64,000 nt of DNA from a virus. Taxonomy: Duplodnaviria > Caudoviricetes. A program made the translations under genes and the position numbers. The notes beneath the pieces were generated by a model, which saw only the letters and a list, made by a program, of their open reading frames with translations, had not been told where the DNA came from and ran no database searches. This document shows, piece after piece, positions 1 to 64,000 of this stretch. The DNA is taken from IMG/VR virus record IMGVR_UViG_3300028797_000104, positions 1 through 64,000 of that record; one strand, written 5' to 3'. Every line of letters starts with the position of its first letter. Positions within the stretch are counted from its first letter, which is position 1.

Positions 1-131
1 GAGTAGAATCTAAGTAGATTCAAAGCGCGTAGGTTCCTATAAACGGTAATAGAATATAGGAATATGATATAGTCTGTTCTATATAGTGATGTATAGAGAT
101 CAAATGGAAACGATTTGGTCGTAACATAAAG
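1..131 (+). mobile_element. Group I intron 1 of the capsid gene (3' part only)
   Basis: S element GATATAGTCTG, P9 hairpins and the AACATAAAG end shared with the other introns; the exon frame resumes at 132. Confidence 0.85.
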
Positions 132-3100
132 ATCGCAAATGATTTGGTTATAGTTCATCCTATGACTTCAATGTCTGGATATCAAATGTAAGGTATCCCT
201 TCTATAGTAATATAGATGAAAAAATACCAAGTGAATTGCTGGAAACTCCTTTTAAGAAAGGACAATCAGCAGCCAAGTATAAGTTTAATTATATTTTCGT
301 CATTTTTTATAATTTAAACTTATAAAGGTTCAGAGACTATCGAAAACATATATAAGAAGAAAAATCTTATAAAAGAAGTGAGTAGAGTACATCTTAAAAA
401 GATGGAAGCGCTTGGCATCTTATAAAGGATAAAACAATATAAGATGATGATATAGTCCGAACTTATCAGCAATGATAAGAATTTAATAGAAATATTAAGA
501 ATAACATAATTGATTACATACATTGAATACTTAGCCGGAAAGGCAAAAGGGGCAACAAGTCAGGGTGACTTATTTAATAGCCCATTCAAACTGGGAAATG
601 TTGATCCAAACTATACTGCTGACAGAGTAGTAGAAGCAGCTGCATCAGGCACTGGTGCTCAGGCATTAGCATGGACTCCAATCGTTCATGGTGCTATTCG
701 TTACAATAATGTTGATTATGACGTTAAGTTAGTAAAAGCTGGAGCCTCTGACATCTATGGTTTCTATAAGGATGCAGATAAGAAGTTCTATTCTGATGCA
801 GCTTATACAACTCAGATTAATGTTGCTTCTGATACTAAAGTAGCGTACGTTTATGACAACATTGTGGTACCATAGAACGATTTACCAACTCTGAAAGCTG
901 AAATGAAGAGCATTCCTCTGATTGCTCGCGCACGTAGAATTGCCGTATACTACTCACAAATTGCGGCATTCCAGGCAAAGACTGATTATGGGTTTGACCT
1001 TGGGGATTAGTTAGCAGAGAAAGCTGTTGGTCAGTTAAGCTATAAAAATTTTGTAGCATAATACAGTGATGTATTATTAAAAACTTCGTGAATTCATGGA
1101 AAACCTTATAAGAGTTTGTATCGCTTATATGGCAATCATGATCTAAGCTTTATAATTTAAAATAGAACATTATAATTATATTTTTGATTATAATGTAGGA
1201 CAGCATCGACGGATGTTTTCATAGAACTCCAATTTTTATGAATTACTACATTTAATATATTATTATTTTATTGATTGGAGAAATAAAATGTACGGATATA
1301 TTTATAAGACTACCGATAAGAAAACTGGTAAAATATATATTGGATAGCATCATGCACCTATATTTGAAGGATATAAATATTTGGGTAGCGGGTTAGTTAT
1401 TTCAAATATTAAAAATAAACTTTAGGAAGAAAATATTAATCTTGAATCGAGATTTGATATAGAAATGCTTGATACTGCTGAATCAAAGTTTGAATTAAAT
1501 GAGAAAGAAATTTATTGGATAAATAAATTAAATTCGAGAGATCCGGATATAGGATACAATATTTGTAAAGGTGGAGAAGCGGGTCCTGGAGGTCCGATGA
1601 TGTTAGGTCATAAGCACTCTAAAGAAACGAAAAGAAAAATGAGTGAAAATAGATCGGGGTCAAAAAATTCAAACTATGGAAATAGATGGCATCAATCAGA
1701 TGAATTAAAAGCATTACATAGTATTTTATCAGCAGGTAGTAATAATGGAATGTATGGTAAGAAGCATTCAACCGAATCAAAAAATAAAAATAGAGAATCC
1801 CATCTTGGTAAATTTGCTATATCTAATATTGAATTAGATAAAGTCATCATGGTAACAGAATCTGAATCTATTGAATATTTTAATAATGGTTGGATAAAAG
1901 GAAACATACATTGTAAAAGAGATTATAAAGAAAGAGCAACGACTATCGAAAGTATAGGTTAAGAGAAATATTTAACCAAATAAATGAGTAGAGTAGAACT
2001 TAAGTAAGTTCGAAGCGCGAAGCGTCTTATGTTTGGTAATAGAATATAAGATGATGATATAGTCTAATCTATAATGAATAAATAAATTATAGAGAATATA
2101 TGGAAACGATATATTCGTAATGAAAATGGAAATTGATACAGAAGTTGTAGAGCTTCTTGATAGCACTGCTGGTGCTGCATAGACTGACCTTCAGTGGTCA
2201 AAGACTCTCCCAGTTGGCGTTAACTACAAATTAGTTGTTTAAATTTGCGAGCGCCAACTTTAAAAAACCACATGAATTGCTGGGAAATCAATTAAAAATA
2301 GTTGACAATCAGCAGCGAAGTCCATATAATATAATATGGAAACGTTCAACGACTATCGAAAGTATAAACTAAAAGAAATATTTAGTTGAATAAACGAGTA
2401 GAGTAGGACTCAAATGAGTTCGAAGCATGTGGAATTTACTAAAGGATAAAACAATAGTAAATTATGATATAGTCTGAACTATATGGTAACATATAGAAAA
2501 TATTTTGAGAAAATTAAATATTCTTACATTTATAAATTTAATTAATGTTTATAAATGTGGGAATGAAATAAAATAATTTTCAATGAAATATTTGTAACAT
2601 AATTGAAGCAAGCAAGAACATTATCAAGGATTTATGGAAATCGTAGAAATTGGTCGCCAGTTAATTTATGATCGTACCAAGAGATTCAGCCCCAATTACA
2701 TGGTATGTGCTTCTAACCTGATTCCAGTATTAAGCTTCATTAATGGTTGGACACCTGCACCTGCAGGACAGGTTAATGGCCCATATTTCGCAGGTTAAAT
2801 AAATGAAAAATTTATTGTATATAATTATATGATAGGACAGCAGGTTGCAAACTGTTTTCAATACCTTGCTTTATTGGATTACTATCAAATATAATTTTTT
2901 ATCTTGCAAGGAGATATAACAAATGAATAAATAGGAAATAATTAATTATTATAGTATACATTCAACTAAGCAAACTTTGGAAAAGTTTAATTTATCTCGT
3001 CGTTAGTTATATAAAATACTTGATGAATTTAACATTGAGCATCATTCCCAAAAATTTAATATGAGTATTGATGGTAACGGTTTTAAAAGGAAAAAAGATT

Positions 3101-5414
3101 AGGAATTTAAACAATTATTAGATACAATAGACATTAATGAATTTTATGAATATTATCTTACTCACGCAAAAAAATATACTGCTATTAAATATAATATAAC
3201 GGAATCTAAAGTAGGATAGATTTTAGACCATTATAATTTAAAGCATTTAACCGCGTAGCAAGCATTAAATAATATTTATATTATTGAATATGGATCTATT
3301 GAGAATGGTAGACAAATTACTCATGGATCTACTATAAATAAGTTAAATTCAGAAGAATCTAAATAGAAACGAATTAATACGTGCATTGAAAAATATGGTG
3401 GACCTTCTCCTTTTTCCTCAAAAGAAATTTAGGATAAACGTAATAAAACGGTTCAGGATAAATATGGAGTATCTAATGTATCAAAATTAGATACGGTTAA
3501 AAATAAAATTAAATTAACGCATGAATCGCGCTATGGTGGAATTGGATGGGCAAGTGATAGTGGAATGACTAAATATAAAGAAACCCTTATGGAAAAATAT
3601 GGGGTTGAATATGCTTGCCAATTACCTCAATGTATAAATGCAAATCATGGATGTAATTCTGGACCTAATACTAACTTCGAGAATTTATGTAATGATAATA
3701 ATTTAATTATTGATAATAAAGAATTTGTTATTAATAATTTTCGATATGATTTTAAAATTGGAAATGTTTTAATAGAAATTAATCCGTCTTATTCCCATAA
3801 TTCAACTTTTGGATTTAAAAATACCGTTGATCCTTTAAATAAAGATTATCATTATAATAAATCTAAAATTGCTATTAATAATGGCTATAGATGTATTCAT
3901 GTATGGGATTGGGATGATCCATACAAAATAATTCAGTTATTAAAATCTAAAGAAAAAATATTTGCAAGAAAATGCCAAATAAAAGAAGTACCAAAAGAAG
4001 AAACCATTTATTTTATAAATAAATATCATTTATAGAATTATATTAAAGATGATATTAGAATTGGTTTATATTATGAAAACGAACTTATTTCTATAATGAC
4101 TTTCGGAAAACCAAGATATAATAAAAAGCACCAATATGAACTTCTTAGATATTGTTCATCAAAAAATATAATTGGAGGAGCGGAAAAATTATTTTCTTAT
4201 TTTATAGAAAAATATAACCCCGATTCAATTATCAGTTACTGCGATAAAAGTAAGTTCATAGGTAATGTTTATAAAAAACTTAATTTTATTAGTCAAGGTG
4301 AACCAAGACCCACAAGACACTGGTACAATATAAAAACAAAAAAACATATAACTGATAATCTTTTAAGACAAAGAGGATTTGATTAGTTATTTGGTACTAA
4401 TTATGGTAAAGGTACTAATAATGAATAGCTAATGTTAGAAAATGGGTTTATAGAAATATATGATTGTGGTCAAGAAACTTTTATTTGGAAAAATATATGA
4501 ATTTTTCTGTATAGCCTGGCTATACAGTGATGTATAGAATAATAAATGACTCTAATTGCTGGGAAGTCTTTAGAGCTTTAACTACTACAACATAGATTGA
4601 AAAGTCAAATGTGAAAGTTTAAAAAAGTTAAAGATTAGATAATCAGCAGCTAAGTTCCTAAAAATAATAAATTTAAGGAAAAAGTTCAACGACTATTCCT
4701 CCCAAAGAGGAAGTAGGTTCTAAGTAGAATCGAAACGGGTCACGTCTTATTAAAGACGAAGATATAGTCTGTACACATATGAAAGTATGTGCTTGGATAT
4801 TCCAAGATATAAAAGTAACGATTTTATATAAACATAATAGACACTTGGAGCGCTGAAAGTTTATGTATCTCCTGCTATGGCAGCTGGTAGATATATCATT
4901 GGCGTCAATGGTGACGATATGATGAGCTCCGTTAAACAATTAGCGGCATAAATAAGAAATTGTTTATGAAAACCTCGTGAACTCATGGAAAATCTTAATA
5001 TTTAAGGGCATAATATTAAGACAATCATGATCTAAGACTTAATAAAATTAAAGAAAGATGATATAAATTTATTAAGTAAAGAGCAACGACTATCGAAAGA
5101 CTTATCAAAAAGAAATATTTTGAATAAGAATCAAGTAGAGTAGATTTCAAGTGAAATCGAAGTGCGAGGAACCTTTAAAAGGATAAAACAATTAAAGGTT
5201 ATGATATAGTCTGAACTCCATAGTGATATGGAGAGAATAAATGGAAACGATTTATTTGTAACATAATTGAGCAGTGTATGCCCCGTACATGGCGATAGTC
5301 CCGACTCAGCTTCTCCAATATGCAGATGGTGGAACTAGCTAGGGATGGAGCACCCTTTACGATCTAAAGGTGCTTAATGCCGATCTGGTGGTAGCTGGAG
5401 AAATTGTAGCATAA
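132..5414 (+). CDS. Major capsid protein (T4 gp23-like), 5'-partial, spliced; exons 132-182, 513-1043, 2129-2220, 2606-2795, 4841-4932, 5270-5414
   Basis: Joining the exons at U.G-defined 5' sites and terminal-G 3' sites gives one frame: IANDLVIVHPMTSMSGY|ITYIEY...IARARRIAVYYS...LAEKAVGQLSY|EIDTEVVELL...PVGV|SKQEH...TKRFSPNYMVCASN...YFAG|TLGALKVYVSP...SSV|AVYAPYM...STLYDL. This matches gp23-family motifs (vQPM, LaxEI..EInrE, GtL..rykVY, YaPY). Needs TAG=Gln. Confidence 0.92.
183..512 (+). mobile_element. Group I intron 2 of the capsid gene (no ORF)
   Basis: P1 GGAUAU/GUAUCC with U.G at the splice site; core elements AATTGCTGGAAA, AATCAGCAG, GTTCAGAGACTA, GATATAGTCC; ends in G512. Confidence 0.9.
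1192..1280 (+). promoter_or_regulatory. Structured RNA leader with SD-pairing loop, copy 1
   Basis: Outer stem AAUGUAG/CUACAUU, two inner hairpins, and loop CUCCAAU complementary to AUUGGAG (SD, 1274-1280). A covarying copy lies at 2830-2913. Confidence 0.6.
1288..1962 (+). CDS. GIY-YIG homing endonuclease with NUMOD3 repeats
   Basis: MYGYIYKTT...KIYIG(TAG=Q)H...YLGSG...E.YWI...GYNI, followed by GHKHSKETKRKMS and GMYGKKHS repeats; in frame with track ORF 1465-1962. Confidence 0.9.
2221..2605 (+). mobile_element. Group I intron 4 of the capsid gene (no ORF)
   Basis: P1 GUUGGCGU/GCGCCAAC; core AATTGCTGGGAA, AATCAGCAG, GTTCAACGACTA, GATATAGTCTG; splicing rebuilds the Val codon GT|A. Confidence 0.9.
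2830..2913 (+). promoter_or_regulatory. Structured RNA leader with SD-pairing loop, copy 2
   Basis: Outer stem UGAUAG/CUAUCA, inner hairpins AGCAG/CUGUU and CAAUA/UAUUG, and loop CCUUGC complementary to GCAAGG(AG) at the SD. Confidence 0.6.
2923..4500 (+). CDS. Intron-encoded homing endonuclease (KYG repeats, Vsr/DUF559-like PD-(D/E)xK domain, Hef-like C-terminal domain)
   Basis: One frame with TAG=Q. EKYGGPSPF, DKYGVSNVS and EKYGVEYA repeats; RYDFKIGNVLIEIN; NGYRCIHVWDWD; MTFGKPRYNK..YELLRYCS..IIGGAEKLF. Confidence 0.8.
4933..5269 (+). mobile_element. Group I intron 6 of the capsid gene (no ORF)
   Basis: P1 CCGU/GCGG; core GAACTCATGGAAA, AATCATGA, GAGCAACGACTA, GATATAGTCTG; splicing rebuilds the Val codon GT|A. 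Confidence 0.9.
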
Positions 5415-5437
5415 TTAATATAAGATAAAGTTATTTT

Positions 5438-5476
5438 AGAGGGTAGTTAAATATAAATTAGCTACCCTCTTTTTTT
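5438..5476 (+). terminator. Rho-independent terminator after the capsid gene
   Basis: AGAGGGTAGTTAA / TTAGCTACCCTCT stem followed by a T run. Confidence 0.85.
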
Positions 5477-5655
5477 ATAATTATTTTTATCTTGTATATT
5501 ATATAAATAGTTGATCTTTCTATAATTTTATAATATAATTATAATGTAGAAATATCGGCTATTTGATAAAATTCTATACTTTTTATCTTAAATTTTTCTG
5601 CTATATTATTTAGAATTAAATAAATAAAATTTATATAGAAGAAGGTTGATTTTGC

Positions 5656-5988
5656 ATTAAGATACGTAAATTAGAAGATTTAAAAGACCCCGAAGAAAAG
5701 AAATTTAATAAATCAGTTCATGGTATTTTTGATTCGAGTTTTTCTGTACCATTTGAAATTCATCATTTGCGAAATAAAAATACTCTTTCAGATATTATCT
5801 TGATTCCATGGAACGAGAAATATCGTGTGCATAATTTTATTCATAATTTATTGTGGAATGAGAAACACCCCGAAAACATTAAGAAAATTAATTTAAATGA
5901 TAAAGAACAAGAAGAATTAATGAATTTTCCTGTGTATATGATTAAAGGTGAATTAATAGAAATTCCATTAAAAGATGTTTTAAACTAA
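5656..5988 (+). CDS. Small HNH-like protein (start uncertain, possibly ATT)
   Basis: FEIHHLRNKNTLSDIILIP...VHNFIH resembles an HNH motif; the frame is open from about 5650. Confidence 0.45.
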   Translation: MKIRKLEDLKDPEEKKFNKSVHGIFDSSFSVPFEIHHLRNKNTLSDIILIPWNEKYRVHNFIHNLLWNEKHPENIKKINLNDKEQEELMNFPVYMIKGELIEIPLKDVLN

Positions 5989-5997
5989 TGATTGTAG

Positions 5998-7959
5998 GTG
6001 ATTAACATTCAAAAACATATTATTTCAGAAGCATTTGAACAATTAAGTAAATCAGCAAAGTTGAATGAATCAAAACTTTCTGAAAGATATTCCTTTCCAG
6101 AAGTAGATGATGCATTAAATCATTTTTGGAATGATCTCGGAAAAGATCCTGAAGTAGATGATGTAATTGGATTTTTAGAGGATGAATACCCTGATTGGGT
6201 TCCAACTAACCCGGAAGATTATGGTAGATGGTATCATGATGTAGCAGGAGAAATTTCAGCAAGATTAAGTGAATCAAAATTCACTGAAGCTAAAATTGAC
6301 AAGAAAAAATTTAACACAGGTAAATATGAATACTTTGTGGAGATTAAATATTATGAAGAAGAGCCAGATACATTTCATGTAAGAGCAAATTCTATATCAG
6401 ATCTAGAGGATAAATTATCTAATGATGATTATATTGAATGGTTTGATGTGCTTGAAGATTCTAATGATTATGCAGAAGAAGAACTTGACGAGTCAAAATT
6501 TACAGAAGCTTCTAATTCAAAATATAAGTTTGATAAAGATGATATTGATAAGAAGATAATGGCTAAAGATTCTGAACTTCATATTAGACTTAATGATGCA
6601 GCAAAGTTGGCTCAATATCTTGATTCAAAGGGAATTTCTTATAAGATCAGAAATATTCAAGATCCAGTAACTAAGTAGAAACTAAAAGGGTTCATTATTC
6701 ATGATTATTTTTATCCAAAGAAAAATAAATCAGAAAAAGTAAAAGAATCAAAACTCACAGAAGCTCCAATGGATGTAAAAGATTATGCAGCTAGACTTAG
6801 AGCAAGAAAAGCAGAAAAAGATCAAAATTCATTAGAAAAAATTAATTCCCAAATAGATCCGGACATGTCTATAACAGATCAACTTCAAGTATATTTTGAT
6901 GAATTAGTTCCCGCTCAAGGCAAAGCAGATACGGTAGCTGGAGAATTAGTCAGAGCTATGATGAGAATTCTTTACAGAGATTATAATGATGGAGATTTAT
7001 TTTATTCAGGATATGGTAAAGAAACTTGCGGTGGCTCGGTAGTATATTTAATAGATAAAGTTGAAGATCTTGAAAGACCCTTTTCTAATATAGTAGAAAA
7101 TCAATATGAAGATCAATATTATACGACTGAATTAGAAGATGCAGCATATATATTAATTGAATATTTAAATAATCATCCTGAATTATTTACTCAAAAGAAT
7201 GAAGAAGACAGTAGAAATGTGGATGAAAATAGGTTAGATGAATATTTTAGTTTACCTCTTTATGAATTTGAGCCTGATACTTCATATGATGAATCTTATT
7301 ATGATGTAAGCGATGATGATATTGATGAATTTATTCGTGGAGTGGTATCTTCTGATTTATCTAGTGGAGACGTAAATCGTTGGGCTAGAGATGGTTGGAC
7401 TATTGTTGATTTAGACAAAGAAGATTATGATACTCTTCAGGAACTGTGGGATCGTTGGTTCAGAGATTTCTTAGCTGATTATGAACGTCAAGAAGAAGAT
7501 GAATACGAAGATGAAGAAGATTTTGAAGAATCATTAAATGAATCCGATAAACCTCTATCAAAGATGAATATTAATAAACTTCGTGAGATAGCATTATCTT
7601 TAGGAGCAGATAAGAAAAGATTATATGGAACATCAAAACAAGGTTTAATGGTAATAATTGATAAATTACGTAAAGATAACTAGAAAAGAGGAAATGATAT
7701 TATGGCTAAAGTAGCAGAAGATTTTGAATTAGGTAATCTTGAAAAGATGGGCACCAATGAATATGAGGCAAATAAAAATAGAGATAAGCACATTAAAATG
7801 TATAGAAAGTTTGCTAATATTTCAGAGTCTGAACCCATCACCGAAGAAACAATCAATGAATATGCATTAAATAAAACTGCTACATACTGTAATCGAGAAC
7901 CTGATAGAATTAAAGCAGAAATTTTAGGACAAAGGTATAGTGAATATGAGCAAGAATAA
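5998..7959 (+). CDS. Acidic multi-module putative internal head protein
   Basis: Track ORFs 5998, 6769 and 7702 are in one frame, separated only by TAG. Repeated ESK(L/F)(S/T)E linkers and a Rho-N/HeH-like module (LSKMNINKLREIALSLG). 7702-7959 has its own SD and may also be translated separately. Confidence 0.65.
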
Positions 7960-8992
7960 AAAAGTATTAAATGAGGATACTTTAGGTCAAGCAGTATAGC
8001 AAGCTCAATCTGTTATGAATGATGAAATAACAATAACAGACGAAGGAGACATAGAACAAGCATTAAATGATACATTAGCCGAGAATAAAGAAGTTCAGGC
8101 TAATGGAGAAGATGAATTTGGTTCAGTTCTTTTAATAGGGCATGCCGGAGTCGGTAAAACTGCAAGAGTTAAATAGTGGTGCAAGAACCACGGCATGAAT
8201 TTAATTTGGAAAGATGCTAAGATTATGGATATCGGAGATCTTAGAGGTTTATTTGCTCCAAATGCTGATAAAACAAGAGCAACCAATTTACCTACCGATG
8301 AATTTAATGTATTAGATCAACCCAATACCGTATTATTCCTTGATGAATTTAATAGAGCAGCGGGTAATGTACGATTCACCCTTTCTTAGTTAATAAATGA
8401 ACATAAAGTACCGGATTCAACTGCTCCTGGTGGATCTAGATTTTTTCCAAATTTAGTGATGGTTATTGCAGCAATTAACCCAGCGATGTATGGTGTATAT
8501 AATACTGATGCATTAGATGCTGCAGAACTTGATAGATTTGAAAAGGTTCAAGTTAGACCTGATAAGCATCAGGTCATGAATTATCTTGTAGCATTCTTTG
8601 AGGATAGAATGAAAAAGAATATGCAAGATGGAGATCAAGAAAGCTATAAGAAAAATCAAGGAAGAGCTGAATTAGCAAAAACTTTATTATCTAGTAGAGA
8701 ATTTGAATTTGATGATACTGATGATATAGCAGCTGCTACTGAAACTCAGTCCGGTATTCTTTCACCAAGAGGTTTACATGACGTTTTAAGAAAGTGCGAT
8801 GGTACTAAAGAAGGATTGTTAAGAAAATGGAATAATATTGCCAATCCTAATAAAAAAGGTATGGTCGAAAGAATACTAAAGAATTATTAGGATATTGATG
8901 ATAAAGCAAATTCTGTATTTAAAGATAATCCATTTAAAAATTCAGGAACTGAAAATTGGAAAAAGATACAATCAGTATTAAATAATCTTTAA
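7946..8992 (+). CDS. MoxR-type AAA+ ATPase
   Basis: Walker A GHAGVGKT, Walker B VLFLDEFNRA, AAINP and LDAAELDRF; lies next to peptidase and vWA genes. Confidence 0.88.
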
Positions 8993-9006
8993 GGAGTCAA
9001 TGAATT

Positions 9007-9645
9007 ATGTCGATGACTCGAGAAGAAAAATTTGCAAAACAATTAATAATGCGTAATTTATCTGAACAAGGATATCCGACTTATGCTAAATTATTAAATG
9101 AATTTGATTTAAATTTAACTGAAAATCCAAATGTAATTGCATTCATGGAACCTGCAAAAGGAAGAATCGTAGTTAATAGAGGACTTGAGGAAAGTCAAGT
9201 TTCTGTAGTAATTCGACATGAGATACTTCATTCGTATTTGAAACATGAAAAAAGATTATTATAGAAATTAGCTAGAGATTCTGAATTAGATTATGATGAA
9301 TTAATAAATACAGGGATGCAAGATGTACTAGATGATTTAAAAAATAAATTATATAGTAATGATGATTTTAATATTGCGGCAGATTACGAAATATCAAATT
9401 TAGCATATACTGATGTAGATAAAGATACTATAAGATAGATTAATATCAATGGTTAGATATTATCTGGATTAGTTACAGAAGATCAACATCCTGATTGGGT
9501 AGATTATTCAGTAGAGGATATGTATTAGGAATTAGTAAATCAAAGAAAAAGAGATGAAAACAAATTAGATGATTCGATGCATCTTGGTTAGTTAAAAGAT
9601 AAAACTACATTTATAGATTTGAACGGGGTGGTATATGGAATATGA
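9007..9645 (+). CDS. DUF2201 N-terminal-type metallopeptidase
   Basis: IRHEILH (HExxH) and FNIAADYEISN motifs. Confidence 0.8.
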
Positions 9646-10130
9646 AAATATTAAAAGAAGAAACTAAATACCATCATGGTTCATTTAAAGATTTACAAAC
9701 ATTCTTAGATAAGAATGGAGATCCATACACACTAATACAATCTGATTATCCTCAAGATAAAAACAATAACAGTAAAAATAATTCTAATAAGTCTAGTGAT
9801 TCTCAGAAGGATAATTAGAACGATACTTAGAGTAATAGTCAAAAGCAAAATAATAATAACAATTCAAATAATCAATCAAGTAATTAGAATCAATAGAATA
9901 GTTAGTAGAATAATCAATCTAATAATCAGTAGAATTAGAGTAATAATTAGAATCAACAACAGAATAATAATAATTAGCAATAGCAAAATTAGAATTCATA
10001 GCAACAAGATTAGAAAAAAGTTCCACCGGATCCAAATGCATCTTATGTTGATGTCAGTACAGGATTTGAATATAAATGGGATCCATAGAAAAATCAATTT
10101 ATAAAGGTAGGTAAATATCGTGCCAAATAA
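9642..10130 (+). CDS. Gln/Asn-rich low-complexity linker protein
   Basis: ATG overlaps the upstream stop; N/Q/S tract with about 15 TAG codons mixed with CAA and CAG; ends in TAA. Confidence 0.8.
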
Positions 10131-11175
10131 AGATGTACATATTTATATTGATGATGATACTGGATTCAGATATATTTTTGATGGAACTAATCTTGTAAGG
10201 CTTCCTGACGATTCCGGAAGTGGTAATGGATCTGACGATTCCAAGCAAAACCAGAATAATAATAAATCTGATGAAAATGATTCTTTAAATGATGCGAAAG
10301 AATAGCATGATAAGGAAAAAGAACAATCAGATAAAAACGAAAGAAAACCGTAGATTGGCGACTCCGATGATTTAAGTGATGAAGATGCGGAACGGGAAAA
10401 ACAAGCAGAACAAGAACGAGAAGAAGACGGCGAAGAGGAAGAAACTCCGGAAGAACGTAAAGCAAGACTTGATAGAATAAAAAGATATTTATCCAATGAT
10501 GAAATTGGAGATCAAATTAATTATGAAAGCGAGAAAAAAGTTTCCGCAGAGAAACAAAGAAAGAAAGCTGCATAGAAAAAAGAAATTGAAAGAAATCTAA
10601 AAGGAGCAGAAAGAAATGCTCACGTTATTTCTTTACTTGGAAAAGATCTGAAATAGTTCTTGGGTAAACTTCTTGGTAAATCTGAACGTAATGCAACTTG
10701 GAGAAAGTATAATGCAAATTATGCTAATGTAGGTTTAATTCGTCCAGGATATAGATATGATCCAGTTGGTAAAATTCCTGTTATTCAAATATATCTGGAT
10801 CAATCAGGATCTTGGGGTGAAGATGATATTAAATTAGCAAATGATATACTTAAATCAATTCAAGAATTTGAGGATAAGAATTTATTAAAAGTTCAGGTAT
10901 ATTATTTTGCAAATCATATTTATGATAATGCAGCGGCGGCAAGAGACGAAGGTGGAACGGCTGCTGGGACTGAATTAATGCAATAGTTAAATGAACAAAA
11001 ACCTGAAAATGTTATAGTAATAACGGATGGCGATTTTGATCATTTTGGTTTGAATGGTTCCTATACTGCACCTGGTGGAGTTTGGATGGTTTTCCGAGCA
11101 GCAAGATCAGAGTAGCTTATAAAAGCACTTAAAGGTAGACTTCAAACAAAAATTTATGATATAGATAGAATATAA
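10120..11175 (+). CDS. vWA-domain protein (DUF2201 C-terminal type)
   Basis: MIDAS motif IYLDQSGSW, plus GGT and VIVITDGD; acidic coiled-coil N-terminal half. Confidence 0.85.
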
Positions 11176-11200
11176 ATCTATATTAAGTAGAGGTTTATAA

Positions 11201-11707
11201 ATGGATATAAGACAATTAGTAAAAAAATATGAATAGTATTTAAAAAATGATGATTACGATGGATTATTTGCAGCATGTAAAGATTCTAATGAAAGAAAAG
11301 ATTTAATTGAATTTTTATATAATAAATGTGGTATAGATGTATTACCTCATATGACTTCTATTCCAGCTAAAATGTTTTAGAATGTTGAAGGTATTTAGTC
11401 AATTAGAATTCCTGATAACATAACCGATATTGGAGATAGGGCTTTTATTGGATCTTTGATTTCTAAAGTGGTTCTTCCAAATACCATAAAGAAATTACCT
11501 ACTGGATTATTTGAAAATTGTTTTAATTTACATAAAATATTTATTCCAGATTCAGTTACGGAATTTTCTTAGAATGTATTTAAAGGAACACCGGATGATA
11601 TATTAATTGGTGCTAATTTCAGATCAGATAATGCTTCAAAATTAAGATTCCCTCAATCAGAACTTGATTTTTATAGGCAGCATTTAAGATTTAGGAGGAA
11701 TCCATAA
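11201..11707 (+). CDS. BspA-type leucine-rich repeat protein
   Basis: Repeats SIRIPDNITDIGDRAF, KVVLPNTIKKLPTGLFENC and KIFIPDSVTEFSQNVF. Confidence 0.85.
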
Positions 11708-12771
11708 TGAAAATAGAAAAGATTTTAAATGAAGCATTTAGTCCTTCTATGCCAACTTGGTTAAAGAATTTTTTTCTTTATAATACTGAAAGGAGAAATC
11801 CTGGAAGTAAATTTAGATCTACAAGAATGTATCCATAGCCAAAAGGAGCAAAAGCAGAATATTCTGCTCTTAGAGGTTCAAGAAATAGAAATATTGGTAG
11901 AGATGATGATGATTTACATTCTATTTATATTTTAAATAAATTAGGAATAAATTTTGAAAAAGCAAAATTTAATGAAATTAATCCTCCACCAAAACTGAAC
12001 AGTCCAATATTCTAGGATAAAGATAAATTATGTATTTCTTGGTTAAACTCATCTTTGGATTAGATGTTATGGATATCGGGATCTAGATCTTCAGCGCCGC
12101 ATGAAAAATTTACAATGGATAATGGTAAAGACGTTGCTATGTGGCAATTAAATAATAAATAGTTTCAAACTTATTGTAAAGGTTTTTGTTGGTTAGATAT
12201 GACTGATCCTGATAATTTTAGAGAGTAGGATTAGTAGAAACGTGCATTAATACGTGCTGGGTCCGTAGAACGTGATCCTAAAATGGGTAAGCACGCAGAG
12301 AAAATAGCAAAACAAGGTTGGGGATCTACTAATTTTGATAAATCTGGTTATTATAAAATTCCTGCGGTAAAAAGATATGCAGATGAATTAGCTAAAAGAA
12401 AATAGGCTGGATTAGCTAACGCATTAATTGAAACACGAGAAGCATTAGTAAAGCTAAGAGATGATTTAAAAAGCGTTATGGATGTAGTATTTGAAACTCC
12501 AACTTATAGTATTAGACGTGGTATTAAAGATGCTACTCAATCTTTTACTAATGCAGTTGAGTAGTTTGAATCAGCAACCCAATTTGCTGACCAATTATCT
12601 ACGACGAGTAATTTAAGTTCAACAACACAATATCTTAAAAATTCTTTGGATTATACAAACAGATATATTCAAGATGCGTATTAGGTAATTGGTCAATTTG
12701 TTCCAACTACAATTGATTATGACATTAATGATACTACTATATATGATGATAGTGATTGGACAGGGTTCTAA
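11707..12771 (+). CDS. Hypothetical protein, possibly head-packaged
   Basis: Open with TAG=Q; SD AGGAGG; N-terminus MKIEKILNEA. Confidence 0.7.
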
Positions 12772-12901
12772 AAATTATTTTTTCTTTTAATTTATATTAA
12801 AGGAAGATTTTAAAAAATAAAAAGTAAAATATGATAATATAATGATGCTAAATTTATATGGAATAATTTAAAATCCATTAAATAAAAGGAGAAATAAATA
12901 C

Positions 12902-13084
12902 ATGTTTATTTATGAAGGCAAAAAAAGAAACGAAGCAGATACTGCTGATGTTGAAGTATTAAACATTGTTTTTCAAGCAACTCAAATTCCAGCTGCAACA
13001 CCCGATGTTCAAGTTTGGAAAGATGATACAACTATTTACGCAAAAATTGGAGATAATGTAATTTCTGGTAGCGTAAGTGAATAA
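12902..13084 (+). CDS. Small putative capsid decoration protein
   Basis: SD AAGGAG; paralogous to the N-terminus of the next gene. Confidence 0.6.
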   Translation: MFIYEGKKRNEADTADVEVLNIVFQATQIPAATPDVQVWKDDTTIYAKIGDNVISGSVSE

Positions 13085-13098
13085 GGGGGCTATTCTAG

Positions 13099-13485
13099 AT
13101 GTTAATGTATGAAAAGAATGGAAAACTTATTCTTGATTTTCAAAAGAGCTCAATTCCTGCAGAAGTAAGTGATGTTCAGCTTTATAAAGAAGATGATACC
13201 GTTCATGTATTAGTAGGTAATAATGATTTAGGTGATAGCACTAAAGTATTAACTTCTATTTCAGTAAAGGGATTTAAGACTACTTATTCCGTAGGAGACA
13301 AGATTGATTTAACTGGAACAACTGTAACAGCAAAATATGATGATGGTAGTTCTGAAGCAGTAACAACTTATACAACCGATCCTGATTCTGATACTTCATT
13401 AACCGCTGAAGACACCAGTGTGGTTTTCTCTTATACAGCAGGAGAAGTAACAAAGACTGTAACTAAGACAATTACAGTTTCTTAA
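13099..13485 (+). CDS. Ig-like domain virion decoration protein
   Basis: LTSISV..KTTYSVGDKIDLTGTTVTAKYDDGS is a typical bacterial Ig-like repeat. Confidence 0.8.
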   Translation: MLMYEKNGKLILDFQKSSIPAEVSDVQLYKEDDTVHVLVGNNDLGDSTKVLTSISVKGFKTTYSVGDKIDLTGTTVTAKYDDGSSEAVTTYTTDPDSDTSLTAEDTSVVFSYTAGEVTKTVTKTITVS

Positions 13486-13512
13486 TTTATTTTAGAAAGG
13501 TAAGTGATAATT

Positions 13513-14250
13513 TTGACTCTTGAAGAATATAGAGAAGAAATAAAATTAAAACTTACTGGATATATATTAGAAATAGAATTAGATGATGAAACGATAGATA
13601 AAATCATCGCGTCTGCATTGAGAGAAATGCAGAGATACTTATCTTCAACGAGTTTATTAACACTACCATTTAGTAAATGCATTGATTTATCAAATGTAAC
13701 TGATCCATCAGATAATCCTGTAAAGATTAGTTCAATATCAAGAGTATATAGAGCTCATGGCTTTGTATCAGATGAGGGTAGTAGTAATCCATCAGCTGCT
13801 ATGGACCCAATGTATGTTTCTCAGTGGTAGTTATTATCAGGAACAGGAAATTTATATAATTATTAGAATTATGTATATGATTATGCAGCTTGGAATACTT
13901 TATTATAGACAAGAAATACCACATCAACCGATTTAGCATTTCGTTATGATAAGGCTTCAAATAAATTGTATATAAATGTTGCAAGTAATTATCCATTAAA
14001 GATTACAATTGAATATGTTCCAAGATATGATAGCGTTGAAGAAGTAGTTTCGGATTATTGGATAGATATTTTAATGAAATTATCATTAGCTATTGCAAAG
14101 ATAACATTAGGTAGAATAAGAAGTAGATATGTATAGTCTAATGCATTATGGCAAAATGATGTGAATATTTTACAAGAAGGATTAGATGAATATTCGCAAT
14201 TATAGCAATATCTGCAAGCTAATCTGTAGTTAGTTTATCCAATAGATTGA
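13513..14250 (+). CDS. Neck protein (T4 gp13-like)
   Basis: N-terminal EEIKLKLTGYILEIELDDETIDKIIASAL and C-terminal WIDILMKLSLAIAKITLGRIRSRY match the gp13 pattern. Confidence 0.75.
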
Positions 14251-14279
14251 TATATGCTAGAAGGTAAGGAGATTATTAA

Positions 14280-15821
14280 ATGAGTTTATCCTACTTAACA
14301 GAGGCATTCAAGAGCCTTGAAATTCTTGAAGAAGAAGATTTTAACCTTGCAGATAAGAAAGATATTGAAAAACTGCAAGATTTTGAAAATGATCAGCCTG
14401 AAGATACCATTGAAATCATGAGTATGGATTTTGATGATATAGAAGAAGCTGAAGTAGAAGAAGAGGAATCTCATATCGGTGATGTAATTCTTGATTGTCC
14501 AGTATGTCATTCCAAGTTATATAAACATTCTGATGAAGTAATTATTGATGAAGAAGAACAACTTGCTAATGTTGGTGAGGAGTGTCCTTATTGCTATACT
14601 TCTGATGGATTTAAAATTGTTGGTCAAGTAGCTCCATATCAACCAGAAGATGAAGTAACTGTTGACGTAGAGGATAAGATTGAAGATTCTGATGATGAAG
14701 TTGAAGAAGAGGAAAAAGTCGAAGTTGAAGAATCTTTAAATGAATCAAAAGAAGTAGATCTCACAGAATATCAAAAATGGGTAGATTATGATATGAAGAA
14801 ATATCATAAAATATCTGCAAATACAATGAATAAGATTAAGAGTGCTGGTTTATCAGTAGTCAAAGATCAGTATGGTGATTATGAAGTAATTGCTGATAGA
14901 GCTGATAGTGATGTAAATGAATCATTCAATAATAAATTAACTGAAAAACAATGGAATTATACTTTAAAGAGCGGAGCTCTTTTAAGAGATGCTATTGATG
15001 AAGGTGATTTACAACAAGTTCAATATGCATTAGTTGATTGTTATGATGAATTACATGCTAACGATTTAATTGATGATGACGATTATGAAAGTTACATCGA
15101 AGATGTAAGAATGCTTGATGCAGCTGATGAAGATGCAGAAGATGAATTTGATTATCAATTAAATGAATTTTATGATCTTTGTGATAATTTAAATGTTTGG
15201 GTAGCTTTAAGTGAATCCTTTAGCTCTAAGAGAAAAAGAGTAACTGAAGATTTTGATAAAGTTGAAGTCGAGACAGAAGATCAAAAAATCACAGTAAAGA
15301 GCGAACCAAAAGAAGCAGAATCGGATGATTAGATGATTGCTCCTATAGAACCTGAAGTCAAGGCCGATATTGAAGATAATACATTAGACTCTGAGGAAGA
15401 AACTGAAGCAGGTTCTGAAGAAGAAGTTGAGTTTGATGTGGATGATTTCGATGAAGAGTCATTCGATGAAATCGGTGAATCCTACTTAAGAAAAGTTTAT
15501 GAAAATGTAACTTCCTATAAGACCAAGAAAGTTTCAAGTTCCGGTAATAAATTAGTAGTTGAAGGTTTAATTACATTTAAATCGAAGAAAACTAAGCCAA
15601 CTAGTTTTATATTTGAAGCAAAAGATGCTACTAAGAAAGGCGCTTTAAGATTTATTGGAGAGAATCTTCAGATATCTAGAGGTCATAAATCTTTTATTCT
15701 TAAAGGTAATTTAAATGAAGGTAAATTTCTTTCCGAATCCTTAAATTATAATTATAGAACAAAAGATTCTAATGGTAAAACTGCTAGAATATATGGAACA
15801 TCAAAAGTTTCAAAGAAATGA
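14280..15821 (+). CDS. Large acidic protein with a zinc ribbon (putative head core protein)
   Basis: Two track ORFs joined at TAG 15330-15332; CPVC...CPYC; several LxE motifs. Confidence 0.7.
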
Positions 15822-15828
15822 GGATTAT

Positions 15829-16188
15829 ATGAGTTTATAGATTATAAATGAAGGCTTTAAAAAGCGTTATATGAATGAAGCAACGACTGAATTATCAACA
15901 GTAGATGATAGCGTATCTAGCGCCATTGCAAATTGGTGGTCAGATTATGATTTTTTTGAAAAGCCTGTAAAATAGATATATTCCGATTTAGTAGCAATTA
16001 TACCAGAAAACAGAAAAAACGAACCAAAGGTTAAAAGATTATTAACTAATATTCAAAGATGTAGAGATTATACATCTGCTGCAAGTGCCATTCAAGAATT
16101 TGTTCTTAAAGGAGAAAATTTAGGACAGCTTCGTGGATTTAAAGAAGTAGATAGAAAGTTCATGAAGAATTTTGGGCACAAAAGATAA
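15829..16188 (+). CDS. Hypothetical protein
   Basis: SD GAGG; open with TAG=Q; starts MSLQIINEGF. Confidence 0.65.
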
Positions 16189-16209
16189 TTTATATAGGTG
16201 GTGAGAACA

Positions 16210-16785
16210 TTGCCTGATAATGAAGAGAATCAGGTTGAAGTGACTGAACCATCAGTTCCTGATTTAGATAAAGAAAATAAAAAATATGGATTTTTAATTT
16301 AGCCATCTGTAAAATTACATAGACAATGGTTTATTGAAATGACTCATCTAATTGGAATATATGTTCATTATAGATATCCTAAAAAAGGAAAAAGATGGAC
16401 AACATATGCTGAATTAAATTCAAATTATGAAGAACCGATAAAAATTGGATGTATATTTGAATAGCATCCATCATAGTAGACATTGAAAAAGATTGGATGG
16501 ATGTCTGAATTACAAGAAGGATCTTCCATAATTCATATTCCATATGATTTACCAAATATTTAGCAAGGATGCATATTTGAAGTTCCAAGTGGATTAGATG
16601 ATGGTAATTGGAGAGTATTTAGAGTGGTTAGATTAACGACAGGCATTGTTTATCCAGCATCAATAACTTGCGAAATTGTTCCTGAATATCAAGATAAATA
16701 TATTCCTGATGTAAGTAATCACGAAAATAATAGTAATATGAATGTTTTAAATAGTGAAGAGTATTTTCATACATGGACTTAGTAA
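16210..16785 (+). CDS. Putative head-closure/neck protein (gp14-like by position)
   Basis: TTG start with GGTGGTGA SD; open with TAG=Q. The function is inferred from synteny only. Confidence 0.5.
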
Positions 16786-17168
16786 TTTATAAATAGAAAA
16801 CATTTTTAGCAGTAGATTTTATTGATTATTTATGTAGATTAATTCAATAGTTATTATTAAGTTCTCATATTGATTTTAGATTATTTAATTAGTATTTTAT
16901 TGATAATTTTCAAACAGAAATAACTGCATAGAATATTTTAATAAATGCTGGGTAGAATTTACAAGTTTTAGATTTTACAGAAATAATTATTATTCAAATT
17001 AATGAAAACGTATTATTTAGAAATTCATAGATTAGATTAATTGATTTATGCAAACTATTGAATTATGGAACTTTAGATATTTAGGGAACTAATATTTTTT
17101 CTGATACATTTGATTATATTGCAAATAATATAAATCAAATCTATTTAAATTATATATTGGAGATGTAA
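16773..17168 (+). CDS. Hypothetical protein
   Basis: Open with TAG=Q; fills the gap between its neighbours. Confidence 0.55.
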
Positions 17169-17169
17169 T

Positions 17170-17829
17170 ATGGCATTATATTTTTATGATACTGCATTGT
17201 TAGAAAAATTAAGATTTTGGACAAAGAAAACAAATCTTCATGTATATGGTCCTGATGAAACAAGATAGTTATTTGAAACAATAGCAGATGAAACGGATGA
17301 TTCTCCTATATAGCTGCCAATATTATGTCTACGAAGAAGTGGTGGATATACTATATTAAATATAAATAAAAGACCGTTAACATATGATGGTGCTTTTATT
17401 GAACGGAATGATGATGTGAGTACATAGATAGATGCTATTCCTATTTTAATAAATTATCAATTAGATATTTATGCAAAGTTTTTATAGGAAGCAGATGCGT
17501 ACGCTAGAAATCTCGTATTTAATATAATTAATTATCCAACATTAAAAATTAATGTTCCATACGGAGAAAATTCATATTTTTCTCATTATGCAAATATTAG
17601 AATAGCATAGAATGTATAGGATAATTCGGCAATACCCGAAAGAATGGTACCGGGATTATTTACTAGATTATCATTAGCTATTGATATTGATGATGCATAT
17701 TTATGGGATATTAGAACAAGATCGAATTCTGTTATTATTGGAGATGTTGAATTGAATGTTCATAATCCATTAACGGAAGATGTTGTTGATGATTTTATAG
17801 TAGAAAAATGGCATTATACAAGAAAATAA
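17170..17829 (+). CDS. Putative tail terminator / sheath stabiliser (gp15-like)
   Basis: QLPILCLRR and IPILINYQLDIYAK motifs; directly upstream of the sheath gene. Confidence 0.6.
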
Positions 17830-17860
17830 AAATTTCATTAACTCAGTTAGGAGAGAGTAA

Positions 17861-19465
17861 ATGAGTAGAATAGAAATTAGAGAAAGAGATTTTACAACAC
17901 CAATAGCAATGTTTGATACTACAGATGTAGCATTCATTCCTGGGTTTGTAAATCCAAATACTTCTGCAGAGGCAGAACGTGGTGTTCCAATCTTATGTAA
18001 GAGTTTAGCAGAATTTTCAAAATATTTTGGATCGACTGCTCCTGTATTTGCTTCTAATCAACCATATCCTGATGCATTTAGTGTTACAGCTAGAACAGGT
18101 TTAACTGGTAATATGTTTAATGCAGGCGATGCAGATCCATCATATATCTATGCTAGGGAATTATTATCTCAAGGCTTACCAGTTGTTTATGAAAGGATGA
18201 ATGTATCTAGTCAAGATATTACTGTAGCTTGTGCATATGAATATTTTTCTGACTTAGTATTTACTCAAGCTAGACCTGATGTAATTGTATATCCTACAAT
18301 AGCAGCATGGGATAATACAAGTGCGTATTCAATTGGTACGATAGTAGCATATAATAATACATCTGATGTTCCAGGTGGAGGTTCTGGAATTAGTCCAACC
18401 GGATCAGGGTCAGATCCTACTTATTATAACACCGATACTGCAAGAGCATATGTTTGTATTGCTGATATTAGTGCACCAGCTTCCGGAGAGGAAAATGAAG
18501 GACCTGATGGAACTCAAGCAAGCGCACAATGGAGAGAATTAGATAGATATCAAGATACAAATAATCCATTAATGGATCTTGGTCTATCCGTTAAATTTAT
18601 TACCAGCGGTGGATATCCAACTATGGAATATGCATCAGATGGCATAACCGGTTTAATGTATGGTATTGCAGGTACTGATTCAGAAGGTAGAAATGGTAGA
18701 GGCGATTGTGTAGCATTAATTGATTATCTTGATAATCCAAATAGAAAGTTTGTTGGTACTGGATCAATTTATGAAGCTTCTCAAAGCATTACTTCTGAAT
18801 ATGCAGCAATATTTGCTCCTTGGGTTGAAGTTGGATTTACTAATGTTTATACGGGTACTTCAAATAATCATATGCCTCCTTCCTTCGCATATTTAACCGC
18901 ATTAGCAAATGCGTTAAAGTATTCTTCTAACACAAATGCAATTGCTGGTGTAAATAGAGGATTAATTCCGAATCTGAAATCTCTTTGCAGTAATTATGTA
19001 TTAACTAATACTATTGCAGAAGATGATTTCTAGCCTGATCAAAGTGGAGTATCAATTAATGGTATAACTAATATTAGAAATTATGGTTATAGAATTTGGG
19101 GTAATAGAACCACCAAGCCAGTTAGTGGAGGAACTACTGCTACTTGCTTCTTGAATATTAGAAATATGGTATCTGATATCAAGAAGACAGTTTATTCTGC
19201 AGCAATGGTTACTTTATTTGAGCCAAATGCTCAATTAACTTGGATTAATTTTACATCAAAAATTACTCCATTCCTTGATACTTTAGTCAGTAATTATGGT
19301 ATTACTAGATATCAAATTGATAGAGTAACTACTCAAGATAATGGTATGCCATATCCAAAGACTGTTATGGCTGCAACCATTACAATTTATCCAATCTATA
19401 GTATCGAAAAAATTAGAGTCACTATTGCAATTCGCGATGATGATACTGTAGATATTTCAGAATAA
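17861..19465 (+). CDS. Tail sheath protein
   Basis: AIFAPWVEV, MPPS, AIAGVNRG, GYRIWGNRT, LNIR and LFEPN motifs; one internal TAG. Confidence 0.92.
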
Positions 19466-19479
19466 GGAGGTAACTGATA

Positions 19480-20106
19480 ATGGCTTATAATACTAATCAA
19501 ATTAGAATTCAAGGGCAGGATCAGCCTAGTACCTTATTTGTCAATAATGCACAAACATAGAGCTCATATCATATGGCAGATAGTCCAAATCTTTATGAGC
19601 CTCAAAGATCAAATAACTTTGAATTTATTGTTTCGGGATTAAGTAATTTAGTTATGCCTGATGGTTCTGATAGAACTATTCCTGAACAAGCTGCTTCTGA
19701 TTCAATTAGACTAGCAGTATCAAGTGCTAATGTACCAAATTTCTCTTAGAGCGTTATTGAAATCCAGCGTGGTAATAACTCTGTAAAATATGCTGGCGTT
19801 CCTTCATTTGATGCAGGTTAGATAGTTTGTAATGATTATATTGGACTTGAAACCAAGTTAGTTCTAGAAGCATGGCAGAGTCTATCATATAATACTTAGA
19901 CTCAAAAGGTTGGTTTAGCTGGCGATTATAAGAAAGAATGTTCGTTAGTTGAATATACTCCTGATTATCAACCAGTTAGAAAGTGGACAATGAGAGGATG
20001 CTGGATTAGTGCTTTATCAGAAGATTCTTTCAATAATGAAAGTAATGACAAGCATACCGTTACTGTAACAATTCAGTACGATTACGCATATCCAACTAAG
20101 ATATAA
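19480..20106 (+). CDS. Tail tube protein (gp19-like)
   Basis: YEPQRSNNFEF, YKKECSLVEY..VRKWTMRGCW and VTIQYD; follows the sheath gene. Confidence 0.88.
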
Positions 20107-20134
20107 TTAATCTATTTTAGAGAGTTGGAATGGT

Positions 20135-20854
20135 ATGAAATTAATCGAAGATTTTGAAGTACATGATCAATTAAATCCAAAATTATTTTCAAATAATAAA
20201 CTATTACCTGAAGTTAGACAAAAAATTATTTAGATTGCTACAGAATTTGAAGATTATTCAGAAGTTCCAATGAATATAGTGGACATCTAGTTAGTTGGAT
20301 CAAATGTATCCTATAACTATACTGATTCATCTGATTTAGATGTCCACATAATTTCAAATTTTGATTTGATTGATGCTCCAAAACATTTATTATAGCAACT
20401 ATATAATATGAAAAAATCATCTTTTAATGACAAATATGGTATCACTATTAGAGGAATTGAAGTAGAATTATATGTTTAGGATGTAAGAGATTCAACAGTT
20501 TCAAATGGTATTTATTCAGTTTGTTCTGATGAATGGGTTAAAGAACCCAAACCAATTAATCATATAACAAAGCATAATATAGATAAAGAATTTGAAAAAT
20601 GGTAGAATAAAATCCATGAAGTTCTTCAAAGAAATAATTCGGATGAAATAATTGATGCGATAAATACTTTGTATCTTATTCGGAAAAATTCATTGTCCGT
20701 AGATGGAGAATATGGTAAAGGTAATCAATTATTTAAATAGATTAGGAGTACTGGATTATTATAGCAGCTAAAAGATGCTTTTGATAAATCTTTATCAAAA
20801 AAATTATCATTAGAAAGTCTAACTAGAGGTTAGTTGATAAATCTTGATTTCTAA
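20135..20854 (+). CDS. Pol-beta superfamily nucleotidyltransferase
   Basis: DIQLVGSNVSYNYTDSSDLDVH (GS...DxD) and EVELYVQD. Confidence 0.8.
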
Positions 20855-20871
20855 AAAGGAGGTAGATCTAA

Positions 20872-21696
20872 CTGAATATTTTAAATGAAGACAGTAGATC
20901 TGTACTGCTTTAGAAATCTAAAAAAGCAGATAATTATGTACCAAGTAATTAGAAACTTGGCAAAAATAGATATGAACGACGATTAGTTCAAAAAGTAGCA
21001 AAATCAGTTAAATAGTTTAATTAGATTGATATGAATAAACTATTTAAAGATAATATATTAGATGTTAATATTGAAGTTATCGGAGAAACAGATAATTATA
21101 TTGTAACGATATCTTTTGGAGAATTTTTAGATCATTTACATGAAGAACTAAAAAACGATGATATATTAGATTTGAGAAAAATTTCAAGAGCATTGACAAG
21201 ATCATTTAATAGTGATAATGTTTATGTTCATTGCACTTGTCCTGATTGGAAATATCGTTTTGCATATTGGATGACAGTTAATGATATCAATAGTGGAGAA
21301 CCAGAAAATAGATCATCAGATATTACTAACCCTGATAATACAAAAGGTTCTGGATGCAAGCATGTATTAAGAGTCTTATCTAATAATACATGGATAATTA
21401 AAGTAGCAAGCGTTATAAACAATTATATCCAATATATGGAAAAACATATGCAAAGATTATATGCAGACATTATTTATCCTGCCATATATCAAAAAGAATA
21501 TGAAGAGCCAGTTCAATTAGATATGGATGATACGGATGAATTAGCAAGCGATAAAGATACAATTGATATATCTAATAAATGGGCTTCTACTAAAAATCAA
21601 TTCCAAAAAGGTAATGAAATTGGAAAAGAAACTAGATTTAAACCTAAAGATTCAATGAAAAAGCAAGTTTCTTTTGATGACTTAATGTCTGATTAA
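20872..21696 (+). CDS. SWIM zinc-finger protein (CTG start)
   Basis: CTCPD...CKH motif; SD AGGAGGT precedes CTG at 20872, in frame with the track ORF. Confidence 0.75.
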
Positions 21697-21812
21697 TTTT
21701 TTAAGATAACAGAATCTCTATTTTTATTTTATGATGACTTATAATTTCTAATCTTGTATATAAATATAAACAAAGATTACTGAGATTCTTTTTGCTACAA
21801 CTATAGATTGAT

Positions 21813-21856
21813 ATAAGCATTTGAGAATCTTAATAATCTCAAATGCTTATTTTTTT
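21813..21856 (+). terminator. Terminator-like hairpin with an alternative pairing partner
   Basis: 14-bp stem ATAAGCATTTGAGA/TCTCAAATGCTTAT plus a T run. Confidence 0.65.
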
Positions 21857-21869
21857 AAGGAGATAAATA

Positions 21870-22625
21870 ATGAATAATATTACAATTGAAGAACAATTTA
21901 AATTACCAAGTAATGGACAAGTTTATAATAATTAGATTAATCCAATAATTCATTTAAGATCTATGACTACTGCAGAAGAAATGAAAAGATTATAGCCGAG
22001 TGATTCTCCGTATTGGACAATGTGTTCAATCATTGATGATTGTGGAGCAAAAGAATCTGGAATGTCAAGTTATGATATGTGTTTAGGAGATTATCAATAT
22101 CTTTTATATATGTTAAGAATAGTAACTCACGGTAGTTAGTATTAGATTGTAAATACTTGTCCTTATTGCAAATCAGAAAATAGAGAATCTGTACCATTAG
22201 ATTAGTTAGATGTTTTAAGTTATAATAGTGAATTAGATAAATATAAAGAATTTGATTTGCCAAGATCAGGAAGACATATTCAATTAAGGGTTCAGACTCC
22301 AAGAATGCTTGATTAGATTCAAGAACGAGTAGCAGATGTTAGAAGAAAATCAAAATCGCAAAAAGTAGATAATACATTACTTTATACTCTAACTTCATTA
22401 ATTGCTAAAATAGACGGATAGGTTCCAGATCCAATCGAATTAGAAAAATGGATAACAGAACTTCCAATGGCAGATACAAATACAATTCTTCAGTATTCCG
22501 ATAAATTTAATCAGTCAATAGGTATAGATACTGAAATCATTTGCACTTGTCCAGTTTGTTTATTAACCTATACCAGTAAATTAAAAACAACTGCAGAATT
22601 TTTTCGACCCACTCTGGACCTCTGA
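21870..22625 (+). CDS. Baseplate hub / tail assembly chaperone (gp26-like)
   Basis: KLPSNG..LRSMTTAEE, two CxxC pairs, ends EFFRP; upstream of the tape measure gene. Confidence 0.8.
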
Positions 22626-22830
22626 TGGTTAGAAGTACGCAGAGTTCCGGTATAAAGAAATTGTAAAAGAAAGATATATGATTTCAAAGCATACTAATAC
22701 TTCATATATAGATACTTTAAATATAACACCTACAGAAAGAACATATTTACTGCAATTTATTGTAGAGGATTTAACTAAGCAGAAAGAAATTCTTGATGCA
22801 ATGAAAGCAAAAAGAAATAATAAAAAATAA
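22603..22830 (+). CDS. gp51-like extension, probably reached by frameshift
   Basis: SKHTNTSYIDTLNITPTERTYLL resembles gp51-type chaperones; no SD-led start; overlaps GAA TTT TTT CGA. Confidence 0.6.
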
Positions 22831-22844
22831 GGAGATGATAGTTA

Positions 22845-25800
22845 TTGGCATTATCTCTTAATTCAAATGTTACTGATGAAGTATTAGGAAGGCAATTTAA
22901 AGCATTTATTGAAAGTTTATTTTCTTATTCTCCACAGATAACTTCAACTTCTACTAATTCAAGATCTAATCTTAATGGTACAGTTATTGAAAATATGTTT
23001 GGTGAAATGACTGACCAGATAAAAATAGCAAGTGATGCTGCAATTAAAGAATTGGAAAAGGTTAGTAAGAAGTAGCTTGATAATATTAGAAAAAGAACTG
23101 TAGAAATTGAAAAATTAAGTTCAGATATTGATAAAGGTGTGTATGATTCTGATTAGATGGCAAAAACAAAAGCACGAAGAAGATTAGCTTCTTTAAAGGG
23201 TGCGTAGACAAAATCTTCAAAATTTGAAAAGGATTATGAATCTAAAAAAGAATCTATTGAAACTGAACGTTTAAAAAAATTAAAAGAATTAGAAGAACGT
23301 AAAGAAAAAGCGATTCTAGCTTATAAGGAAAATCAATGGAAAAAAGCAGATATTAATGAGAAGTTACGAATAATTGAAAAAAATAAATTTGAATTAGATT
23401 CTGAAATAGAAAAATTTGATCATATACGAGAATATCAAAGATCGTTGACGGCTGAGGAAGAAGCTGAATATCAAAAATTAATTGATGATAAAATTAAATA
23501 GGATTAGCGTTATGAAATAATCTAGAAAAATCTAGCTAAAAAAGAATCAAAGTCTACAAGATATTCTAGATATACTTCTGAAGTTGATAAAATAAAAGAG
23601 TAGCAAAGAATAGAATAGGAATTAAATAGAAAAGATAATGCAAATGATAAATCTGCATACAATAAAAGATAGCAAGAAATAAATCAACAGACAAAAGAAT
23701 CCATAAAGAAAGCATAGAATTTATTTGGTTTAACATCATCCGAAATAAGTGGATAGCAAGTTTCTAGTATTTTAAAAGGTCTTGGAAATATGGCATAGGG
23801 TGGAGTATCTGCAGAAGGTATTATGGGTATTGCATCCTCTGCGGGTGCGTCTAGTGCTGTATTATCGAAAATTGCAGGACCACTTGGAATTATAGTAACT
23901 GTTTTACAATCTATTTATAGTGGCATAAAATCCATTAATCAATTCATGGAAAATTCTATGTAGGAACCTATCAAAATGCAAACTGAATACATGGGAAACA
24001 TGAATGCTAGATTATAGCAAGATTCTACAGATAGATATAATTATTATAATAATATGATTAGATTTACCAATTCACAAGAAGAATTAGATACTCATCTCGG
24101 AGATTAGATGGGTCTTGCTATTGGTTAGTGGAATGCTTATGTAAATAAATAGGATTATATTACAAAATTAAATTAGTTAGTAGCACAAGGTATTGCAGAT
24201 AATGCTGAAGAGAGAGCATTAATTGCAACTTTATCTGATAGAATGGTTACAACATTTGATGTACTTGATTAGAATTTAACCAGATTAGTTCGTATTCAAT
24301 AGCGTGATGTAACATATTCTGCATTAGGTTCTGAAGCACTTTTAACTTAGTTTTTAAATAGAGAATTTAGTGATACTAGTTATTTAAATAGTATGTATGA
24401 TTCTGTATCAGGAATATTGCTAGATGCTGTAGCAAAAATGTCTGCAGATCAAGGATCAGCTTTTTAGTATGAAGTTCAAAAATGGTTAGGTTCTTTGTAT
24501 TCAGTTGGTTTATCCGAGCAAGGCGTTCAGTAGTTAGCACAAGGTTTAAATTATTTAGCAACCGGTGATGTAACTCAATTAACATCAAATCAATAGTTGC
24601 AATATATTTATGCCGCAGCAGCAGAACGTGGAGGAATGTCTCTTGCAGATATTTTAACTCAAGGGCTTGATTGGGAAACCACAAACGATTTACTATCTAA
24701 TGTGGTATCATTACTTCAAGATATTTATGATAATTCTTCGACTAATGCCGTTCAATCAGCTTGGGCTGGAATTACAGGAATGTCTATTGCCGATTTAAGA
24801 TCTTTTTAGAATATATCAAATGATTATTTAACTTCTATTAGTTCTGAACATTCCGACTGGGCAAGATCCTTAACGGAAACTGAAAATCAATTATCAAATG
24901 TACTTGATAGATCAAGAACTTCTTCTGTGGATTTAGCTAATAATCTTGTATCAAATATTCAATTTTATATTGGACAAAAGTTAATAGAAAAAAACATAAA
25001 CAGAGATATTTTAGGATTAGATGTAGATAATGAATCTTTAGCTCTTGAGTACATATTGCACGATTATGAAGAAAAGATAGTTGGGGATATTCCAGGTATT
25101 GGTAGAGCTTTAGGTGGAATAGTTTCATTTGCAAATACTATTGGAGAATTTCTTGATGGTGTCAGTGGAGTAACTCTTAAAGATATTACGACGGATATGC
25201 GGAGATCGTTTTAGTTTGGAAATCAAGGATCAGGATTTTTTAATAAATCTTCTAATTTATCTGGTTTATTTTCAGGTATTTCATCGGATTTAATTACTGC
25301 ATAGTCATCTAGATATACTGGAAGTACTAATTATGATTGGAATTCATTATTGTATCAAGAAGGAGCTCTCCCTGATATTAATACTTTATCTTATTTAACC
25401 CCATATATGGATTCATATACATAGAGCCTGTTTAAACAGGCACTGAATAATTAGAATCAAGGAACTGCATTGACTGGAATTTCTGATTTATCTTATTTGG
25501 CTCCATATCTTGATACATAGACGAGGTATCTTCTTGAAACTTCTCATAGTATTCAAGAAAATCAAGCATCAGTAACAGGTGATGTTTATAATGATTTTAT
25601 AAGTTCTGTAGAGTCATTATCAGCAACAACATCTGCTGATTTACCAGATTTAGTCTAGCAAGCAGAAAATGCTGTAAATTCAGCTCAAACGGTAGTAAAT
25701 GAATCGGCAGAGGATAGAGCATTACTCGAAGAAGCTACTGACGTTCAAGATTACTTATTTGAGAATGAACAGACAATCAGAGTTACTTTAGCATTGATAG

Positions 25801-25967
25801 AAGATACAGCTCAAAAAAGTTTAACTTCAGCTTTGAATATTGATAGTAGAACGGAGGATTTATCGGCAATTAGATCTACTATTCAAAATAAGGTTGATGT
25901 AGATTTAGTGGATGATGATGTGAATATATTATTAAATAGTATTGAACGAATGAAATGGAGTATGTAA
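22845..25967 (+). CDS. Tape measure protein
   Basis: About 1040 aa, helical/coiled-coil, open with TAG=Q; canonical position after the chaperones. Confidence 0.8.
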
Positions 25968-25968
25968 G

Positions 25969-27753
25969 ATGAGATAGCAATTTTATACAAAAACAATACA
26001 AAGTGATTTTATAAAATCTTTATTATATAATACTCCATTACCAATTTGTAATTGTGTATCCTTAGGAGATTATTTAATAAAAGGGCATTCATATATTTTT
26101 AATAGATAGATAATTAGGTGTACTGATAATGGTTATTTAAGACCGGATTTACAAAGATTGCAAATAAATGCAGGAGGAAATCTTGGATTATTCATTCTTG
26201 GTTATTCTACCTTAGGATTTGGAAATATCATAACTGAAAGAAGTTTTGGTGGATATATAGCAAAAGATAAATATTATCTTCTTGGACAATATGATTTAAG
26301 ATATGGACTTGAAGACGGAGATCCAGATTATAATTATTTCAGTACATAGCAAGATTATTCTATTGGAGACATTGTAATTCAAAAATATTAGGAAGAAGAT
26401 TGTTTATATATAGCAATAAATAATGTAACTCATGGTATATGGAATTCTGATGATTGGCAATTTATTCAAGCAGAAAAAGGACCTTATCAATTAATTTTCT
26501 GTACTCAATCAGGCAGAATAGGAGATAAACCCGCTGGAGCTACTTATAAATTTATTCAAGAATTTCAACCAGAAGTTTTTAAACTTGATGAAAATCAATA
26601 CTTATCCGGTAGAACATATTATATTATTCAAGAACCCGTAACCGGATCAATAACTACGACTCATAGTGATGGATCAAGAATTTATCAATATGTGCTAGTC
26701 TATAATGATTATCCAGGTTACCTTTCCGATAAAATAGCACGATACGATTATGTTGATTCGTATATTCCAGAAACATATTATAAAATAAATTCTGAAAAGT
26801 ATCTATCTCCATATGATTACTATGATAGCGATACTCATAAGCAATTAGGAAAATTATTAAGATTTTATAGAGCAGTCTATCAATTAGATTTAATGCCTTA
26901 TTATAATTGCTGGGATGGATCTTATCTTGGCGGATTTGTTATTAATCCATTATCGCAAGATATTTTAGTTGAAACAAATAACACTTCATCTTTTAAAATA
27001 CTAAAAATTCCTATAAAATTTAATAGAAAATATACTGTTGCACTAGATTGTAGCTCTGAAGTTAAAATGATGCCTGCATTAATTAAGTTAAATGATAAAT
27101 TGAAAGTAAAACTCGGTATTGGTAATAATGTTGATATGTGTAAAGCACTAATGAAAAATAACAATGTTACAATATATAATCAGTTGACGTTTAATAGACC
27201 AATAGTATTTGAAGTAGAAAATAAATCCGAGGATCCATTAACAACTATTGAAGGTTCAGTATCCGGAACAACTAGTGTTTCTCAATTTTTTTAGAGATAT
27301 GAAAATGACTTATATCTTTTAATTCAGGTTCCATCATTAAATGATTCTTCAGTTGTGATTCTTGAAGGAGATTATACATCAGTTAAAACTAATAATATTT
27401 TTGATGTTTAGTATATGAATAGTTTATCTTCAGAATAGCTTAATCATTATTTATTAAGTGAATTATCTTTATTGATGTTAAATGATAAAGTGAGTTATCC
27501 TTTTGCGGATAGATTGATAGAATATCTATTGGAAAATGTTATTAATAATAGAGATGAGATTGGAGAAGATATAGTACGAATAAGATAGAAATTAAATGGT
27601 AATGTAGTTTACGATCCAAATATTACAGCATGGGATGAATATCTAAGAAAAACATTATATGATTTATATATGTCTTCTACTTTTACAACAAAAATGGATA
27701 TCTCAGGATTTGTTGATAAAGATGTAGAAAAATTTATAAATTTAATAACCTAA
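25969..27753 (+). CDS. Putative tail/baseplate structural protein
   Basis: One frame with TAG=Q; contains a CBM-like insert (DYSIGDIV...WNSDDW). Confidence 0.65.
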
Positions 27754-27770
27754 AAAAGGAGGAATAAATT

Positions 27771-28664
27771 ATGTCTACTTTTCAAGGTTATACCGTGCAT
27801 GATAATTGTTATTATAAAGTTTAGCCTGATGGAAATGCTCCTCCAAATTTAAGTGCAGGAGATTTAGTCGTTACTGGAACTGGAACATATCTTATAACAA
27901 GAGTAACATTAAATGCAGCACAGCAATCTCAATATACTGCAATCATGTATGATAGAAATATAACTACTCATAATTTTACAGGAGTATATTTAAATCCTCC
28001 TACATATAGTCAAGATGTTTTAGAAAGATCATATTAGCAATCTACCGCTTCAGGATCTTCAATAGTAGGAAATGGTTTGAATTCTGGATTAAAATCTTTT
28101 GATATGCCGGATAATTATATTTATTTTTATCATTTAGATTAGTTTATTATGCTTCCGTTATATGCGGATTCTGTTCAAGATTCTATGTCTGTATCCTTTG
28201 AACAATCTACTCCGTTATCGAGATCTGCACCAATTTATTCATATAGAAGTTCAGGTCCTAGAACAGTTTAGGTTGGATTTGATTTACATAGAGATCTGAT
28301 GACAGATATAAATTATGGTAAAAGTAATGTTCCAGTAGGAAGTCCTCCATTAAATGATGATTATGTTGATATTTTAATTAAGTATTTACAAGCAGCTGTA
28401 TTACCAGTTTATCAAGCAACAAATAAGATGGTTAATCCACCTATAGTAGCAATGAGATTAGGTAGAGATATTTTTATAAAAGGTATTATAAATGGATCAG
28501 TTGGTTTAACTTATAAATTTCCAATTTTAAGAAATGGAAAATATGCATTAGTTAGTTTAAATTTTGGTATTGAAGAGGTCGAACCATACGATGCTTGGGA
28601 TGCGGTTAATCAAGGAAGTTATAGAGGATTAGATACTACACTAGAAGCAAGATTACCAGTTTAA
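27771..28664 (+). CDS. Tail tube initiator / baseplate protein
   Basis: LSRSAPIYSYRSSGPRTVQVGF and PPIVAMRLG..IKGII pattern; position. Confidence 0.65.
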
Positions 28665-28678
28665 AGGATGTGAAATAA

Positions 28679-28996
28679 ATGAATGTTTTAATAAATGAAA
28701 AATATTTAAAATATGATAAGTTATCAAGATATTCCGAGTTTCCGTATTATTATAATACTTTAGATGATAAATATATTTGTGGAACAACAGCATATCTTGA
28801 TGATTCAACAAATTATATTTTACATCAAGTTAAAGATGGAGAAACTTACGATAAATTATCATTGGACGCATACGGAAATCCAACTTATTATTGGGTAATT
28901 TGCAGTTATAATCATATTTAGAATCCATTTTAGGAACCTATAGTAGGTTCTTATATAAAACTTCCAGTCATTTCAGATATAATGTTTGAGGGATGA
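28679..28996 (+). CDS. LysM-type baseplate wedge protein (gp53-like)
   Basis: HQVKDGETYDKLSLDAYGNPTYYWVICSYNHIQNPF. Confidence 0.85.
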
Positions 28997-29000
28997 TATT

Positions 29001-31631
29001 ATGCCAAATCCAAATTTAATTGATGATAAGAATAGTAGTGGATTAATTGTTGATTATCATCCAAGATTAGAAGCTCCAAAAACTGGTAATAAATATTATA
29101 TTTTAAAAGCAGATGGTGGTTGGTCTGGTAATATTAAACCAAAAAATTCAATCTCTGGTTTATCGGCGCTGCCAAATTGTGTTGGTTATGTTAATGGTAG
29201 ATTTAATGAAATTGGTGGATATAATGAATGTAGATATCCATTTATTAATAATCCTGGAACTTGTATTCTTGATGCTTAGAGTCAAGGTTTAAAAATTGGC
29301 ATGGAACCGAAGCTTGGAGCAGTTATGGTTTGGACTAATTCAAATAGCACTAGTTTATCAGGATTATCAGGTCATGTAGCGATTGTTGAAAAAGTCATTT
29401 CCGATACCGAAGTTATCACATCAGAATCCGCTTATGGTGGTACTTACTTCTATTCTATGGATAGACATAAGGGATCTGATGGTAATTGGGAACGTCATGG
29501 TTATTTTAGATGTTTTATATATAATCCTGCAGTTGCTGGTTATGCTTCAATTTCATCGCAGATTGTTGATGAAGGCGGAGCAGTTACATAGAAAGAAGCA
29601 GAAAATATAAGTTATGAATCTAGTGCCTTATATAAAGCAGATTCTTCATTTATAACGGAATTAAGAAGATCAGAAGTTACAAGAGATTCTATAATTCAAG
29701 TAGATAGAGAATATAATGAGATTAGTTCATAGTCAAATAATTTATTAAGTTATCCTTCATTAGTAGAAGCTCCTTATATTTTAGTTAAAATTGGTGATTT
29801 TGTTTTTGGACAATATTCCGAAAAACGAAGTGCAGGAAAACTCTATAAGACATATCCAAATTTTATAACGGCATTAGATGTAATGAAAATAAATGGTTAG
29901 GTCAATGTATATACTATCAAGATGTTATATCAAGTTTAGTATATGGACGATCCTAATTTTGTTGATAAAATATTAAGTTCTGTTGGTTATGGTAAGATAA
30001 AAATAAGTTATGGAGATTTTGCATCTCCATCGTTTATATATAAAGAAGAAGAAGCTATTATAACTAAAGTTAATACTAATGTAGATTTTAGTAGTTCAAA
30101 AATCGAATATACCATTTCTTGTACTAGTTCAGCTTTAAGTGCTCAAGGCACTAATTTCTCATTTGAGAGATAGCCTAAAGCAAAACCAAGTGATATTATT
30201 TATAGAATATTGCAGCAAGATGAAAAGTATCATTTAAGTTCTGTATTTCCTGGATTAACAGGAGATAATTTAAAAAAGAATTTTAGAAAATTTATAGCTT
30301 CTGATGATTTAGCAGTAGAAATTCCAGCATAGCAATATATGGATCCTTTATCATATATAAATTATTTAGTATCTTGTATGATACCGCAGGATGATACAGT
30401 TAGTGCTGCAACAAGAAGTGCAACATATTATATGACTATTCATGATGATAGTTATGCAGATTATTCGAATGTAGGTGGAACATATTTTAAGGTAACTAAA
30501 ATAGTTTCAACTTATAAAACATTACCTACATTTAATACATATTCTGTTGATGTTGGATATCCAGGCGGAGATCATCCTGGAGAAAATTTAGTTATGAATT
30601 TTTCATTGAAGGATGATAATTCTTGGGCATTATTATATGATTATTCTCAGTCCGATATTGGAGGGTCCCAAGCTAATTATACATATTCAATAAATAATCA
30701 AGGACAAGCAGTAAGAAGTTATTCTCCAAATATAACATAGAATGCTAAATATGGTAAAACAACGCCTGCAATGAAATCATGGTGGACAAGAATGACAGAA
30801 TTTCCAATTAGTGCAACTTTGACTATTAAAGGTTTAGTCAGAGCAGCTATGCTAATGACTTATTTACGAGTCAATACGTATTTCTATGGTAAAAAACATG
30901 TGTCAAGTGGATTATATGTTATTACAAAATAGGAAGATAGAATAGATGGGTCAGGATATAGAACAACATTATCATTAACTAGAATTGCTGGCGAAAATGA
31001 ATATATTGAAAGAAAGAAATATACTTAGGTAAGTGAAGTGGTTACTGGGATAAAGAAAATTGAAGCTCCTACGACGATTGAACCGGTAGCTGATGAAGTC
31101 ATGGCACATTGGGGTCCTGCTATTCATAATGATAATGAAATTGTTGGTTACGAAAACGATAGATATATAGTTCCTGCAGGAATGAGATTATATGTTTTAA
31201 CTGAAAAAACAGCAGGAGTTAATGATGTACCTCCTATCTATACTGATCCTAATGATTAGGTATTTATTGATTTTATGGATGGATTATATACGGGTACAGA
31301 TTTAAATAAATTTGTAGTTCGTCCTTTATTAAAAGGTGAATTAGATTAGGAAATTTATGAAGAACAATTTTCGTATCCATTTACAGAATATCAAATTATT
31401 GCACATCCTGTTACTGTTGGTGGCACAAAAGTTTTTGATCCTGAAGGAAATCTAGTATCAATAGCAGCAGCTAATTAGTATGGAATGGTATAGTTTGAAA
31501 TAAATGGGCAAGTATTTTTTCATCCAATTACATATGATGCATTAATTGATACTGAATTTGATGAGAATTGGAGAACCGGACAGCATCTCGAAAAAGTCAG
31601 TATTGAACCAGATAGATATCGTCCAGGATAA
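29001..31631 (+). CDS. Baseplate hub protein with an N-terminal CHAP peptidoglycan hydrolase
   Basis: PNCVGY...PKLGAVMVW...GHVAIVE..ITSES (CHAP), then a hub-like region (ATLTIKG...SGLYVITKQED..GYRTTLSL). Confidence 0.8.
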
Positions 31632-31644
31632 GAGGATTTAAAAT

Positions 31645-32028
31645 ATGTTAATGAAAGCTATAATAGAATCAAATAATATTGATAATCAATATAAAATTAG
31701 AATACCTAAGTATCATAAATTAAGGGGAGTTGCTGAAGCATCTTCTTATGATTAGTTACCTTTTGCTAGTGTTTGTTATCTTCCCGGTATTTTTCCTAAT
31801 TATGCTATTGGAGATATTGTTTATATAGATTTTGAAAATGATGATTTATCCTATCCAGTTATTCTTGGTAAATTATTAAGTGATAATAATATATCAGATG
31901 TATCTGTTTCTGATATAACATCAAGATCATTAAATGTTCAAGTTGATACAACATTATCAGAAAATACAAAAATTGGATAGGTAGAGTATGATGATCTTGA
32001 ACAATCCGTTTTATCTGTTATTATTTAA
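31645..32028 (+). CDS. Baseplate spike OB-fold protein (gp5/gpV N-terminal-like)
   Basis: KIRIP...YAIGDIVYIDFENDDLSYPVILG. Confidence 0.75.
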
Positions 32029-32040
32029 GAAGGTGATTGA

Positions 32041-32406
32041 ATGTAGTCTATTGCATTTCCAAATATATTGAATTATGTAAATACAAATATCTATAATGAT
32101 CATGAAGCCACGAAAAGTAATTTAAAATTAATTCTTCAGACTGAAATTCAATCATTATATGGAGATCCTGGATATGGTTGTGGTCTAAAGAAATTTTTAT
32201 ATGAATAGAATAATGTTATTGTAAGAGATTTAATTATAGATAAAATATATAACACTATTAAAATATATATTCCTCAATTAAAATGCGAAAGAAAAGATTT
32301 AGATTTAAAAAGAGATATGACCAATGTATATGTAGAATTAACTGCTACAAATCTCATTGATTATACAATAGATAATTATACAATTGCATTAATGAATTTT
32401 TAGTGA
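32041..32406 (+). CDS. Baseplate wedge protein (gp25-like)
   Basis: KSNLKLILQT...GDPGYGCGLKKFLYE; the second codon is TAG. Confidence 0.8.
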
Positions 32407-32435
32407 TATTGTATATAATATAAGAGGTGATTTAA

Positions 32436-35400
32436 TTGCAAGATATTGTATCTCCCTTACAATCAATTTCATATACTAAAAAAGATTTTTAGACAATATA
32501 TCCTGAATTATTAGATTTAGTAAAAGAATTAACAAATAAGTGGGATCCTTCTATTTCAAATGAATCTGATCCAGGCGTTATTCTTATTAAATTAAATGCA
32601 TTAATTGCAGATAAATGTAATTATAATATTGATAAAAATGTTTTAGAATGTTTTCCATTATCAGTAACACAGACTCATAATGCTAGACAATTATTTGAAT
32701 AGCTTGGTTATTATATGAAATGGTATAATTCTGCTACATCATTAGTATCATTAAAATGGATAGGAGAAGTTGCATCAAATGTAACATATCCTATACCTCC
32801 ATTTACAATGATAACTGATGAAGATAAAACAATAGTTTATACTATTACTGGTTATGTTCCAAGCACGGTAGACTCAGAATTTTCAATAAATCAAGTTGAT
32901 TTACCTTAGAATGGTAATACAATAAATGTTAAATGTATTTAGGGTATTGCCGTTAAATATGATATTAATGGTGATACTGTTATAACTCCACAGCATCTTG
33001 ATTCAGATAATAGAATTTATTTTAATGTTTCAAATATAGCTGAAAATGGGATATTTATTACTAATACTGGATCTGCTACTAATTATGGTCAATGGCAAAG
33101 AAAAGATAATTTATTAATTGAGGATTTTGGTAATTACTATTATAAATTTGGAATTACTGAAGATGGTACTGCATGTTATCTTGAGTTTCCTGAAGATTGT
33201 GAAACCATTATGAAAGATGGTATAGAAATTACATATATCAGATCTGATGGTGAATACGGTAATATCACAGCTAATTAGTTGACTAATTTTTATTCTGATT
33301 TATCAGTAGTTAATTCGATTGGAGATCAAGTAGTTTTAAATGCACAAAATGTTAGGATAAGAAATTATTTTTCATCAACAGATGGAAAAGATTATGAAGA
33401 TATAAACAGTGCATATAAAAATTATAAAAGAGTAGTTGGAACATTTAATACATTAGTTACATTACGAGATTATTTTAATTACATTGTTTCTCATAATCTA
33501 GCATCAAATGGTTTTGTATGTGATAGAAGTAATGATTTACAAAATGTTTATGATATAATGATGTATGCAAATGGAGTTAATTAGTCTAATTCAATTGTAG
33601 AAAAAACTCAAGGTGATGATCCAACATTAACTGCATTTTCCATTAAATTATATTTAACAAAGTATTATCAAGATGTTTCAACTCTAAATTCTTTTAATGG
33701 TACATTTTAGCCTATTGGAATGACAGAAGCAGAAACAATTCAAGAATATATTGAAGATATCAAATCATTACAACATGACTTTGTTCCATTAGATGCTCCA
33801 AATGATATTTTTTCTCATTTTTGTTTCTTTAAAAATAAGTATCCTGTGGTTTGCAATATAATTCCATAGTATTCAATTTCTGATGCTTAGAAAATGGAAA
33901 TTATTTCAAATATTAAAATTGCATTATATAAATATTTGAATGCTCAAGAAATAGAATTTGGAGAAAAAATTAAATCTGATTATTTATTCGAAATTATTAC
34001 AAAGGCAGATAATAGAATTAAAACTGTTATGTTAGACAATATTAATTATACAACATATGCAGTTTATTATGATAATAATACTAGATTATTCTATGAAGTT
34101 TAGGTTAGTGGAGATATTCCTGATAGTTGTGTAGTTGATTCAGTGAGTAGCACTTTAAAAAGTAAAATTAGTGTAAATCCTACTACTTTTATAAATAAAT
34201 TAGTTTCTACTTCAGCTTTTACTAGCTATGAACCTACTGAATTTCATTATGATTCTGGTTGGAAGATTGGAGAGAATTCTGTAACTTTATCGTAGTATGG
34301 TATAACTATTTCAAGTTATACCCCAGCAGATGAAGATACATTTACGGTTGGTTTATCAAAACAAACTCAGTTCAGAAATGAAATTCGTGCTAAATCAATG
34401 CTAGCAGGTATTACTCCATTACTTGTTCATGCTGAACAATTTGATTTTTAGATTAATCAATCATATAGAATAAAAGCTCCTGTTACAACAGATAATCCTC
34501 CAGTTTCTGTTGCAAATCCAATTATTGAAAATATTATTTCAGTTTTTCCAAAAACTGTAATTGAAATTGAAGCAGGATAGTCAATTTCATCTGGACAACC
34601 GTTTAATGGTAAAATTGGATAGTATAAATTAAGAGATAATGAAACTATTCAATTATTTTCACCTAATCTATTAATATAGCAAACATATAATAATTATGTA
34701 AAATTTGAATGTAAATTTAATGATTCTGAAGATTAGGATCATAATATAATATATAAAATTATTAATTCTAATAATATATATTAGTTATAGGCAAATGAAT
34801 ATATTGTGTTTTATTGGAAAGCGAGTTCATCAGACACAATTTATTCTTATGCAATGTACGGCGAAGGTAGTATTATAAAACCATCTTTTCCAATTAGAAC
34901 AAATACTTCAACAACTGTAGCAAATAGTTTAAAAACAAAACTGGATAATTTTACTACTTTACCAAAAGTAATGACTAGTAATTATTATGTTTTAAACTAT
35001 GAAGAATCTCAAGAAATTCAAAATTTGAGAACCACGGAAAATATATTATCAGATAATAAATAGGTAGAATATTACGTTTCAAATACCATTACAATTGATG
35101 TAGATATGCCATGTTATTGGATTTTAAATCAATAGAGTCAAGGTAATGAAACGTAGATTTATACATTATTTGATCAAGGTCAAACTCAAAGAATACTAGA
35201 TTCAGGAGAATATTTTATCTATTCTGATGTATAGATGGCAAATCTAATGATTTTGGGTGAAGGAACATTAATATAGAATACAAATCCTTCGAGTACTGAT
35301 TCTTGGACTGTTTAGGCTATTCCAATTACAGATATTACATTAAATGGTATAGATGCGTTGAATGGTTATTGGTATAGACCTCAAGCTGCTTTAGATATCA

Positions 35401-36500
35401 CGGAAGAGTAGTTTATCACAGTTAATTCAGGTTATTCCATTAAATTAGAATTAAAAGATGACTATGATTCAAGTCATCCGTGGTCTATCTAGATAACAAA
35501 TGATGGTACAACTTTTACTAATTGTACATCATACGCAGATTTTAATATATCTTATCAATTAGCTATTTCAGGAAGTGATTGGATATCAGTCCCTGATTTA
35601 AATCTTGATTCTAATCTAGGTTGGCAAGGTAAATCATTATTAGGATTAAATATTTCAAAATATGGGTTACAAGCATTATTGTCAAATCAATTTGTTTATG
35701 TTAAATAGTTGGATGAAACAGAAATTGTTATTGAAGGACAAGATGTAACTGATAATAGATATCCTGTAGTATTGTTAGCTGATCATGATGTGTATGCTAA
35801 TGGTCAGTTAGAATCTTCGACAATTTATTATAGTACTTATTTCGAAGAATCATATTTGAGTCTATATGTTTTTGCTCAAGAATTCTCATAGTCAAATAAA
35901 GTAGTTTATGGTAATTCAGTGTGTACGTTTACAATTCCTCAAGGTGCTAAAAATCCAGGAACATCTCCTTCAACACCAACTAGTAAGGTTTTATTACCTC
36001 CTGGATATTATGTGATTCCGGTTTTTGTCCCAAGTAAAGAAGGAATTTATGCAAAAATAAGTTTTTCTATAACTAGTTACGGAAGTTCAAAAACATATCT
36101 TTATCCAATCTATGATTCATCTTTAACGATTTTACCTGGTGGTAAATTATATCCTCTTGTATATCAGTTTGTAGATAATAGTAATAGATATAAAAATAGA
36201 ATAATAGGTATAGAATTAGTTGATGAAAATGGTGATCCAATCGCTGCTCCTGAGGATATGACTTTACAATTTTATAATCCTTTGAAATATATTCCAACAG
36301 CTGATTTAGCAAAAGATGTAGCGTTAGTTAGAATGTTTGATAGCGATGATATATTTGATTATACATATGAAGTAAGTGCAGATAAATTAATTTCTGATCC
36401 GCTTGAGGCAAAACAATTTTTAAATCCAAATCATATTTATAAAAAATATACGATTTGTTAGCTTGATACAAGCAGCAATACAAATATTCAGGTGAATTGA
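32436..36500 (+). CDS. Baseplate wedge protein (gp6/J-like) with a long C-terminal extension
   Basis: YTKKDFQTI..W...NESDPGVIL..., LVTLRDY; about 1350 aa open with TAG=Q. Confidence 0.82.
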
Positions 36501-36501
36501 T

Positions 36502-37299
36502 ATGAGTAAATTTAGATTAACAAAAAATGTACCTGATGTTTATGTAAATCAATCAAGAGATTTTTAGTTATTATTAAGATTATATGATTCGATTTTTAGT
36601 GGAGTTAAATTTGATATTGATTCATGTATAGGGATTATTTCCACGCATAAAGCTAGAAATTCTATTCTATCGTTATTGGCTACTAAATTAGGATTTTTTA
36701 CGGACTTAGAAATTACTGATAACAAATTAAGAACGGTTCTCGAAGGATTTCCAATTATTGTTCGTAATAAAGGATCATTATTAGCTATAAAACAAACAAT
36801 GAATCTATATTTAAAGACAGAACATATTAAGTGTAATATTATAATAACATTTAATAGCGATACTACAATGATTGGTGGAGTTACTGTTTTAGATCATACA
36901 GTTAGTATTGGTTCTGATAAGACTTTAAGAAATCCAGAAATTATAATGGAAATATTCAGATATATTTTACCTATTGGATTTAGGGTCAGGTTTTATTCAT
37001 TTAGATCATTAGAAACAGAAATGATTGAACTAGAGAATAATGATGACGTAGTTATATTATATAAGGTTTCTACTGTTCCATTTTCTTCTATTCGTCATAT
37101 GGATATTGAATATCCTGATAATGTAACTGATGGTGTTCATATTCCTTCAATTAATCCTGATCCTGATTATACTGATCCTACTGATCCCGATAATATCAAA
37201 GTTATTAATGCTCAAAATGAAATGCTTGGTTCTGTCGGTATTATGGAACTTACTAGTGCAAACGATATTTCTAATAGTGAATAGGAGGATGAAACTTAA
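36502..37299 (+). CDS. Baseplate wedge protein (gp7/P2 I-like)
   Basis: LLATKLGF...RNKGSLLAIK...YILPIG. Confidence 0.65.
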
Positions 37300-37790
37300 T
37301 GTTAAATACAAATATTGAATATACTGGTAAAGTTGAATTTTTATTAAATATTGGTAAAAAGACAATATTAATAGATACACATAATGAAGGAACTCCTATT
37401 TTACATCAATCAATTTGTAGGTTTCTTGCGGGATAGTATAGAGGATTATGTGATATTCCAAATTTTATTGATATAAGAAATAAAAGTAATAATAAATCAA
37501 TTCTTACTCAAGTTGTATCATTGACCGGAAGAATTTTTAAAATTGAAGGAACTGAATATATTGTCCAATGTGAAACTTAGATACCATATTCTTAGTTAGC
37601 AATAGCAATTGACCCTATGTCAGAAGATATATATTAGGTAGTTCTATGTGCAGATAAGGATCCTGATATTTATATGGGAAGTTATCGAGATCTTGCATAC
37701 GTTGATATACCAGCGTCAAGTTTAGGTAGTATTTTACCTGGAACATCTGCTGCAATTCAATGGAAATTACATATAAGAAATGGAGGTTGA
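37299..37790 (+). CDS. Putative baseplate/tail protein
   Basis: Open with TAG=Q; SD AGGAGG; HNEGT and IQWKL motifs. Confidence 0.6.
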
Positions 37791-37794
37791 TTAA

Positions 37795-38469
37795 ATGGCA
37801 GTTACTCCTTATTATCTTAGTTCTGATTTAATAAATGTATTTCCATCAACTAGGAGAGTTTATACTCAAGATTTTTCTTCGAAATTAATGACGGAATTAG
37901 CTATATCAAGATCTATTAATATGTTAATGGATACAGATGGTTTTGTTATTTCAGAAAATCTTGGTAGTCCTTTTGAAATAAATATTCATGGATATTATTT
38001 TTAGATAGATAATTCAAGTAATATAATATCATTATTTAATGCATCAACAACCAGCACAATATATGCATCAATTTTAATAGAAAATTCAAATGCTTATCCT
38101 GAATTAAGAGTTCCTGGGGAGCTTTTATAGGATAATCCTCCAGCAGCATATAATAGTTCAGTTAGTTATATTCCTGGACAGTTAGTAACATATAATGATG
38201 TTCAATATCAATGCATTTCTGCAACAACAGGAGCATGGAACAGTTCAAAATGGGTTGAATTACTAGATGGATTTCAAGGATTAGTATTAACTTCTTCTAT
38301 CCCAGCAAAAAGTGATATATTAATTAATGGAGAAGACTTAACAAAATTTACTTTATACACATTACCAATAATTGAAAAAATTCCAAATACATCTCCGGTT
38401 TAGTGGAGAATTCCAGAACGAAGTAAATTCTGGTTAGGATTGGATGAAATTGATGGTGGCGTAATCTAA
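37795..38469 (+). CDS. Virion protein with a CBM-like module
   Basis: AYNSSVSYIPGQLVTYNDVQYQC...WNSSKW; ends EIDGGVI. Confidence 0.65.
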
Positions 38470-38480
38470 TGTTATCTTGT

Positions 38481-38522
38481 AAATATAGTATGTAGGAATA
38501 ACCTACATACTATATTTTTTTA
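38481..38522 (+). terminator. Terminator ending the structural operon
   Basis: AAATATAGTATGTAGG/CCTACATACTATATTT stem plus a T run. Confidence 0.85.
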
Positions 38523-38653
38523 TCTAAAAAATAACGATAAAAAGACTTTTTTATTTCAGTAAAGTATTTACATTATTTCAGAAAAATTTTCAAAAATCAA
38601 TATAAAAATCTAAATACGTTTTTAATTAATTAAGTCAATAAGAAGGTGATTAA

Positions 38654-38956
38654 ATGAAACGAAATCAAAATCTATATATAAAATGTCCAACTTGCAGCGC
38701 AGAGTATCTGCCAGAAGAAATCTTTGTATCATTATTAGATAATAATTACTATATCTAGAAAACAAGTGATACACATGAAATCATTGATTCGGATTATACG
38801 GGTCAAGTAGAAGATTCTTATATCTGTAATTATTGTAATACTAAATTTAAAGTTGTTGCAAAATTAAGTTTTAATTCTTTTATTGATGAAAAATTTAATT
38901 TTAATGAATTATATAGTACAAAATTAAAACCGACTGTTTTATTGAAGGAAGACTAA
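38654..38956 (+). CDS. Small zinc-ribbon protein
   Basis: CPTC...CNYC; SD AAGGTGA. Confidence 0.7.
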
Positions 38957-40641
38957 TGATTAAGATTATTATAAATACTCCAAAAAAGTGTCCTGGATTA
39001 TATTCTGCTTTTATTCAGATTCCATATAATCAAAATCTTATTGATATTGTAAAAACTGCATAGATTAGTTTATATGATAAGAAAACTAAGATATGGGAAG
39101 TAGATTTTACATCATTATCAAAATTAATAGATAAATTCACTATTTATGATGATATTGAATTAATTGATAATATTGCAGAATTTCATTAGGATATGCTAAT
39201 AGATATTGATGTAACTAAATTAAAAACAAAGCCCTTTGATTATCAATTAGAAGGAATTAATTATGGTATTAATCATGATAAATGGTTATTATTAGATTCT
39301 CCTGGTTTAGGAAAAACTCTACAAGTTATTTATATTGCAGAATCATTAAAAAAATAGAAATTAATTGAACATTGTTTAATTATTTGCGGTATTAACACTT
39401 TAAAATATAATTGGAAAAAAGAAATCGAAAAGCATGGAAATTCAAATTCTATTATTCTTGGAGAACGTATTAACACAAGAGGTAAAATAGTTAATGATGG
39501 TATAAAATATCGTAAAGAGTAGTTATCTAAAAAAATCAATGAATTTTTTATTATTATGAATATTGAAACTTTACGTGACGATGAAATAGTAAAACTTATT
39601 AATAATGGTAAAAATAAAATTGATATGATTGTAGTAGATGAGATTCATCATTGTAAATCACCAATTTCCCAACAAGGAAAAAATCTACAAAAATTAAAAA
39701 ATGCTACATATAAGATTGGATTAACAGGAACTCTTATTATGAATTCTCCGTTAGATTCATATGTTCCATTAAAATGGATTGGAAAAGAACATAGCAATTA
39801 TTCTACTTTTAAAAATTATTATATTAAATATGGCGGATTTTTTCATAATGAAATAATTGGTTATAAAAATACTGATGTTCTTAAATAGGAGATTGCTGAA
39901 GTTTCTTTAAGAAGAACTAAAGAATTATTAAATCTTCCTGAAAAAACTATAATTGATGAATTTGTTGATATGGATAATTAGCAAAGAGCATTTTATGATA
40001 ATATTGTAAATGGAGTATTTGAAGATATAGATAAAGTAGAATTAGATTCTAATCAAGTTTTATCGTTAGTATCAAGATTACGTCAAGCAACAGCTTCTCC
40101 TTCTATGCTTACAACTTTAAATATAGAATCGTCAAAAATTAAAAGAGCAGTTGACTTAGCAGAACAAATCATGTATAATAAAGAAAAAGTTGTAATATTT
40201 TCAATATTTAAAGAAACTCTGAATCAATTAAATGAAAAATTAAAAGAATTTCATCCATTGATCTGTACTGGAGACTATTCCGATAAAGAAATTTCTAATA
40301 ATATTGAAAAATTTTAGAATGATGATTCTTATCAAGTTTTATTGGCTACAACATAGAAAATGGGAACCGGAGTAACATTAACGGCAGCATCTTACATGAT
40401 ATTTATAGATTGTCCCTGGACGGCGGCAGATTGTTAGCAATGTGAAGATAGAATTCATAGAATTGGTAGTAAAAATTCGGTTTTAATATATTATCTTTGG
40501 AATACCGATACTTTTGATATGCAAGTTAAATAGATTGTTTAGGATAAATCATTAGTAGAAGATTATATAATTGATAATCAAATCAATGAAAATTTTGTGG
40601 AAAGACTAAAAAAATTGATTTTGGACTTAAAAGATAGTTGA
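38956..40641 (+). CDS. SNF2-family helicase
   Basis: PFDYQLEG, DSPGLGKT, VDEIH, LTGT, MGTGVTL and QCEDRIHRIG motifs. Confidence 0.92.
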
Positions 40642-40666
40642 TTTTTGCATATATAATATATATAAT
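40638..40666 (+). promoter_or_regulatory. Sigma70-type promoter
   Basis: TTGATT-N17-TATAAT, preceded by TAG. Confidence 0.7.
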
Positions 40667-40734
40667 AATAATTAATAAGAGAAATAGATAATAAATTTAA
40701 TTATAATAATTATATATTATATAGGAGTTTTAAA

Positions 40735-41553
40735 ATGTTAGATGATTATAAAAGATCTTATGAAGAATGTGCTAATTTAATTAAAGATTGGAAATCTATT
40801 TCTTCTATTGATCTTTGTGATAATTATATTAAAAATTTAGAAATTGATCCAGATAAATCTCAAGCATATCTTAGTGCTGTCATTTGTAGATATTGGTATA
40901 TTATTCAAAGAACATATTATGCTCAAAGAATTAAGTTAGCATCAGAGGAAGATGTTTATGATTGGTTTATCGAAGGATTATATAACGCATTAAATCATCA
41001 TGTTTGGACGGATCCTAATAATAAATTATATGGAGATGAAAAAGGTCCAGAAAAAGCAATTAGTGTTTGTATTTATTCAGCAAAATTAAATTATTTTCAA
41101 TCTTTAGAATATGATAAAAGAAAAACTAATAAATATGCATTAAGTCTTGAAGAATTAGAGGAAGATTCATCTGATGATTATTATCTTCCATATTATGATC
41201 AATCTCCATTTATGAAGATGTATATGTACGAAAAAGTTAGAAAAATGTTTTTCGATTATGATTATTTTTCTGCTTTTCTTTTAGATGCAATTGTGAATGT
41301 AGAAGTATTTTCAAAGGAAGAAAATAAAGATTATGCAACCTTAAGTTTAAGAAAACTTTTGAAATATCTTAGAAATATAGATGATAGATATATCAAGATT
41401 TTTTCTAATATATATGATTTAGATGAAAAGGATGTAATTCAAGCAGTAGAATTTATTAAAAATCTACCATCAGAAAGAATGATACGAAATATAACAAATC
41501 TTTTATTTTTATTGAGACGAGATAAAGAATTGATAAATTATATTAGAAGTTAA
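40735..41553 (+). CDS. Hypothetical protein, possibly sigma-factor-like
   Basis: Intact ORF with no TAG; EEDVYDWFIEGLYNAL...KRK...LSLEEL loosely resembles sigma region 2. Confidence 0.5.
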   Translation: MLDDYKRSYEECANLIKDWKSISSIDLCDNYIKNLEIDPDKSQAYLSAVICRYWYIIQRTYYAQRIKLASEEDVYDWFIEGLYNALNHHVWTDPNNKLYGDEKGPEKAISVCIYSAKLNYFQSLEYDKRKTNKYALSLEELEEDSSDDYYLPYYDQSPFMKMYMYEKVRKMFFDYDYFSAFLLDAIVNVEVFSKEENKDYATLSLRKLLKYLRNIDDRYIKIFSNIYDLDEKDVIQAVEFIKNLPSERMIRNITNLLFLLRRDKELINYIRS

Positions 41554-41568
41554 AGGTGAGTTAGATAT

Positions 41569-42291
41569 ATGCTAATAGATTTGATATCTCAAACAAATTA
41601 TAATTCTTATAATATATCGCTTGCAAAAATTATTGGATTACATCCTGCAATTTATTTAAATACTCTTTTAAGTATAAATTCAAAAGCGATTAATAAGCAA
41701 AAGTTGACTAATGATGAATATTTTTGTGTAGATAGAAATTATGTTCAATCTATTACAACTTTTGAAGTAGACGAGCAAATTGAAATTGAAAATCTTTTGA
41801 TTAATTTAGGAATTTTAAAGAAACAAGAAAATGATGAATCTAATGCTTTATATCTTGATGTTTCTACTTTAACTTCTATTATAATGAGTGATAACGAAAG
41901 TCTTGTTTCTGATATTCAGAAAGTTGTAGCATTAAATAAAAAACCAAAGAAGAAAACAAAAGCAGAAGCTATTAAAGATGAAATGAAAAGTTTTGTAACT
42001 GCAACCAATCAAGAATTAAGGGAAGCGTATTTTGATTGGATTGATTCAGTATTTGCAAAGCAAGGTTGGATGAGTAAAAAATCTGTAGTCTCTGCTCAGC
42101 AAGTTATTGATGAATTTTCACATAGAAATCTAGATGTAGCGTTGAAAGTAATTGAAATTGCATCTATAAGTGGATATCGAGATATGACTTGGGCAGTGAA
42201 TACTTATAAAAGTAATTATAATGTTCAATATAGGGTTCCACAAAATCGAACAGTAGAAAACACAGTTGGAATTAGTAATGAAGTATTTTAA
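41569..42291 (+). CDS. Putative replication initiator (wHTH/DnaD-like)
   Basis: LAKIIGLHPAIYL N-terminus; directly upstream of DnaC and DnaB. Confidence 0.6.
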   Translation: MLIDLISQTNYNSYNISLAKIIGLHPAIYLNTLLSINSKAINKQKLTNDEYFCVDRNYVQSITTFEVDEQIEIENLLINLGILKKQENDESNALYLDVSTLTSIIMSDNESLVSDIQKVVALNKKPKKKTKAEAIKDEMKSFVTATNQELREAYFDWIDSVFAKQGWMSKKSVVSAQQVIDEFSHRNLDVALKVIEIASISGYRDMTWAVNTYKSNYNVQYRVPQNRTVENTVGISNEVF

Positions 42292-42301
42292 GTGAGGTTT
42301 T

Positions 42302-43006
42302 ATGATTCTTAGTGATTCTTGCTGGATGAAGGATTATTGTAGTAAATATAATTCATCCATTGATTGTGAATGCAAAGATAAAAATATCTTTTGCAGTAAA
42401 TTATTCAAATTAGATAAACTATATCAGGATTCATTATTATCTGATATACAAAGAGTGCATAAAACATTGTATATTGATTCTAATGGTGCAGATAGAGAAG
42501 CATTTATTAGATTAAAAGAAATTGAAAAGAATATAGAATCTTGGGTAACTTCAGGTAATAATTTATATCTATATTCTCATATCTGCGGTAACGGAAAAAC
42601 ATGCTGGGCTATTAGATTAATGCAATCATATCTTGAAAATATATGGCATAAATCAGATTTGAAATGTAGAGCATTATTTATAAATGTTCCAAGATTTTTA
42701 ATTGCATTAAAGAATAGTATATCTCAACAAGATGATTATATAACTCATATCAAAGAAAATATTCAAGCAGTTGATTTAGTAGTATGGGATGATATTGCTA
42801 TTAAAACTGCTACCACGTATGAAATGGAAAATCTTTTAAGTATTATAGATTATAGATTAAATACAGGTAAAAGCAACATTTATACAAGTAATCTTTTTGG
42901 TAAGGAATTGAGCGAAAGTCTTGGAGATAGATTGTATAGCAGAATTGTAAATCTTTCGGAAGTTATAGAATTTATAGGTCAAGATAAGAGGGGGTTAGTT
43001 AAATGA
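42302..43006 (+). CDS. dnaC: DnaC/IstB-like helicase loader
   Basis: CGNGKT, DLVVWDDI, IYTSN and LGDRLYSRI. Confidence 0.85.
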   Translation: MILSDSCWMKDYCSKYNSSIDCECKDKNIFCSKLFKLDKLYQDSLLSDIQRVHKTLYIDSNGADREAFIRLKEIEKNIESWVTSGNNLYLYSHICGNGKTCWAIRLMQSYLENIWHKSDLKCRALFINVPRFLIALKNSISQQDDYITHIKENIQAVDLVVWDDIAIKTATTYEMENLLSIIDYRLNTGKSNIYTSNLFGKELSESLGDRLYSRIVNLSEVIEFIGQDKRGLVK

Positions 43007-44259
43007 TTCAACTGCAGTTTCTTAATGCACTCCTCGAATCTAAAGATAGTTCTTTACTCTTAATAAATAATCTTAATGAGGATTTATTTTGTGATTATAA
43101 AGATGAATATAATTTTATCGTAAATCATCTTAATGAATATGGAACAATTCCAGATAAAGTAACTTTTCTTTCAAAGTTTCCAGAATTTGATATCATTGAA
43201 GTAAACGAATCAAGAGATTATTTAATTGATGCTTTATTTGAAGATAGAGATAAAAGATTTCTAGCTAAAACATTTAATGATATAAGAAAACTATTAAGTG
43301 AAGATAAAACCGAAGAAGCTATGAATCTTTTAGCTTTAAGATCTCAAACTGCAATTAAAGCAAAACATATAAATACAGTTGATATAACTAAAGATATTTC
43401 AAGATATAATGATTATGTAGATAGATGTAGTGAATTTACAAAATTCTACATCAAAAGCGGTTTTAATGAATTAGATAAAGTAATTGGTGGTTGGGATAGA
43501 CAAGAAGAGTTGGCTACAATAGTTGCAAGACCCGGTGTAGGTAAAACTTGGTGTTTATTAAAATGCGCTGTTGCAGCATTACAACAAAATCTAAGAGTAG
43601 GATTATATTCTGGTGAAATGAGTGAAAGAAAAGTTGGATATAGATTCGATACACTCGTTTCTCATATTTCTAATTATAGTATAACCAAAGGTATTAGCGA
43701 TATAGCAAATGAATATAAAGCATATATAGATAAGTTACCTGAAAGTTACGAAGGATGTTTTAAAGTATTGACTCCAGCAATGATTGATGGACCTGCTGGC
43801 GTAAATGCATTACGAGCATTTATTGAAAAAGAAAATCTTGATATATTATTTGTAGATTAGCATTCTTTATTGGAAGATGATAGGAAAGCAAGAAATCCAG
43901 TAGATAGAGCATCAAATATATCGAAGGATTTAAAAAATCTACAAGTATTGAAGAAGATACCAATTATTGCAGTATCACAGCAAAATAGAACATCATCAGA
44001 AGGTGGATTGTCTACCAGTCAAGTAGCTCAAACAGATAGAATTTCTCAGGATAGTACTTTATTATTATTTCTTGAACAGAAAGATGATGTATTAACTCTT
44101 AATATAGTTAAATCAAGAGATTCAGAAACAAATAAAAAAATTAGATATGCTATTGATTTAGATAAAGGAATTTTTGAATATATTCCAGAAGAGAATAATG
44201 CGCTTAATGGAGAGGGAACGGAAGAATTAAGAAATGAATATGAACAAGATGTATTTTAA
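43003..44259 (+). CDS. dnaB: Replicative DNA helicase
   Basis: ARPGVGKT, SGEM, ILFVD(TAG=Q)HSLL, IAVSQQNR and KSRD. Confidence 0.92.
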
Positions 44260-44262
44260 TAG

Positions 44263-44291
44263 TTGATTTTTCTTATTTTTTATATTATAAT
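44263..44291 (+). promoter_or_regulatory. Sigma70-type promoter
   Basis: TTGATT-N17-TATAAT, preceded by TAG. Confidence 0.7.
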
Positions 44292-44328
44292 ATAAGTGTA
44301 ATAAAAACAAAATATGGAGGAAAGAAAA

Positions 44329-44514
44329 ATGAATATTATCAATGAAGCAAATAAACTTACTGCAAAATATGCTGGTTGGAAGTTCGAGGATATCATGAAG
44401 ATATTCGTATGGCACGATATTAAATCCAGTACTATTCATTATAATGATAATTCGTATTTTGTAATTTGTAATCGTCTTGGTATTTGTACTCATTTTTTGA
44501 TTTGTGTAGGATGA
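44329..44514 (+). CDS. Small hypothetical protein
   Basis: SD GGAGG; the stop overlaps the primase start. Confidence 0.6.
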   Translation: MNIINEANKLTAKYAGWKFEDIMKIFVWHDIKSSTIHYNDNSYFVICNRLGICTHFLICVG

Positions 44515-45470
44515 ATATAATTTTTGGAAATAAGATTATTCTAGAACCTATAATTAATATAATTAAATAGATTAGATATGAATCAAGTAATTAGTATTTC
44601 AAGGATATTCAAAATAAAGGAGAATATTTAAGAGTACAATGTCCGTATCATAAAGACGGACATGAATTACATCCTTCTTGTTCTATCTATCAAAAAACGG
44701 ATAATGATAATATAACTGCTGGAACATTGCATTGTTTTACTTGTGGCATGAAAGCATAGTTATATTCCGTAGTTAGTCATTGTTTAAATTTAAATGATGA
44801 TGAATTAGGAAAAGAATGGTTAATTCAAAGATTTGGTTCATTATTAAGTAAGAAGGATATTTTATTACCAGAATTAGAAGAAAAGAAATCTTTTAAGTAT
44901 ATTGATGATAGTATTTTAGAATCTTTTGAATATAATAATGAAGAAGCCTTGAATTATCTTATTGAAAATAGACATTTAAGTCTAGATGTTATAAGAAAAT
45001 TCAGAGTAGGATTTAATCCAGTCAATAGATGTATAACTTTTCCTGTATGGTCTAGTAATGATAAATTAGTAGGAATATTTCAAAGAAGTATAGATAATAA
45101 GCATTTTATAATTCCAGATAATATTTAGAAACCTATCTATCTACTTAATAATGCTATAAAGAATCATTATAGCAAAGTTTATGTAGTAGAAAGTCAAATA
45201 AATGCTTTAACTTTATACGGTTGGAATAGACCGGCAATAGCACTGTTTGGTACAGGAACAAAAACACAATATGATGAATTAAATAAATCTGGTGTTCGTC
45301 ATTTTATTCTTTGTTTAGATGGCGATGAAGCTGGTTTTAAGGGTAGTGGCAGATTTATTAATAATATCTATGATGATATTTTGATAGATTATATACAATT
45401 ACCAAAAGGAAAAGATGTAAATAATTTAACTTTTGAAGAATTTAAAAAATTGGAGGACAAATATTTATGA
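44511..45470 (+). CDS. dnaG: DNA primase
   Basis: CPYH...HCFTC zinc finger; TOPRIM motifs VVES, LDGDEAG and KDVN. Confidence 0.9.
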
Positions 45471-45817
45471 GTATTAAAGTTCTTGAAGAAGTATCTATAA
45501 AATACAATATTTATGCAGTTAAAAGTAATCCAGATGATGAAATTGAGTTAAATGAAAATTGTAAGTTTGCAGAAAATTTTGCAGATAAGAATATGACAAT
45601 TGGTTATGCGATATGTCTAGCAGAAAATTTTGAATACACCGATGTTTTTGTCACTGAAGTAAAGACAATTAATAATTATTGGAATACAGATGATGCCGTT
45701 AAAGATGAAAAAATTGTTTGGTCTTGTATGAAAATCGCTGACGAATCAGAAGAAAATTCTGAAGATGATTAGGAAATTACAGAAATCACAGAAGAGCTAG
45801 TTGACATTGATGAATAA
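45467..45817 (+). CDS. Hypothetical acidic protein
   Basis: Track ORF extended through TAG to TAA. Confidence 0.65.
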
Positions 45818-45829
45818 AAGTATTATAAT
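45801..45829 (+). promoter_or_regulatory. Consensus sigma70 promoter upstream of SSB
   Basis: TTGACA-N17-TATAAT, exact consensus. Confidence 0.85.
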
Positions 45830-45860
45830 TATAGATGAATAAAAATTTGGAGGTATAAAT

Positions 45861-46577
45861 ATGGCAAAAATTTCTTATGAAGAAGCACAGTCAAGTGCAA
45901 ATAGCAATAATACTGGAGTTGGGTTCTTTTCCCTTGCAGATGATGGTGATGAAGCAATTGTTAGGATTCTTCATGATTCCACCGATAGTTTTGATATCGT
46001 GACTGTTCATGAAGTTTAGGTTGGTGATAAGCGCAGGAAGATTGATTGTCTTCGTACTCTTAGAGATCCTCTTGATAAATGTCCGTTTTGTAATGCGGGT
46101 ATGAAGACTAGTCAGAGATTTTATATTCATTTGCTTGAGTATCAGAAGGATGAAAGTGGTAATATTGTGGTACTGCCTAGGATTTGGGAGAGAAGTACTC
46201 AGTATGCAACTACCATTAAGAATCTGATGGATGAATATGGTCCTCTCAGTGATTGTGTATTCAAGATTCGTAGAAATGGTGCAAAGGGCGATATGCATAC
46301 TACTTATAGTATTATGTTTGGTAATCCTAATGTCTATAAGGAAGAATTTTATCCAAAGGATACTAGCGCATTTGATGAATATTCTGTAGTTGGTAATATT
46401 GTAGCATCCAAGACTGCAGATGAGATGAAGTATTATGTGATTAATGGAGCTTTTGATGATAATACAGAAACTAATAATACTGCTCCTCCTTCTACTGGTG
46501 GTAATTCTTCTAATACGGCACCATGGCAGAGTCCTAATACCGTTTCAAGTGTTTCCAGACCTCAGCGTTTTTATTAA
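45861..46577 (+). CDS. Single-stranded DNA-binding protein (gp32-like)
   Basis: GFFSLADDGDEAIVRIL...IDCL...CPFC...KIRRNG..TTY; low-complexity tail. Confidence 0.8.
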
Positions 46578-46585
46578 TTTATAAT

Positions 46586-46621
46586 TAATAAGCATGGATA
46601 AATATTTATCCATGCTTATTA
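46586..46621. repeat. Perfect 36-bp palindrome between SSB and polA
   Basis: TAATAAGCATGGATAAATATTTATCCATGCTTATTA equals its own reverse complement. Confidence 0.85.
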
Positions 46622-46635
46622 TATAAGGAGTTTAT

Positions 46636-48558
46636 ATGTCTTTATGGGGAACTGAATTTGATATAGCACCAAAAGAAAATAAAAAGAAAATTCTTGATAA
46701 GATTAGTAAACCAAAAAAAGTAGTATCGGAAAATAGTGTAAAAACAAAATAGACAAAAAAAGATAAAGAAGTAGATCCATATTCTTTTATTCCATCTATT
46801 GAAGAAGAAGTATATAGAATATTAGGTAAATATAAAGATAATACTTTAGTAATTCGAGATTTAGAAACATTTAAAAATTATTTTTCTATTGCAATCAAGA
46901 ATGGATCCATAGCAGTAGATACAGAAACAAATAACAGTCTAGATCCAATAACTTGTAAATTGATGGGATTATGTATTTATACACCATCAATGAAACAAGC
47001 ATATATTCCAGTAAATCATGTAGATAAAGAAGGTAATTTATTAGATAATCAAATTACGGAAGAATAGATTAAAGAGTAGCTTTTACGTTTGATTTAGAAT
47101 AATGTAAAAGTTATTATGCATAACGGCAAGTTTGATTATCAGGTTTTGAAATGCACTTGCGATATTGAATTAGTTCCATATTGGGATACAATGATTGCAG
47201 CAAAAATTTTAGATGAAAATGAATTAAGAGCTTCATTAAAAGAACAATATATAGATAAAATAGATTCAAGTCAAGAAAAATATGATATTGAGCATTTATT
47301 TGAAGGATTACCTTATGCAATTTTTAATCCCGAATTATTTGCATTATATGCAGCAACAGATTCTAAGATGACGTATGATTTATATGAATGGCAATTAAAA
47401 CAGTATATGCTTCCAGATAATAGTAAATTATTAAATCTTTTATTAAATGTGGAAATGCCTGTTGTTCAAGTGGCAGCAGAAATGGAATTGACTGGTATTT
47501 GTATTGATTAGGAATATGCAAAAAGATTAAGTAAAAAATATCATGATATTGCAAATGGTGTAGATAAGCAAATCGAAATCGAATTAAGAAAGTATGATGA
47601 TTAGATAGCAAAGTGGAGATTAACAGAAGAGGCTAATGCTAAACCATTATCTAAAAAACCAAATAAAAATGGTGAATATACTTATTAGAAATCTAAAAAT
47701 GAACAATTATAGAATCCTATCTAGATAACCAGTCCAACTTAGTTAGCAATACTTTTATATGATATATTAAAAGTAGGTTTAATTGATAAAAAAACTCCAA
47801 GAGGAACAGGAGAAGAAATTTTACAAAAAATTAAGCTCCCTATATGTGATTTAATTTTAGAAAAAAGAGGATTAGAAAAATTAATAGGAACATATATTGA
47901 TAAATTGCCAACATGCGTAAGTGAAAAAGATAATAGACTTCATGCACATTTTAACTAGTTAGGAGCAGGTACAGGAAGATTTAGTAGTAGTGATCCCAAC
48001 CTTTAATTAATGGAGGCATATATTCGTGAGAGTATATGAAAATCGCGTGAATTCAATGAATAGAGGTAACATAAATTCTTAACATTGAGCCAAGCTTATT
48101 AGAAATTAATAAGAAGGTGCAACGACTAGGGAATGAGAGTTAATATCGATAATTTCCCCACGAGCGCGCGATAACTCATTTATATAAAAAATATCTTATT
48201 AATTTAAAAATAATAGATAAATGAGTTAATGATATAGTCTGAACTACATTGAGAGTTACGTAGATGTAGAAGTTAAGATAAAGAGCTTAACGATAACATA
48301 ATGCAAAATATCCCGTCCCATAATAAGGAAATTAGATTATTATTTAAAGCAGGTTATACAAATTACGAAATTGAAACTTTAATGGATAGATTTGATATTA
48401 ATGAGGATGATGAAATCGAAACAAGTAATGGTTGGATTCTCGCATCAGAATTAAAAGTTAATAATAGTTATCAATTGGATAAAGATATTATTAAAATAGT
48501 TGATTTAATTAAAAATGGTAATATAATTACAGTTATATATTAGAGAGAAGGTGATTAA
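46636..48558 (+). CDS. polA: DNA polymerase A, N-terminal piece (exons 46636-48003 and 48304-48558)
   Basis: Exonuclease motifs AVDTET, HNGKFD and YAATD; TGRFSSSDPNL|QNIP across the intron; ends in a Hint-like appendage. Confidence 0.88.
48004..48303 (+). mobile_element. Group I intron in polA (no ORF)
   Basis: P1 CCUU/GAGG; core GTGCAACGACTA and GATATAGTCTG; ends in G; restores PNL|QNIP. Confidence 0.9.
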
Positions 48559-48559
48559 A

Positions 48560-49649
48560 ATGAAAGTTCGCGTTCGAAAACCAAATATTCTCGTTGGAGC
48601 GGACTTTTCTTAAATCACAATAGGAACCAAGGTTATTATGCCAATACAGTCAGGATAAAAATATGACGGATGCATATATGCAAGGAAAAGATTTATATGC
48701 AACTATTGCATCCGGAGTATATAAAAATAATTATTGGGATAATATGGAACATAGAGAAGATGGTACTCCAAATCCTGAAGGTAAGAAAAGACGAAGTAAT
48801 TGTAAGTCACTTTTGCTTGGAATTATCTACGGAAGAGGAGCAAATTCTATAGCTGAATAGATTGGTACAGATTTAGCAGGTGCTCAAAAAATTATCGATG
48901 ATTTTTATAATGGATTTCCAAAAGTAAAAGAATGGACTGATAAAACAGAAGCAGATGCTAAATAGAATGGATATGTGGAAGATCTATGGGGTCGCAGAAG
49001 AAGATTACCAGATATTCAACTTCCAAAATATACAATTAAAACTGATAATGAATCTTCCGATTTTAATCCTCTTTTATATTCAATGGGTAAATATTCATCG
49101 GAAAATTCTAAAATAATAAATGAATATAAGAAAAAATTAGAATCAATTAAATCTAGAAAAGATTATAATATCATTAAGGAAGAAGCAGAAAAAAATCATG
49201 TGCATATAACAGATAATGGTGGATTCATTGCATAGGCTCAAAGACAATGTGTAAATGCAAGAATTCAAGGAGGGGCAGCCTCTATGTCTAAACTTGCCAT
49301 GAGAAAAGTTTTTGATAATCAAGAATTAAGAGATTTAGGATTTAAGATTCTATTACAAATTCATGATGAATTAATTGGAGAATGTCCAAAAGAAAATGCC
49401 GATAAGGTAGCAGAAATCTTAACGTCGGTAATGAAAGAAAGTGCAAAACCAGTAGTTCAAGTTCCATTTAAATGCGATGCTACTATAGAAACACATTGGT
49501 ACGAATCCGATTATTCTGATGTTTTAAATAATGAATATTAGAAATTATTAAAAACAAAAAACGAAAAAGATGCATTTAATGATATTTATAATGAACATCA
49601 AGAATTAACTGAAAATCAATTGAAAAAGATTTTAAATATAGTTGATTAA
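48560..49649 (+). CDS. polA: DNA polymerase A, C-terminal piece, with a 7-nt discontinuity in motif A
   Basis: MKVRVRKPNILVGADFS, then TAAATCA, then QQEPR...KSLLLGIIYG...NARIQG...QIHDE. Confidence 0.82.
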
Positions 49650-49670
49650 AGAAAAAATTTGTTGTATACT
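49642..49670 (+). promoter_or_regulatory. Sigma70-type promoter of the que/dpd operon
   Basis: TTGATT-N17-TATACT, preceded by TAG. Confidence 0.6.
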
Positions 49671-49675
49671 ATAAT

Positions 49676-49721
49676 AGTGAGGCAATGCGACAACCCTCAC
49701 TCTAATAAAAAAACTAAGGAG
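49676..49721 (+). promoter_or_regulatory. preQ1-I riboswitch-like leader with a variant loop
   Basis: Stem AGUGAGG/CCUCACU, 12-nt loop, and A-rich tail AUAAAAAAACUAA running into the SD; upstream of yhhQ-queC. Confidence 0.65.
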
Positions 49722-49732
49722 ATTTATTTATT

Positions 49733-50419
49733 ATGCCTAATGAAATTATTTTTATTATTGAATTGGTAGTATGTTTTTTAGCCTTAACCCTAATTAATAA
49801 ATTCTTAAATAAAGAGGGTCTTATTGCATGGATTGCAATTGCTTCTATTTTGGCAAATGTAATGACAGCAAAGACTTCGGATTTATTTGGAATTAGTTAT
49901 ACTTTAGGAACTATTCTATTTGCATCTACATTTTTAGCTACGGATATGATTACAGAAAGATTTGGTAAGGAAGATGCAAAAAAGGGCGTAATTATTGGAA
50001 TGGTTGGAACTCTTTCTTTTATCGTAGCCAGTCAAATTTGTCTTTGGTATAAACCAACTGATTTTGATTATGCAAATCCTTCGATGCAAACTCTATTTTC
50101 TCTGAATCTTAGAATCAGTATTTCTAGCGTAATTATGTATTTTATTGCTAATATGGTAGATGTTTATATTTATGATGCTCTTAAGAAGAAAATGAATAAT
50201 AAACATATGTGGCTTAGAAATAACGTAGCAACTATTATCTGTAATACTTTAGAAAACTTTTTCTTTATGTTTGGAGCCTTTTTTGGTATTTATGATAATA
50301 AAACTATTTTAATGATGGCTATTACCACTAGCTTAGTGGAAATCGTAGTTGGTTTGTGTGATACTCCTTTCCTTTATCTTTCAACTAAACTAACTAAGAA
50401 GGAGACTATTAATGAGTAA
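49733..50419 (+). CDS. yhhQ: Queuosine precursor transporter (YhhQ/DUF165)
   Basis: Hydrophobic protein; ILANVMTAK, FLATDMITERFG, MWLRNNVAT and DTPFLY. Confidence 0.9.
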   Translation: MPNEIIFIIELVVCFLALTLINKFLNKEGLIAWIAIASILANVMTAKTSDLFGISYTLGTILFASTFLATDMITERFGKEDAKKGVIIGMVGTLSFIVASQICLWYKPTDFDYANPSMQTLFSLNLRISISSVIMYFIANMVDVYIYDALKKKMNNKHMWLRNNVATIICNTLENFFFMFGAFFGIYDNKTILMMAITTSLVEIVVGLCDTPFLYLSTKLTKKETINE

Positions 50420-51113
50420 AGCATTTGTATTAAGTAGTGGTGGTCTTGATAGTACTACCTGTTTAGCTATGGCTATTGAAAAATATGGAGTAGAAAATGT
50501 AGTTACAGCATCTCTTTATTATGGACAAAAACACGATAAGGAATTGAAATGTGCTTAGGCTGTAGCTGATTATTATGGTGTTAGACATATTGAGGAAGAT
50601 ATATCTAATGTAATGAAATATGCAAGTGATGTATGTACTCTGGTTAAGGGTGGAAAAAACATTGAACATGCTTCATATGAAGAGCAAATTAAACATACTA
50701 GTAATGGTAGAGTTGCAACTTATGTGCCTTTCAGAAATGGTTTATTTTTAAGTATTGCTGCCGCATATGCTGATAGTATTTTTCCTAATGAAAAAGTAGA
50801 AATTTACTATGGAGCTCATGCAGATGATGCAGCAGGAAATGCTTATGCTGATTGTACACCAGAGTTTGCAGAAGCTATGAATCATGCAATTTCATTAGGA
50901 ACCTATGGAAATATTACGGTATGTAGACCTTTAATTAATTGGAATAAAGCTCAAGTAGTTAAAGAAGGTCTTAGATTAAAGGTACCATATGAACTTACTT
51001 GGAGTTGTTATGAAGGTGGAGATAAACAGTGTGGGACCTGTGGTACCTGCATTGATAGAAAAAAAGCATTTTTAGAAAATGGGGTAATTGATCCCGTCCC
51101 ATATGAGGTATAA
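50412..51113 (+). CDS. queC: 7-cyano-7-deazaguanine synthase
   Basis: SSGGLDS, YGQKH, TYVPFRNG and TWSCY...CGTCGTC. Confidence 0.95.
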
Positions 51114-51115
51114 TA

Positions 51116-51562
51116 ATGTATCAAATTGAAACAACTATTTCTTTTGAAGCTGCTCATAGATTATATGGAATTGATACTTATTCAAAAGAATGTTCTGATT
51201 CCATACATGGTCATAGTTATAAAGTAACTGTTTATTTAAGTAGATCAGAAATAACTACCTCTGGAATGGTCATTGATTTTAAATACCTTAAGAAGATCAT
51301 TAAAGAAACTATAGAAAATAAATATGATCATTCATTGATTCTTAGGGATATTGATCCATTGGTATCAGTTATTCAAACTCTTGCTCCAGAACAAAAATTA
51401 AATGTAGTTTCTGATAGCCCTACCGCTGAATGGATGGCTATGACTTTTTATTATGAACTATTTCATAAAATTAAAGAGATAGATGAATGGGTAGATATTG
51501 TAATGGTATCTGTACAAGAAACCGAAAATAATATTGCTACCTATTTTGAAGGAGAATATTGA
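51116..51562 (+). CDS. queD: 6-carboxytetrahydropterin synthase
   Basis: FEAAHRL, C..IHGHSY, GMVIDF and PTAE. Confidence 0.93.
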   Translation: MYQIETTISFEAAHRLYGIDTYSKECSDSIHGHSYKVTVYLSRSEITTSGMVIDFKYLKKIIKETIENKYDHSLILRDIDPLVSVIQTLAPEQKLNVVSDSPTAEWMAMTFYYELFHKIKEIDEWVDIVMVSVQETENNIATYFEGEY

Positions 51563-52272
51563 TGATTCCAGTAGCCGAAATATTTGGTCCAACTATTTAG
51601 GGAGAAGGACCGGATGTAGGATTAAAGAGTATTTTTGTAAGAGTAGCTGGATGCGATTTTGCTTGTTCTTGGTGCGATAGTAAATTTGCTTGGAACGTTA
51701 AAAATGCGGTTAAATATGAAGAATAGCAATTACTCGATCTTCTTTTAAATAAATGTAAAGAAACAAATTGCAATTCGGTAATTTTAACTGGAGGAAATCC
51801 TTGTTTATATACTTTTGGTAAAATAGTATATAATTTATCTCTTTCTAATATTTAGGTTGGAGTTGAGACGTAGGGTAGTTATTTTCCTGAATGGCTTGAA
51901 TATATAACTACTTTAGTCCTTAGTCCTAAGGCTCCTTCTAGTGGGCAGCCCGACGTAATGAATAACATTAAAAATTATATCTATTCCAGTTCTTTGCCTC
52001 CCATGATCGCTTTAAAGATTCCAGTTTTTAATGATGAAGATTTCAATTTTGCGTAGAAATATTATGATAAATTTTAGGATTGTTTAAGTCCTTCTTTTAG
52101 ATTTTATTTAAGCGTAGGAAATGATGATACTAAAGAAGATGGAGATATTTCTAAAAGAATTTTAAAGTCTTATGAATGGTTAATTAATAAAGTTGCTGAA
52201 TCTTCTATGAATAAAGTTTATGTTCTTCCTCAAATTCATACATTAGTTTGGGGAAATAAATAGGGAGTATAA
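51562..52272 (+). CDS. queE: 7-carboxy-7-deazaguanine synthase (radical SAM)
   Basis: EIFGPTI(TAG=Q)[28 protein letters not shown] and PQIH. Confidence 0.93.
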
Positions 52273-52273
52273 A

Positions 52274-52879
52274 ATGTTTAATGAAAAGAAATGTGAAAAA
52301 GCAATAAAATTACTTTTAGAATCTTTTGGGGAAGATGTTAATAGAGCTGGATTAATTGAAACTCCAAGAAGAGTTGTAGGATACTGGAAAGAATTACTTG
52401 AAGGTACTCAATATACTAATTTATAGATTGCTAATAAATTCAATAAGAATTTTGAAGTTGGATATGATCCTATTGTAACTATTTACTAGGATGGTATTTT
52501 TAGTCATTGTGAACATCATTTAGCTTTAATGTATGATGGTTCTGCAATAATTGGATACATTCCAATTAAAAATGAGGATGATACATATAAAGTTCTTGGT
52601 TTAAGTAAAATTTATCGTATTGTAGATTTATGTGCAAAAAGGTTGCAACTTCAAGAAAAATTGGCATCAGATATTGCAGAATGTATTTCTTTAGCAACTG
52701 GATCTACATAGGTTTACGTTAATTTAAATATGAAACATGGTTGTGTTAGTGCTCGAGGAATTAAATCTTCTGGATGTACCAACGTTACTTTTATGACGAA
52801 AGAGTTAAGAAAAAATATTGGCGCAAGAGAAGAATTTGAAAAGAAAGCCATGGAACTTATATTGAGGAATCAAAAATGA
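52274..52879 (+). CDS. folE: GTP cyclohydrolase I
   Basis: ETPRRV, SHCEHH, GLSKIYR, RLQLQE and HGCVSARG. Confidence 0.93.
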
Positions 52880-53553
52880 AAATTTTAGTGATTACTTCAT
52901 GTACCGCAAAAAAGAAATATGAATATACCGATAAAACAATATGCCCCGCGATAGAAATGTATCAAGGGGCATAGCATCTATTAATTAAAGAAGGATATTT
53001 AAATTATTTAAAATCTTATGATAATTTAGATATGATTATTATTTCGGCAGGTTATGGAGTTATTAAACCTAATACCCCTATTCATTCATATAATACTTCT
53101 TTTAACGATATGAATGAAACGGAAATTAAAAATCATAGCATAAATCTTCATATTACAGAAGATTTAAATAAAATTTTGCCGGAATATGATATTATATTTT
53201 TATGCTTAGGATTAAATTATTTAAAAAGTATAGATTTTTCTAAATTAGATATTTCGCAAAATTAGAAATTTTTTATTTTTTCTAGTTTTGATAATTATAA
53301 ATAGTTGACTTATTTACGATCATATCATATAATTAATTCGGGAAAACAGGAAGCAATTGATTATTCTTATGGTATTATAGGGTTAAAAGGATACTTATTT
53401 AAGCTTCTTTGTAATGAATTCGTTAAGGATAAGGATTTATTAAATTCATTATATCGAAATCCAGAATTAGTAGACGATATATTAGAAAAATATAAAGGAA
53501 TCCGAAAGAATTACCAAAATCCATTAGGATATAAAAAAATAGAATTATTTTAA
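52876..53553 (+). CDS. DUF6884/YaaA-like protein in the deazaguanine cluster
   Basis: ITSCTAKK, PAIEMYQG and IISAGYG motifs. Confidence 0.7.
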
Positions 53554-53565
53554 GGAGAATAGCTA

Positions 53566-53904
53566 ATGTATTCAGAATATAGTTTTCCGAATAAATATGG
53601 AATTAGTAAAATTACTTTAACTAAAAAGATTCATTGTTATTGTAGGTTAGGTGGAGATTGGTATACTAATCAACTAGAGATTAGTTTTAAACCTGGAGCT
53701 GAAATTCCAGATTATGTATATTTGGATAAAGCTATTGAAGAAAGATGTGAAAAGCAAAATTTAATTATCGAAGAAGTAATTAATAATATTTCAAATATTA
53801 TTTTGGAACAATGTCCTTCTGCTACCAATCTTCATATTACTTCTTATGTAGATGATAGTGTTCCTAAGAACATGTTCGTAAAGGTAGAAAAATATGAACT
53901 TTGA
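53566..53904 (+). CDS. QueF-like T-fold protein
   Basis: CYCRLGGD..TNQLEISFKP...IIEE pattern, size and context. Confidence 0.6.
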   Translation: MYSEYSFPNKYGISKITLTKKIHCYCRLGGDWYTNQLEISFKPGAEIPDYVYLDKAIEERCEKQNLIIEEVINNISNIILEQCPSATNLHITSYVDDSVPKNMFVKVEKYEL

Positions 53905-54823
53905 TTTTTATTTTACTGGAATATCTTTGGATGAAGAATTCGAATTTCTTTTAGATAATAATGGATGCGTACTATTATCTTAGTTAAATCAAAGAAAAGA
54001 TATATTAACTTGGATAGATAAAATTAAAAGTAAAAATGTAAAATGTAAATTATTTATTGATAGTGGAGCCTTTAGTGCTTGGACTAAAGGAGTCTCTATC
54101 AATGTAGATGACTATATTAATTTTATTAATCAGTATTAGGAATATTTTACTGTGTATGCTTCTGTAGATAATATTCCAGGAGAACCAAAAGCATCGAATA
54201 CCGCTACACAAAAAGAAGTGGATGAATCCGCAGATAAAACTTGGTAGAATTTTTTATATATGAGATCTAAAGTAAATAATCCAGATAAATTGCTTTGTAC
54301 TTTTCATTGCGGAGAATCTTTTGATCATTTAATTAATATTTTAGAGTATTCAGATGAACATGGTCCAATTAAATACCTTGGTTTAGGTGGTATGGTTGGT
54401 AAATCTGATTTTGTTCTAAAAGGATTTTTAATGAAATGTTTTGATATTATTTCTAAAAGTTCTAATCCTAATATTAAAGTTCATGCTTTTGGAATGACTA
54501 AATATGATTATTTAAATCAATTTTATTTTACTTCAACTGATTCGACTACTTGGTTAATGACTGCTTCCTATGGTAATATTATTATTGATACTAAACCCGT
54601 ATATATTAGCGATCATGGATTACTCGACAATGATAATATTATAAATAAAAATTCTGCTATAAAAATGGAATTTGAAAATAAATTAAAAAAATATGGTTAT
54701 ACTTTAGATGAGTTGGTTGGAGATTATAAAAAAAGAAGATTATTTAATCTAAAAAGTTTATGGGAATGGGCAAATCAATATAATCCACCTAAAAAGATTG
54801 GAACAAAAATAGAATTATTTTAA
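53894..54823 (+). CDS. dpdA: DNA-guanine transglycosylase (DpdA/TGT family)
   Basis: LFIDSGAFS, SVDNIPG, GLGGMV, KVHAFG and STDSTTW; ends the que operon. Confidence 0.8.
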
Positions 54824-54840
54824 GATAAAAGGAGATACTT

Positions 54841-55959
54841 ATGATTTTAAAGGTAGAAGATTTAAAGAATTTAGCTTAGACTATTCTTCCTGCAGTAGAA
54901 TCGACTGATCTAACTGCCTTGCCAGAAACATTGGAATTAGTTGCTAAAAACGGTATTCTTAATTTTAGCGTTACTAATAAAGAATATCTTCTTGATGTTG
55001 CAATGACTATTGATTATGAAGAAGATTTTGAAGCAACTGTAAATGCTACTTTATTTTTAAAATTAATTTCATCTACAACTACGGATACAGTAGAAATTAA
55101 TGTAAAAGATAATTTTTTAATTATTAAAGGAAATGGATCTTATAAATTACCTTTAATTTTTGAAAATAATACCTTATTTAAAATTCCTAGAATTAATATT
55201 GAAAGTATTGATACTGAATTTGATATTGAAGGAGATATTTTATTTAGTATATTGAAATATAATACTAGGTAGCTATCTACTGGTATTCTTTCGCGACCAG
55301 TTCAAAAAATGTATTATATGGATGAAAAAGGAGCCATTACTTTTACTTCAGGAGCTTGTGTAAATAAATTTGATCTTCCTTCTAAAGTTAAACTTTTATT
55401 TAATCAAAGATTGGTTAAATTATTTAAATTATTTAAAGGAGTAAAAACTCATTTAGTTATTGGAAGTACTAAAATTAGCGAAGAGATTACTCAAACCAAA
55501 ATTAGATTCGAAGCAAATAATATTAAATTGACTGCTATTCTTTCTGGAGACGAAGGAATGATTAAATCCATTCCAGCAGAAGCAATTAGAAATAGAGCGT
55601 ATAATCAATATATTTATTCAGTTAATGTTAATACTAATCAATTTAATGATGCTCTAAATAGAATTAAATTATTTGTAGGAGGAGCTAAACTTTTAATTCC
55701 ATATATTAAATTAACATTTAATTCTGATGGGATTATTGTTTCCGATATTGATTCTAAAAATATAGAAGTTATTAAATATAGTTCTGTTCCAAGTAATTTT
55801 ACCGATGATTATGTTTTAATTGTAGATTTAAATGAATTGCAAGCAGTATTGGATACTTGTACGGAATCCGATTTAACTTTTAATTTTGGAGATAAGCAAT
55901 GTTTAGTAATAAGTAGGGTATCCATTAAAAATATTATTCCGGAAGTAAGTATGGATTAA
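54841..55959 (+). CDS. dnaN: DNA polymerase III beta-type sliding clamp
   Basis: 372 aa with a three-domain clamp-like pattern; phage-encoded DnaX, HolA and HolB nearby. Confidence 0.75.
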
Positions 55960-56426
55960 TGGCAAAGAATAGAGGAAAGTAGTTTGAATCTAAATTTAAA
56001 GAAGATTTTTTAAAAACCGTTCCGAATTCAACTATTGATAGATTATATGATGTGGTTACTGGATATAAAGCAATAACTCAAGTAAGTGATTTTATAGGTT
56101 ATTCAAAACCTTGTATATTTTATTTAGAATGTAAATCTCATGGAGGAGCATCTATTCCATTTATTAATATCACTTAGTATGAAAAGTTATTACCAAAAGT
56201 TGGAATACCAGGAGTAAGATGTGGAATAATTTTATGGTTAACTGAAAAAGATAAGGTGTTTTATATTCCAGTAAGCACAATAAAGACAATGAAAGAAAAC
56301 GGAGAGAAGTCAGTAGGTATTAGATCTTTAAATGATTATAGAATCATTGAAATACCTTCAGTAAAGAAAAGAGCATTTTTAGATTCAGATTATTCAGTAT
56401 TATTAAATCTGGAGGATGGAGATTAA
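55959..56426 (+). CDS. recU: RecU-like Holliday junction resolvase
   Basis: NRGKQFE, SDFIG and LECKS. Confidence 0.8.
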
Positions 56427-56995
56427 TGAAAGCAACATTCTTAGATATATATGATAAAAAAGAAGTAAAAAATATACAAAATAATCTCGAAGAGAAAGCA
56501 GAATATTTTAATACTATTTGTGATGATATTGTAACAAAGTATGCAGGAGATCTTGATAATTTAATGAAGTGGATATATAGTGCAATTATTCAACCTGATA
56601 TTCCTGCAGATAGCGACGTATTAGAAAAGGCATTTCTTGAATTATCAAATTGTGTATATTTTACTTATGAGAATCTTGAGCATGTAGGAGTATTTGATGC
56701 ATTAAGTAAAGCAACATATAAAGAAGTTTATAATGATGCTTATACTAAAAATATAGAAAAAGACGGAGAAAAGCGAAATAAAAAGACCGTTGCTGAATTA
56801 ACTGCAATAGCAGAAACAGAATCAAAATATGAGAGCGTTTTAAACGATATATATTCAGCAGCATATACAATTATTAAAAATAAAATTTCAGCTGCTCAGA
56901 CAATGATTGCAACTCTTAGTAAAATTCTCTCAAAGAGAATGCAGGAAGATAATACAATGGGATCAACGAGACAAAGATTAGTCGAGGAGTATTAA
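56426..56995 (+). CDS. Helical protein, possibly a UvsY-like recombination mediator
   Basis: Intact helical ORF coupled to recA. The function is inferred. Confidence 0.5.
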   Translation: MKATFLDIYDKKEVKNIQNNLEEKAEYFNTICDDIVTKYAGDLDNLMKWIYSAIIQPDIPADSDVLEKAFLELSNCVYFTYENLEHVGVFDALSKATYKEVYNDAYTKNIEKDGEKRNKKTVAELTAIAETESKYESVLNDIYSAAYTIIKNKISAAQTMIATLSKILSKRMQEDNTMGSTRQRLVEEY

Positions 56996-58212
56996 TGGCA
57001 GATAGTTTAACTGATGTATTAAAAAAGATAAAGAAACAATACGGGGATTCGGTCGTTAAAGTTGGGGTAGATGCATTAGAATTGGATGGAGTATTATCTC
57101 TTGGATCTCCATCATTTGATTTTTGTGTTTATGGAGGAGTTCCAGAAGGACGAATCATCGAATTAAGTGGGTAGGAAGGCTCAGGTAAAACTACAACAGC
57201 ATTTTTAATTGCTGCTTCTTATCAACGCAAAGAATTAGAAAGACATCCAATAGGAGTTGAATGGACTGATAATACTGGAATTGTTAGAAAAGGTCCAAGA
57301 TCAATAATTCTTTTAGATAATGAAGGTACAGCAGATCCGGCATGGGCTATTAAGCTCGGTTATAATATGAATGAAGATGCAGATGTTCCAACTATAATTA
57401 TTAGACCAGAAGCTCAATCAGCAGAAGAAATTTTTGATATGGCTCTTGATATGTTAAAAACTGGAGAAGTTGGACTTCTGATTTTTGATAGTATAGCAAC
57501 ACTTGTTCCATAGCAAATTGCAGATGAATCTATGGAAAAGCAATAGATGGGTGGTATTGCAAAAGCATTAACAAGATTTGCAAATACTGCTATTGGATTA
57601 TTAAGAAAATATAAAGCTACATTAGTTGCAATTAATCAGGTTCGAGATAATATGACCGGTTATGGAGATGCATTAACTACTCCAGGCGGACGTTCATGGA
57701 AACATGCTTGTTCAATGCGATTAATGTTTAAGCGTGGAGAGTTTTTTGATGAAGATGGAAATACATTAACAAAATCAGCTCAATCTCCTGCGGGTCATGT
57801 AATTGAAGTTTATGTATTGAAAACTAAGGTTTGTAAATGGGATAGAAAACTTGGATATCTACATTTAAATTATACAAAAGGCGTAGATGTAATTCAGGAT
57901 ACTATTGATGTTGCAACACATCTTGGATTTATTGATAATTCTGTTTAGGGTTCATTCAAATTACTTGATCCCGATACAGGGGAATTAATCTGCGATGAAA
58001 ATGGAGATCCAATAAAAATTCGTGGTAAAAGAAATGTTGGCATTTATTTTAAAGATCATATGAGTATCTGGAGATAGATTTATGATAAATGCTATGAAAA
58101 ATTAAGTAGAAAAGAAGAAGATAATATAGTCAGTTTTGAACAAATGCTAAATATAAATCTCAATGAAAAATTAGGAATTGATATAGAAGAATCAAATTTG
58201 GAGGAACTATAA
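56995..58212 (+). CDS. recA: RecA/UvsX recombinase
   Basis: GGVPEGRIIELSGQEGSGKTT, IFDSIA, INQVR and TPGG. Confidence 0.95.
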
Positions 58213-58442
58213 TGAGTTTATTTGATATGTTTATTGATCTCGATCTATGCATTAATCGTGATGTAGTAATTTGGGGAATTGATGATGATAAAGAAGATTG
58301 GGAAGAATTATACGAAGGACCAGTTTCTGAGGTACCTCTTTGGGTTTTGATTTGTCCTTTTATTTCTATGTTTATTGCAGATAATGATCCAGAAATTCTT
58401 CATTTTTCCATAATGTTTGATTTGCCAGATGACGAAGAATAA
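58212..58442 (+). CDS. Small acidic hypothetical protein
   Basis: SD GGAGG; translationally coupled to recA. Confidence 0.65.
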   Translation: MSLFDMFIDLDLCINRDVVIWGIDDDKEDWEELYEGPVSEVPLWVLICPFISMFIADNDPEILHFSIMFDLPDDEE

Positions 58443-58788
58443 GGATTCTACAAGATTTGCATCAGAAACTCAAGAACAAAGAATTGCTAAAAAATTTGAA
58501 GGATAGATTCAATTAAATTCAGGAGCAGGTAAGTTTTCAAAAGGAGATGTAATTATACCAGATATTGGTATGCAAATTGAATGTAAAACTTGTATGACTC
58601 CAAAAGAATCATTTTCAATTAAGAAGGAGTGGCTAGAGAAATAGATTTAGGAATCTTTTGCTATGAGATATTCTAATCATTCTCTAGCTTTTAATTTTTA
58701 TTTTGAAGATAAGAAAGATTATTATATAATTGATGATAAACTGATGCAATTTCTTATTGAAAAATTACGTGAGGAAAATGATAGTTGA
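58429..58788 (+). CDS. PD-(D/E)xK resolvase-like nuclease
   Basis: QEQRIAK..NSGAG..KGDV..IECKT. Confidence 0.75.
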
Positions 58789-58813
58789 CTATTTTGAAAA
58801 GATATTATATAAT
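58785..58813 (+). promoter_or_regulatory. Sigma70-type promoter
   Basis: TTGACT-N17-TATAAT, preceded by TAG. Confidence 0.75.
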
Positions 58814-58842
58814 ATAATATGAATATAGATAAGGAGATAAAA

Positions 58843-59463
58843 ATGGATAACGTAGATAAAAATAAAGAAGAATATATTTCTGCAATTAATTTAATCACTC
58901 GTCCGTTTGATAAGGATGAATTGATTAAAATGCTAAACGAAACAGATTTTTTTGATGCTCCTGCAAGTCGTAGATATCATAATTCGTATAAAGGTGGATT
59001 ATGCGAGCATAGTTTAAATGTTTGGAAAAGATTAATTGATTTGAATAATATTATGGAAACTAATTTAGATCCAAATAGTATGGCTATTGTCGCATTATGT
59101 CATGATTATGCAAAGATAAATTATTATACGCTTGGTTATAGAAATGAAAAGGTTTATGGAGAAAATGGAAGCAAATCAGATACTCTTGGGAAATATGATT
59201 GGGTTTCTGTTCCTTCTTATAATATTAGAGATGTAAAAGATAGATTTATTTATGGAAATCATGAAGCTACATCTGAAGCAATCACTAGAATGTATATACC
59301 ATTGACATTAGAGGAATCAGCAGCTATTTTAAATCATCATGCTGGAATGAGTGCGGATAGTGCAAAGAATAATATTGGAGAGATTTATACAAAGAACACT
59401 TTAGCATTAATGCTTCATTTAGCAGATATGCTTTGTTCTTTTGTAGATGAAGTTCGTGAATAA
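58843..59463 (+). CDS. HD-domain phosphohydrolase
   Basis: APASRRYH..GGLCEHS, LCHD, HH and LHLAD. Confidence 0.88.
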   Translation: MDNVDKNKEEYISAINLITRPFDKDELIKMLNETDFFDAPASRRYHNSYKGGLCEHSLNVWKRLIDLNNIMETNLDPNSMAIVALCHDYAKINYYTLGYRNEKVYGENGSKSDTLGKYDWVSVPSYNIRDVKDRFIYGNHEATSEAITRMYIPLTLEESAAILNHHAGMSADSAKNNIGEIYTKNTLALMLHLADMLCSFVDEVRE

Positions 59464-59752
59464 AGAAATAATTAAAATATTGAAGTAGTGTAGAATAGCA
59501 ACTATTCCAGAAAATATAGAAGATGCATTAAAAATTATTATATCTAAAACTGAGTAGATAGAAATAGGTAGTTGCTATTCTATTTTAATAAATCATGATA
59601 GATTATTTGATTTCGATATAGATTTCAATTATAATATAAATAAGTTAGATGTAGAAATATTAGATATAAATGATAAATTTATTAAAGTCTTTTCTCCAGT
59701 ATGGGAAGGATGGCTTCCAAAGGCTTGTATTTAGATAACTAAAAAATTATGA
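59456..59752 (+). CDS. Hypothetical protein
   Basis: GTG start overlapping the upstream stop; open with TAG=Q. Confidence 0.55.
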
Positions 59753-59759
59753 GGTAAAT

Positions 59760-60776
59760 ATGATTAGTTTAAGCGTTAAATATAGACCTACAAAATTTAA
59801 TGATGTAAGTAGTCAAACATCAATTATTAGAATATTATCAAGACAAATTGATACAAATACATTTAAAAATGCATATTTATTCTGTGGTAGTAGTGGTTGT
59901 GGTAAAACAACTATTGCTAGAATCTTTGCAAATGAAATAAATAAACATCAAGGTAATCCAATAGAGATTGATGCGGCTAGTAATAATGGAGTAGATAATG
60001 TAAAACAAATTATTAAATCTGCATCGGAAAGAAGTTTAGATAGTGAGTATAAAATCTATATAATTGATGAATGTCATGCATTAACTAGTCAAGCATGGCA
60101 AGCATTTTTAAAATGTATTGAAGAACCTCCGAGATATACAATTTTTATTTTCTGTACGACTGAAAAGAATAAGGTTCCGGATACAATCAAAAATAGATGT
60201 CAAGTATTTAATTTTAATAGAATTCCATCTGAGTTAATAAGATTGCGTCTTGAATATATTTGTAAGAATGAAGGTTTTATAAATTATTTTGATGCTTGCG
60301 ATTATATTAGTAGAATTTGTAAAAATCAAATGAGAGATGGAATTGCATTTCTCGAACAATGTGCAGCATATGATAATGATTTAAACCTTGAAAATGTTTT
60401 GAAAGTTCTTGGTTCTTATTCTTATTCAGTATATTTTAAATTGATTAATAGTTTAATTGATGGTAATCTTGATTCTATTATAACAATTATAAATAATATC
60501 TATAATGATGGAAATGATTTGAAATTATTTGTAGATCAATTTTTATCTTTTATTCTTGATATATCAAAATATATTATTTGTAATAGTTTGACAGTAACAA
60601 AATTTCCAAATAATCAACTAGAAGAAATTAAGAAAGCTACTAACTTTGAGAATCCTTTGCAATATTATCAGTATATTATGAATAAGTTAATGACTTTAAA
60701 AAATGATATCAAGAATGATACAGACATTAAATCTACTGTAGATGTATATTTTATTTAGATGGGGAGTTATCAATGA
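59760..60776 (+). CDS. dnaX: Clamp loader subunit gamma/tau
   Basis: KYRP, GSSGCGKTT, EIDAASNNGV, IIDECH and LKCIEEPP. Confidence 0.93.
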
Positions 60777-61546
60777 TTAGAGGGCAAGAGAGATTATGTA
60801 CTGAGATTACTAGATTCTCTTTGAGCGATTTTCCACATTCTGTTTTACTAGTAGGACCAAGTGGTTCAGGAAAAGATTTAATTATTAGGTTTATAGCAGA
60901 ACACCTAGAATTAAATGTTCAGATTCTTGATGATGTATCATTTGAATCTTTAACTGAAATATATCTAAGGGTAGAACCTATTATTTATGTATTAGATAAT
61001 ATGAATATAAAGACTCAAAATCAAATTTTGAAGTTTTTGGAGGAACCACCAAGAAATTCTTTTATCATTATAACTGCAAGAAAATTAGGTCAATATTTAG
61101 CTACAATAGAAAATAGATGTAGGATATGGCAATTAGATGTTTATTCAAAAGAAGTTTTAGAATCATTTAATACATTAAATAATAAATTAATTATCGATAT
61201 ATCTAAAACTCCAGGTGATGTAATAAATTTTTGCAATTCGGATTTTGATAAATTATTAGATCTTTGTAATAAAATAATTGAAAAAATTTCAGTCGCATCT
61301 TATGGTAATTTATTTAATATAATTGATACAGTTAAAGAATTGAATATTGATATCTCTTTAGTGGTAAGAGTATTGAAATATCTAATTGTAGAGAAAATTA
61401 AAATGAATCCAGCAGATAAAATATGGTATGATATTTATATGAAAACATCTTTATTATTAGCTAATCTTGAAATAAGTCATATTGATAAGACACAATTATT
61501 CGAGAATTATTTAATAAGATTGAAGGAATATTATGCAAATAGATGA
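60773..61546 (+). CDS. holB: Clamp loader subunit delta-prime
   Basis: GPSGSGK, NQILKFLEEPP and TIENRC. Confidence 0.82.
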   Translation: MIRGQERLCTEITRFSLSDFPHSVLLVGPSGSGKDLIIRFIAEHLELNVQILDDVSFESLTEIYLRVEPIIYVLDNMNIKTQNQILKFLEEPPRNSFIIITARKLGQYLATIENRCRIWQLDVYSKEVLESFNTLNNKLIIDISKTPGDVINFCNSDFDKLLDLCNKIIEKISVASYGNLFNIIDTVKELNIDISLVVRVLKYLIVEKIKMNPADKIWYDIYMKTSLLLANLEISHIDKTQLFENYLIRLKEYYANR

Positions 61547-62441
61547 AGTTAAATACATAATTGAAAATAAAAAATATTCTGGTCAATTATTAATTTTTCA
61601 GTATTCTGATACAAAATTTATCGTTAGACAGTATATAGAGAAATTAGTTCTTGATTTTTCTTTTGATTTGATTTATAAAGATGAAATAGATAATAGTATT
61701 ATGACTGGTCCATCTTTATTTGGAGATATTGAGAGTAATGAATTAAGAGTATTTGATGTTGATGAATTTAATTATAATCAAAATATTTCAAAAGAAAAGA
61801 ATTTGATTGTTCTTTGTAAAAAGATAAATGATTCTATTAAGTCAATATATTCTGATAATATTATTATTGTTCCAAAATTAGAAGATTGGTAGATAAAAGA
61901 TTTTGTATATTCTGTTGGTGATGGCATTCCAGAATCTGATCTTGATATGTTGATTAATCTTTGTAATAATGATATTTATAGGTTAAATCAAGAATTAGAT
62001 AAAATGTTAATTTTTCCAAATAGTTTAAAACAGAATATCTTTAAAGAGTTTTATAAAGATGGAATATTTAATGATTTAGTTGATTCAACTATTTTTGATT
62101 TTTGTAGCAGTATTATAAAGAAGGACATATCAAAACTAACTTATATTTATTCTCAATTAGATAGAATGGATATAAGTCCATTAGGTTTTGTAAGTATTCT
62201 TTATTAGAATGTAAAAGATATTATTAAAATACAGTTAGGAGTAAAATCAACTCCCGAAAGTACAGGAATTGCAAAAAATAAGTTTTATGCAATCAAGTAT
62301 AATAATTTAAATAAATTTAATACGAAGCAATTAATTCAAATATTTGAATTATTAACAGATATAGATAAGAAAGTTAAATTAGGACAATTAGATGTTGATG
62401 ATATTATTGATTATGTAATTGTTTCTATATTTGCTTTTTGA
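61533..62441 (+). CDS. holA: Clamp loader subunit delta
   Basis: PSLFG, LNQELDK, TIFDF and DIDKKVKLG. Confidence 0.75.
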
Positions 62442-62450
62442 GGTGTATAA

Positions 62451-63476
62451 ATGAAAATTGGAATTGTTGGAGATATTCATTACTGTATGAATTCTTCTTT
62501 AATTAGATTACGTGGTGAAAAATATTCGTTGCGTATTGAAAATTGTATAAAATCCATAAATTGGGCCGAATAGTATTTTAAAGAACGTGGTGTGGATTTC
62601 GAGGTATATTTAGGAGATTTTTTTGATTAGCCAAAGATAGTAGCAGAAGAAATAACTGCGTTAAATGATATAAAATTCAATACTATATAGAAGTATTTTC
62701 TGGTAGGAAATCACGAGATGGCTAGATCAGATTTATTGGTTAGTTCTGCTCATGTATTTGAAGGTTGGAATAATATGGTTGTTATTGATAAACCTTCATA
62801 TACTGCAAGTTCCGAAAAATACGATATAGTATATCTTCCTTATATCTTATAGAGTGATAGAAAACCATTAATTGAATATCTAGGAAATTCTTCCAAAGGA
62901 AAAATTGTATTTAGTCATAATGATATTGCCGGAATGAATCTTGGTCATTTTACTTCTAAAGATGGATTTAGTATAGATGAGATAAATGATGATTGTGTAT
63001 TATTTATTAATGGACATTTGCATAATGCTTCGTGGGTAGGAAGAAAATATAAAATTTATAATGCTGGAAATTTAACTGGATAGAATTTTAGTGAAGATGC
63101 GTTTGAATATGGACATAATATATATATTCTTGATACAGAAACATTAAAGATGGAATATGCATCTAATCCATACGCATTTAATTTTTATAAGATAAATGAT
63201 CTTAATCTATTATCAAGATTGAAAGATAATGCAGTATTAACCGTAAAATGCAAGGATACGGAATACGATACTTGGAAAAAAGCATTAGAAGAATATAAAA
63301 ATAGGATAGTTACATATAGAATAATTGTAGAACATTCAAAGGTTTCAGATAAAGCAATGAAGGATAATGTAAAACAGTTATCATTAGATCATCTATCTGA
63401 ATTTAAAAAATATATCTTAGAATAGTTAGGAACAAATGATATCGTTACTACTGAATTAGAGGAATTATGTAAATGA
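62451..63476 (+). CDS. SbcD/Mre11-like nuclease (gp47-like)
   Basis: GDIH, LGDFFD, VGNHE, SHND and NGHLH. Confidence 0.88.
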
Positions 63477-64000
63477 ATATAAATTTTCATAAAATTACAC
63501 TTAAGAATTTTTTAAGTTTTAAAAATGCTGAATTAAGATTAGATATTCCTGGATATATTACAGTCAAAGGGTATAATAATAATCAATCTGATTTATCATC
63601 AAGTAATGGATCAGGAAAAAGCGCATTATTTGATAGTATATTTTGGGTATTAACAGGAGAAACAATTCGTGGTGGTAAGGATGTGGTAAATAAGTTTTCA
63701 AAAGGTGGAACAGCAGTAACAATTGAATTTAGTAAAGACAATGATGAATATATAATTTTAAGGACAAAAGATGATGAAGTATATAAATCAACGCTTAAGA
63801 TATATAAAAACAATAAAGATATATCCGGTAAAGGTCTAAGAGATTCTGAAAAAATTCTGCAAGAAGAATTACCGGATTTGACTAGTACTTTATTAACTTC
63901 AGTTATTATATTTGGACAAGGATTACCACAAAGATTTTCAAATAATACTCCATCAGGCAGAAAAGAAATTTTAGAGCAATTAGCAAAAGCCGATTTTATG
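63473..64000 (+). CDS. SbcC/Rad50-like ATPase (gp46-like), 3'-partial
   Basis: LKNFLSF, SNGSGKS and IFGQG; runs off the end of the window. Confidence 0.88.
   Translation, partial: MNINFHKITLKNFLSFKNAELRLDIPGYITVKGYNNNQSDLSSSNGSGKSALFDSIFWVLTGETIRGGKDVVNKFSKGGTAVTIEFSKDNDEYIILRTKDDEVYKSTLKIYKNNKDISGKGLRDSEKILQEELPDLTSTLLTSVIIFGQGLPQRFSNNTPSGRKEILEQLAKADFM

Follow-up and report, generated by a model that had tools for sequence, protein, structure and literature searches.

The DNA described here probably holds a single functional gene for a gp23/HK97-fold major capsid protein (MCP), interrupted by six mobile group I introns; the phage that carries it has a genome of about 151 kb and uses TAG as a glutamine codon. 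Positions 1–5414 of the window (the whole analysed stretch of 64,000 nt) form the 3′ five-sixths of this gp23-family gene, which wraps round the ends of the contig; exon 1 is at the opposite end of this 151-kb viral contig. The complete gene consists of seven exons and six group I introns (Table 1), exactly six where the earlier note had counted at least six. The introns account for 77% of the gene span and have a GC content of 26% vs 41% in the exons.

Table 1. Parts of the capsid gene, in window positions unless the contig is named. A slash within a P1 strand marks the splice site; L020 is an uninterrupted homologue from a related viral contig.
Feature	Position	Strand	Details
Exon 1 and 5′ part of intron 1	contig 150261–150729		outside the window
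Intron 1, 3′ part	1–131	+	whole intron 363 nt, 5′ part at contig 150498–150729; ends in G131; P1 CCUU/GG with UUGAGG
Exon 2	132–182	+	51 nt, IANDLVIVHPMTSMSGY; aligns to L020 residues 80–96 and HSE3 MCP 86–101
Intron 2	183–512	+	330 nt, no ORF; RF00028 72 bits; P1 GGAUAU/C with GGUAUCC, U182·G193; P10 of 6 bp
Exon 3	513–1043	+	531 nt; TAG (Gln) at 873–875 and 1008–1010
Intron 3	1044–2128	+	1085 nt; core split by putative GIY-YIG homing endonuclease ORF (1288–1962); P1 GCUAU/AAA with UUUGUAGC
Exon 4	2129–2220	+	92 nt; TAG at 2180–2182; aligns to L020 residues 266–299
Intron 4	2221–2605	+	385 nt, no ORF; RF00028 69 bits; P1 of 10 bp, AGUUGGCGU/U with AGCGCCAACU; P10 of 6 bp
Exon 5	2606–2795	+	190 nt; 73% identity to L020 residues 299–361
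Intron 5	2796–4840	+	2045 nt; ribozyme core 4503–4791; RF00028 68 bits
Exon 6	4841–4932	+	92 nt; 70% identity to L020 residues 362–391
Intron 6	4933–5269	+	337 nt, no ORF; RF00028 61 bits; P1 CCGU/UAA with UUAGCGG
Exon 7	5270–5414	+	145 nt; 81% identity to L020 residues 393–439; TAG (Gln) at 5340–5342, stop TAA at 5412–5414
Intrinsic terminator	5438–5480	+	13-bp stem then T-run, 3′ of the capsid gene

Removal of the introns restores a continuous ORF of 1,338 nt (445 codons) whose sole stop is the terminal TAA, as the earlier note had proposed. The joined protein is 68–69% identical, over its full length, to the products of uninterrupted capsid genes in related viral contigs and 31.6% identical to the MCP of Bacillus phage HSE3 (E=1.5e-66), and residues 14–453 of an annotated MCP (455 aa) are covered by the exons in order. 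Every one of the seven exons is intact and in frame, at 57–97% identity to its homologues, with no frameshift and no stop other than TAG. The uninterrupted homologues agree with the five junctions given in the earlier note (182/513, 1043/2129, 2220/2606, 2795/4841 and 4932/5270) and with the end of the truncated first intron at 131/132. The earlier note was likewise right about the short exons, of 51 and 92 nt, and about the two split Val codons, both GT/A: exon 4 ends in the GT of 2219–2220 that is completed by A2606, and exon 6 in the GT of 4931–4932 that is completed by A5270.

Searches of the single exons against PHROGs and Pfam gave no family match, exon 3 included, and for this reason the capsid identity is drawn from tblastn and from the uninterrupted homologues; standard gene callers would miss the whole capsid gene on the same account. 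In tblastn, exon 3 matches proteins annotated as major capsid protein in HSE3 and Listeria phage LIS04. The uninterrupted homologues L020 and L024, each 69% identical to the joined protein, themselves score 94 and 110 bits against Pfam PF07068 (Gp23; cut-off 24.4), and a profile of eight homologues matches the solved T4 gp23 chains 6uzc, 5vf3 and 8t9r (E=1e-8, profile positions 78–408), which bears out the gp23-like identity suggested at first sight. Directly upstream of exon 1 lie a terminase (phrog_9), a portal (phrog_213) and a head maturation protease (phrog_207), giving the order terminase-portal-protease-capsid; the step from protease to MCP is also found in HSE3 and LIS04. The genome contains this one capsid gene, in single copy, and no second one.

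The group I nature of the introns was judged with the covariance model Rfam RF00028, whose gathering score is 50 bits, and introns 2, 4, 5 and 6 all score above it. Intron 1 reaches 29 bits (E=3.6e-4, in the full copy at the contig end), below the gathering score, and intron 3 gives only a 20-bit match of its 3′ half (1972–2092), because the ORF splits its ribozyme core. Both share 70–76% identity with introns 2, 4 and 6 across the two halves of the core and qualify as group I introns because of this paralogy, so that the group I assignment of the earlier note holds for all six, four by Rfam and two as paralogues. Introns 1 and 6 share 72% identity along 312 nt, while the 5′ part (1080–1197) and 3′ part (1923–2120) of intron 3 correspond to stretches that adjoin each other in introns 1 and 6. 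Five of the introns form one family; intron 5 is unrelated to them and has no blastn match to the others.

The splice sites follow the expected anatomy. Each intron ends in G (131, 512, 2128, 2605, 4840 and 5269), as had been noticed before, at junctions fixed independently by the protein alignment, and each 5′ exon ends in U (T in the DNA) that pairs with a G of the guide sequence. A P1 helix with the U·G pair had been described for five introns, and it can be drawn for all six, with the assignment for intron 5 remaining tentative. In introns 1–4 and 6 this helix has 6–10 bp and lies 8–31 nt downstream. For intron 5 the candidate is CAGGU/UA with UAGCCUG (guide 4508–4518, G4514), 3′ of the ORF; it offers the best pairing on the exon side, and two other candidates have more paired bases overall. 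A P10 pairing of 6–9 bp accompanies introns 2, 3 and 4 and a variant copy of intron 2, and is weak for introns 1, 5 and 6. Taken together, the anatomy, the ribozyme signatures and the restored ORF suggest that the six introns would be self-splicing.

Two introns carry ORFs. The product of the intron 3 ORF is predicted to be a GIY-YIG group I intron endonuclease, and this rests on its matches to NCBIfam TIGR01453 (I-TevI-like; 69.3 bits, cut-off 56.05), phrog_314 (1.8e-29) and the NUMOD3 DNA-binding motif (3.9e-10). Intron 5 encodes a 525-aa endonuclease-like protein (2923–4500) between its 5′ splice site and the ribozyme core, in a frame with 10 TAG codons. This protein matches phrog_3339 'homing endonuclease' (8e-65), DUF7487, an HTH domain and, below threshold, a Mom-like family; it has no sequence relative in PDB and no NCBIfam match. 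Promoter-like sites within the capsid gene are not more frequent than in shuffled sequence, and we therefore make no claim for separate endonuclease promoters. The terminator that follows exon 7 is the sole plus-strand terminator-like site within 1–5500.

The in-frame TAG codons of the exons had been taken as readthrough. Four such codons are indeed read as sense, and three of them align with an invariant Gln in relatives, but the process is a reassignment that runs through the genome, in which a phage-encoded suppressor tRNA-CUA is present (contig 92251–92324; ARAGORN found no tRNA in the window). With TAG as a sense codon, the plus-strand ORF content doubles from 10,052 to 20,129 aa, and the genome is that of a TAG-to-Gln recoded phage (genetic code 15-like). 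TAG is common in the structural genes and almost absent from a 30-kb block (90–120 kb) with a tRNA cluster.

Exon 3 leads to at least 143 related viral contigs. Among 80 related loci, 58 have an uninterrupted gene and in 22 Rfam confirms introns, from one to at least four in each, whose sites vary, and the five related introns belong to a family that is present at many capsid-gene sites across the clade. Four of the six introns occupy sites found in no relative. The earlier note placed the exons at conserved capsid motifs, and the insertion sites do exceed the average in conservation (0.77 vs 0.63, P=0.014). To test for an origin of the five related introns in a burst within the gene, their 3′ core was placed in a maximum-likelihood tree together with introns from 19 relatives. 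The tree is star-like, the present introns neither form a clade nor group by site, and nearest-neighbour blastn leaves the same ambiguity.

The contig was assembled from a metagenome and has a completeness rating of 71%. Where its two ends overlap they are only 90% identical, indicating that at least two strains were merged. Since a second strain variant accounts for the last 450 nt of the contig, the gene with its seven exons has been joined across an assembly of mixed strains. Between the two co-assembled copies the introns are 96.5–99% identical and the exons only 80–85%, with the differences in exon 2 all synonymous. The position of intron 2 differs by 9 nt, one copy having it ahead of the ITY codons and the other downstream of that point, ahead of IEY. 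Its ribozyme core is 96.5% identical between copies, whereas both guide pairings are rewritten to fit the site (P1 GGAUAU/GGUAUCC vs CAUAU/UGAA with UUCAGUAUG; P10 6 bp vs 9 bp), and the flanking exons differ by 15–20% as far as the splice sites themselves, with no tract of co-conversion. It is possible, and we put this forward tentatively, that the two copies capture a group I intron in the act of changing its target. If so, this would be natural evidence that the intron family reaches new sites by RNA-guided reverse splicing or by a swap of the guide module, a route other than endonuclease-driven homing that would explain how six introns gathered in one gene.

The following course of expression would account for these observations. 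One pre-mRNA of about 5.9 kb would extend from contig 150261, where an ATG follows a Shine-Dalgarno motif, to the strong terminator downstream of exon 7. Each intron would remove itself in the usual two transesterification steps, started by guanosine, the 5′ splice site being set by the U·G pair of P1 and the 3′ splice site by the terminal G. The resulting mRNA of 1,338 nt would then be translated with its four TAG codons read as Gln by the phage tRNA-CUA. The introns themselves would be selfish elements, five of them from one family that settles at many different conserved sites of the capsid gene in the clade, and the GIY-YIG and 525-aa endonucleases may drive homing into intron-less alleles during co-infection. 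Splicing itself, endonuclease activity, mobility and the lack of a dedicated regulatory role are presumed here. Sequence data cannot separate a purely selfish element from one with an adaptive role.

An adaptive role could take the form of a competitive weapon. The introns, or at least the two with endonuclease ORFs, would be kept for cutting the intron-less capsid genes of co-infecting phages, thus blocking the capsid production of a rival or converting its genome, and the gene would be arsenal and burden at once. Interference competition between co-infecting phages by an intron-encoded endonuclease has been shown experimentally (PMC11620839). Here intron-free and intron-bearing capsid alleles both circulate in the clade, two strain variants occur together in one assembly, both endonuclease ORFs are intact in the phage's own TAG=Gln code, and every intron detected in the genome targets one essential, conserved gene. 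However, four of the six introns are without an ORF, purely selfish homing predicts the same pattern equally well, and cleavage by the endonucleases is only putative; we consider a weapon rather unlikely. Far less probable is the idea raised in the earlier note, that six splicing steps and TAG decoding serve as a timer or throttle on capsid production. Translation of the capsid mRNA would indeed have to wait for the removal of all six introns and for a supply of tRNA-CUA, and the scarcity of TAG at 90–120 kb fits the stage-dependent decoding proposed for recoded phages (PMC7886860). Yet the same capsid protein is made from an uninterrupted gene in 58 of the 80 relatives, with intron number ranging from 0 to 6, and the introns are thus dispensable for regulation in the clade. 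Conserved sites, endonuclease ORFs and presence/absence variation are moreover the signature of mobile elements, TAG dependence affects most of the genome and not the capsid gene in particular, and it is hard to see what a phage would gain by throttling its most abundant virion protein. The reading of the locus as a chimera of the assembly, or as a capsid pseudogene in decay that mobile elements have invaded, as the incomplete assembly and its imperfectly overlapping ends might suggest, is close to refuted and was rejected on the intact, in-frame exons, the synonymous changes in exon 2, the single gene copy and the conserved ribozyme cores.

The earlier note regarded such an intron density in a capsid gene as unusual. 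It is an extreme case, but its novelty was overstated, because group I introns in capsid genes have already been published, and the six-intron gene is an extreme example of a phenomenon described in other phages rather than a new kind. Mycobacteriophage LittleE and lactococcal phage Tuc2009 have a group I intron in a capsid subunit gene with the same rule of U(−1) and terminal G (Pope et al. 2013, PMC3706429), and the LittleE intron contains a homing endonuclease and was shown to be spliced during late expression (PMC3706429). Those genes have a single intron and the standard genetic code, whereas the present one has six introns and exons down to 51 nt. A parallel that extends to recoding is offered by uncultured crAss-like phages, which also have group I introns in the MCP gene and stop codons reassigned via suppressor tRNAs. 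Their Delta and Zeta groups have intron-split MCP genes, in one Zeta case in five fragments and hence with four intervening segments vs six here (Yutin et al. 2021, PMC7886860), and stop-codon recoding occurs in other intron- or intein-split genes of theirs (PMC7886860). The present phage differs in belonging to another lineage with a gp23-type capsid and HSE3 as nearest cultured relative, and its introns are backed by an RNA covariance model and nucleotide-level junctions, those of crAss-like phages by intron-ORF domains only. Zeta genomes also have up to 14 introns each, while here all detected introns lie in one gene. A literature search for recoded phages combined with interrupted capsid genes gave no match for that combination.

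Several introns per gene are also known from Staphylococcus phage Twort, whose orf142 has three group I introns (Landthaler and Shub 1999, cited in PMC6669764). The Twort introns and those of T4 td, nrdB and nrdD are of the same phage type as the present ones, with a GACUA...UAGUC P7 core and an I-TevI-like GIY-YIG endonuclease with NUMOD3; the present gene has twice as many introns, is structural instead of belonging to DNA metabolism, and stands in a recoded genome. Jug jumbo gut phages likewise have many group I introns and homing endonucleases in essential genes, on average 18.5 introns over many genes (terL, nrdD, DNA polymerase) with 2–3 fragments per gene, and metatranscriptome reads confirmed splicing for about half of the predictions (PMC12880540). 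Unlike in Jug phages, the six introns here sit in one 1.3-kb gene, and no group I intron was detected elsewhere in the genome.

This gene shows how large a load of mobile ribozymes a phage can bear in the essential gene that it expresses most heavily. Introns make up three quarters of the gene, and a reassigned stop codon is needed as well for its translation. Exon 2 has 17 codons and is flanked by two paralogous introns; in Twort, short internal exons reportedly lead to exon skipping. Existing knowledge is extended by these findings and not overturned, the kind of phenomenon having been published before. The clade provides a natural series, from 0 to 6 introns, in which a single family occupies over ten sites of one protein; this series may be used for studying the splice-site fidelity of paralogous introns, the retargeting of guide sequences and the spread of introns.

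The major capsid gene of this virus is interrupted by six group I introns and appears to wrap round the ends of its contig. The IMG/VR viral contig (151,308 bp, linear class, 71% completeness by CheckV), whose first 64 kb form the window, begins inside intron 1 of the gene. At its far end the gene order is large terminase, portal, a 168-aa ORF and head maturation protease; 3' of the protease lies exon 1, with 79 codons and a Shine-Dalgarno-led ATG at contig 150261, followed by two Rfam group I intron matches, and these indicate that the gene continues across the contig ends. Window 1-580 is 90% identical to the final 578 nt of the contig. A search of the genome found the capsid gene in single copy. 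A terminator with a 13-bp stem lies 3' of it (5438-5470), and a scan of the gene found no plus-strand terminator-like sites inside. GC content is 41% in exons, 26% in introns and 30% in the genome.

Exon boundaries rest on alignment of the exon frames with the uninterrupted capsid genes of two related viral contigs (L020 and L024) and with annotated major capsid proteins (MCPs), independently of any RNA feature. The junctions agree exactly with those of the earlier note, whose observation is confirmed in all details and extended here to the full seven-exon gene. The joined ORF has 445 codons with four TAGs, and its terminal TAA is the sole other stop. The seven exons are collinear with the Bacillus phage vB_BceM-HSE3 MCP (455 aa) over its residues 14-453, and the joined protein shares 31.6% identity with that MCP (E=1.5e-66). 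Along its entire length, the joined protein is 68-69% identical to those of uninterrupted relatives. These relatives match Pfam PF07068 (Gp23; cut-off 24.4) with 94-110 bits as well as phrog_138 'major head protein', and a profile of eight relatives matches solved T4 gp23 chains (E=1e-8), all of which supports the proposed gp23-like identity.

Features of the capsid gene and comparison of its two strain copies (window positions unless stated; L008, far end of the contig)
Feature	Coordinates	Size	Observation
Exon 1	contig 150261-150497	237 nt	
Exon 2	132-182	51 nt	
Exon 3	513-1043	531 nt	
Exon 4	2129-2220	92 nt	
Exon 5	2606-2795	190 nt	
Exon 6	4841-4932	92 nt	
Exon 7	5270-5414	145 nt	
Intron 1, contig-end copy, RF00028 match	L008 11179-11517		29 bits, E=3.6e-4
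Intron 2, RF00028 match	173-479		72 bits
Intron 3, RF00028 match, 3' half only	1972-2092		20 bits
Intron 4, RF00028 match	2189-2496		69 bits
Intron 5, RF00028 match	4503-4791		68 bits
Intron 6, RF00028 match	4923-5233		61 bits
Intron 3 ORF, GIY-YIG enzyme	1288-1962	224 aa	
Intron 5 ORF	2923-4500	525 aa	ten TAG codons
Intron 1, 3' part, window vs contig-end copy			130/131 identical
Exon 2, window vs contig-end copy			41/51 identical; 10/10 differences synonymous
Intron 2, P1-P2 region, window vs contig-end copy			34/46 identical
Intron 2 core, window vs contig-end copy			274/284 identical
Exon 3, first 59 nt past IEY codons, window vs contig-end copy			50/59 identical

The group I identity of the introns is likewise supported (Rfam RF00028 gathering score, 50 bits). 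Introns 1 to 6 measure 363, 330, 1085, 385, 2045 and 337 nt, or 4,545 nt in sum. All six 5' exons end in T and all six introns in G, both split Val codons noted previously are divided as GT/A, and a P1 helix of 6-10 bp with U.G at the splice site is found in every intron. P10 pairings of 6-9 bp are present in introns 2, 3 and 4 and in the variant intron 2 copy, and are weak in introns 1, 5 and 6. By blastn, introns 1, 2, 3, 4 and 6 share 70-76% pairwise identity. Segments of intron 3 (5', 1080-1197; 3', 1923-2120) match adjoining parts of introns 1 and 6, showing it to be the same ribozyme with an ORF-bearing insert of about 725 nt in the P6 region. No relationship of intron 5 to the other five was found by blastn, and its best cultured-phage matches are introns of Serratia, Staphylococcus, Pseudomonas and crAss-like phages. 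All detected introns of the genome lie in the capsid gene alone; neither blastn nor Rfam at gathering score found further copies elsewhere.

Two introns encode endonuclease-like proteins. The intron 3 ORF overlaps the ribozyme core at its 3' end. It scores 69.3 bits on TIGR01453 'group I intron endonuclease', above the cut-off of 56.05, and also matches phrog_314 and NUMOD3. The intron 5 ORF matches phrog_3339 'homing endonuclease' (8e-65) and HTH and DUF7487 domains, and no relatives were found in PDB or NCBIfam. For intron 5 the P1 candidate with the best exon-side pairing joins CAGGU/UA to UAGCCUG at G4514, with a GUGA-capped P2-like hairpin just downstream; under this tentative assignment the 525-aa ORF would sit inside the P1 loop, and two other P1 candidates exist. 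DNA 68% identical to this ORF occurs 3' of the capsid gene in five relatives (L040 10087-10737, L010, L012, L037 and L077), where the family may be free-standing or located in other nearby introns. By eye, segments complementary to the Shine-Dalgarno regions precede both ORFs (1227-1233 CTCCAAT with 1274-1280 ATTGGAG; 2864-2869 CCTTGC with 2906-2911 GCAAGG), a candidate likeness to the translational masking of T4 I-TevI, and a TAGGACAGCA...GTTTTCA element is common to both upstream regions.

With exon 3 as query, 143 related viral contigs were recovered, and 80 of them were retained. In 58 loci the capsid sequence is uninterrupted as far as contained (a few are partial), and the other 22 carry one to at least four insertions; those scanned by Rfam are group I introns of 53-105 bits. 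The relative L065 has five such matches in or adjoining the gene (L065/L066 4886-10296), so multi-intron capsid genes recur in the clade; the six of this phage are the highest count in the sample. In L020 numbering, the relatives' sites are concentrated in the conserved N-terminal segment (residues 39-42, 63-68, 76-84, 94-99 and 104-105), with others at 240 and 325. The last two are among the L065/L066 sites and are unused in this phage. Its sites at ~79 and ~96 are common to relatives, and its four downstream sites (267, 299, 361 and 392; own residues 273, 304, 367 and 398) are occupied in none of the 80. Mean conservation in 12-13-residue windows is 0.765 at the six sites versus 0.632 at random positions, a value reached by 1.4% of random site sextets. 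The tree of intron 3' cores is star-like and gives no order of spread.

The overlapping contig ends come from two strain variants and differ in a telling manner. Between contig 150730-151308 (L008 11422-12000) and window 1-580, introns are 96.5-99% and exons 80-85% identical. In the window copy the ITY codons follow intron 2; in the contig-end copy its insertion point is shifted 9 nt downstream, so that it precedes IEY, and P1 and P10 are changed to match each position; relatives L010, L037 and L040 have the former position and L065 the latter. Near-identical introns lie in diverged exons and co-conversion is absent up to the splice sites, which suggests that introns moved recently from strain to strain, with the caveat that both copies derive from a mixed-strain metagenome assembly. 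The route may have been reverse splicing, guide-module recombination, or homing in which conversion tracts were very short.

The earlier note also proposed TAG readthrough. This is genome-wide TAG-to-Gln recoding, as indicated by ORF gain, a matching tRNA and conserved Gln. Plus-strand ORFs of at least 100 aa rise from 10,052 to 20,129 aa in total, and the longest from 390 to 1,354 aa, once TAG is sense. No tRNA genes were found in the window; a 16-tRNA cluster at contig 88862-98691 (L092 4862-14691) includes a TAG suppressor with anticodon CUA (92251-92324; L092 8251-8324). One Rfam tRNA match there is 150 nt long (L092 13431-13580) and may contain an insertion. Three of the four in-frame capsid TAGs align with Gln invariant in relatives (VVPQNDLP, LGDQLAEK, GGTSQGW). 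TAG occurs at 15-21 per 1000 codons in structural-gene regions and at 0-1.8 in contig 90-120 kb, the tRNA-containing block of ~30 kb of small ORFs (90000-120000), possibly an early region that can be translated ahead of suppressor tRNA production. Such uneven distribution agrees with the pattern published for recoded phages (PMC7886860).

Capsid-gene group I introns are known from mycobacteriophage LittleE, with splicing demonstrated by RT-PCR, and are cited for lactococcal phage Tuc2009 (both PMC3706429). In crAss-like phages, where stop-codon reassignment is frequent, introns are typical of Delta-group MCPs and one Zeta-group MCP is in five fragments (PMC7886860). In Jug phages the mean is 18.5 group I introns per genome, and metatranscriptomes support their splicing (PMC12880540), and an intron endonuclease has been experimentally demonstrated to act in inter-phage competition (PMC11620839). 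In HSE3, the nearest cultured relative, the terminase gene (MF418016.1 31187-33951) is annotated with an intein splicing region, and self-splicing elements seem frequent in head-module genes of the wider group containing it. A role in timing or throttling capsid production, as previously suggested, is unsupported because most relatives have no intron. Mechanistically, the gene combines ordinary self-splicing, predicted from sequence, of putatively mobile introns with genome-wide TAG-to-Gln decoding. The case is an extreme example of a published kind, in another capsid family and another phage lineage; six introns is the highest count per phage gene we found in the publications read, and the most novel element is the intron 2 retargeted by 9 nt.

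Follow-up and report, generated by a model that had tools for sequence, protein, structure and literature searches.

A portable three-way-junction leader RNA as a probable translational brake on phage homing endonuclease genes

Two unrelated homing endonuclease genes in one phage genome are each headed by the same small RNA, a three-way junction of about 58 nt, and comparison across a family of such leaders suggests that it is probably a portable, cis-acting translational brake which keeps nuclease production low. Homing endonucleases are selfish and potentially harmful, and what is known of how phages tolerate them comes mainly from T4. The leader would represent a widespread, sequence-conserved and modular way of tolerating selfish nucleases in uncultured phages of the gut and rumen, and it bears on the question of how group I introns that carry ORFs survive in the most highly expressed late gene.

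Two introns, two nucleases and one leader

The window, namely the whole stretch of 64,000 nucleotides that was analysed, carries both genes inside group I introns of the phage capsid gene. Exons at 510-1040 and ~2126-2190 surround the first intron, in which a partial gpI match lies at 2024-2090. The first nuclease gene reads two in-frame TAG codons as Q and runs with its 3′ end into the intron core, and the second, which has a Vsr/PD-(D/E)xK-like part, reads ten in-frame TAG codons as Q. The initial annotation had placed unrelated nucleases in different intron loops, and this is what the domains and intron cores show, as listed below with the leaders and their parts.

~1041..2125, + strand: group I intron with leader 1 and homing endonuclease 1; boundaries approximate, from exon alignment
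1171..1176, + strand: TATAAT box, 16 nt upstream of leader copy 1; read directly
1189..1194, + strand: second TATAAT box, overlapping the first 3 nt of copy 1 P1
1192..1252, + strand: leader copy 1, three-way junction (MFE fold and covariance models)
1192-1198/1246-1252, + strand: copy 1 P1
1199-1201, + strand: copy 1 J1/2, GAC
1202-1207/1212-1217, + strand: copy 1 P2, loop GACG
1218-1223(1226)/(1234)1237-1242, + strand: copy 1 P3
1227-1233, + strand: copy 1 loop 3, putative anti-SD CUCCAAU
1243-1245, + strand: copy 1 J3/1, UUA
1264..1290, + strand: predicted P4 hairpin of copy 1, stem 1264-1272/1282-1290 including AUG 1288-1290; its loop GAUUGGAGA carries the target AUUGGAG (1274-1280), overlapping the Shine-Dalgarno GGAG
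1288..1962, + strand: homing endonuclease 1, GIY-YIG with NUMOD3, 224 aa, in loop L8 of its group I intron
~2796..4840, + strand: group I intron with leader 2 and homing endonuclease 2; boundaries approximate, Rfam core 4503-4791
2820..2825, + strand: TATAAT box, 4 nt upstream of leader copy 2
2830..2887, + strand: leader copy 2, three-way junction (fold and covariance models, 80.4 bits)
2830-2835/2882-2887, + strand: copy 2 P1
2836-2838, + strand: copy 2 J1/2, GAC
2839-2843/2852-2856, + strand: copy 2 P2, with palindromic loop G-UUGCAA-A at 2844-2851
2857-2863/2872-2878, + strand: copy 2 P3
2864-2869, + strand: copy 2 loop 3, putative anti-SD CCUUGC
2879-2881, + strand: copy 2 J3/1, UUA
2900..2916, + strand: predicted P4 hairpin of copy 2, stem UAUCUU/GAGAUA, target GCAAGG (2906-2911)
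2923..4500, + strand: homing endonuclease 2, HTH with DUF7487, 525 aa, in loop L1 of its intron

Both copies are the same junction in the order P1, GAC, P2, P3, UUA, P1′. Read directly, copy 1 is AAUGUAG-GAC-AGCAUC(GACG)GAUGUU-UUCAUA(GAACUCCAAUUUU)UAUGAA-UUA-CUACAUU and copy 2 is UGAUAG-GAC-AGCAG(GUUGCAAA)CUGUU-UUCAAUA(CCUUGCUU)UAUUGGA-UUA-CUAUCA, and the pattern TAGGACAGCA-N-TGTTTTCA that they have in common occurs twice, against 0 in 100 shuffles. RNAfold returns an identical three-way junction for both, with a z-score of -3.95 for copy 1 and only -1.07 for copy 2, which by itself folds no better than its shuffles; it is to be noted that the folding tools used cannot score a loop-loop helix of 6-8 bp. 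Thus the earlier claim of one fold before both nucleases is confirmed by direct reading and by RNAfold, and every helix that had been named is present and differs between the copies by compensatory changes.

A covarying family with gene-specific loops

The search with covariance models that the initial annotation had proposed brought about 75 distinct diverged copies upstream of ORFs, in contigs of uncultured phages, metagenomes and MAGs. Model R1, for which copy 2 and two copies from another phage served as input and copy 1 was left out, recovers copy 1 at 35.3 bits, and model R2 scores it at 48.1 bits; R1 found nothing besides leader copies in two whole phage genomes, and when run on 80 capsid-gene loci it added about 12 copies. 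Of the more than 100 matches that a 16-base pattern gave in IMG/VR, all but one (locus L033) are chance. In alignments that had been fitted to the model, 97.4% of cells are paired and 15 of 18 pairs show double-sided change among 13 sequences, a level reached by 0 of 500 shuffles, and slid controls collapse; among 72 distinct sequences the paired cells come to 95.8% and the double-sided, compensatory change extends to 16 of 18 pairs. Many copies were fetched by a 23-nt core pattern, which introduces a bias in P2 and loop 2. RNAalifold independently returns the same fold for the family. While all three stems drift by compensatory change, about 12 bases of the junction are invariant (G-GAC-AG...UU-U...A-UUA-C). 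One position in P2 is a G:U pair in 71 of the 72 sequences, and such invariance points to a function on the sense RNA strand; every copy lies on the coding strand, upstream of an ORF.

What kinds of genes does the leader head? In this genome it precedes both detectable endonucleases, and elsewhere the downstream ORFs encode GIY-YIG proteins, HNH_3 with NUMOD4, DUF7487 with DUF559/Vsr-like domains, and a few small HTH_36 proteins; the leader is tied to at least three nuclease superfamilies. In many cases the gene is free-standing, as after the stop codon of a capsid gene (L033) and in a tRNA array (L234). The earlier description of a covarying, portable junction shared by unrelated endonuclease genes is borne out, and the range of the leader takes in genes within introns and genes outside them. 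In five complete related genomes roughly half of the endonuclease genes have no leader, so that a phage can carry such a gene without one. The homologs of nuclease 2 at loci L122-L146 are also without it, the closest of them having a plain promoter and Shine-Dalgarno site; the leader therefore goes with a phage lineage or a cassette rather than with the family of the protein. For annotation, it is a marker of mobile nuclease cassettes in phage genomes from metagenomes. A search of GenBank phages for relatives of the capsid exon and for leader-like DNA gave neither, and a tRNA scan of the window found none.

The leader corresponds to no named family. With Rfam 15, only four group I intron matches reach the gathering threshold in the whole window, and at E ≤ 10 nothing credible, riboswitch or ribozyme included, appears over 1000-3000 and 2822-2930; no published description of the motif was found in Rfam 15 or by full-text literature searches. 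A peripheral domain of group I introns, named earlier as what the RNA might turn out to be, is rejected, as the models match the genome only at the two sites that bear an ORF; the window's four introns without an ORF have no leader, and free-standing genes do. Hammerhead and other ribozyme classes, a tRNA-like fold, an S15-type protein site, a terminator and a DNA operator were also considered and dropped. The int-alpA RNA (RF02996), an orphan candidate RNA, adjoins integrase or alpA genes of prophages and satellites and is, like the leader, a small structured RNA of phages and mobile elements. The leader is set apart from it by Rfam model score and by context, namely its place, in this genome and the relatives covered, upstream of homing endonuclease or small HTH genes: the int-alpA model (gathering score 35.8 bits) has no match at E ≤ 10 in two phage genomes (G000 and G001), the present one included, or in 109 nt of copy 2, and at E ≤ 1 it has none in a further five phage genomes or in 14 loci that carry the leader.

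Another feature, missed by the initial annotation, is that loop 2 is palindromic nearly throughout the family. Among distinct loop-2 sequences, 7 of 11 hold a palindrome of 6 nt (UUGCAA, UUCGAA, UCGCGA, UAGCUA, UCAUGA and AUAUAU-type), and a palindrome of 4 nt or more stands in 10 of 11, a level reached by 0 of 20000 shuffles; in loop 3 only 1 of 66 sequences has one. With GG, CC, GC and CG all permitted at the centre of the search pattern, all 36 viral matches listed had GC or CG, and so had all copies recovered from genome and metagenome loci. Copy 2 keeps the self-complementary UUGCAA, and in copy 1 loop 2 is a tetraloop, GACG, that caps a longer stem, where UCGA alone spans stem and loop.

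The Shine-Dalgarno contact and its possible meaning

In both copies loop 3 is complementary to a short downstream sequence, CUCCAAU to AUUGGAG in copy 1 and CCUUGC to GCAAGG in copy 2, and both targets overlap the GGAG that precedes the ATG at 1288 or 2923. The family carries the argument further. A perfect complement of at least 6 nt lies in the own downstream 60 nt for 88% of 65 distinct loop 3s, and for 10% when the same loops are set against the downstream regions of other copies; with 52 distinct targets, the observed mean was matched by 0 of 10000 permutations. The Shine-Dalgarno site matched by loop 3 is about 16 nt downstream, and the target mostly ends 5-10 nt before the ATG, overlapping the GG of the site. 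Thus the loop-to-SD pairing claimed earlier holds as complementarity in both copies and as co-variation of loop 3 with the Shine-Dalgarno site across the family. In most copies the target is enclosed by a stem of 4-10 bp (P4), which puts the site in a loop; cognate stems average 5.4 bp versus 3.8 bp (0 of 5000 permutations), and in copy 2 the GGAG is split between the loop and the 3′ strand. Since the Shine-Dalgarno site sits in the loop of this fourth hairpin, the predicted contact is a loop-loop one, a point that had escaped the initial annotation. A consistent second target of loop 3 or an upstream complement was not found, only scattered AT-rich 5-mers at no consistent position, and loop 2 gave no match to its own downstream region.

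How may such a leader work? Each nuclease gene would carry a portable expression cassette of a -10-type box, the junction leader of ~58 nt and the P4 hairpin, which after an AU-rich linker of 9-40 nt would present, in its loop, the 5′ half of the Shine-Dalgarno site and hide the rest in its stem, and in copy 1 the AUG as well. Loop 3 would mimic the anti-SD of 16S rRNA by CC or CUCC joined to 4-5 gene-specific bases, and with the P4 loop it would form a kissing helix of 6-8 bp that keeps the 30S subunit off, so that the nuclease is translated at a low level. Such a brake would shield phage and host from excess nuclease, and in the intron copies it would also guard against ribosomes an RNA that has to fold and be spliced out of the heavily expressed capsid message. 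We infer a lowering of translation by the pairing and a transcript start at P1, as well as any role of the invariant junction or the palindromic loop 2. One scaffold would be re-addressed to each gene by changing 4-5 loop bases, and the leader may thus be a natural programmable and tunable translational damper; the 58-nt junction with its target hairpin is a compact object for studying loop-loop translational control and possibly RNA dimerisation.

A plain anti-SD hairpin would suffice for a brake, and the brake model has no account of the ~12 invariant junction bases and the palindromic loop 2; their being left unexplained hints at an extra layer, be it a ligand, a protein or dimerisation. 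The initial annotation spoke of a translational switch, of which the portable junction with its Shine-Dalgarno pairing is borne out. For a switch as such, a conserved, mutually exclusive pairing was looked for in the leader family and not found; a constitutive brake fits the data at least as well. If the junction bound a small molecule or a phage or host protein and thereby set the access of loop 3 to the SD loop, its invariance among drifting stems would be expected, and a junction with a distal pseudoknot over the Shine-Dalgarno site may recall translational riboswitches. We regard such regulation as quite improbable: besides the missing alternative pairing and second target of loop 3, the controlled genes, which encode selfish nucleases of several families or small HTH proteins, give no hint of a ligand, no Rfam riboswitch matches, and conservation of the junction could serve purely to aim P3 at P4. 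It is possible, if doubtful, that loop 2 pairs two leaders into a kissing-loop homodimer, by which repression or RNA decay would depend on message dose. The excess of palindromes and the GC or CG centres among the viral matches listed and the recovered copies speak for it, as does the inability of the central 4 nt to pair within one hairpin, but the fetching method itself makes GC/CG loops dominate, copy 1 with its GACG tetraloop is the weakest case, and UUCGA and UUGCA could also form a T-loop-like turn; moreover, dimerisation would be an add-on to the brake and not an alternative. Joining these ideas, the leader might be a dosage-sensing kissing-dimer switch with a factor-binding junction, a gene-specific anti-SD loop and a palindromic loop that pairs two messages. 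This is unlikely in our judgement; if true, nuclease synthesis would depend on the dosage of message or phage genome, or on a signal, during infection, a kind of switch not known to have been described for phage or bacterial mRNAs.

The remaining readings give loop 3 a secondary part or none. As TATAAT stands directly before P1, P1 would base-pair the 5′ end, and a junction with invariant unpaired bases may recall small ribozymes; the leader could then be a 5′-end element for stability or processing, in which a stem-junction protects the end, or an RNase site or small self-cleaving ribozyme releases the nuclease message from the capsid pre-mRNA. This is very improbable, since the strongest signal, the gene-specific co-variation of loop 3 and Shine-Dalgarno site, is needed for neither stability nor cleavage, and no Rfam ribozyme family matches at E ≤ 10. 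That the leader acts as DNA (operator, recombination site or cassette boundary), or is a recent duplication without function, is already disfavoured and hardly tenable. P2 with loop 2 does make a near-perfect DNA inverted repeat, and there is the precedent of I-TevI, which binds an operator over its own promoter (PMC2988022). Against this stand the retained G:U pair, the compensatory changes and the spread of the diverged copies over many contigs, always on the coding strand before an ORF.

Promoter boxes and known systems

The initial annotation had put a TATAAT at or just before the 5′ end of each copy. The boxes are indeed there, while a sigma-70 scan of 1000-3000 gave promoter-like sites no more often than chance and a weak -35 partner for just one of the three boxes, that at 1171-1176. 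Across the family, 27 of 73 copies have a perfect TATAAT that ends between 3 nt inside and 12 nt before P1, and windows of the same size placed further upstream have 6 and 3; a test of 5-of-6 matches to the -10 box showed no enrichment, the perfect TATAAT being the only form enriched. This family-wide enrichment is the one reason for which a promoter is proposed. The box overlaps P1 in only 6 of the 73 copies, copy 1 included, and mostly ends 4-12 nt upstream of it, so that the whole junction would be transcribed.

In some translational riboswitches, e.g., those of the SAM-II, preQ1-II/III and guanidine-III classes, a pseudoknot forms over the Shine-Dalgarno site and closes it. The leader is likewise compact and aptamer-sized, with invariant unpaired bases and a predicted long-range pairing over this site, but it differs in having no known ligand, no metabolic gene context and no conserved alternative fold that could be found, and in an anti-SD individual to each gene. 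The dimerisation initiation site of HIV-1 is a kissing-loop complex in which a 6-nt palindrome stands in a purine-flanked hairpin loop. Loop 2 of the leader, G-UUGCAA-A in copy 2, resembles it, and swaps of GC to CG keep the self-complementarity; unlike that site, the leader is in phage mRNA, its dimer is only hypothetical and the palindrome of copy 1 is weak.

A close parallel is in T-even phages and phage Aeh1, where RNA structures sequestering the RBS control I-TevI, I-TevII, I-TevIII, segB and mobE (phage Aeh1), and a late promoter inside the hairpin allows late transcripts to escape repression (PMC2988022). The leader, too, appears as a cis RNA structure that would occlude the Shine-Dalgarno site of intron-borne or free-standing phage endonuclease genes, with a -10-type promoter nearby and the same presumed purpose, little harmful nuclease and spared intron splicing. 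As in the T-even genes, comparative evidence places the Shine-Dalgarno site base-paired within a conserved RNA structure; in the leader family, though, the proposed promoter would not be inside the inhibitory structure, the box lying mostly upstream of the whole of it. The T-even hairpins are simple, local and of no shared sequence family, whereas the leader is a conserved three-way junction with invariant junction bases, brings its anti-SD from one loop to the loop of a second hairpin 9-40 nt away, and keeps its scaffold across nuclease superfamilies in many phages.

A leader family of phages

The window holds two copies of a three-way-junction leader of about 58 nt (P1, GAC, P2, P3, UUA, P1'), copy 1 at 1192-1252 and copy 2 at 2830-2887. 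Direct reading finds both stretches as the initial annotation had described them; their common pattern occurs twice in the window vs 0 times in 100 shuffles, and RNAfold predicts the junction alike for both. The initial annotation did not recognise a named motif, and indeed the leader matches no Rfam 15 family and no published description of it was found. A loose pattern scan of IMG/VR gave nearly all noise, with one phage (L033) yielding two further copies. The first covariance model, built from copy 2 and the two L033 copies with copy 1 left out, scored copy 1 at 35 bits. Two whole genomes searched with this model gave just two copies each, and 80 loci around capsid homologs added about 12 more distinct ones. 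By a second covariance model and a 23-nt core scan the set was enlarged to about 75 distinct copies on viral, metagenome and MAG contigs, located in intron loops, behind the stop codon of the capsid gene and within an array of tRNA genes. Most of the MAG bins with leaders belong to Clostridia or other Bacillota and come from gut or rumen samples; since binning of phage contigs is unreliable, the host is only probably Bacillota. One phage contig (L234:1-4700) contains a tmRNA gene, about ten tRNA genes and Y-RNA-like matches, and amid these sits an inserted HNH endonuclease with a leader in front of it.

In a 13-sequence alignment, 97.4% of cells pair and both sides change in 15 of the 18 pairs; with 72 distinct sequences the values are 95.8% and 16 of 18. 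Such pairing and covariation were reached by no shuffle, the signal is lost when partner columns are slid by one to three, and RNAalifold independently recovers the fold. The leader is a real, widespread and uncatalogued RNA family. Its invariant parts are the closing G:C of P1, GAC, the A:U and G:U that open P2, the U:A that opens P3, and UUA; because the G:U pair is kept, function is assigned to the sense RNA. P2 and P3 directly abut with 0 bases between them and probably stack end to end, in which case loops 2 and 3, which cap them, would point in opposite directions.

The interrupted capsid gene and the genes behind the leader

The source record is a 151-kb IMG/VR phage record, in whose first 5.4 kb a major-capsid-type gene is interrupted by six group I introns, four of them detected by Rfam. 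This load (six in 5.4 kb, window 1-5411) is unusually high for a single phage gene. One capsid-gene intron is truncated by the window start. Two of the introns bear ORFs, both for endonucleases.

Table. Features of the capsid gene region (exon positions are approximate)
105-182, capsid exon
173-479, Rfam-recognised group I intron
510-1040, capsid exon
1288-1962, nuclease 1, behind copy 1: GIY-YIG/NUMOD3 endonuclease in intron loop L8; ORF end extends into the intron core
2126-2190, capsid exon
2189-2496, Rfam-recognised group I intron
2607-2795, capsid exon
2923-4500, nuclease 2, behind copy 2: 525-aa HTH+DUF7487 endonuclease in intron loop L1
4503-4791, Rfam-recognised group I intron
4841-4930, capsid exon
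4923-5233, Rfam-recognised group I intron
5271-5411, capsid exon

The intron of nuclease 2 has its 5' splice site near 2795, and its guide sequence and core lie 3' of the ORF, from about 4503. TAG is a sense codon in this phage, with ten in-frame in nuclease 2, two in nuclease 1 and two in capsid exon 510-1061, and is probably decoded as Q; a tRNA scan found no tRNA genes in the 64-kb window. In-frame TAG is absent from some related leader-bearing phages. Residues 352-402 of nuclease 2 (window 3976-4128, in the C-terminal third) give a sub-threshold Pfam Mom match (24.1 bits vs a cut-off of 27.1), and a DNA-modification-like domain may be fused to this homing endonuclease.

Among all copies, the ORFs downstream encode several GIY-YIG types, HNH_3 with NUMOD4, DUF7487 proteins with DUF559/Vsr-like nuclease parts, small HTH_36 proteins, and some proteins without any family. 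The leader is present at both detectable endonucleases of the window's phage genome and at about half of those in five complete related genomes. Leaderless endonucleases in these relatives abut the upstream ORF and have a strong Shine-Dalgarno (SD) site, which suggests that they are translated as operon members. Elsewhere among phages, the homologs nearest to nuclease 2 are also without a leader.

Loop 3, the SD site and the promoter

Loop 3 combines a part that resembles the 16S anti-SD (CC or CUCC) with four to five gene-specific bases after it, and its target is the complement of these bases together with the first Gs of the SD, mostly 5-10 nt before the ATG. As the initial annotation had noted, the complementarity is exact in copy 1 (CUCCAAU/AUUGGAG) and copy 2 (CCUUGC/GCAAGG). 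It holds far beyond them: for 88% of 65 distinct loop-3 sequences, a fully complementary stretch of 6 nt or more lies within 60 nt downstream of the copy's own junction, while only 10% have one in other copies' downstream regions (0/10000 permutations), and the targets comprise 52 different sequences. The target is located in the loop of P4, a 4-10 bp hairpin 3' of the junction (0/5000 permutations), whose 3' strand contains the remaining SD and, in copy 1, also the AUG. Thus the predicted contact between leader and ribosome site is loop to loop, and the site would be covered twice.

In 27 of 73 copies, the 3' end of a perfect TATAAT falls in the stretch from 12 nt before P1 to 3 nt into it; the two following stretches of the same length, further upstream, contain 6 and 3. 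This enrichment supports a -10-only promoter, from which the message would begin at P1 or close to it. When a -35 box was included, a sigma-70 scan gave nothing beyond chance.

A probable brake, a possible switch

It is to be noted that loop 2 is often palindromic. A 6-nt palindrome is found in 7 of 11 distinct loop-2 sequences and one of at least 4 nt in 10 of 11, an excess matched by 0/20000 shuffles, while loop 3 has palindromes in only 1 of 66 sequences. The 23-nt search pattern permitted GG, CC, GC or CG at the loop-2 centre, and all 36 viral matches have GC or CG. Loops of this pattern type in all distinct copies, genome and metagenome loci included, are only GUUCGAAA (35) and GUUGCAAA (29). 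Since the central four bases cannot pair inside a single hairpin, it is a fair hypothesis that two leaders self-pair via loop 2. Copy 1 is the weakest example of the palindrome. In copy 2, the palindrome UUGCAA of loop 2 (2844-2851) recurs in the P4 loop region at 2904-2909 (CUUGCAAGG), where loop 2 could compete with loop 3 for the P4-loop site; the recurrence is probably a coincidence, because other copies do not have it.

How, then, might the leader act? The initial annotation had proposed a portable translational switch gating the endonucleases. The best-supported reading is a portable cis-acting translational brake; for a switch, a conserved alternative fold was looked for in the leader but not found. 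The invariant junction and loop 2 nevertheless leave room for a switch controlled by a factor or by dimerization instead of a plain brake. Translational-brake logic is already known from T-even endonuclease genes (PMC2988022), and the leader would share it, but differs in its conserved junction scaffold and predicted distal loop-loop contact, and in a putative promoter upstream of the structure, not within it. The escape from repression by the T4 late promoter is therefore inapplicable to most copies. The presumed task of the leader is of a known kind; the way it is carried out is new. At the level of the Rfam model, similarity to int-alpA was sought in the phage genome of the window, in six genomes related to it, in 14 loci and in the 109 nt of copy 2 taken by themselves, and no match was found.

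Some copies depart from the common arrangement. In an HTH_36 subgroup (L240, L236, L241, L245 and L257; e.g., L240:11085-11146), leaders head HTH_36 proteins of about 105 aa instead of nucleases, the loop-3 target lies over GAGGUAC, and the P4 stem is absent. L033 (10746-10915) has a complete-looking leader within the 3' portion of a group I intron, with nothing but a 24-aa ORF behind it, and loop 3 of this leader is no longer complementary to an SD site; the arrangement resembles what a lost endonuclease gene would leave behind. Copies on three other contigs (L253:7336-7392, L297:10147-10203 and L303:2426-2482) retain P2 and loop 2 but only half of P3; their UUA junction and P1 closure are gone, and they continue into coding-like sequence. 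Probably, they are decayed or recombined.

Follow-up and report, generated by a model that had tools for sequence, protein, structure and literature searches.

The question raised by this locus is how the parts of a phage co-chaperone could work together once its gene has been cut into three. So far, the MoxR/peptidase-vWA pair has been known in large phages in its fused form only, a co-chaperone of obscure mechanism. In the stretch analyzed here (hereafter the window: 64,000 nucleotides, positions 1 to 64,000 of a 151-kb IMG/VR virus record with a G+C content of about 29%), the peptidase, a glutamine- and asparagine-rich linker and the vWA part are separate proteins that carry related motifs at their facing ends. 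The system is ordinary in its enzymology and unusual in its architecture, and it is both real and conserved. It is most likely that the pieces are clipped back together by these end modules, which are probably not paired like with like as the original prediction had proposed.

A MoxR partner encoded by three genes

The phage genome is stop-codon-recoded, with TAG used as a sense codon for glutamine. This assignment follows from in-frame TAG codons inside conserved domains (four in the tblastn match of the peptidase domain and two in that of the vWA domain) together with a tRNA bearing the anticodon CTA at genome positions 92251-92324; the genes from MoxR to vWA end in TAA or TGA. When TAG is read as glutamine, a MoxR-type AAA+ ATPase, the peptidase, the Q/N linker and the vWA protein follow one another on the + strand in tight packing (Table 1). 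The peptidase and linker genes overlap in an ATGA, the linker and vWA genes overlap by 11 nt, and a Shine-Dalgarno-like purine run precedes each of the three starts. The three ORFs lie in different frames and stop with TGA, TAA and TAA, respectively, so that the claim of three genes with separate starts and stops is borne out. Peptidase and vWA do not form a single polypeptide in the window, and the same split is also found in normal-code relatives. The possibility that the three ORFs are translated as one through a programmed frameshift or read-through was considered and rejected, since frame relations vary among relatives and phages with the normal code have genuine stops.

Table 1. Positions of the genes, modules and domains of the split system and its neighbors in the window
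Feature	Position	Strand	Remarks
MoxR-type AAA+ ATPase, 350 aa	7940..8992	+	Walker A GHAGVGKT, Walker B LFLDEF
Zincin-like peptidase piece, 212 aa	9007..9645	+	HEILH at residues 71-75; 5 TAG=Q codons
Motif A, peptidase C-terminal module	9580..9642	+	Consensus hhG.h.D.TTF[IV]D.NG..YG[IV], then stop; motif HMM 42.7 bits
Linker protein, 162 aa	9642..10130	+	A' module, Q/N low-complexity tether, B module; 15 TAG codons
Motif A', linker N-terminal module	9666..9746	+	Consensus HHGSFKDLQTFLDKNG[DN]PY.LI; motif HMM 64.1 bits
Disordered Q/N-rich tether	9747..10025	+	pLDDT <50 in the model of relative P0031
Motif B, linker C-terminal module	10026..10115	+	PDPN..YVD..TG.EYKWD...N.F.KV; motif HMM 65.4 bits
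vWA piece, 351 aa	10120..11175	+	GTG start; B' module, acidic disordered stretch, vWA domain
Motif B', vWA N-terminal module	10135..10212	+	HIY[VIM]DD.TG..YIF[DN]G..LVK[IL]; motif HMM 44.4 bits
vWA (DUF2201-like) domain proper	10675..11172	+	tblastn domain mapping, alignment
LRR_5-type leucine-rich-repeat protein	11201..11707	+	Conserved downstream neighbor of the vWA gene

Both Walker motifs are present in the AAA+ core of the ATPase. The protein matches Pfam AAA_5 with 34.1 bits (cut-off 22), AAA_3 with 25.4 bits, slightly below the cut-off of 27, and the ATPase family phrog_1297 with E=7e-18. In nearly all related loci with sufficient flank, the MoxR gene lies directly upstream of the peptidase gene. 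On the other side of the system, PF13306 is annotated on the gene at the same position as the window's LRR_5 gene in loci L002, L005, L007, L009, L011, L013, L014 and L016, and the contexts of the relatives place the genes of the split system between head and neck genes.

The peptidase piece carries the HExxH signature, of which H71, E72 and H75 do not vary among 43 orthologues. It scores 17.7 bits against Pfam DUF2201_N (PF13203), for which the gathering cut-off is 23.2; profile searches also found fused relatives of the window proteins, and those joined in this way to the window peptidase reach 23.6-36.4 bits. Its homologues (n=323) are mostly 205-220 aa long, and comparison with a relative at 94% identity (L063) reveals 27 synonymous codon differences and a single non-synonymous one. 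In the vWA protein, the alignment shows a MIDAS motif (D227-x-S229-x-S231) in which D227, S229 and S231, as well as D303, are invariant and T280 is nearly so. This protein gives no match to PF09967 at E<=1, and its relatives score 13.6-20.8 bits with a cut-off of 26.4. An exhaustive profile search recovered 684 vWA relatives; among the stand-alone homologues, which are 28-56% identical, the majority start with the B' motif. The acidic disordered stretch of the window protein spans about 150 residues. Comparison of the vWA profile with PDB sequences produced chance-level matches only, and DNA and protein matches to the window genes were not found among GenBank phages. The relationship between the two pieces is provided by phrog_1314, a one-chain family of 394 positions, which the peptidase matches at positions 55-155 and the vWA protein at positions 161-374. 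Because the two proteins match separate parts of the same family, they are pieces of it, and the view that the locus is a split form of a one-chain peptidase-linker-vWA partner of MoxR is upheld.

Four end motifs and a free tether

The matches between facing ends proved exact in both coordinates and letters: the segments of A (9580-9636) and A' (9672-9728) are identical at 10 of 19 residues without gaps, and those of B (10044-10082) and B' (10144-10182) at 7 of 13. In local alignment, A and A' score 52 (z=6.3), a value attained by 0 of 2000 shuffles, and B and B' score 41 (z=5.4), which one shuffle in 2000 equals or exceeds; the same procedure detects no similarity between A-type and B-type segments (z from -0.9 to 1.2, 2000 shuffles). 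Profile-profile comparison across relatives likewise links A to A' (E=4.5e-5) and B to B' (E=3.3e-6), with no match between A and B'. Motif A is conserved at the end of 67 distinct peptidase tails, and B' is N-terminal in 43 stand-alone vWA proteins. The motifs are thus conserved in relatives and are not the unconserved scars of a duplication, the outcome that would have undone the original prediction. Searches with the motif HMMs found no copy elsewhere in the 151-kb genome, and a Pfam search with the four end segments returned no family at E<=10.

Structure prediction suggests that the modules are small folded units. In an AlphaFold2 model of the linker of a close relative (P0031, 102 aa), A' is predicted to form three strands with a pLDDT of 85-89, and B three strands with a pLDDT of 92-94. 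The pTM of this model is 0.37, a value at which the relative placement of A' and B is not confident, and the structural matches cover the B unit only. Given this pTM, the modules may be autonomous mini-domains with other partners.

Between these ends, the linker is free to change. Its orthologues range from 102 to 307 aa, with conserved ends and a middle part that is free in both length and composition, being made, according to lineage, of Q/N, GNQ repeats, S/D/N, PEPPEP or acidic residues. In the comparison with L063, most of the non-synonymous changes fall in the tether, as does every gap, and residues 10-32, within A', show five synonymous and zero non-synonymous differences. Since codon changes at the linker ends are mostly synonymous and leave the protein sequence conserved, the middle gene is coding, with its two ends as the targets of selection, which rules out an intron or a non-coding spacer. 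As judged from these codon differences, the linker ends are under purifying selection and the tether is free. The prediction had cast the Q/N tether as an exchangeable piece, and a hypervariable, disordered middle with two conserved ends is indeed what the orthologues and the L063 comparison reveal. A narrower scan with the linker alignment recovered two loci, both already in the set.

Related architectures and the pairing of the modules

The census of architectures combined the exhaustive profile search with 46 IMG/VR loci and 80 loci from JGI metagenomes; domains were mapped by tblastn and motifs by four small HMMs, and dereplication at 95% identity of the vWA domain gave 76 clusters. A single chain without motifs is found in 18 of them, and a single chain in which about 20 residues separate one A'-type motif from one B'-type motif in one (L013/P0295). 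Two genes with hairpin ends, i.e., peptidase-tether-A'type followed by B'type-vWA, account for seven clusters, and the window-like arrangement of three genes with hairpin ends for 17. The remaining clusters have unrelated helical ends, in two genes (31/76) or in three (2/76). Such partners had been described as usually one chain, a statement that fails within this phage group, where 19 of the 76 dereplicated loci are fused. The layout of three genes and four motifs is found again at identities as low as about 35%, in phages with the normal code as well as in recoded ones, and it is constant in ENA/Logan contig contexts from normal-code phages: AAA+ ATPase, peptidase of about 210 aa, linker of 153-275 aa, vWA protein of about 310-370 aa, and LRR_5 protein. 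The two-gene hairpin junction can be illustrated by a peptidase-tether-A'type protein ending in ...IIHGTFKNGKFYDRNGNEIIP* that faces a B'type-vWA protein beginning with MDIYIDDATGKYYTWNG. The fused L013/P0295 comes from a phage that reads TGA as tryptophan, and its TGA codons fall at conserved Trp positions. Another apparent fusion, of linker and vWA in P0024, would have been a cis form of B and B'; it was discarded as a gene-caller artefact in which a TAG stop of a normal-code relative is read as Gln.

Fission and fusion both appear to have taken place more than once. In the helical three-gene locus L057, the middle protein is again of low complexity; its N-terminal end resembles that of the vWA protein, and its C-terminal end resembles that of the peptidase. 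The helical-end class therefore has a tripartite form of its own, and the tripartite design arose at least twice. Tripartite splitting with a disordered middle under two unrelated types of ends points to a common design logic. In the opposite direction, a quick concatenated-domain tree places the fused, motif-less locus L033 among three-gene hairpin loci with SH-like support of 97-100, which means that L033 lost its motifs. Such a loss is expected if covalent joining makes the motifs dispensable.

This distribution also bears on whether the modules dock. The check proposed with the prediction, a search of relatives for fused and split forms and for co-occurrence of the motifs, turned out in favor of docking: the four motifs occur together in 17 of the 76 loci and are absent from 18 of the 19 fused ones, and the hairpin motifs sit only at junction termini. 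Judged by where they occur in these sequences, the motifs accompany the division into separate genes, in agreement with docking. The MoxR AAA+ gene is adjacent in all architecture classes, with or without hairpins, and this independence speaks against the idea that the modules are simple MoxR-binding tags. Regarding the end modules as putative docking elements that join the pieces non-covalently is therefore well motivated.

Which module would pair with which is a separate matter. The original prediction proposed two orthogonal like-with-like pairs, i.e., heterodimers of A with A' and of B with B', giving peptidase-[A:A']-tether-[B:B']-vWA in gene order. Several observations speak for this arrangement. 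A and A', like B and B', are homologous, and the A-type is unlike the B-type; in all other split classes, the presumed partner modules are located at ends that face each other, and in the three-gene hairpin class it is the like modules that do so. Such an arrangement is also what fission via gene duplication and complementary truncation would produce. The junctions of the relatives tell otherwise. In the seven two-gene clusters, an A-type C-terminus faces a B-type N-terminus, and these clusters, like the fused L013 in which one A-type lies beside one B-type motif, hold just one module of each type, adjacent to one another. A junction of A|A' or B|B' alone occurs in none of the 76 dereplicated loci, and the number of A-type modules equals that of B-type modules in every architecture. 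It follows from the two-gene junctions, L013 and the equal counts that the elementary joint is heterotypic, if the modules dock at all.

Residual co-variation was examined by a partial Mantel (mirror-tree) test on 19 three-gene loci. The strongest pair is B-B' (r=0.38, p=0.001), a further point for like-with-like pairing, followed by A-B' (r=0.30, p=0.006); A'-B' (r=0.19) and A-B (r=0.15) are weak, A'-B is weakly positive (r=0.16), and A-A' stands at r=0.00. The picture is mixed, and A-A' is the sole pairing to which the test lends no support at all, against what a like-with-like rule would lead one to expect. The like-with-like rule is where the first reading is weakest: it is not supported by the census, and we regard two orthogonal like-with-like pairs as unlikely.

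A heterotypic joint is also suggested by structure prediction. With the linker alignment as input, AlphaFold2 models the fused A'-helix-B' segment with a pTM of 0.52 over 83 residues, 29 of them disordered, and with strands in both motifs at a pLDDT of 70-85. Because this pTM exceeds what two independent units of 22 residues could give, it is read as one joint arrangement, although the short connection between the motifs may have inflated it in part. When this model and that of the P0031 linker were compared with solved structures, no match exceeded Z 2.2 (VIA) or had an E value lower than 0.66 (Foldseek), so that the modules resemble no solved structure.

Altogether, these observations lead to a model of a MoxR co-chaperone of the metallopeptidase-vWA type whose gene has split, leaving three translationally coupled proteins. 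Every end at a junction bears a module of 20-30 residues, predicted to be a three-stranded beta-meander, of either the A-type (peptidase C-terminus and linker N-terminus) or the B-type (linker C-terminus and vWA N-terminus), and the modules would hold the pieces together non-covalently. The basic joint would consist of one A-type with one B-type module and would be used twice in the three-gene form. The likeliest wiring of this form would join A' at the linker N-terminus to B' at the vWA N-terminus, and B at the linker C-terminus to A at the peptidase C-terminus, so that the assembly would run peptidase, joint, disordered tether, joint, vWA. Both AlphaFold2 models, as far as such predictions go, fit this wiring of A' with B' and A with B. 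That a phage MoxR co-chaperone was split three ways and is rejoined by A-type and B-type docking modules is an explanation that we put forward tentatively, at a likelihood just short of even. The broader proposal, in which the two types form a previously undescribed, portable docking pair of beta-meanders of about 25 residues that reassembles split proteins and plugs in interchangeable disordered tethers, is a possibility that we would place somewhat below even.

The heterotypic joint could also be wired in other ways. A could sit on B' while the linker closes on itself through A' and B; linkers could form head-to-tail chains, i.e., a multivalent Q/N scaffold with peptidase and vWA as its caps; or the four modules could gather in a beta-rich hub. 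The rank of A-B' in co-variation and the weakly positive value of A'-B are in line with such wirings, the linker shows the same order of A-type then B-type as the cis module of L013, and the vWA protein has its own long acidic disordered stretch, so that a separate tether would not be strictly needed. However, A' and B of the short P0031 linker are not confidently placed together by AlphaFold2, and a self-closed linker offers no evident reason for its strict retention and tight packing between its partners. We consider these wirings, taken together, distinctly unlikely. A rather improbable alternative is that the modules are retained duplication remnants that bind a third party (a structural protein, the LRR_5 neighbor or the prohead) or have a part in folding or targeting: an independent fold is predicted for each module (pLDDT 85-94), an L-x-E-like stretch suggestive of capsid targeting or processing often precedes A' and B' in three-gene loci, and the genes lie between those for head and neck, yet the modules are always exactly at junction termini, are absent from fused relatives with the same neighbors and were lost in the re-fused L033, and no other genome-encoded protein carries them, while MoxR adjacency does not depend on them.

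Significance and comparison with known systems

This family shows repeated fission and re-fusion, with at least two unrelated kinds of end modules precisely where the chain is cut and a disordered protein, encoded on its own, of which only the two ends are conserved. If the ends dock, it would provide a clean natural case of a gene split without loss of assembly, a small heterodimerising module of a new kind, without known relatives in fold, and a handle on the effects of tether length and composition in a MoxR-vWA machine. Together with the unrelated helical pair, the hairpin modules would, if the proposal is true, constitute a natural "split and dock" toolkit outside NRPS/PKS that could be reused in protein engineering. 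The three proteins are small and soluble, and they offer an easy experimental entry to a system whose conjectured function lies in virion assembly. The original prediction knew of no description of this design, and a limited literature search found none for the split arrangements, their end modules or the separate tether.

The closest known system is that of the group 2.2 jumbo phages, in which a MoxR ATPase is accompanied by a fused metallopeptidase-vWA co-chaperone and for which, in the part of the paper dealing with this pair, a role in virion assembly and processing is proposed (Iyer et al. 2021, Viruses 13:63, PMC7824862). The gene pair is the same as in the window, with a MoxR ATPase ahead of a zincin peptidase on the N-terminal side and a vWA domain on the C-terminal side, and the phages that carry it are large and T4-like. 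As described in that part of the same source, however, the jumbo-phage system is a single fused chain, whereas the window has three genes (two in many relatives), modules at the ends and a separate disordered tether, none of which that part mentions. By analogy with the fused form, the biological role of the split system is probably virion assembly or processing, and the position of its genes between head and neck genes agrees with this proposal. The Pfam families DUF2201_N (PF13203) and DUF2201 VWA-like (PF09967) share with the window an N-terminal HExxH domain, a C-terminal vWA domain with a MIDAS motif and a MoxR neighbor; in contrast to them, the window pieces do not form one chain, and with scores below the Pfam cut-offs they represent a divergent phage branch.

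Outside this family, split mitochondrial cox2 (PMC9895450) is likewise encoded by complementary genes whose products are thought, according to the portion of the source on this gene, to reassemble as heteromers. The cox2 halves are, in that account, parts of one folded membrane protein, whereas the phage chain is cut within or beside a disordered region, and the cuts are flanked by separate small end modules. The nearest functional analogue is found in the docking domains of NRPS and PKS systems, short modules at C- and N-terminal ends that set the non-covalent order of subunits (PMC6195595, PMC7496407). The sections of these sources that treat docking domains distinguish several unrelated types, which parallels the hairpin and helical types of ends in the phage loci. 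Pfam and structure searches reveal no relation of sequence or fold between those docking domains and the phage modules, and the enzymes, host and biology are different. The phage system also differs from NRPS/PKS in that one of its putatively docked subunits is nothing but a disordered tether.

End modules beyond the hairpin type

The splitting of the peptidase-tether-vWA chain is also found with a different kind of end. A large sister class of 31 dereplicated clusters carries a two-gene split with helical end modules (L010, L021, L026, L029, L036, L041, L047, L049-L051, L058, L059, L062 and other related loci). In this class, the peptidase C-end follows the pattern ...Y.DAWN.V...L....D.E.L and the vWA protein begins with M.I.DIL..LG...A..GA.EAI.AIL.SR. 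These ends probably constitute a second docking pair, unrelated to the hairpin one. One locus, L057, holds a three-gene helical form, in which the middle protein is low-complexity, acidic and 302 aa long. Because its N-end resembles the vWA N-end and its C-end resembles the peptidase C-end, the junction pair itself appears to have been duplicated there.

Some peptidase orthologues (P0101, P0104, P0106, P0111, P0128 and P0138, homologues of 256-345 aa) bear extra sequence beyond the A motif, the C-terminal hairpin module. The added stretch takes one of two forms: a helical tail that ends ...EE.ID.L.N, or an additional domain of about 60 residues, the latter in P0104 and P0111. End modules are evidently combinable. 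In two related three-gene loci, a module is interrupted by a stop or frame change, namely B′, at the vWA N-end (L042:3549, L042/L108), and B, at the linker C-end (L119); this could reflect either the decay of one module or a sequencing error.

Fused forms, genuine and apparent

The single-chain protein of L033 contains none of the four hairpin motifs (0/4). A quick tree places L033 together with L068 and L016, both of them three-gene hairpin loci, which suggests a re-fused form that lost its modules. An apparent linker-vWA fusion, P0024 (547 aa; L005:278-1921 and L006:471-2114), was rejected: the public gene calls applied the TAG=Q table to short normal-code contigs, which merged two genes. 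"Fusions" listed in databases for this peptidase-vWA family need to be checked at the DNA level.

Gene neighbourhood and TAG recoding

As in the window, the vWA gene is followed by an LRR_5 gene in the related loci whose gene tables were examined, with two or three copies at some (L010, L016); its product may be an adaptor or client of the peptidase-vWA system. Outside the window, 16 tRNA genes are clustered at G000:C1:88862-98691 of the whole virus record, and the CTA-anticodon tRNA among them is likely the TAG suppressor underlying the TAG=Q code.

Locations of individual features
Feature	Location	Remarks
tRNA, anticodon CTA	G000:C1:92251-92324	within the 16-tRNA cluster; ARAGORN label Pyl
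Fused protein, 650 aa	L033:2583-4532	long low-complexity middle
Three-gene helical form	L057:1331-4235	
ORF, 655 aa, highly acidic	window 5992-7959	read with TAG=Q; runs straight into the region ahead of the AAA+ gene
LRR_5 (PF13306) repeat protein	window 11201-11707	after the vWA gene
Hydrophobic-x-Glu stretch	window 9642-9665	linker N-end
Hydrophobic-x-Glu stretch	L007, L009, L011, L016, L020, L024, L034	linker and vWA N-termini

A short stretch ahead of A′ and B′

No two-gene locus has the hydrophobic-x-Glu stretch, and the window's own vWA protein is without it. In three-gene loci, it often lies just ahead of the A′ (linker N-end) and B′ modules, as in ILKEE, LLEA, LTES and LIEE, and it recalls the idea of a T4 prohead-protease site.

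Follow-up and report, generated by a model that had tools for sequence, protein, structure and literature searches.

The element at 49676-49721 of the window, by which we mean the whole stretch of 64,000 nucleotides analysed here, is by the evidence of homology and covariation a genuine derivative of the preQ1-I riboswitch that was inherited within a phage family. What is specific to the window lineage, judged against its aligned relatives, is a variant of the ligand pocket in which the first loop uridine (U6) is replaced by CA. Tentatively, the element is best read as a working but retuned translational OFF switch for yhhQ, the first gene of a 7-deazaguanine operon.

The element and its operon

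The window is contained in a 151-kb IMG/VR virus record with a G+C content of 28%. When TAG was taken as a sense codon (Q), the number of open reading frames of at least 200 aa rose from 19 to 46, and a tRNA with the anticodon CUA was found at 92251-92324 of the genome, outside the window, in a cluster of 16 tRNAs. By these signs, TAG is a sense codon in this phage. With TAG = Q, tightly packed genes were obtained on the + strand, where DNA polymerase A ends at 49649 and is followed by an 83-nt leader, by yhhQ and by the rest of the operon (50412..54823, +):

49733..50419, + strand, yhhQ (Vut_1, preQ0/7-deazaguanine precursor transporter family; PF02592, E 2.3e-37)
50412-51113, + strand, queC, whose start overlaps the end of yhhQ
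51116-51562, + strand, queD
51559-52272, + strand, queE-like radical SAM gene
52220-52879, + strand, folE
52876-53553, + strand, gene for a DUF6884 protein
53566-53904, + strand, 112-aa open reading frame
53894-54823, + strand, DpdA/TGT-like gene, 309 aa (phrog_887, E 6.8e-44)

The DpdA/TGT-like gene is followed by a sliding clamp gene, and the 112-aa open reading frame at 53566-53904 had no Pfam match even at an E-value of 10. YhhQ is a salvage importer (PMC5372724, PMC6884629). Given the set of que, folE and DpdA-like genes, the phage by its gene content makes preQ0 and very probably inserts 7-deazaguanine into its own DNA.

Several other properties of this region were recorded. The TAG codons of the operon include seven in queE and four in folE, and none are present in yhhQ and queD. 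DNA polymerase A is split here into open reading frames at 46636-48006 and 48594-49649, about 590 nt apart, and is one protein of 821-841 aa in the relatives. The stretch 49733-58212 has a gene order in common with Streptococcus phage Dp-1 (L132, 1-9859), comprising que genes, the transporter, the TGT-like protein, the clamp, a RecU-like protein and a recombinase. At the gathering threshold, Rfam gave only four matches in the window, all of them group I introns in its first 5.3 kb (173-479, 2189-2496, 4503-4791 and 4923-5233; 60-72 bits).

The sequence-only reading had described a stem, a 12-nt loop with a terminal AC and a tail at the predicted transcript start, all of which are present in the sequence. 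The layout of the leader is as follows:

49642..49670, + strand, promoter-like TTGATT, 17-nt spacer and TATACT (9/12 consensus matches; a consensus match only)
49676..49682, + strand, P1 5' strand AGUGAGG (7-bp hairpin from RNAfold, family covariation); G49682, the putative pocket-floor G and G5 equivalent, closes P1 with C49695
49683-49694, + strand, loop CAAUGCGACAAC, 12 nt with AC at its end
49683..49684, + strand, CA instead of the first loop uridine (U6)
49685..49694, + strand, remainder of the loop AUGCGACAAC, with C49688 and A49690 as the putative P2 5' strand
49695..49701, + strand, P1 3' strand CCUCACU (RNAfold, family covariation)
49702-49721, + strand, tail CUAAUAAAAAAACUAAGGAG
49702..49714, + strand, A-rich L3 CUAAUAAAAAAA and then the conserved tail C (C31 equivalent)
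49715..49721, + strand, putative P2 3' strand and Shine-Dalgarno sequence UAAGGAG (from the alignment of 56 relatives)

Given the promoter-like site, transcription is predicted to start at about 49677, close to the first base of the stem, and a resembling TTGATT...TATAAT is found in the relatives L019 and L127. No terminator-like site was found downstream of the element in the yhhQ leader, so control would act on translation. P1 as a 7-bp hairpin is the minimum free energy structure in RNAfold, and its closure by a G-C pair is the feature that forms the pocket floor. The loop has AAC at its end, and its final base, C49694, is the specificity cytosine of the AC motif. A candidate partner for a triple is U49686, and the A-rich L3 has an adenine adjoining the pocket. 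The site CUAAGGAG is 11 nt upstream of the yhhQ start, with the AUG at 49733. A P2 pseudoknot between loop and tail, overlapping the Shine-Dalgarno sequence, could form by the pairs A49690-U49715 and C49688-G49718 (the first G of the Shine-Dalgarno sequence), as a short and partly non-canonical helix like those in the structures of T. tengcongensis and C. antarcticum (PMC11625349). The element is located, as known preQ1-I elements are, upstream of queuosine/7-deazaguanine genes. The U6 of preQ1-I elements is missing, with C49683 and A49684 in its place, and so is the type I signature of UU after P1 and UC before the P1 3' strand, where the window has CA... and ...AC.

Covariance-model evidence

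In a sensitive scan of 241 nt, RF00522 (PreQ1) was the best Rfam match of the region (21.7 bits, E 0.021), with an alignment that covers the stem and the tail and skips the loop, and the same match was obtained at an E-value of 0.003 in a search of the whole 151-kb genome. Similarity to the Rfam PreQ1 model, on which the sequence-only reading had made its assignment depend, was thus found by cmsearch, but with a score under the gathering cut-off of 39 bits for RF00522. The assignment of a preQ1-I scaffold to the leader of a phage 7-deazaguanine operon is borne out by this best match together with the yhhQ-queC-queD-queE-folE-...-dpdA context. The Rfam scores of the relatives' elements ranged from 25 to 41.2 bits, with L026 and L069 above the gathering threshold, and given that these scores grade up past the threshold, the window element is part of a continuous family that reaches recognised preQ1-I. 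With a covariance model built from the relatives only, the window element ranked first in the 64-kb window (24.4 bits, E 3.8e-4), and weak matches of 15-16 bits were seen elsewhere in this AT-rich sequence at A-rich tails with AAGGAG.

A phage-borne family of elements

Hundreds of YhhQ homologues with 55-78% identity were found in metagenomes. Three sets of relatives were collected, consisting of Logan and ENA contigs (L019-L022 and L122-L128), 80 IMG/VR loci (L042-L121) and 80 MAG loci (L133-L212). By a search for a hairpin plus tail, elements resembling preQ1-I were identified immediately upstream of yhhQ in 68 phage loci, not counting the window, as well as in L127 and L128. The family element is carried by 65 of the about 80 IMG/VR loci, and the family model added 21 more elements before yhhQ in the MAG set.

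Loops typical of the family are UAUGCAAUAAC, UACGCAACAAC and UUCGCAAAAAC, none of which has UAG, and the RF00522 consensus loop UUCGuAAaCcUC is likewise without it, as are almost all elements of the related phages. The loops nearest to that of the window are UAUGCGACAAC (L080), UACGCGACAAC (L042) and UAUGCGAUAAC (L127), and the L127 loop sits in a stem, AGUGAGG, that is identical to the one in the window. The sequence-only reading was right that CAAUGCGACAAC lacks UAG, and it had regarded this as an anomaly of a rewritten loop. The comparison across related phages contradicts this: GCRA-type loops without UAG are the norm of the family, UAG is the mark of a B. subtilis-like subtype, the loops of L080 and L127 are nearly the same as the window loop, and C-G and A-U pairs with the tail covary instead. 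The pocket does deviate from the canonical one, as had been proposed, but the missing UAG is not the reason and the replacement of U6 by CA had been overlooked.

Covariation was examined in an alignment of 56 relatives, with 500 shuffles as control. For P1, 62 cells had changed on both sides compared with 19 in the shuffles, and none of the 500 shuffles reached as high a value. The G-C pair closing P1 is present in 53/56 relatives. The C at column 15 of the loop is paired with the initial G of GGAG (C15-G46) in 54/56 and the A at loop column 17 with the tail U (A17-U43) in 51/56, and at the latter pair a compensatory U-A was found at three loci (loop GCAU, tail CAAAGG). P2 in the family, as deduced from these columns, is the pairing of loop C/A with G/U of the tail CUAAGG. 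A long P1 (6-7 bp) and a long L3 (about 12 nt) occur together in L019, L127 and L126 and a short P1 with a short L3 elsewhere, so that the two lengths change together, as a pseudoknot would require. Two other pairing schemes were tried. A P2 register of the B. subtilis type, with G pairing to the tail C, was rejected because the neighbouring positions are unpairable in any family member, and alternative P1 registers that would place a U beside the stem were rejected because none of them pairs.

A chance hairpin beside an A-rich Shine-Dalgarno region, unrelated to preQ1-I, might also score under the Rfam gathering threshold, and an A-rich tail with AAGGAG does yield weak model matches elsewhere (15-16 bits), but this explanation is exceedingly improbable and is contradicted already by the same stem in L019 and L127, whose loops are canonical, and by the synteny of the element over about 90 loci, with covariation.

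The searches also delimited where such elements occur. Megablast and blastn gave no relatives of the region among isolate phages, and no PreQ1 match was found in the isolate phages with yhhQ/que genes that were scanned (Dp-1, CDKM15, phiFN37 and 'SA 1306 Kay'); thus, no isolate precedent was found. In IMG/VR, a peptide pattern from a single protein gave no matches, so that an alignment was needed to collect loci, and a pattern of the exact loop gave none either. A looser pattern (GCGACAACC...AAAAACTAA) matched 16 IMG/VR loci, all of which were stemless chance matches and were discarded.

Some related phages have other leaders before yhhQ. In L124 (1391-1506) and L125, with YhhQ proteins 72-73% identical, the riboswitch is absent and only a TTATAAT promoter and an AGGAGG site are present. 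A different conserved yhhQ leader was found in six phage contigs (L091:1420-1497, L094, L098, L099:632-709, L101 and L103), consisting of YCUCCCYGAAACUGCAAUG, a variable hairpin and then ACACAAAACGAAAAGGAG. Its outer helix CUCC/GGAG lies over the Shine-Dalgarno sequence and has one compensatory change, and the L091 leader, the sole one of the six scanned, had no Rfam match. This leader is a candidate for a separate regulatory RNA for yhhQ.

The sequence-only reading had also raised the capture of a host switch. Besides a near-identical phage contig, one MAG contains a Vut_1 gene of its own, which is preceded by a preQ1-I element resembling type I, with an intrinsic terminator (L213:1444-1560, G001:C71, - strand; loop UUCGAAACCAUC; 25.7 bits, below the Rfam cut-off). 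Given that this leader is of another subtype and has another expression platform, recent capture is argued against, and with the element inherited within a large phage family and the leader of the candidate host different, a captured switch is unlikely.

Replacement of the pocket uridine by CA

The base after the P1-closing G is U in about 100 other elements (the 68 phage loci together with L127 and L128, the 21 from the MAG set, and 14 bacterial PreQ1 matches found among 151 genomes that belong to the same class as the MAG holding the near-identical phage contig) and is CA in the window lineage only. In solved preQ1-I structures, U6 is the base that reads the ligand's N9-H, and it docks on an adenine of L3 (PMC11625349, PMC10622847). 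With U6C, the E. coli aptamer loses affinity for preQ1 about 35,000-fold and that of T. tengcongensis more than 134,000-fold, and in E. coli U7C (the same change in crystal numbering) abolished regulation in cells (PMC10622847). Pattern scans for other CA-type or non-U forms gave no matches in JGI metagenomes and none in IMG/VR, where a control pattern with the canonical U gave seven, and this indicated that non-U variants do not form a family. The carriers of the CA variant are three closely related strains only: the window, L122 and L133.

Conservation of the leader among three strains

L122 (Logan SRR34397660) and L133 (a yak-rumen contig binned as Acholeplasmatales) are independent assemblies. 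In the sequence surrounding the leader, 79/1824 sites in L122 and 70/1884 in L133 are different from those of the window (3.7-4.3%), and nearly all of these are third codon positions, about 10-11% of which have changed. The 83-nt leader has no differences among the three strains. With this region chosen a priori, the probability of no leader change for one pair is 0.024 if the block average rate applies and about 1.6e-4 if the third-position rate does, and the third strain pushes it lower still. A mismatch-free run of 145 nt was considered as strong evidence of selection and rejected as such, being an ordinary longest run for the 6.1-kb block (permutation, P = 0.34). Given that this run is ordinary and that conservation of the promoter and Shine-Dalgarno sequence is expected anyway, the case for the loop and L3 being constrained in their own right is modest (about 0.02 by estimate).

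Compared over 26 kb, the yak contig has about 87% identity to the window, but 95.6% in 48822-54922, which consists of the C-terminal region of polA and the que/dpdA module (compared with L234/L235, G001:C4). This module may be either more constrained or recently exchanged. Given that the genomes are only about 87% identical outside it, the CA form has persisted.

Proposed mechanism and alternative readings

We propose that the 5' leader of yhhQ, the first gene of an operon for preQ0 synthesis and DNA insertion, folds here into a small H-type pseudoknot. The A-rich L3 would lie in the minor groove of the 7-bp P1 hairpin, and the tail UAAG would form P2 with C49688 and A49690 of the loop. Filling of the pocket between P1 and P2 would hold the first bases of the GGAG ribosome-binding site in P2, and translation of yhhQ, and probably also of the overlapping queC, would be lowered. 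With U6 replaced by CA the pocket would be rebuilt and probably much weaker, with an RNA that may still sense a 7-deazaguanine base (preQ0/preQ1) and a raised switching threshold that would suit a phage flooding the cell with precursor. Homology, architecture, covariation, the U6 change and the conservation of the leader were observed; that a ligand is bound, how strongly, and in which direction control acts are inferred.

The retuned working sensor ranks first among the readings, ahead of a disabled switch and then of a changed ligand. Because the 83-nt leader is the same in three strains despite a synonymous divergence of about 10%, we lean towards a working sensor over a dead one, and the retention of the floor G-C, the specificity C, the L3 adenines and the tail C was counted for it as well. 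Against it stand the losses caused by U6C, the invariance of the U elsewhere and the fact that only three close strains carry the change. L124 and L125 have dropped the riboswitch, so that regulation is dispensable in this clade, and the promoter and Shine-Dalgarno sequence would be conserved regardless; both points count against a retuned sensor.

Loss of function is a real possibility, if a less probable one. The change from U to CA would then have ended ligand binding, yhhQ and the coupled queC would be made constitutively, and what is conserved would be only a promoter, a 5' stabilising hairpin and a ribosome-binding site. The loss of affinity by a factor of 10^4-10^5 with loss of regulation in vivo, the U present in all of the about 100 other elements, the relatives L124 and L125 that live without any riboswitch and the scans with no other non-U variants, hence no family of them, all favour this reading. 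However, after loss of function the loop and L3, which are 24 nt outside the stem, promoter and Shine-Dalgarno sequence, should drift, and about four changes would be expected in these 24 nt across the three strains at the synonymous rate, whereas none were seen (modest evidence, P of about 0.02).

A change of ligand is improbable. Without the uridine that reads N9-H and with a longer L1, the pocket could have been reshaped for another 7-deazapurine, such as the phage's modified base in an N9-substituted form, as nucleoside or nucleotide, or a different product of the pathway. The change falls exactly on a ligand-contacting base while the floor G-C, the specificity C, the L3 A and the tail C are kept, the leader is conserved in three strains, and pocket variants in other riboswitch classes bind new ligands (PMC11625349). 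This is weakened by its restriction to one narrow lineage with no independent recurrence in the scans, by the controlled gene, which is the same transporter as in the canonical relatives, and by candidate ligands that are proposed by analogy only. More broadly, it seems rather unlikely that the element is a pocket variant kept by selection in which the N9-H edge goes unread, with either another 7-deazapurine or the usual precursor at very high concentration as ligand. If true, this would be the first specificity or threshold variant of the preQ1-I class, borne by a TAG-recoded rumen phage.

Significance

Riboswitches were regarded as rare in phages (PMC5473149). Here a family of uncultured rumen and gut phages appears to have a preQ1-I-type switch before the importer of a base that is built into their DNA, and the Rfam threshold misses most copies of the family. 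The window lineage is a natural experiment, in which a uridine essential for binding in the laboratory was replaced and the leader nevertheless remained unchanged. Should the RNA have remained a sensor, it would be an example of how the smallest riboswitch pocket is retuned or put to a new use; should it sense nothing, it would be a clean case in which a phage has locked a host-style feedback loop in the open state.

Comparison with known preQ1-I types and other riboswitches

With type II elements (B. subtilis queC, T. tengcongensis; RF00522) the window element shares the H-type pseudoknot, the G-C pocket floor, the A-rich L3 and an AC before the P1 3' strand with C as the specificity base (PMC11625349). 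It also shares the position before a queuosine-precursor gene and, as in T. tengcongensis, a start of the Shine-Dalgarno sequence in P2 that is consistent with a translational OFF switch (PMC11625349). Unlike type II, it has no UAG/CUA helix of the B. subtilis kind, the P2 ceiling is A-U and not G-C, the tail C is unpaired, P1 has 7 bp, L3 has about 12 nt and CA stands for the first loop U.

Likenesses to type I (Carnobacterium antarcticum, PDB 8fb3) are the tail ...AAACUAAGG with its conserved C, the A-U ceiling pair, an L1 pyrimidine available for a triple and a loop core GC(A/G)A, as in the Rfam consensus. Type I differs in having UU after P1 and UC before the P1 3' strand, where the window has CA(A) and AC. 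The C. antarcticum element binds two stacked preQ1 and has the ceiling triple C8-A12-U32, and the corresponding triple in T. tengcongensis is C7-G11-C30 (PMC11625349); the P2 pairs of the phage family match these published ceilings. In its architecture, the family is thus a hybrid that combines the AC motif of types II and III with the tail C and A-U ceiling of type I.

In type III (the E. coli yhhQ leader, PDB 8fza; PMC10622847), a member of the yhhQ family is also controlled at translation and the AC motif is present, whereas the loop is short and pyrimidine-rich and the whole Shine-Dalgarno sequence is buried by Watson-Crick pairing (PMC11625349). Type III occurs almost exclusively in Pseudomonadota (PMC11625349). 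Outside the class, a parallel is offered by purine riboswitches with altered specificity (from guanine to 8-oxoguanine, among others), where exchange of a single pocket base in an aptamer that is otherwise intact is how new ligands are known to be acquired (PMC11625349). Those variants recur in many genomes and were assayed for binding, whereas the window variant is that of a single lineage.

Follow-up and report, generated by a model that had tools for sequence, protein, structure and literature searches.

A conserved Leu-Phe tail on a phage DNA guanine transglycosylase as a probable sliding clamp-binding motif

The DNA guanine transglycosylase DpdA of an uncultured, TAG-recoded phage with a genome of 151 kb and a DUF6884-like protein encoded shortly upstream of it end in the same pentapeptide, K-I-E-L-F. 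Sequence comparison leads us to regard these tails, with a probability of about 0.7, as beta-clamp-binding motifs that couple DNA modification to replication. Positions given below are those of the window, i.e. the whole stretch of 64,000 nucleotides that was analysed.

The shared ending of two neighbouring genes

An identical 20-mer, AAAAATAGAATTATTTTAAG, is present in exactly two copies in the window, both on the + strand, and no third copy was found there with up to three mismatches allowed. Exact matching and translation confirm the original prediction that these 20 nt close both genes with K-I-E-L-F and a stop.

53535..53554, + strand: repeat copy 1 (K-I-E-L-F codons, stop and next base), 3' end of the DUF6884-like gene; exact match, translation
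54805..54824, + strand: repeat copy 2 (the same codons, stop and next base), 3' end of dpdA; exact match, translation
52876..53553, + strand: DUF6884-like (YaaA-related) protein, 225 aa, three TAG codons read as Gln; PF21818 match and motifs; C-terminal extension of about 18 residues ending in KKIELF
53566..53904, + strand: ORF of 112 aa lying between the tailed genes, without an LF tail; weak QueF-like lead
53894..54823, + strand: phage DpdA (DNA guanine transglycosylase), 309 aa, three in-frame TAG codons read as Gln; tblastn, phrog_887, AF2, Foldseek
54841..55959, + strand: beta sliding clamp of the phage, DnaN type, 372 aa, the putative docking hub; profile, AF2, Foldseek, phrog_947

The original prediction needs a correction as regards dpdA, of which the standard code shows no more than a 187-aa fragment, the full gene extending over 53894-54823; its position directly before the beta clamp gene holds, since the clamp start at 54841 lies 17 nt past the dpdA stop. 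Reading TAG as Gln raises the summed length of long ORFs from 6,442 to 18,826 aa (about threefold), with 52 of the 55 long ORFs on the + strand, and one of the in-frame TAG codons of dpdA aligns to a Gln present in 30/30 aligned homologs (LLSQLN). Under this reading the C-termini are ..GYKKIELF in the DUF6884-like protein and ..GTKIELF in DpdA.

Only these two proteins among 211 ORFs genome-wide end in LF, and the restriction of the C-terminal tail to two proteins of the genome speaks against the clamp-binding interpretation. By chance, 0.019 protein pairs genome-wide would be expected to have a C-terminal pentapeptide in common, or 4e-4 if only genes at most two positions apart are counted. 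The latter value bears on the idea that the tail does not dock on anything, being either intramolecular in function (oligomerisation, active-site capping, a C-terminal degradation signal) or a compositional accident: K, I, E, L and F do all have favoured AT-rich codons, but the chance expectation for neighbouring genes is very low. The nucleotide identity of the two tails adds little, because in this AT-rich genome identical codons are expected in about 4% of cases given the same peptide; the identical 20-mer may go back to biased codon use or to a small gene conversion event. A recent duplication of the 20-mer was also considered, for which the p of ~0.04 for identical codons is too weak to decide. 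In close relatives the two tails diverge independently (KIELF, KVELF, KMELF, RIDLF).

DpdA, its tail and the DUF6884-like protein

The assignment of DpdA draws on several kinds of comparison. By tblastn the protein is 35-37% identical to the DpdA of Dp-1 and MS1 and 27-31% identical to those of 9g, CAjan and NP1, with further matches to Flasso and Queuovirinae DpdA; it matches phrog_887 at 7e-44, and its AF2 model (pLDDT 91.8) retrieves TGT/ArcTGT structures in Foldseek at probability 1.0, while no PDB relative was found by sequence. The low score against the bacterial DpdA equivalog of the dpd restriction-modification cluster (NF041059, 26.9 bits vs a cut-off of 200) marks the protein as a relative of bacterial DpdA and not its equivalog. 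The TGT fold, the homology to experimentally characterised phage DpdA and the adjoining preQ0 genes are those of the phage DpdA1 type. The supply genes (YhhQ, QueC, QueD, QueE and FolE) lie directly upstream of the tailed genes in one operon.

49733..52879, + strand: preQ0 supply genes, YhhQ-like transporter, QueC, QueD, QueE and FolE; TAG=Q ORFs; Pfam Vut_1 and GTP_cyclohydroI, with QueC, QueD and QueE named from the annotated Dp-1 operon of the same gene order

The characterised DpdA1 enzymes of 9g, CAjan, Dp-1, Vid5 and iggy have the homologous TGT fold and adjoining preQ0 genes, and they too carry this tail and have a clamp gene next to theirs; unlike their phages, the phage studied here is TAG-recoded, has a 151 kb genome and encodes an additional tailed DUF6884 protein.

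In the AF2 model the globular TGT fold of DpdA reaches to about residue 294 and is followed by a 15-residue tail ending in KIELF; residues 295-309 are modelled as coil with pLDDT ~60, which suggests that the tail is flexible. The original prediction depended on conservation of the tail, which was indeed found: L-[FW] ends 115/120 DpdA homologs (42-98% identity) after a variable basic linker, and an x-L-[FW] tail is also kept in the DpdA of the characterised phages, at 27-36% identity. In an alignment of 31 sequences L308 never changes, and the preceding 10 residues vary. The K/R content at positions -7 to -3 of the DpdA tails is 0.35 vs a background of 0.16, and position -5 among the 115 tailed homologs is K in 55% and Q in 5%. 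By these alignments the DpdA tail is a short linear motif that has been conserved. Hydrophobic C-terminal residues are able to serve as protease signals, but conservation over a set of 120 homologs whose linkers vary, the modelling of the tail as a low-confidence coil that does not pack onto the fold, and the occurrence of the same tail on unrelated folds all argue against a non-docking role, and a degron would leave both the N-terminal motif of the polymerase and the correlation with clamp genes (see below) unaccounted for. We consider the non-docking or accidental explanation largely refuted and give it next to no weight.

The DUF6884-like protein scores 35.8 bits against PF21818, above the 30-bit cut-off, and C9, K13, S57, A58, G59 and G61 are invariant in its alignment (CxxxK and (L/I)SAxxG motifs), in line with the CxxxK and LSAxxG motifs described for DUF6884 (PMC11701544). 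Probably it is a YaaA-type DNA-binding, base-flipping protein. The extension of ~18 residues is present only in the closest 3 of 47 homologs, the 44 more distant ones being without it, and by this comparison the protein appears to have gained its tail as a C-terminal extension. Tailed DUF6884-type genes lie immediately 3' of dpdA in other lineages as well, at least two in number, one identified by Pfam (locus L011) and the other a 166-aa family related by hhalign (E=4e-5, spanning both signature motifs). The proposal that this protein acts in the same process as DpdA is thus upheld as far as association goes (location in the operon, the gained tail, tailed kin after dpdA elsewhere), whereas its biochemical role is something we infer. 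The intervening 112-aa ORF had no match in Pfam, PHROG or NCBIfam; its N-terminal 'FPNK' motif is common to Dp-1 QueF, with an atlas lead score of 0.87.

The phage clamp and its co-occurrence with the tail

The putative docking partner aligns over its full length (positions 1-353) with B. subtilis DnaN (PDB 4tr6, E=8.6e-23 in a profile search) and matches phrog_947 (processivity factor); its AF2 model (pLDDT 87.9) gives Foldseek TM values of 0.76-0.79 to the E. coli and B. subtilis beta clamps. The single-sequence PF00712 score of 16.8 is under the cut-off of 24.4, and identity to bacterial clamps is 11-17%. The full-length DnaN homology and the predicted three-domain fold indicate a genuine beta clamp. 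In a MAFFT alignment T172, P242 and L177 of the E. coli pocket fall on conserved T, P and hydrophobic columns of the phage clamp, a mapping that is unreliable at ~12% identity and with the C-terminal strand misaligned. The phage also has a polymerase and a clamp-loader set of its own.

46636..49649, + strand: family-A DNA polymerase in three pieces; PF00476, PF01612; N-terminus MSLWGTEFD
47994-48261: group I intron within the polymerase gene; 75 bits
59760..62441, + strand: phage clamp-loader set, DnaX-like, delta-prime-like and delta-like; PF13177, PF12169, PF21694

Polymerases are canonical clamp clients, and the N-terminus of the window PolA, MSLWGTEFD, carries an x-L-[FW] motif common to polymerases of related phages, being found in 24/43 unique PolA N-termini vs a 2.2% background; NP1, RHEph04, Ssp-JY38 and their kin have GLFW(E/D)D at this place.

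The beta-clamp motif QL(S/D)LF is carried by Pol II, Pol IV, Pol III alpha, MutS/MutL and Hda, at the C-terminus in Pol II and Pol IV, like the tails described here, and at the N-terminus in Hda, like the phage polymerases. In the bacterial clients and the tailed phage proteins alike, a short L-F-ending motif on a flexible terminus is common to many unrelated DNA enzymes, which use one ring-shaped hub in bacteria and would do so in the phages. The DpdA tail agrees with what is expected of a clamp client in that a short L-F-ending motif (consensus Q-hydrophobic-x-L-F) stands at the extreme C-terminus on a predicted coil, is kept in orthologs despite a variable flanking linker, and co-occurs with a beta clamp and with x-L-[FW] on polymerases. 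The initial comparison of the tail with QL(S/D)LF-like motifs holds for the C-terminal L-F ending but not for the canonical Gln: the bacterial clients have Gln first, and K-I-E-L-F has Lys with a basic run upstream. The motif is a textbook one at client C-termini, and its consensus tolerates much variation (PMC9690074). The Foldseek matches include PDB 4k3l, the E. coli clamp with a bound Ac-Leu-Phe dipeptide. In proteobacterial phages the DpdA tails (EQRLF, EQMELF, QQGLF, LQDLF, IQELF) come near to canonical QL(S/D)LF. Two further differences from the bacterial system are that the putative clients are DNA base-modifying enzymes, which are not known as clamp partners, and that the hub is phage-encoded.

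A viral-contig locus search with a single protein query gave no match, and loci were obtained with an alignment-based search. Of all C-terminal dipeptides, LF is the most frequent in these 80 related viral loci (131/1714 ORFs, with ~6 expected), and it is carried by unrelated DNA enzymes, including SAM and N6/N4 methyltransferases, DUF6884 proteins, a Toprim primase, a DnaB-like helicase, an Nlig-Ia domain, DUF5591, a TAGT-like glycosyltransferase and a Cas4-like nuclease. A clamp gene lies 0-5 kb downstream of dpdA in 63/63 loci with enough downstream sequence. Thirteen named phages (Dp-1, CAjan, NP1, Vid5 and others), spanning family-A and family-B polymerases, likewise have a clamp gene close to, or abutting, the gene of a tailed DpdA, and a tailed DpdA without a phage-encoded clamp was seen neither among the 63 informative loci nor among the 13 named phages. 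Five DpdAs are tail-less (Typha, Mufasa8, Rosebush, Finch and PEAT2), and in these five genomes three clamp profiles, which recovered the positive controls, detected no clamp. The DpdA tail is present or absent together with a phage clamp gene (one-sided hypergeometric p ~5e-4, a hand calculation that ignores phylogeny). The conserved order of dpdA and the clamp gene is, for its part, partly inherited together with the whole replication module.

These distributions bear on two further explanations. The tail might bind the host beta clamp instead of, or besides, the phage clamp, recruiting its carriers to any fork or competing with host clients; its motif belongs to the class found on host beta-clamp clients (PMC9690074), and the phage and bacterial clamps have the same fold. 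Were the host clamp the target, however, the tail should be independent of a phage clamp, whereas every tailed DpdA examined is accompanied by one and the tail-less DpdAs occur where none is detectable, which makes this explanation quite improbable. The other possibility, somewhat less remote though still unlikely in our view, is docking on a different shared hub, such as the clamp loader, a RecA-like recombinase, SSB or a phage-specific scaffold of the replication module. The primase and the DnaB-like helicase among the tail carriers are not classical clamp clients, and the whole replication/recombination module is syntenic, with other conserved proteins co-occurring with the tail too. On the other hand, of the possible partners only the clamp keeps its place beside dpdA, often abutting it, in family-A as well as family-B polymerase modules; the tail is similar to the established beta-clamp motif, and nearly canonical in proteobacterial phages; and SSB-type contacts run the opposite way, via the acidic tail of SSB itself. 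The Cas4-like nuclease would be a client and not the hub, because it is itself a tail carrier. From the motif and its distribution we infer that the peptide probably binds the clamp and couples modification to replication; the phage clamp may be preferred over the host clamp, and newly made phage DNA may be modified selectively.

The level of dPreQ0 is ~28% in Rosebush, which has a tail-less DpdA, and 1.7% in the tailed Dp-1 (PMC6884629), which means that efficient modification does not in general depend on a tail. The notion that the tail causes the higher modification of DpdA1 compared with other subfamilies was rejected as a general rule on the same levels. We found no literature linking DpdA to a clamp, and neither PMC6884629 nor PMC10516641 mentions the clamp or the tail.

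A proposed replication-coupled scheme for base exchange

In the mechanism that we propose, DpdA would exchange guanine in double-stranded DNA for preQ0 supplied by the upstream FolE/QueD/QueE/QueC. The phage clamp loader would load the phage clamp, and the terminal Leu-Phe of DpdA with its free carboxylate, joined to the fold by the 15-residue flexible linker, would insert into the hydrophobic cleft between domains II and III of this DnaN-type ring; DpdA would travel with the clamp in the wake of the phage polymerase, which has an N-terminal x-L-W motif of its own, and scan the freshly made duplex. The DUF6884-like protein would join the same tool-belt via the same gained tail, most likely assisting DpdA or cleaning up after it, e.g. 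at abasic or intermediate sites. A broader version can be put forward only tentatively: a terminal 'basic-x-L-F' code may seat a whole hypermodification kit (DpdA, DUF6884, SAM and N6/N4 methyltransferases, ArcS-like proteins and glycosyltransferases) on the phage's own clamp, making self-marking replication-coupled and limited to DNA with a phage clamp, with DUF6884 as a new 7-deazaguanine-pathway enzyme that flips and processes the DpdA target or abortive (abasic) sites.

The clients of the T4/RB69 clamp gp45 (gp43 polymerase, gp33 and gp55) dock by terminal hydrophobic peptides, and a phage DNA-modifying enzyme, the alpha-glucosyltransferase, was once proposed to ride this clamp, which is a gp45 trimer whereas the window clamp is DnaN-type. 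The contact of the T4 alpha-glucosyltransferase with gp45 is disputed: a recent preprint (10.64898/2025.12.06.692756) did not reproduce it. In eukaryotes DNMT1 is a clamp-motif-bearing DNA-modifying enzyme that prefers newly replicated DNA through PCNA (PMC9690074), and the coupling proposed here would be its parallel. The two systems differ in the PIP box, the PCNA trimer and base methylation in place of exchange, and they are evolutionarily unrelated.

The 7-deazaguanine in phage DNA protects it from restriction enzymes and CRISPR-Cas9. This modification is termed post-replicative in the literature and, to our knowledge, how DpdA reaches its sites and covers the whole genome in minutes has not been addressed. 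If our interpretation is true, the clamp-docking tail would offer a concrete mechanism, in which bases are exchanged as replication proceeds on DNA that the phage clamp marks, and would account for the location of dpdA beside the clamp gene in model phages such as 9g, CAjan, Dp-1 and NP1, for which genetic work is available, a dpdA deletion of CAjan included. The list of clamp clients would then grow to include base-exchange and other hypermodification enzymes, and the tail may serve as a sequence signature by which DNA-acting enzymes not yet known, e.g. DUF6884, can be spotted in phage genomes.

The repeated C-terminus and its genomic setting

The window forms the first 64 kb of a phage-like contig of 151,308 bp with a G+C content of about 30%. 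The standard genetic code breaks many of its obvious genes (QueC, QueE, FolE, the clamp and RecA); once TAG is read as an amino acid, ORFs of at least 150 aa grow in total length from 6,442 to 18,826 aa, and 52 of the 55 such ORFs lie on the + strand. One in-frame TAG of dpdA aligns to a Gln column kept in 30 of 30 homologs (LLSQLN) and was for this reason read as Gln throughout. Reassignment of TAG to Gln is the most likely reading of these alignments. No tRNA gene was found within the 64-kb window, and most of the related loci use the standard code.

Genes of the operon around dpdA, with the basis of each name
46636-49649, +, family-A DNA polymerase, in pieces (Pfam)
49733-50419, +, YhhQ-like preQ0 transporter (Pfam)
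50412-52272, +, QueC, QueD and QueE (named after their counterparts in the annotated operon of Dp-1, whose genes are ordered alike)
to 52879, +, FolE (Pfam)
52876-53553, +, DUF6884-like protein, 225 aa (Pfam)
53566-53904, +, 112-aa ORF between the two tailed genes
53894-54823, +, DpdA, 309 aa (homology, family and fold matches)
54841-55959, +, clamp, 372 aa (profile, AF2 model, fold comparison)
after the clamp, +, RecU-like protein (weak Pfam match), one ORF without a name, RecA-like protein (Pfam)
59760-62441, +, clamp loader, three genes (Pfam)

The original prediction had claimed that two of these genes end in an identical 20 nt coding for KIELF and that dpdA lies directly before the clamp gene, and both claims were borne out. 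The 20-mer is present exactly twice in the window (53535-53554 and 54805-54824), and its translation, K-I-E-L-F-stop, ends the DUF6884-like protein (..GYKKIELF) and DpdA (..GTKIELF), the only two with an LF C-terminus among the 211 ORFs called in the genome. By chance, 0.019 pairs of unrelated proteins would be expected to share a C-terminal pentapeptide across the whole genome, and 4e-4 among genes at most two positions apart. The identity of the DNA adds little to this, since codons for one and the same peptide would match throughout with a probability of about 0.04; the signal resides in the peptide.

The intervening 112-aa ORF has no family match and no LF tail; there are weak leads to QueF in its N-terminal 'SFPNKY', which resembles 'TFPNKH' of Dp-1 QueF, and in an Atlas cluster with PF14489 in 35% of members (score 0.87). 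At the start of the contig, within 5.3 kb, an unusually dense cluster of four group I introns (173-479, 2189-2496, 4503-4791 and 4923-5233, +, 60-72 bits) breaks up the genes.

Conservation of the two tails

Conservation of xxLF tails in homologs had been proposed as a check, and among 120 DpdA homologs (42-98% identity, from a collection of 5.8 billion proteins) a C-terminal L-[FW] is kept in 115 (LF in 92, LW in 23), three of the others ending in the near-variant SLI. Across an alignment of 31 sequences L308 never changes and F or W always comes last, while the 10 residues ahead of the motif are free to vary. Among the homologs, K/R at positions -7 to -3 reaches 0.35 vs a background of 0.16. 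The AlphaFold2 model of DpdA (pLDDT 91.8) has the TGT-type fold, matched by Foldseek to archaeosine/queuine TGT with probability 1.0; its last helix (278-294) is followed by a 15-residue coil, the last block of which falls to pLDDT 60. Because of this conservation pattern and the modelled coil after the TGT fold, the tail is predicted to lie outside the fold as a flexible appendage, and it is a conserved short linear motif.

Some relatives (L007, L010, L020, L011, L032 and L070) carry N-terminally extended or fused DpdAs of 385-490 aa vs about 310, with the LF tail kept; the extra domain has no Pfam match. In others (loci of the L012-L029 type, e.g. L013:10001-11848) tandem DpdA paralogs, both ending ..QKRLF, lie directly 5' of the clamp gene, which is directly followed by a Cas4-like nuclease ending ..ELW.

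The DUF6884-like protein scores 35.8 bits against the Pfam DUF6884 cut-off of 30 bits and contains the CxxxK and (L/I)SAxxG motifs, and by these features it is a genuine member of the family. An extension of ~18 residues ending in K-x-[ED]-L-F is found only in the three closest of 47 homologs (74% identity or more); the other 44, many on bacterial chromosomes, end at about '..ILEKYKK'. This tail is evidently a later addition, judging from the homologs compared. Other lineages show the same arrangement: in locus L011 a tailed DUF6884 gene (234 aa, ..NRKLF, Pfam E=7e-17) lies directly 3' of dpdA, a position also held by a family of 165-167 aa with tails ..TRKLF and ..ISLF, whose hhalign alignment to DUF6884 spans both motifs (probability 71%, E=4e-5). 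Pfam curators regard DUF6884 as related to YaaA, which binds DNA, and base flipping is their prediction for it (PMC11701544). Our best guess is that the protein may aid base flipping or handle abasic intermediates of base exchange.

Pairing of tailed DpdA with the clamp

The clamp of the window is a true beta clamp of the DnaN type: full-length B. subtilis DnaN is matched by a profile built from 25 phage homologs (E=8.6e-23), and the AF2 model (pLDDT 87.9) superposes on the beta clamps of E. coli and B. subtilis with TM 0.76-0.79. An alignment-based search of viral contigs gave 80 loci that reach up to 10 kb to either side of dpdA. In 63 of them a homolog of this clamp follows dpdA on its strand, 0-5 kb downstream; in each of the remaining 17 the sequence stops less than 3.9 kb past dpdA. 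In all of the following named phages the clamp gene abuts dpdA or is at most 1.4 kb downstream, and several of their tails nearly match the canonical QL(S/D)LF.

C-termini of DpdA in named phages
Dp-1, ..RQRRLF
Flasso, ..QGKLF
CAjan, ..VMELF
Vid5 and NP1, ..IQELF
9g-like FritzHoffmann, ..LQDLFDE
Vibrio 83AMN, ..LELF
Vibrio VpKK5, ..QPGLF
Edwardsiella ZHS, ..QSLW
RHEph04, ..EQRLF
Stenotrophomonas phage, ..EQMELF
BcepGomr, ..QQGLFV
Synechococcus Ssp-JY38, ..PVLF

Phages with a tailed DpdA and a clamp include both family-A and family-B polymerase types, and the pairing reaches well beyond the lineage of the window phage. The gene order around dpdA is in part inherited with the replication module.

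DpdA lacks the tail in five phages (Typha, Mufasa8, Rosebush, Finch and PEAT2), and in their genomes no clamp was matched with PF00712 or with an NP1-type clamp profile, both of which detected the positive controls. A window-type profile gave no match in the same five, a blank that counts for little because it was run without a positive control. The only mixed case is Cellulophaga phi38:2, with a DnaN gene 3' of QueE and a tail-less DpdA; here both genes flanking dpdA, a 218-aa protein before (1712-2365 of locus L090) and a ParB-like nuclease-domain protein after it (3085-3549), end in ..VNLF. A clamp is thus present in 13 of 13 tailed vs 1 of 6 tail-less phages (one-sided hypergeometric calculation by hand, p about 5e-4, which ignores shared ancestry). 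The tail-less DpdAs of Typha, Mufasa8, Rosebush and Finch each adjoin a ParB-like gene, a neighbour that suggests a different DNA targeting in these actinophages.

Candidate clamp clients and their significance

The 1,714 ORFs of the 80 loci end in LF far more often than in any other dipeptide (131 observed vs about 6 expected), and LW ends 16 more. The tail is borne by 89 of 90 DpdA ORFs, the sole exception being a read-through artefact in a recoded locus. Other carriers belong to unrelated families: DUF6884 proteins, class-I SAM methyltransferases adjoining dpdA, N6/N4 DNA methylases, a Toprim primase, a DnaB-like helicase, an Nlig-Ia ligase-like domain, PAPS-reductase-like and CxxCxxCC proteins, a DUF5591 (ArcS-like) protein, a TAGT-like glycosyltransferase, an HNH protein and the Cas4-like nuclease (..ELW). 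Such a spread over unrelated families is the pattern that would be expected of clients of one docking hub.

The polymerases carry a similar motif at the other end. PolA starts MSLWGTEFD in the window and MSGLFNLPPR, MALFDF, MSLFKD, MPLFDIP or MGSLWGEEF in the 80 loci; L-[FW] falls within the first seven residues in 24 of 43 unique N-termini vs 2.2% of other ORFs, and 40 of the 43 match once the close variants LSF, LL and LI are allowed. Clamp-adjoining polymerases of proteobacterial and cyanobacterial phages start ..GLFW(E/D)D, GMFWED or GFFWQD. A terminal L-F on the polymerase, the canonical clamp client, is the strongest internal argument for the clamp as the hub.

The polymerase gene of the window is split exactly within the conserved SSSDPNL|QNIP motif by a group I intron (47994-48261, +, RF00028, 75 bits), which a focused scan picked up and a default-filter scan of the whole window did not. 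A second break lies at 48558-48594, just before the 'SQQEP' motif, a site at which the polymerases of several related loci are also split. Just 3' of the RecA-like gene, an acidic 76-aa ORF without a family match (58212-58442, +) starts MSLFDMFIDL.., with S-L-F as in the polymerase MSLW.., and could be a small clamp-binding regulator.

Clients of the beta clamp rely on motifs resembling QL(S/D)LF, often C-terminal, and the consensus tolerates much variation (PMC9690074); a crystal structure shows the E. coli clamp with just the dipeptide Ac-Leu-Phe bound (PDB 4k3l). In contrast to the canonical motif, KIELF lacks the Gln. DNMT1 methylates newly replicated DNA via a PCNA-binding motif (PMC9690074), and T4 alpha-glucosyltransferase was proposed to bind gp45, which was not reproduced in a recent preprint (10.64898/2025.12.06.692756). 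Our literature search found no paper linking DpdA with a clamp, and the word 'clamp' occurs nowhere in the text of the two main DpdA papers, which argue that insertion is post-replicative (PMC6884629, PMC10516641). High modification levels do not in general depend on the tail, since dPreQ0 reaches about 28% in tail-less Rosebush vs 1.7% in tailed Dp-1 (PMC6884629).

By comparison across homologs and genomes, the reading of the KIELF tails as putative clamp-binding tags is well supported. Their target would be the phage clamp or the host clamp, and tethering may make the modification selective for phage DNA. The modification enzymes would then represent a new class of clamp clients, with a motif that appears to be a variant form of a known kind.
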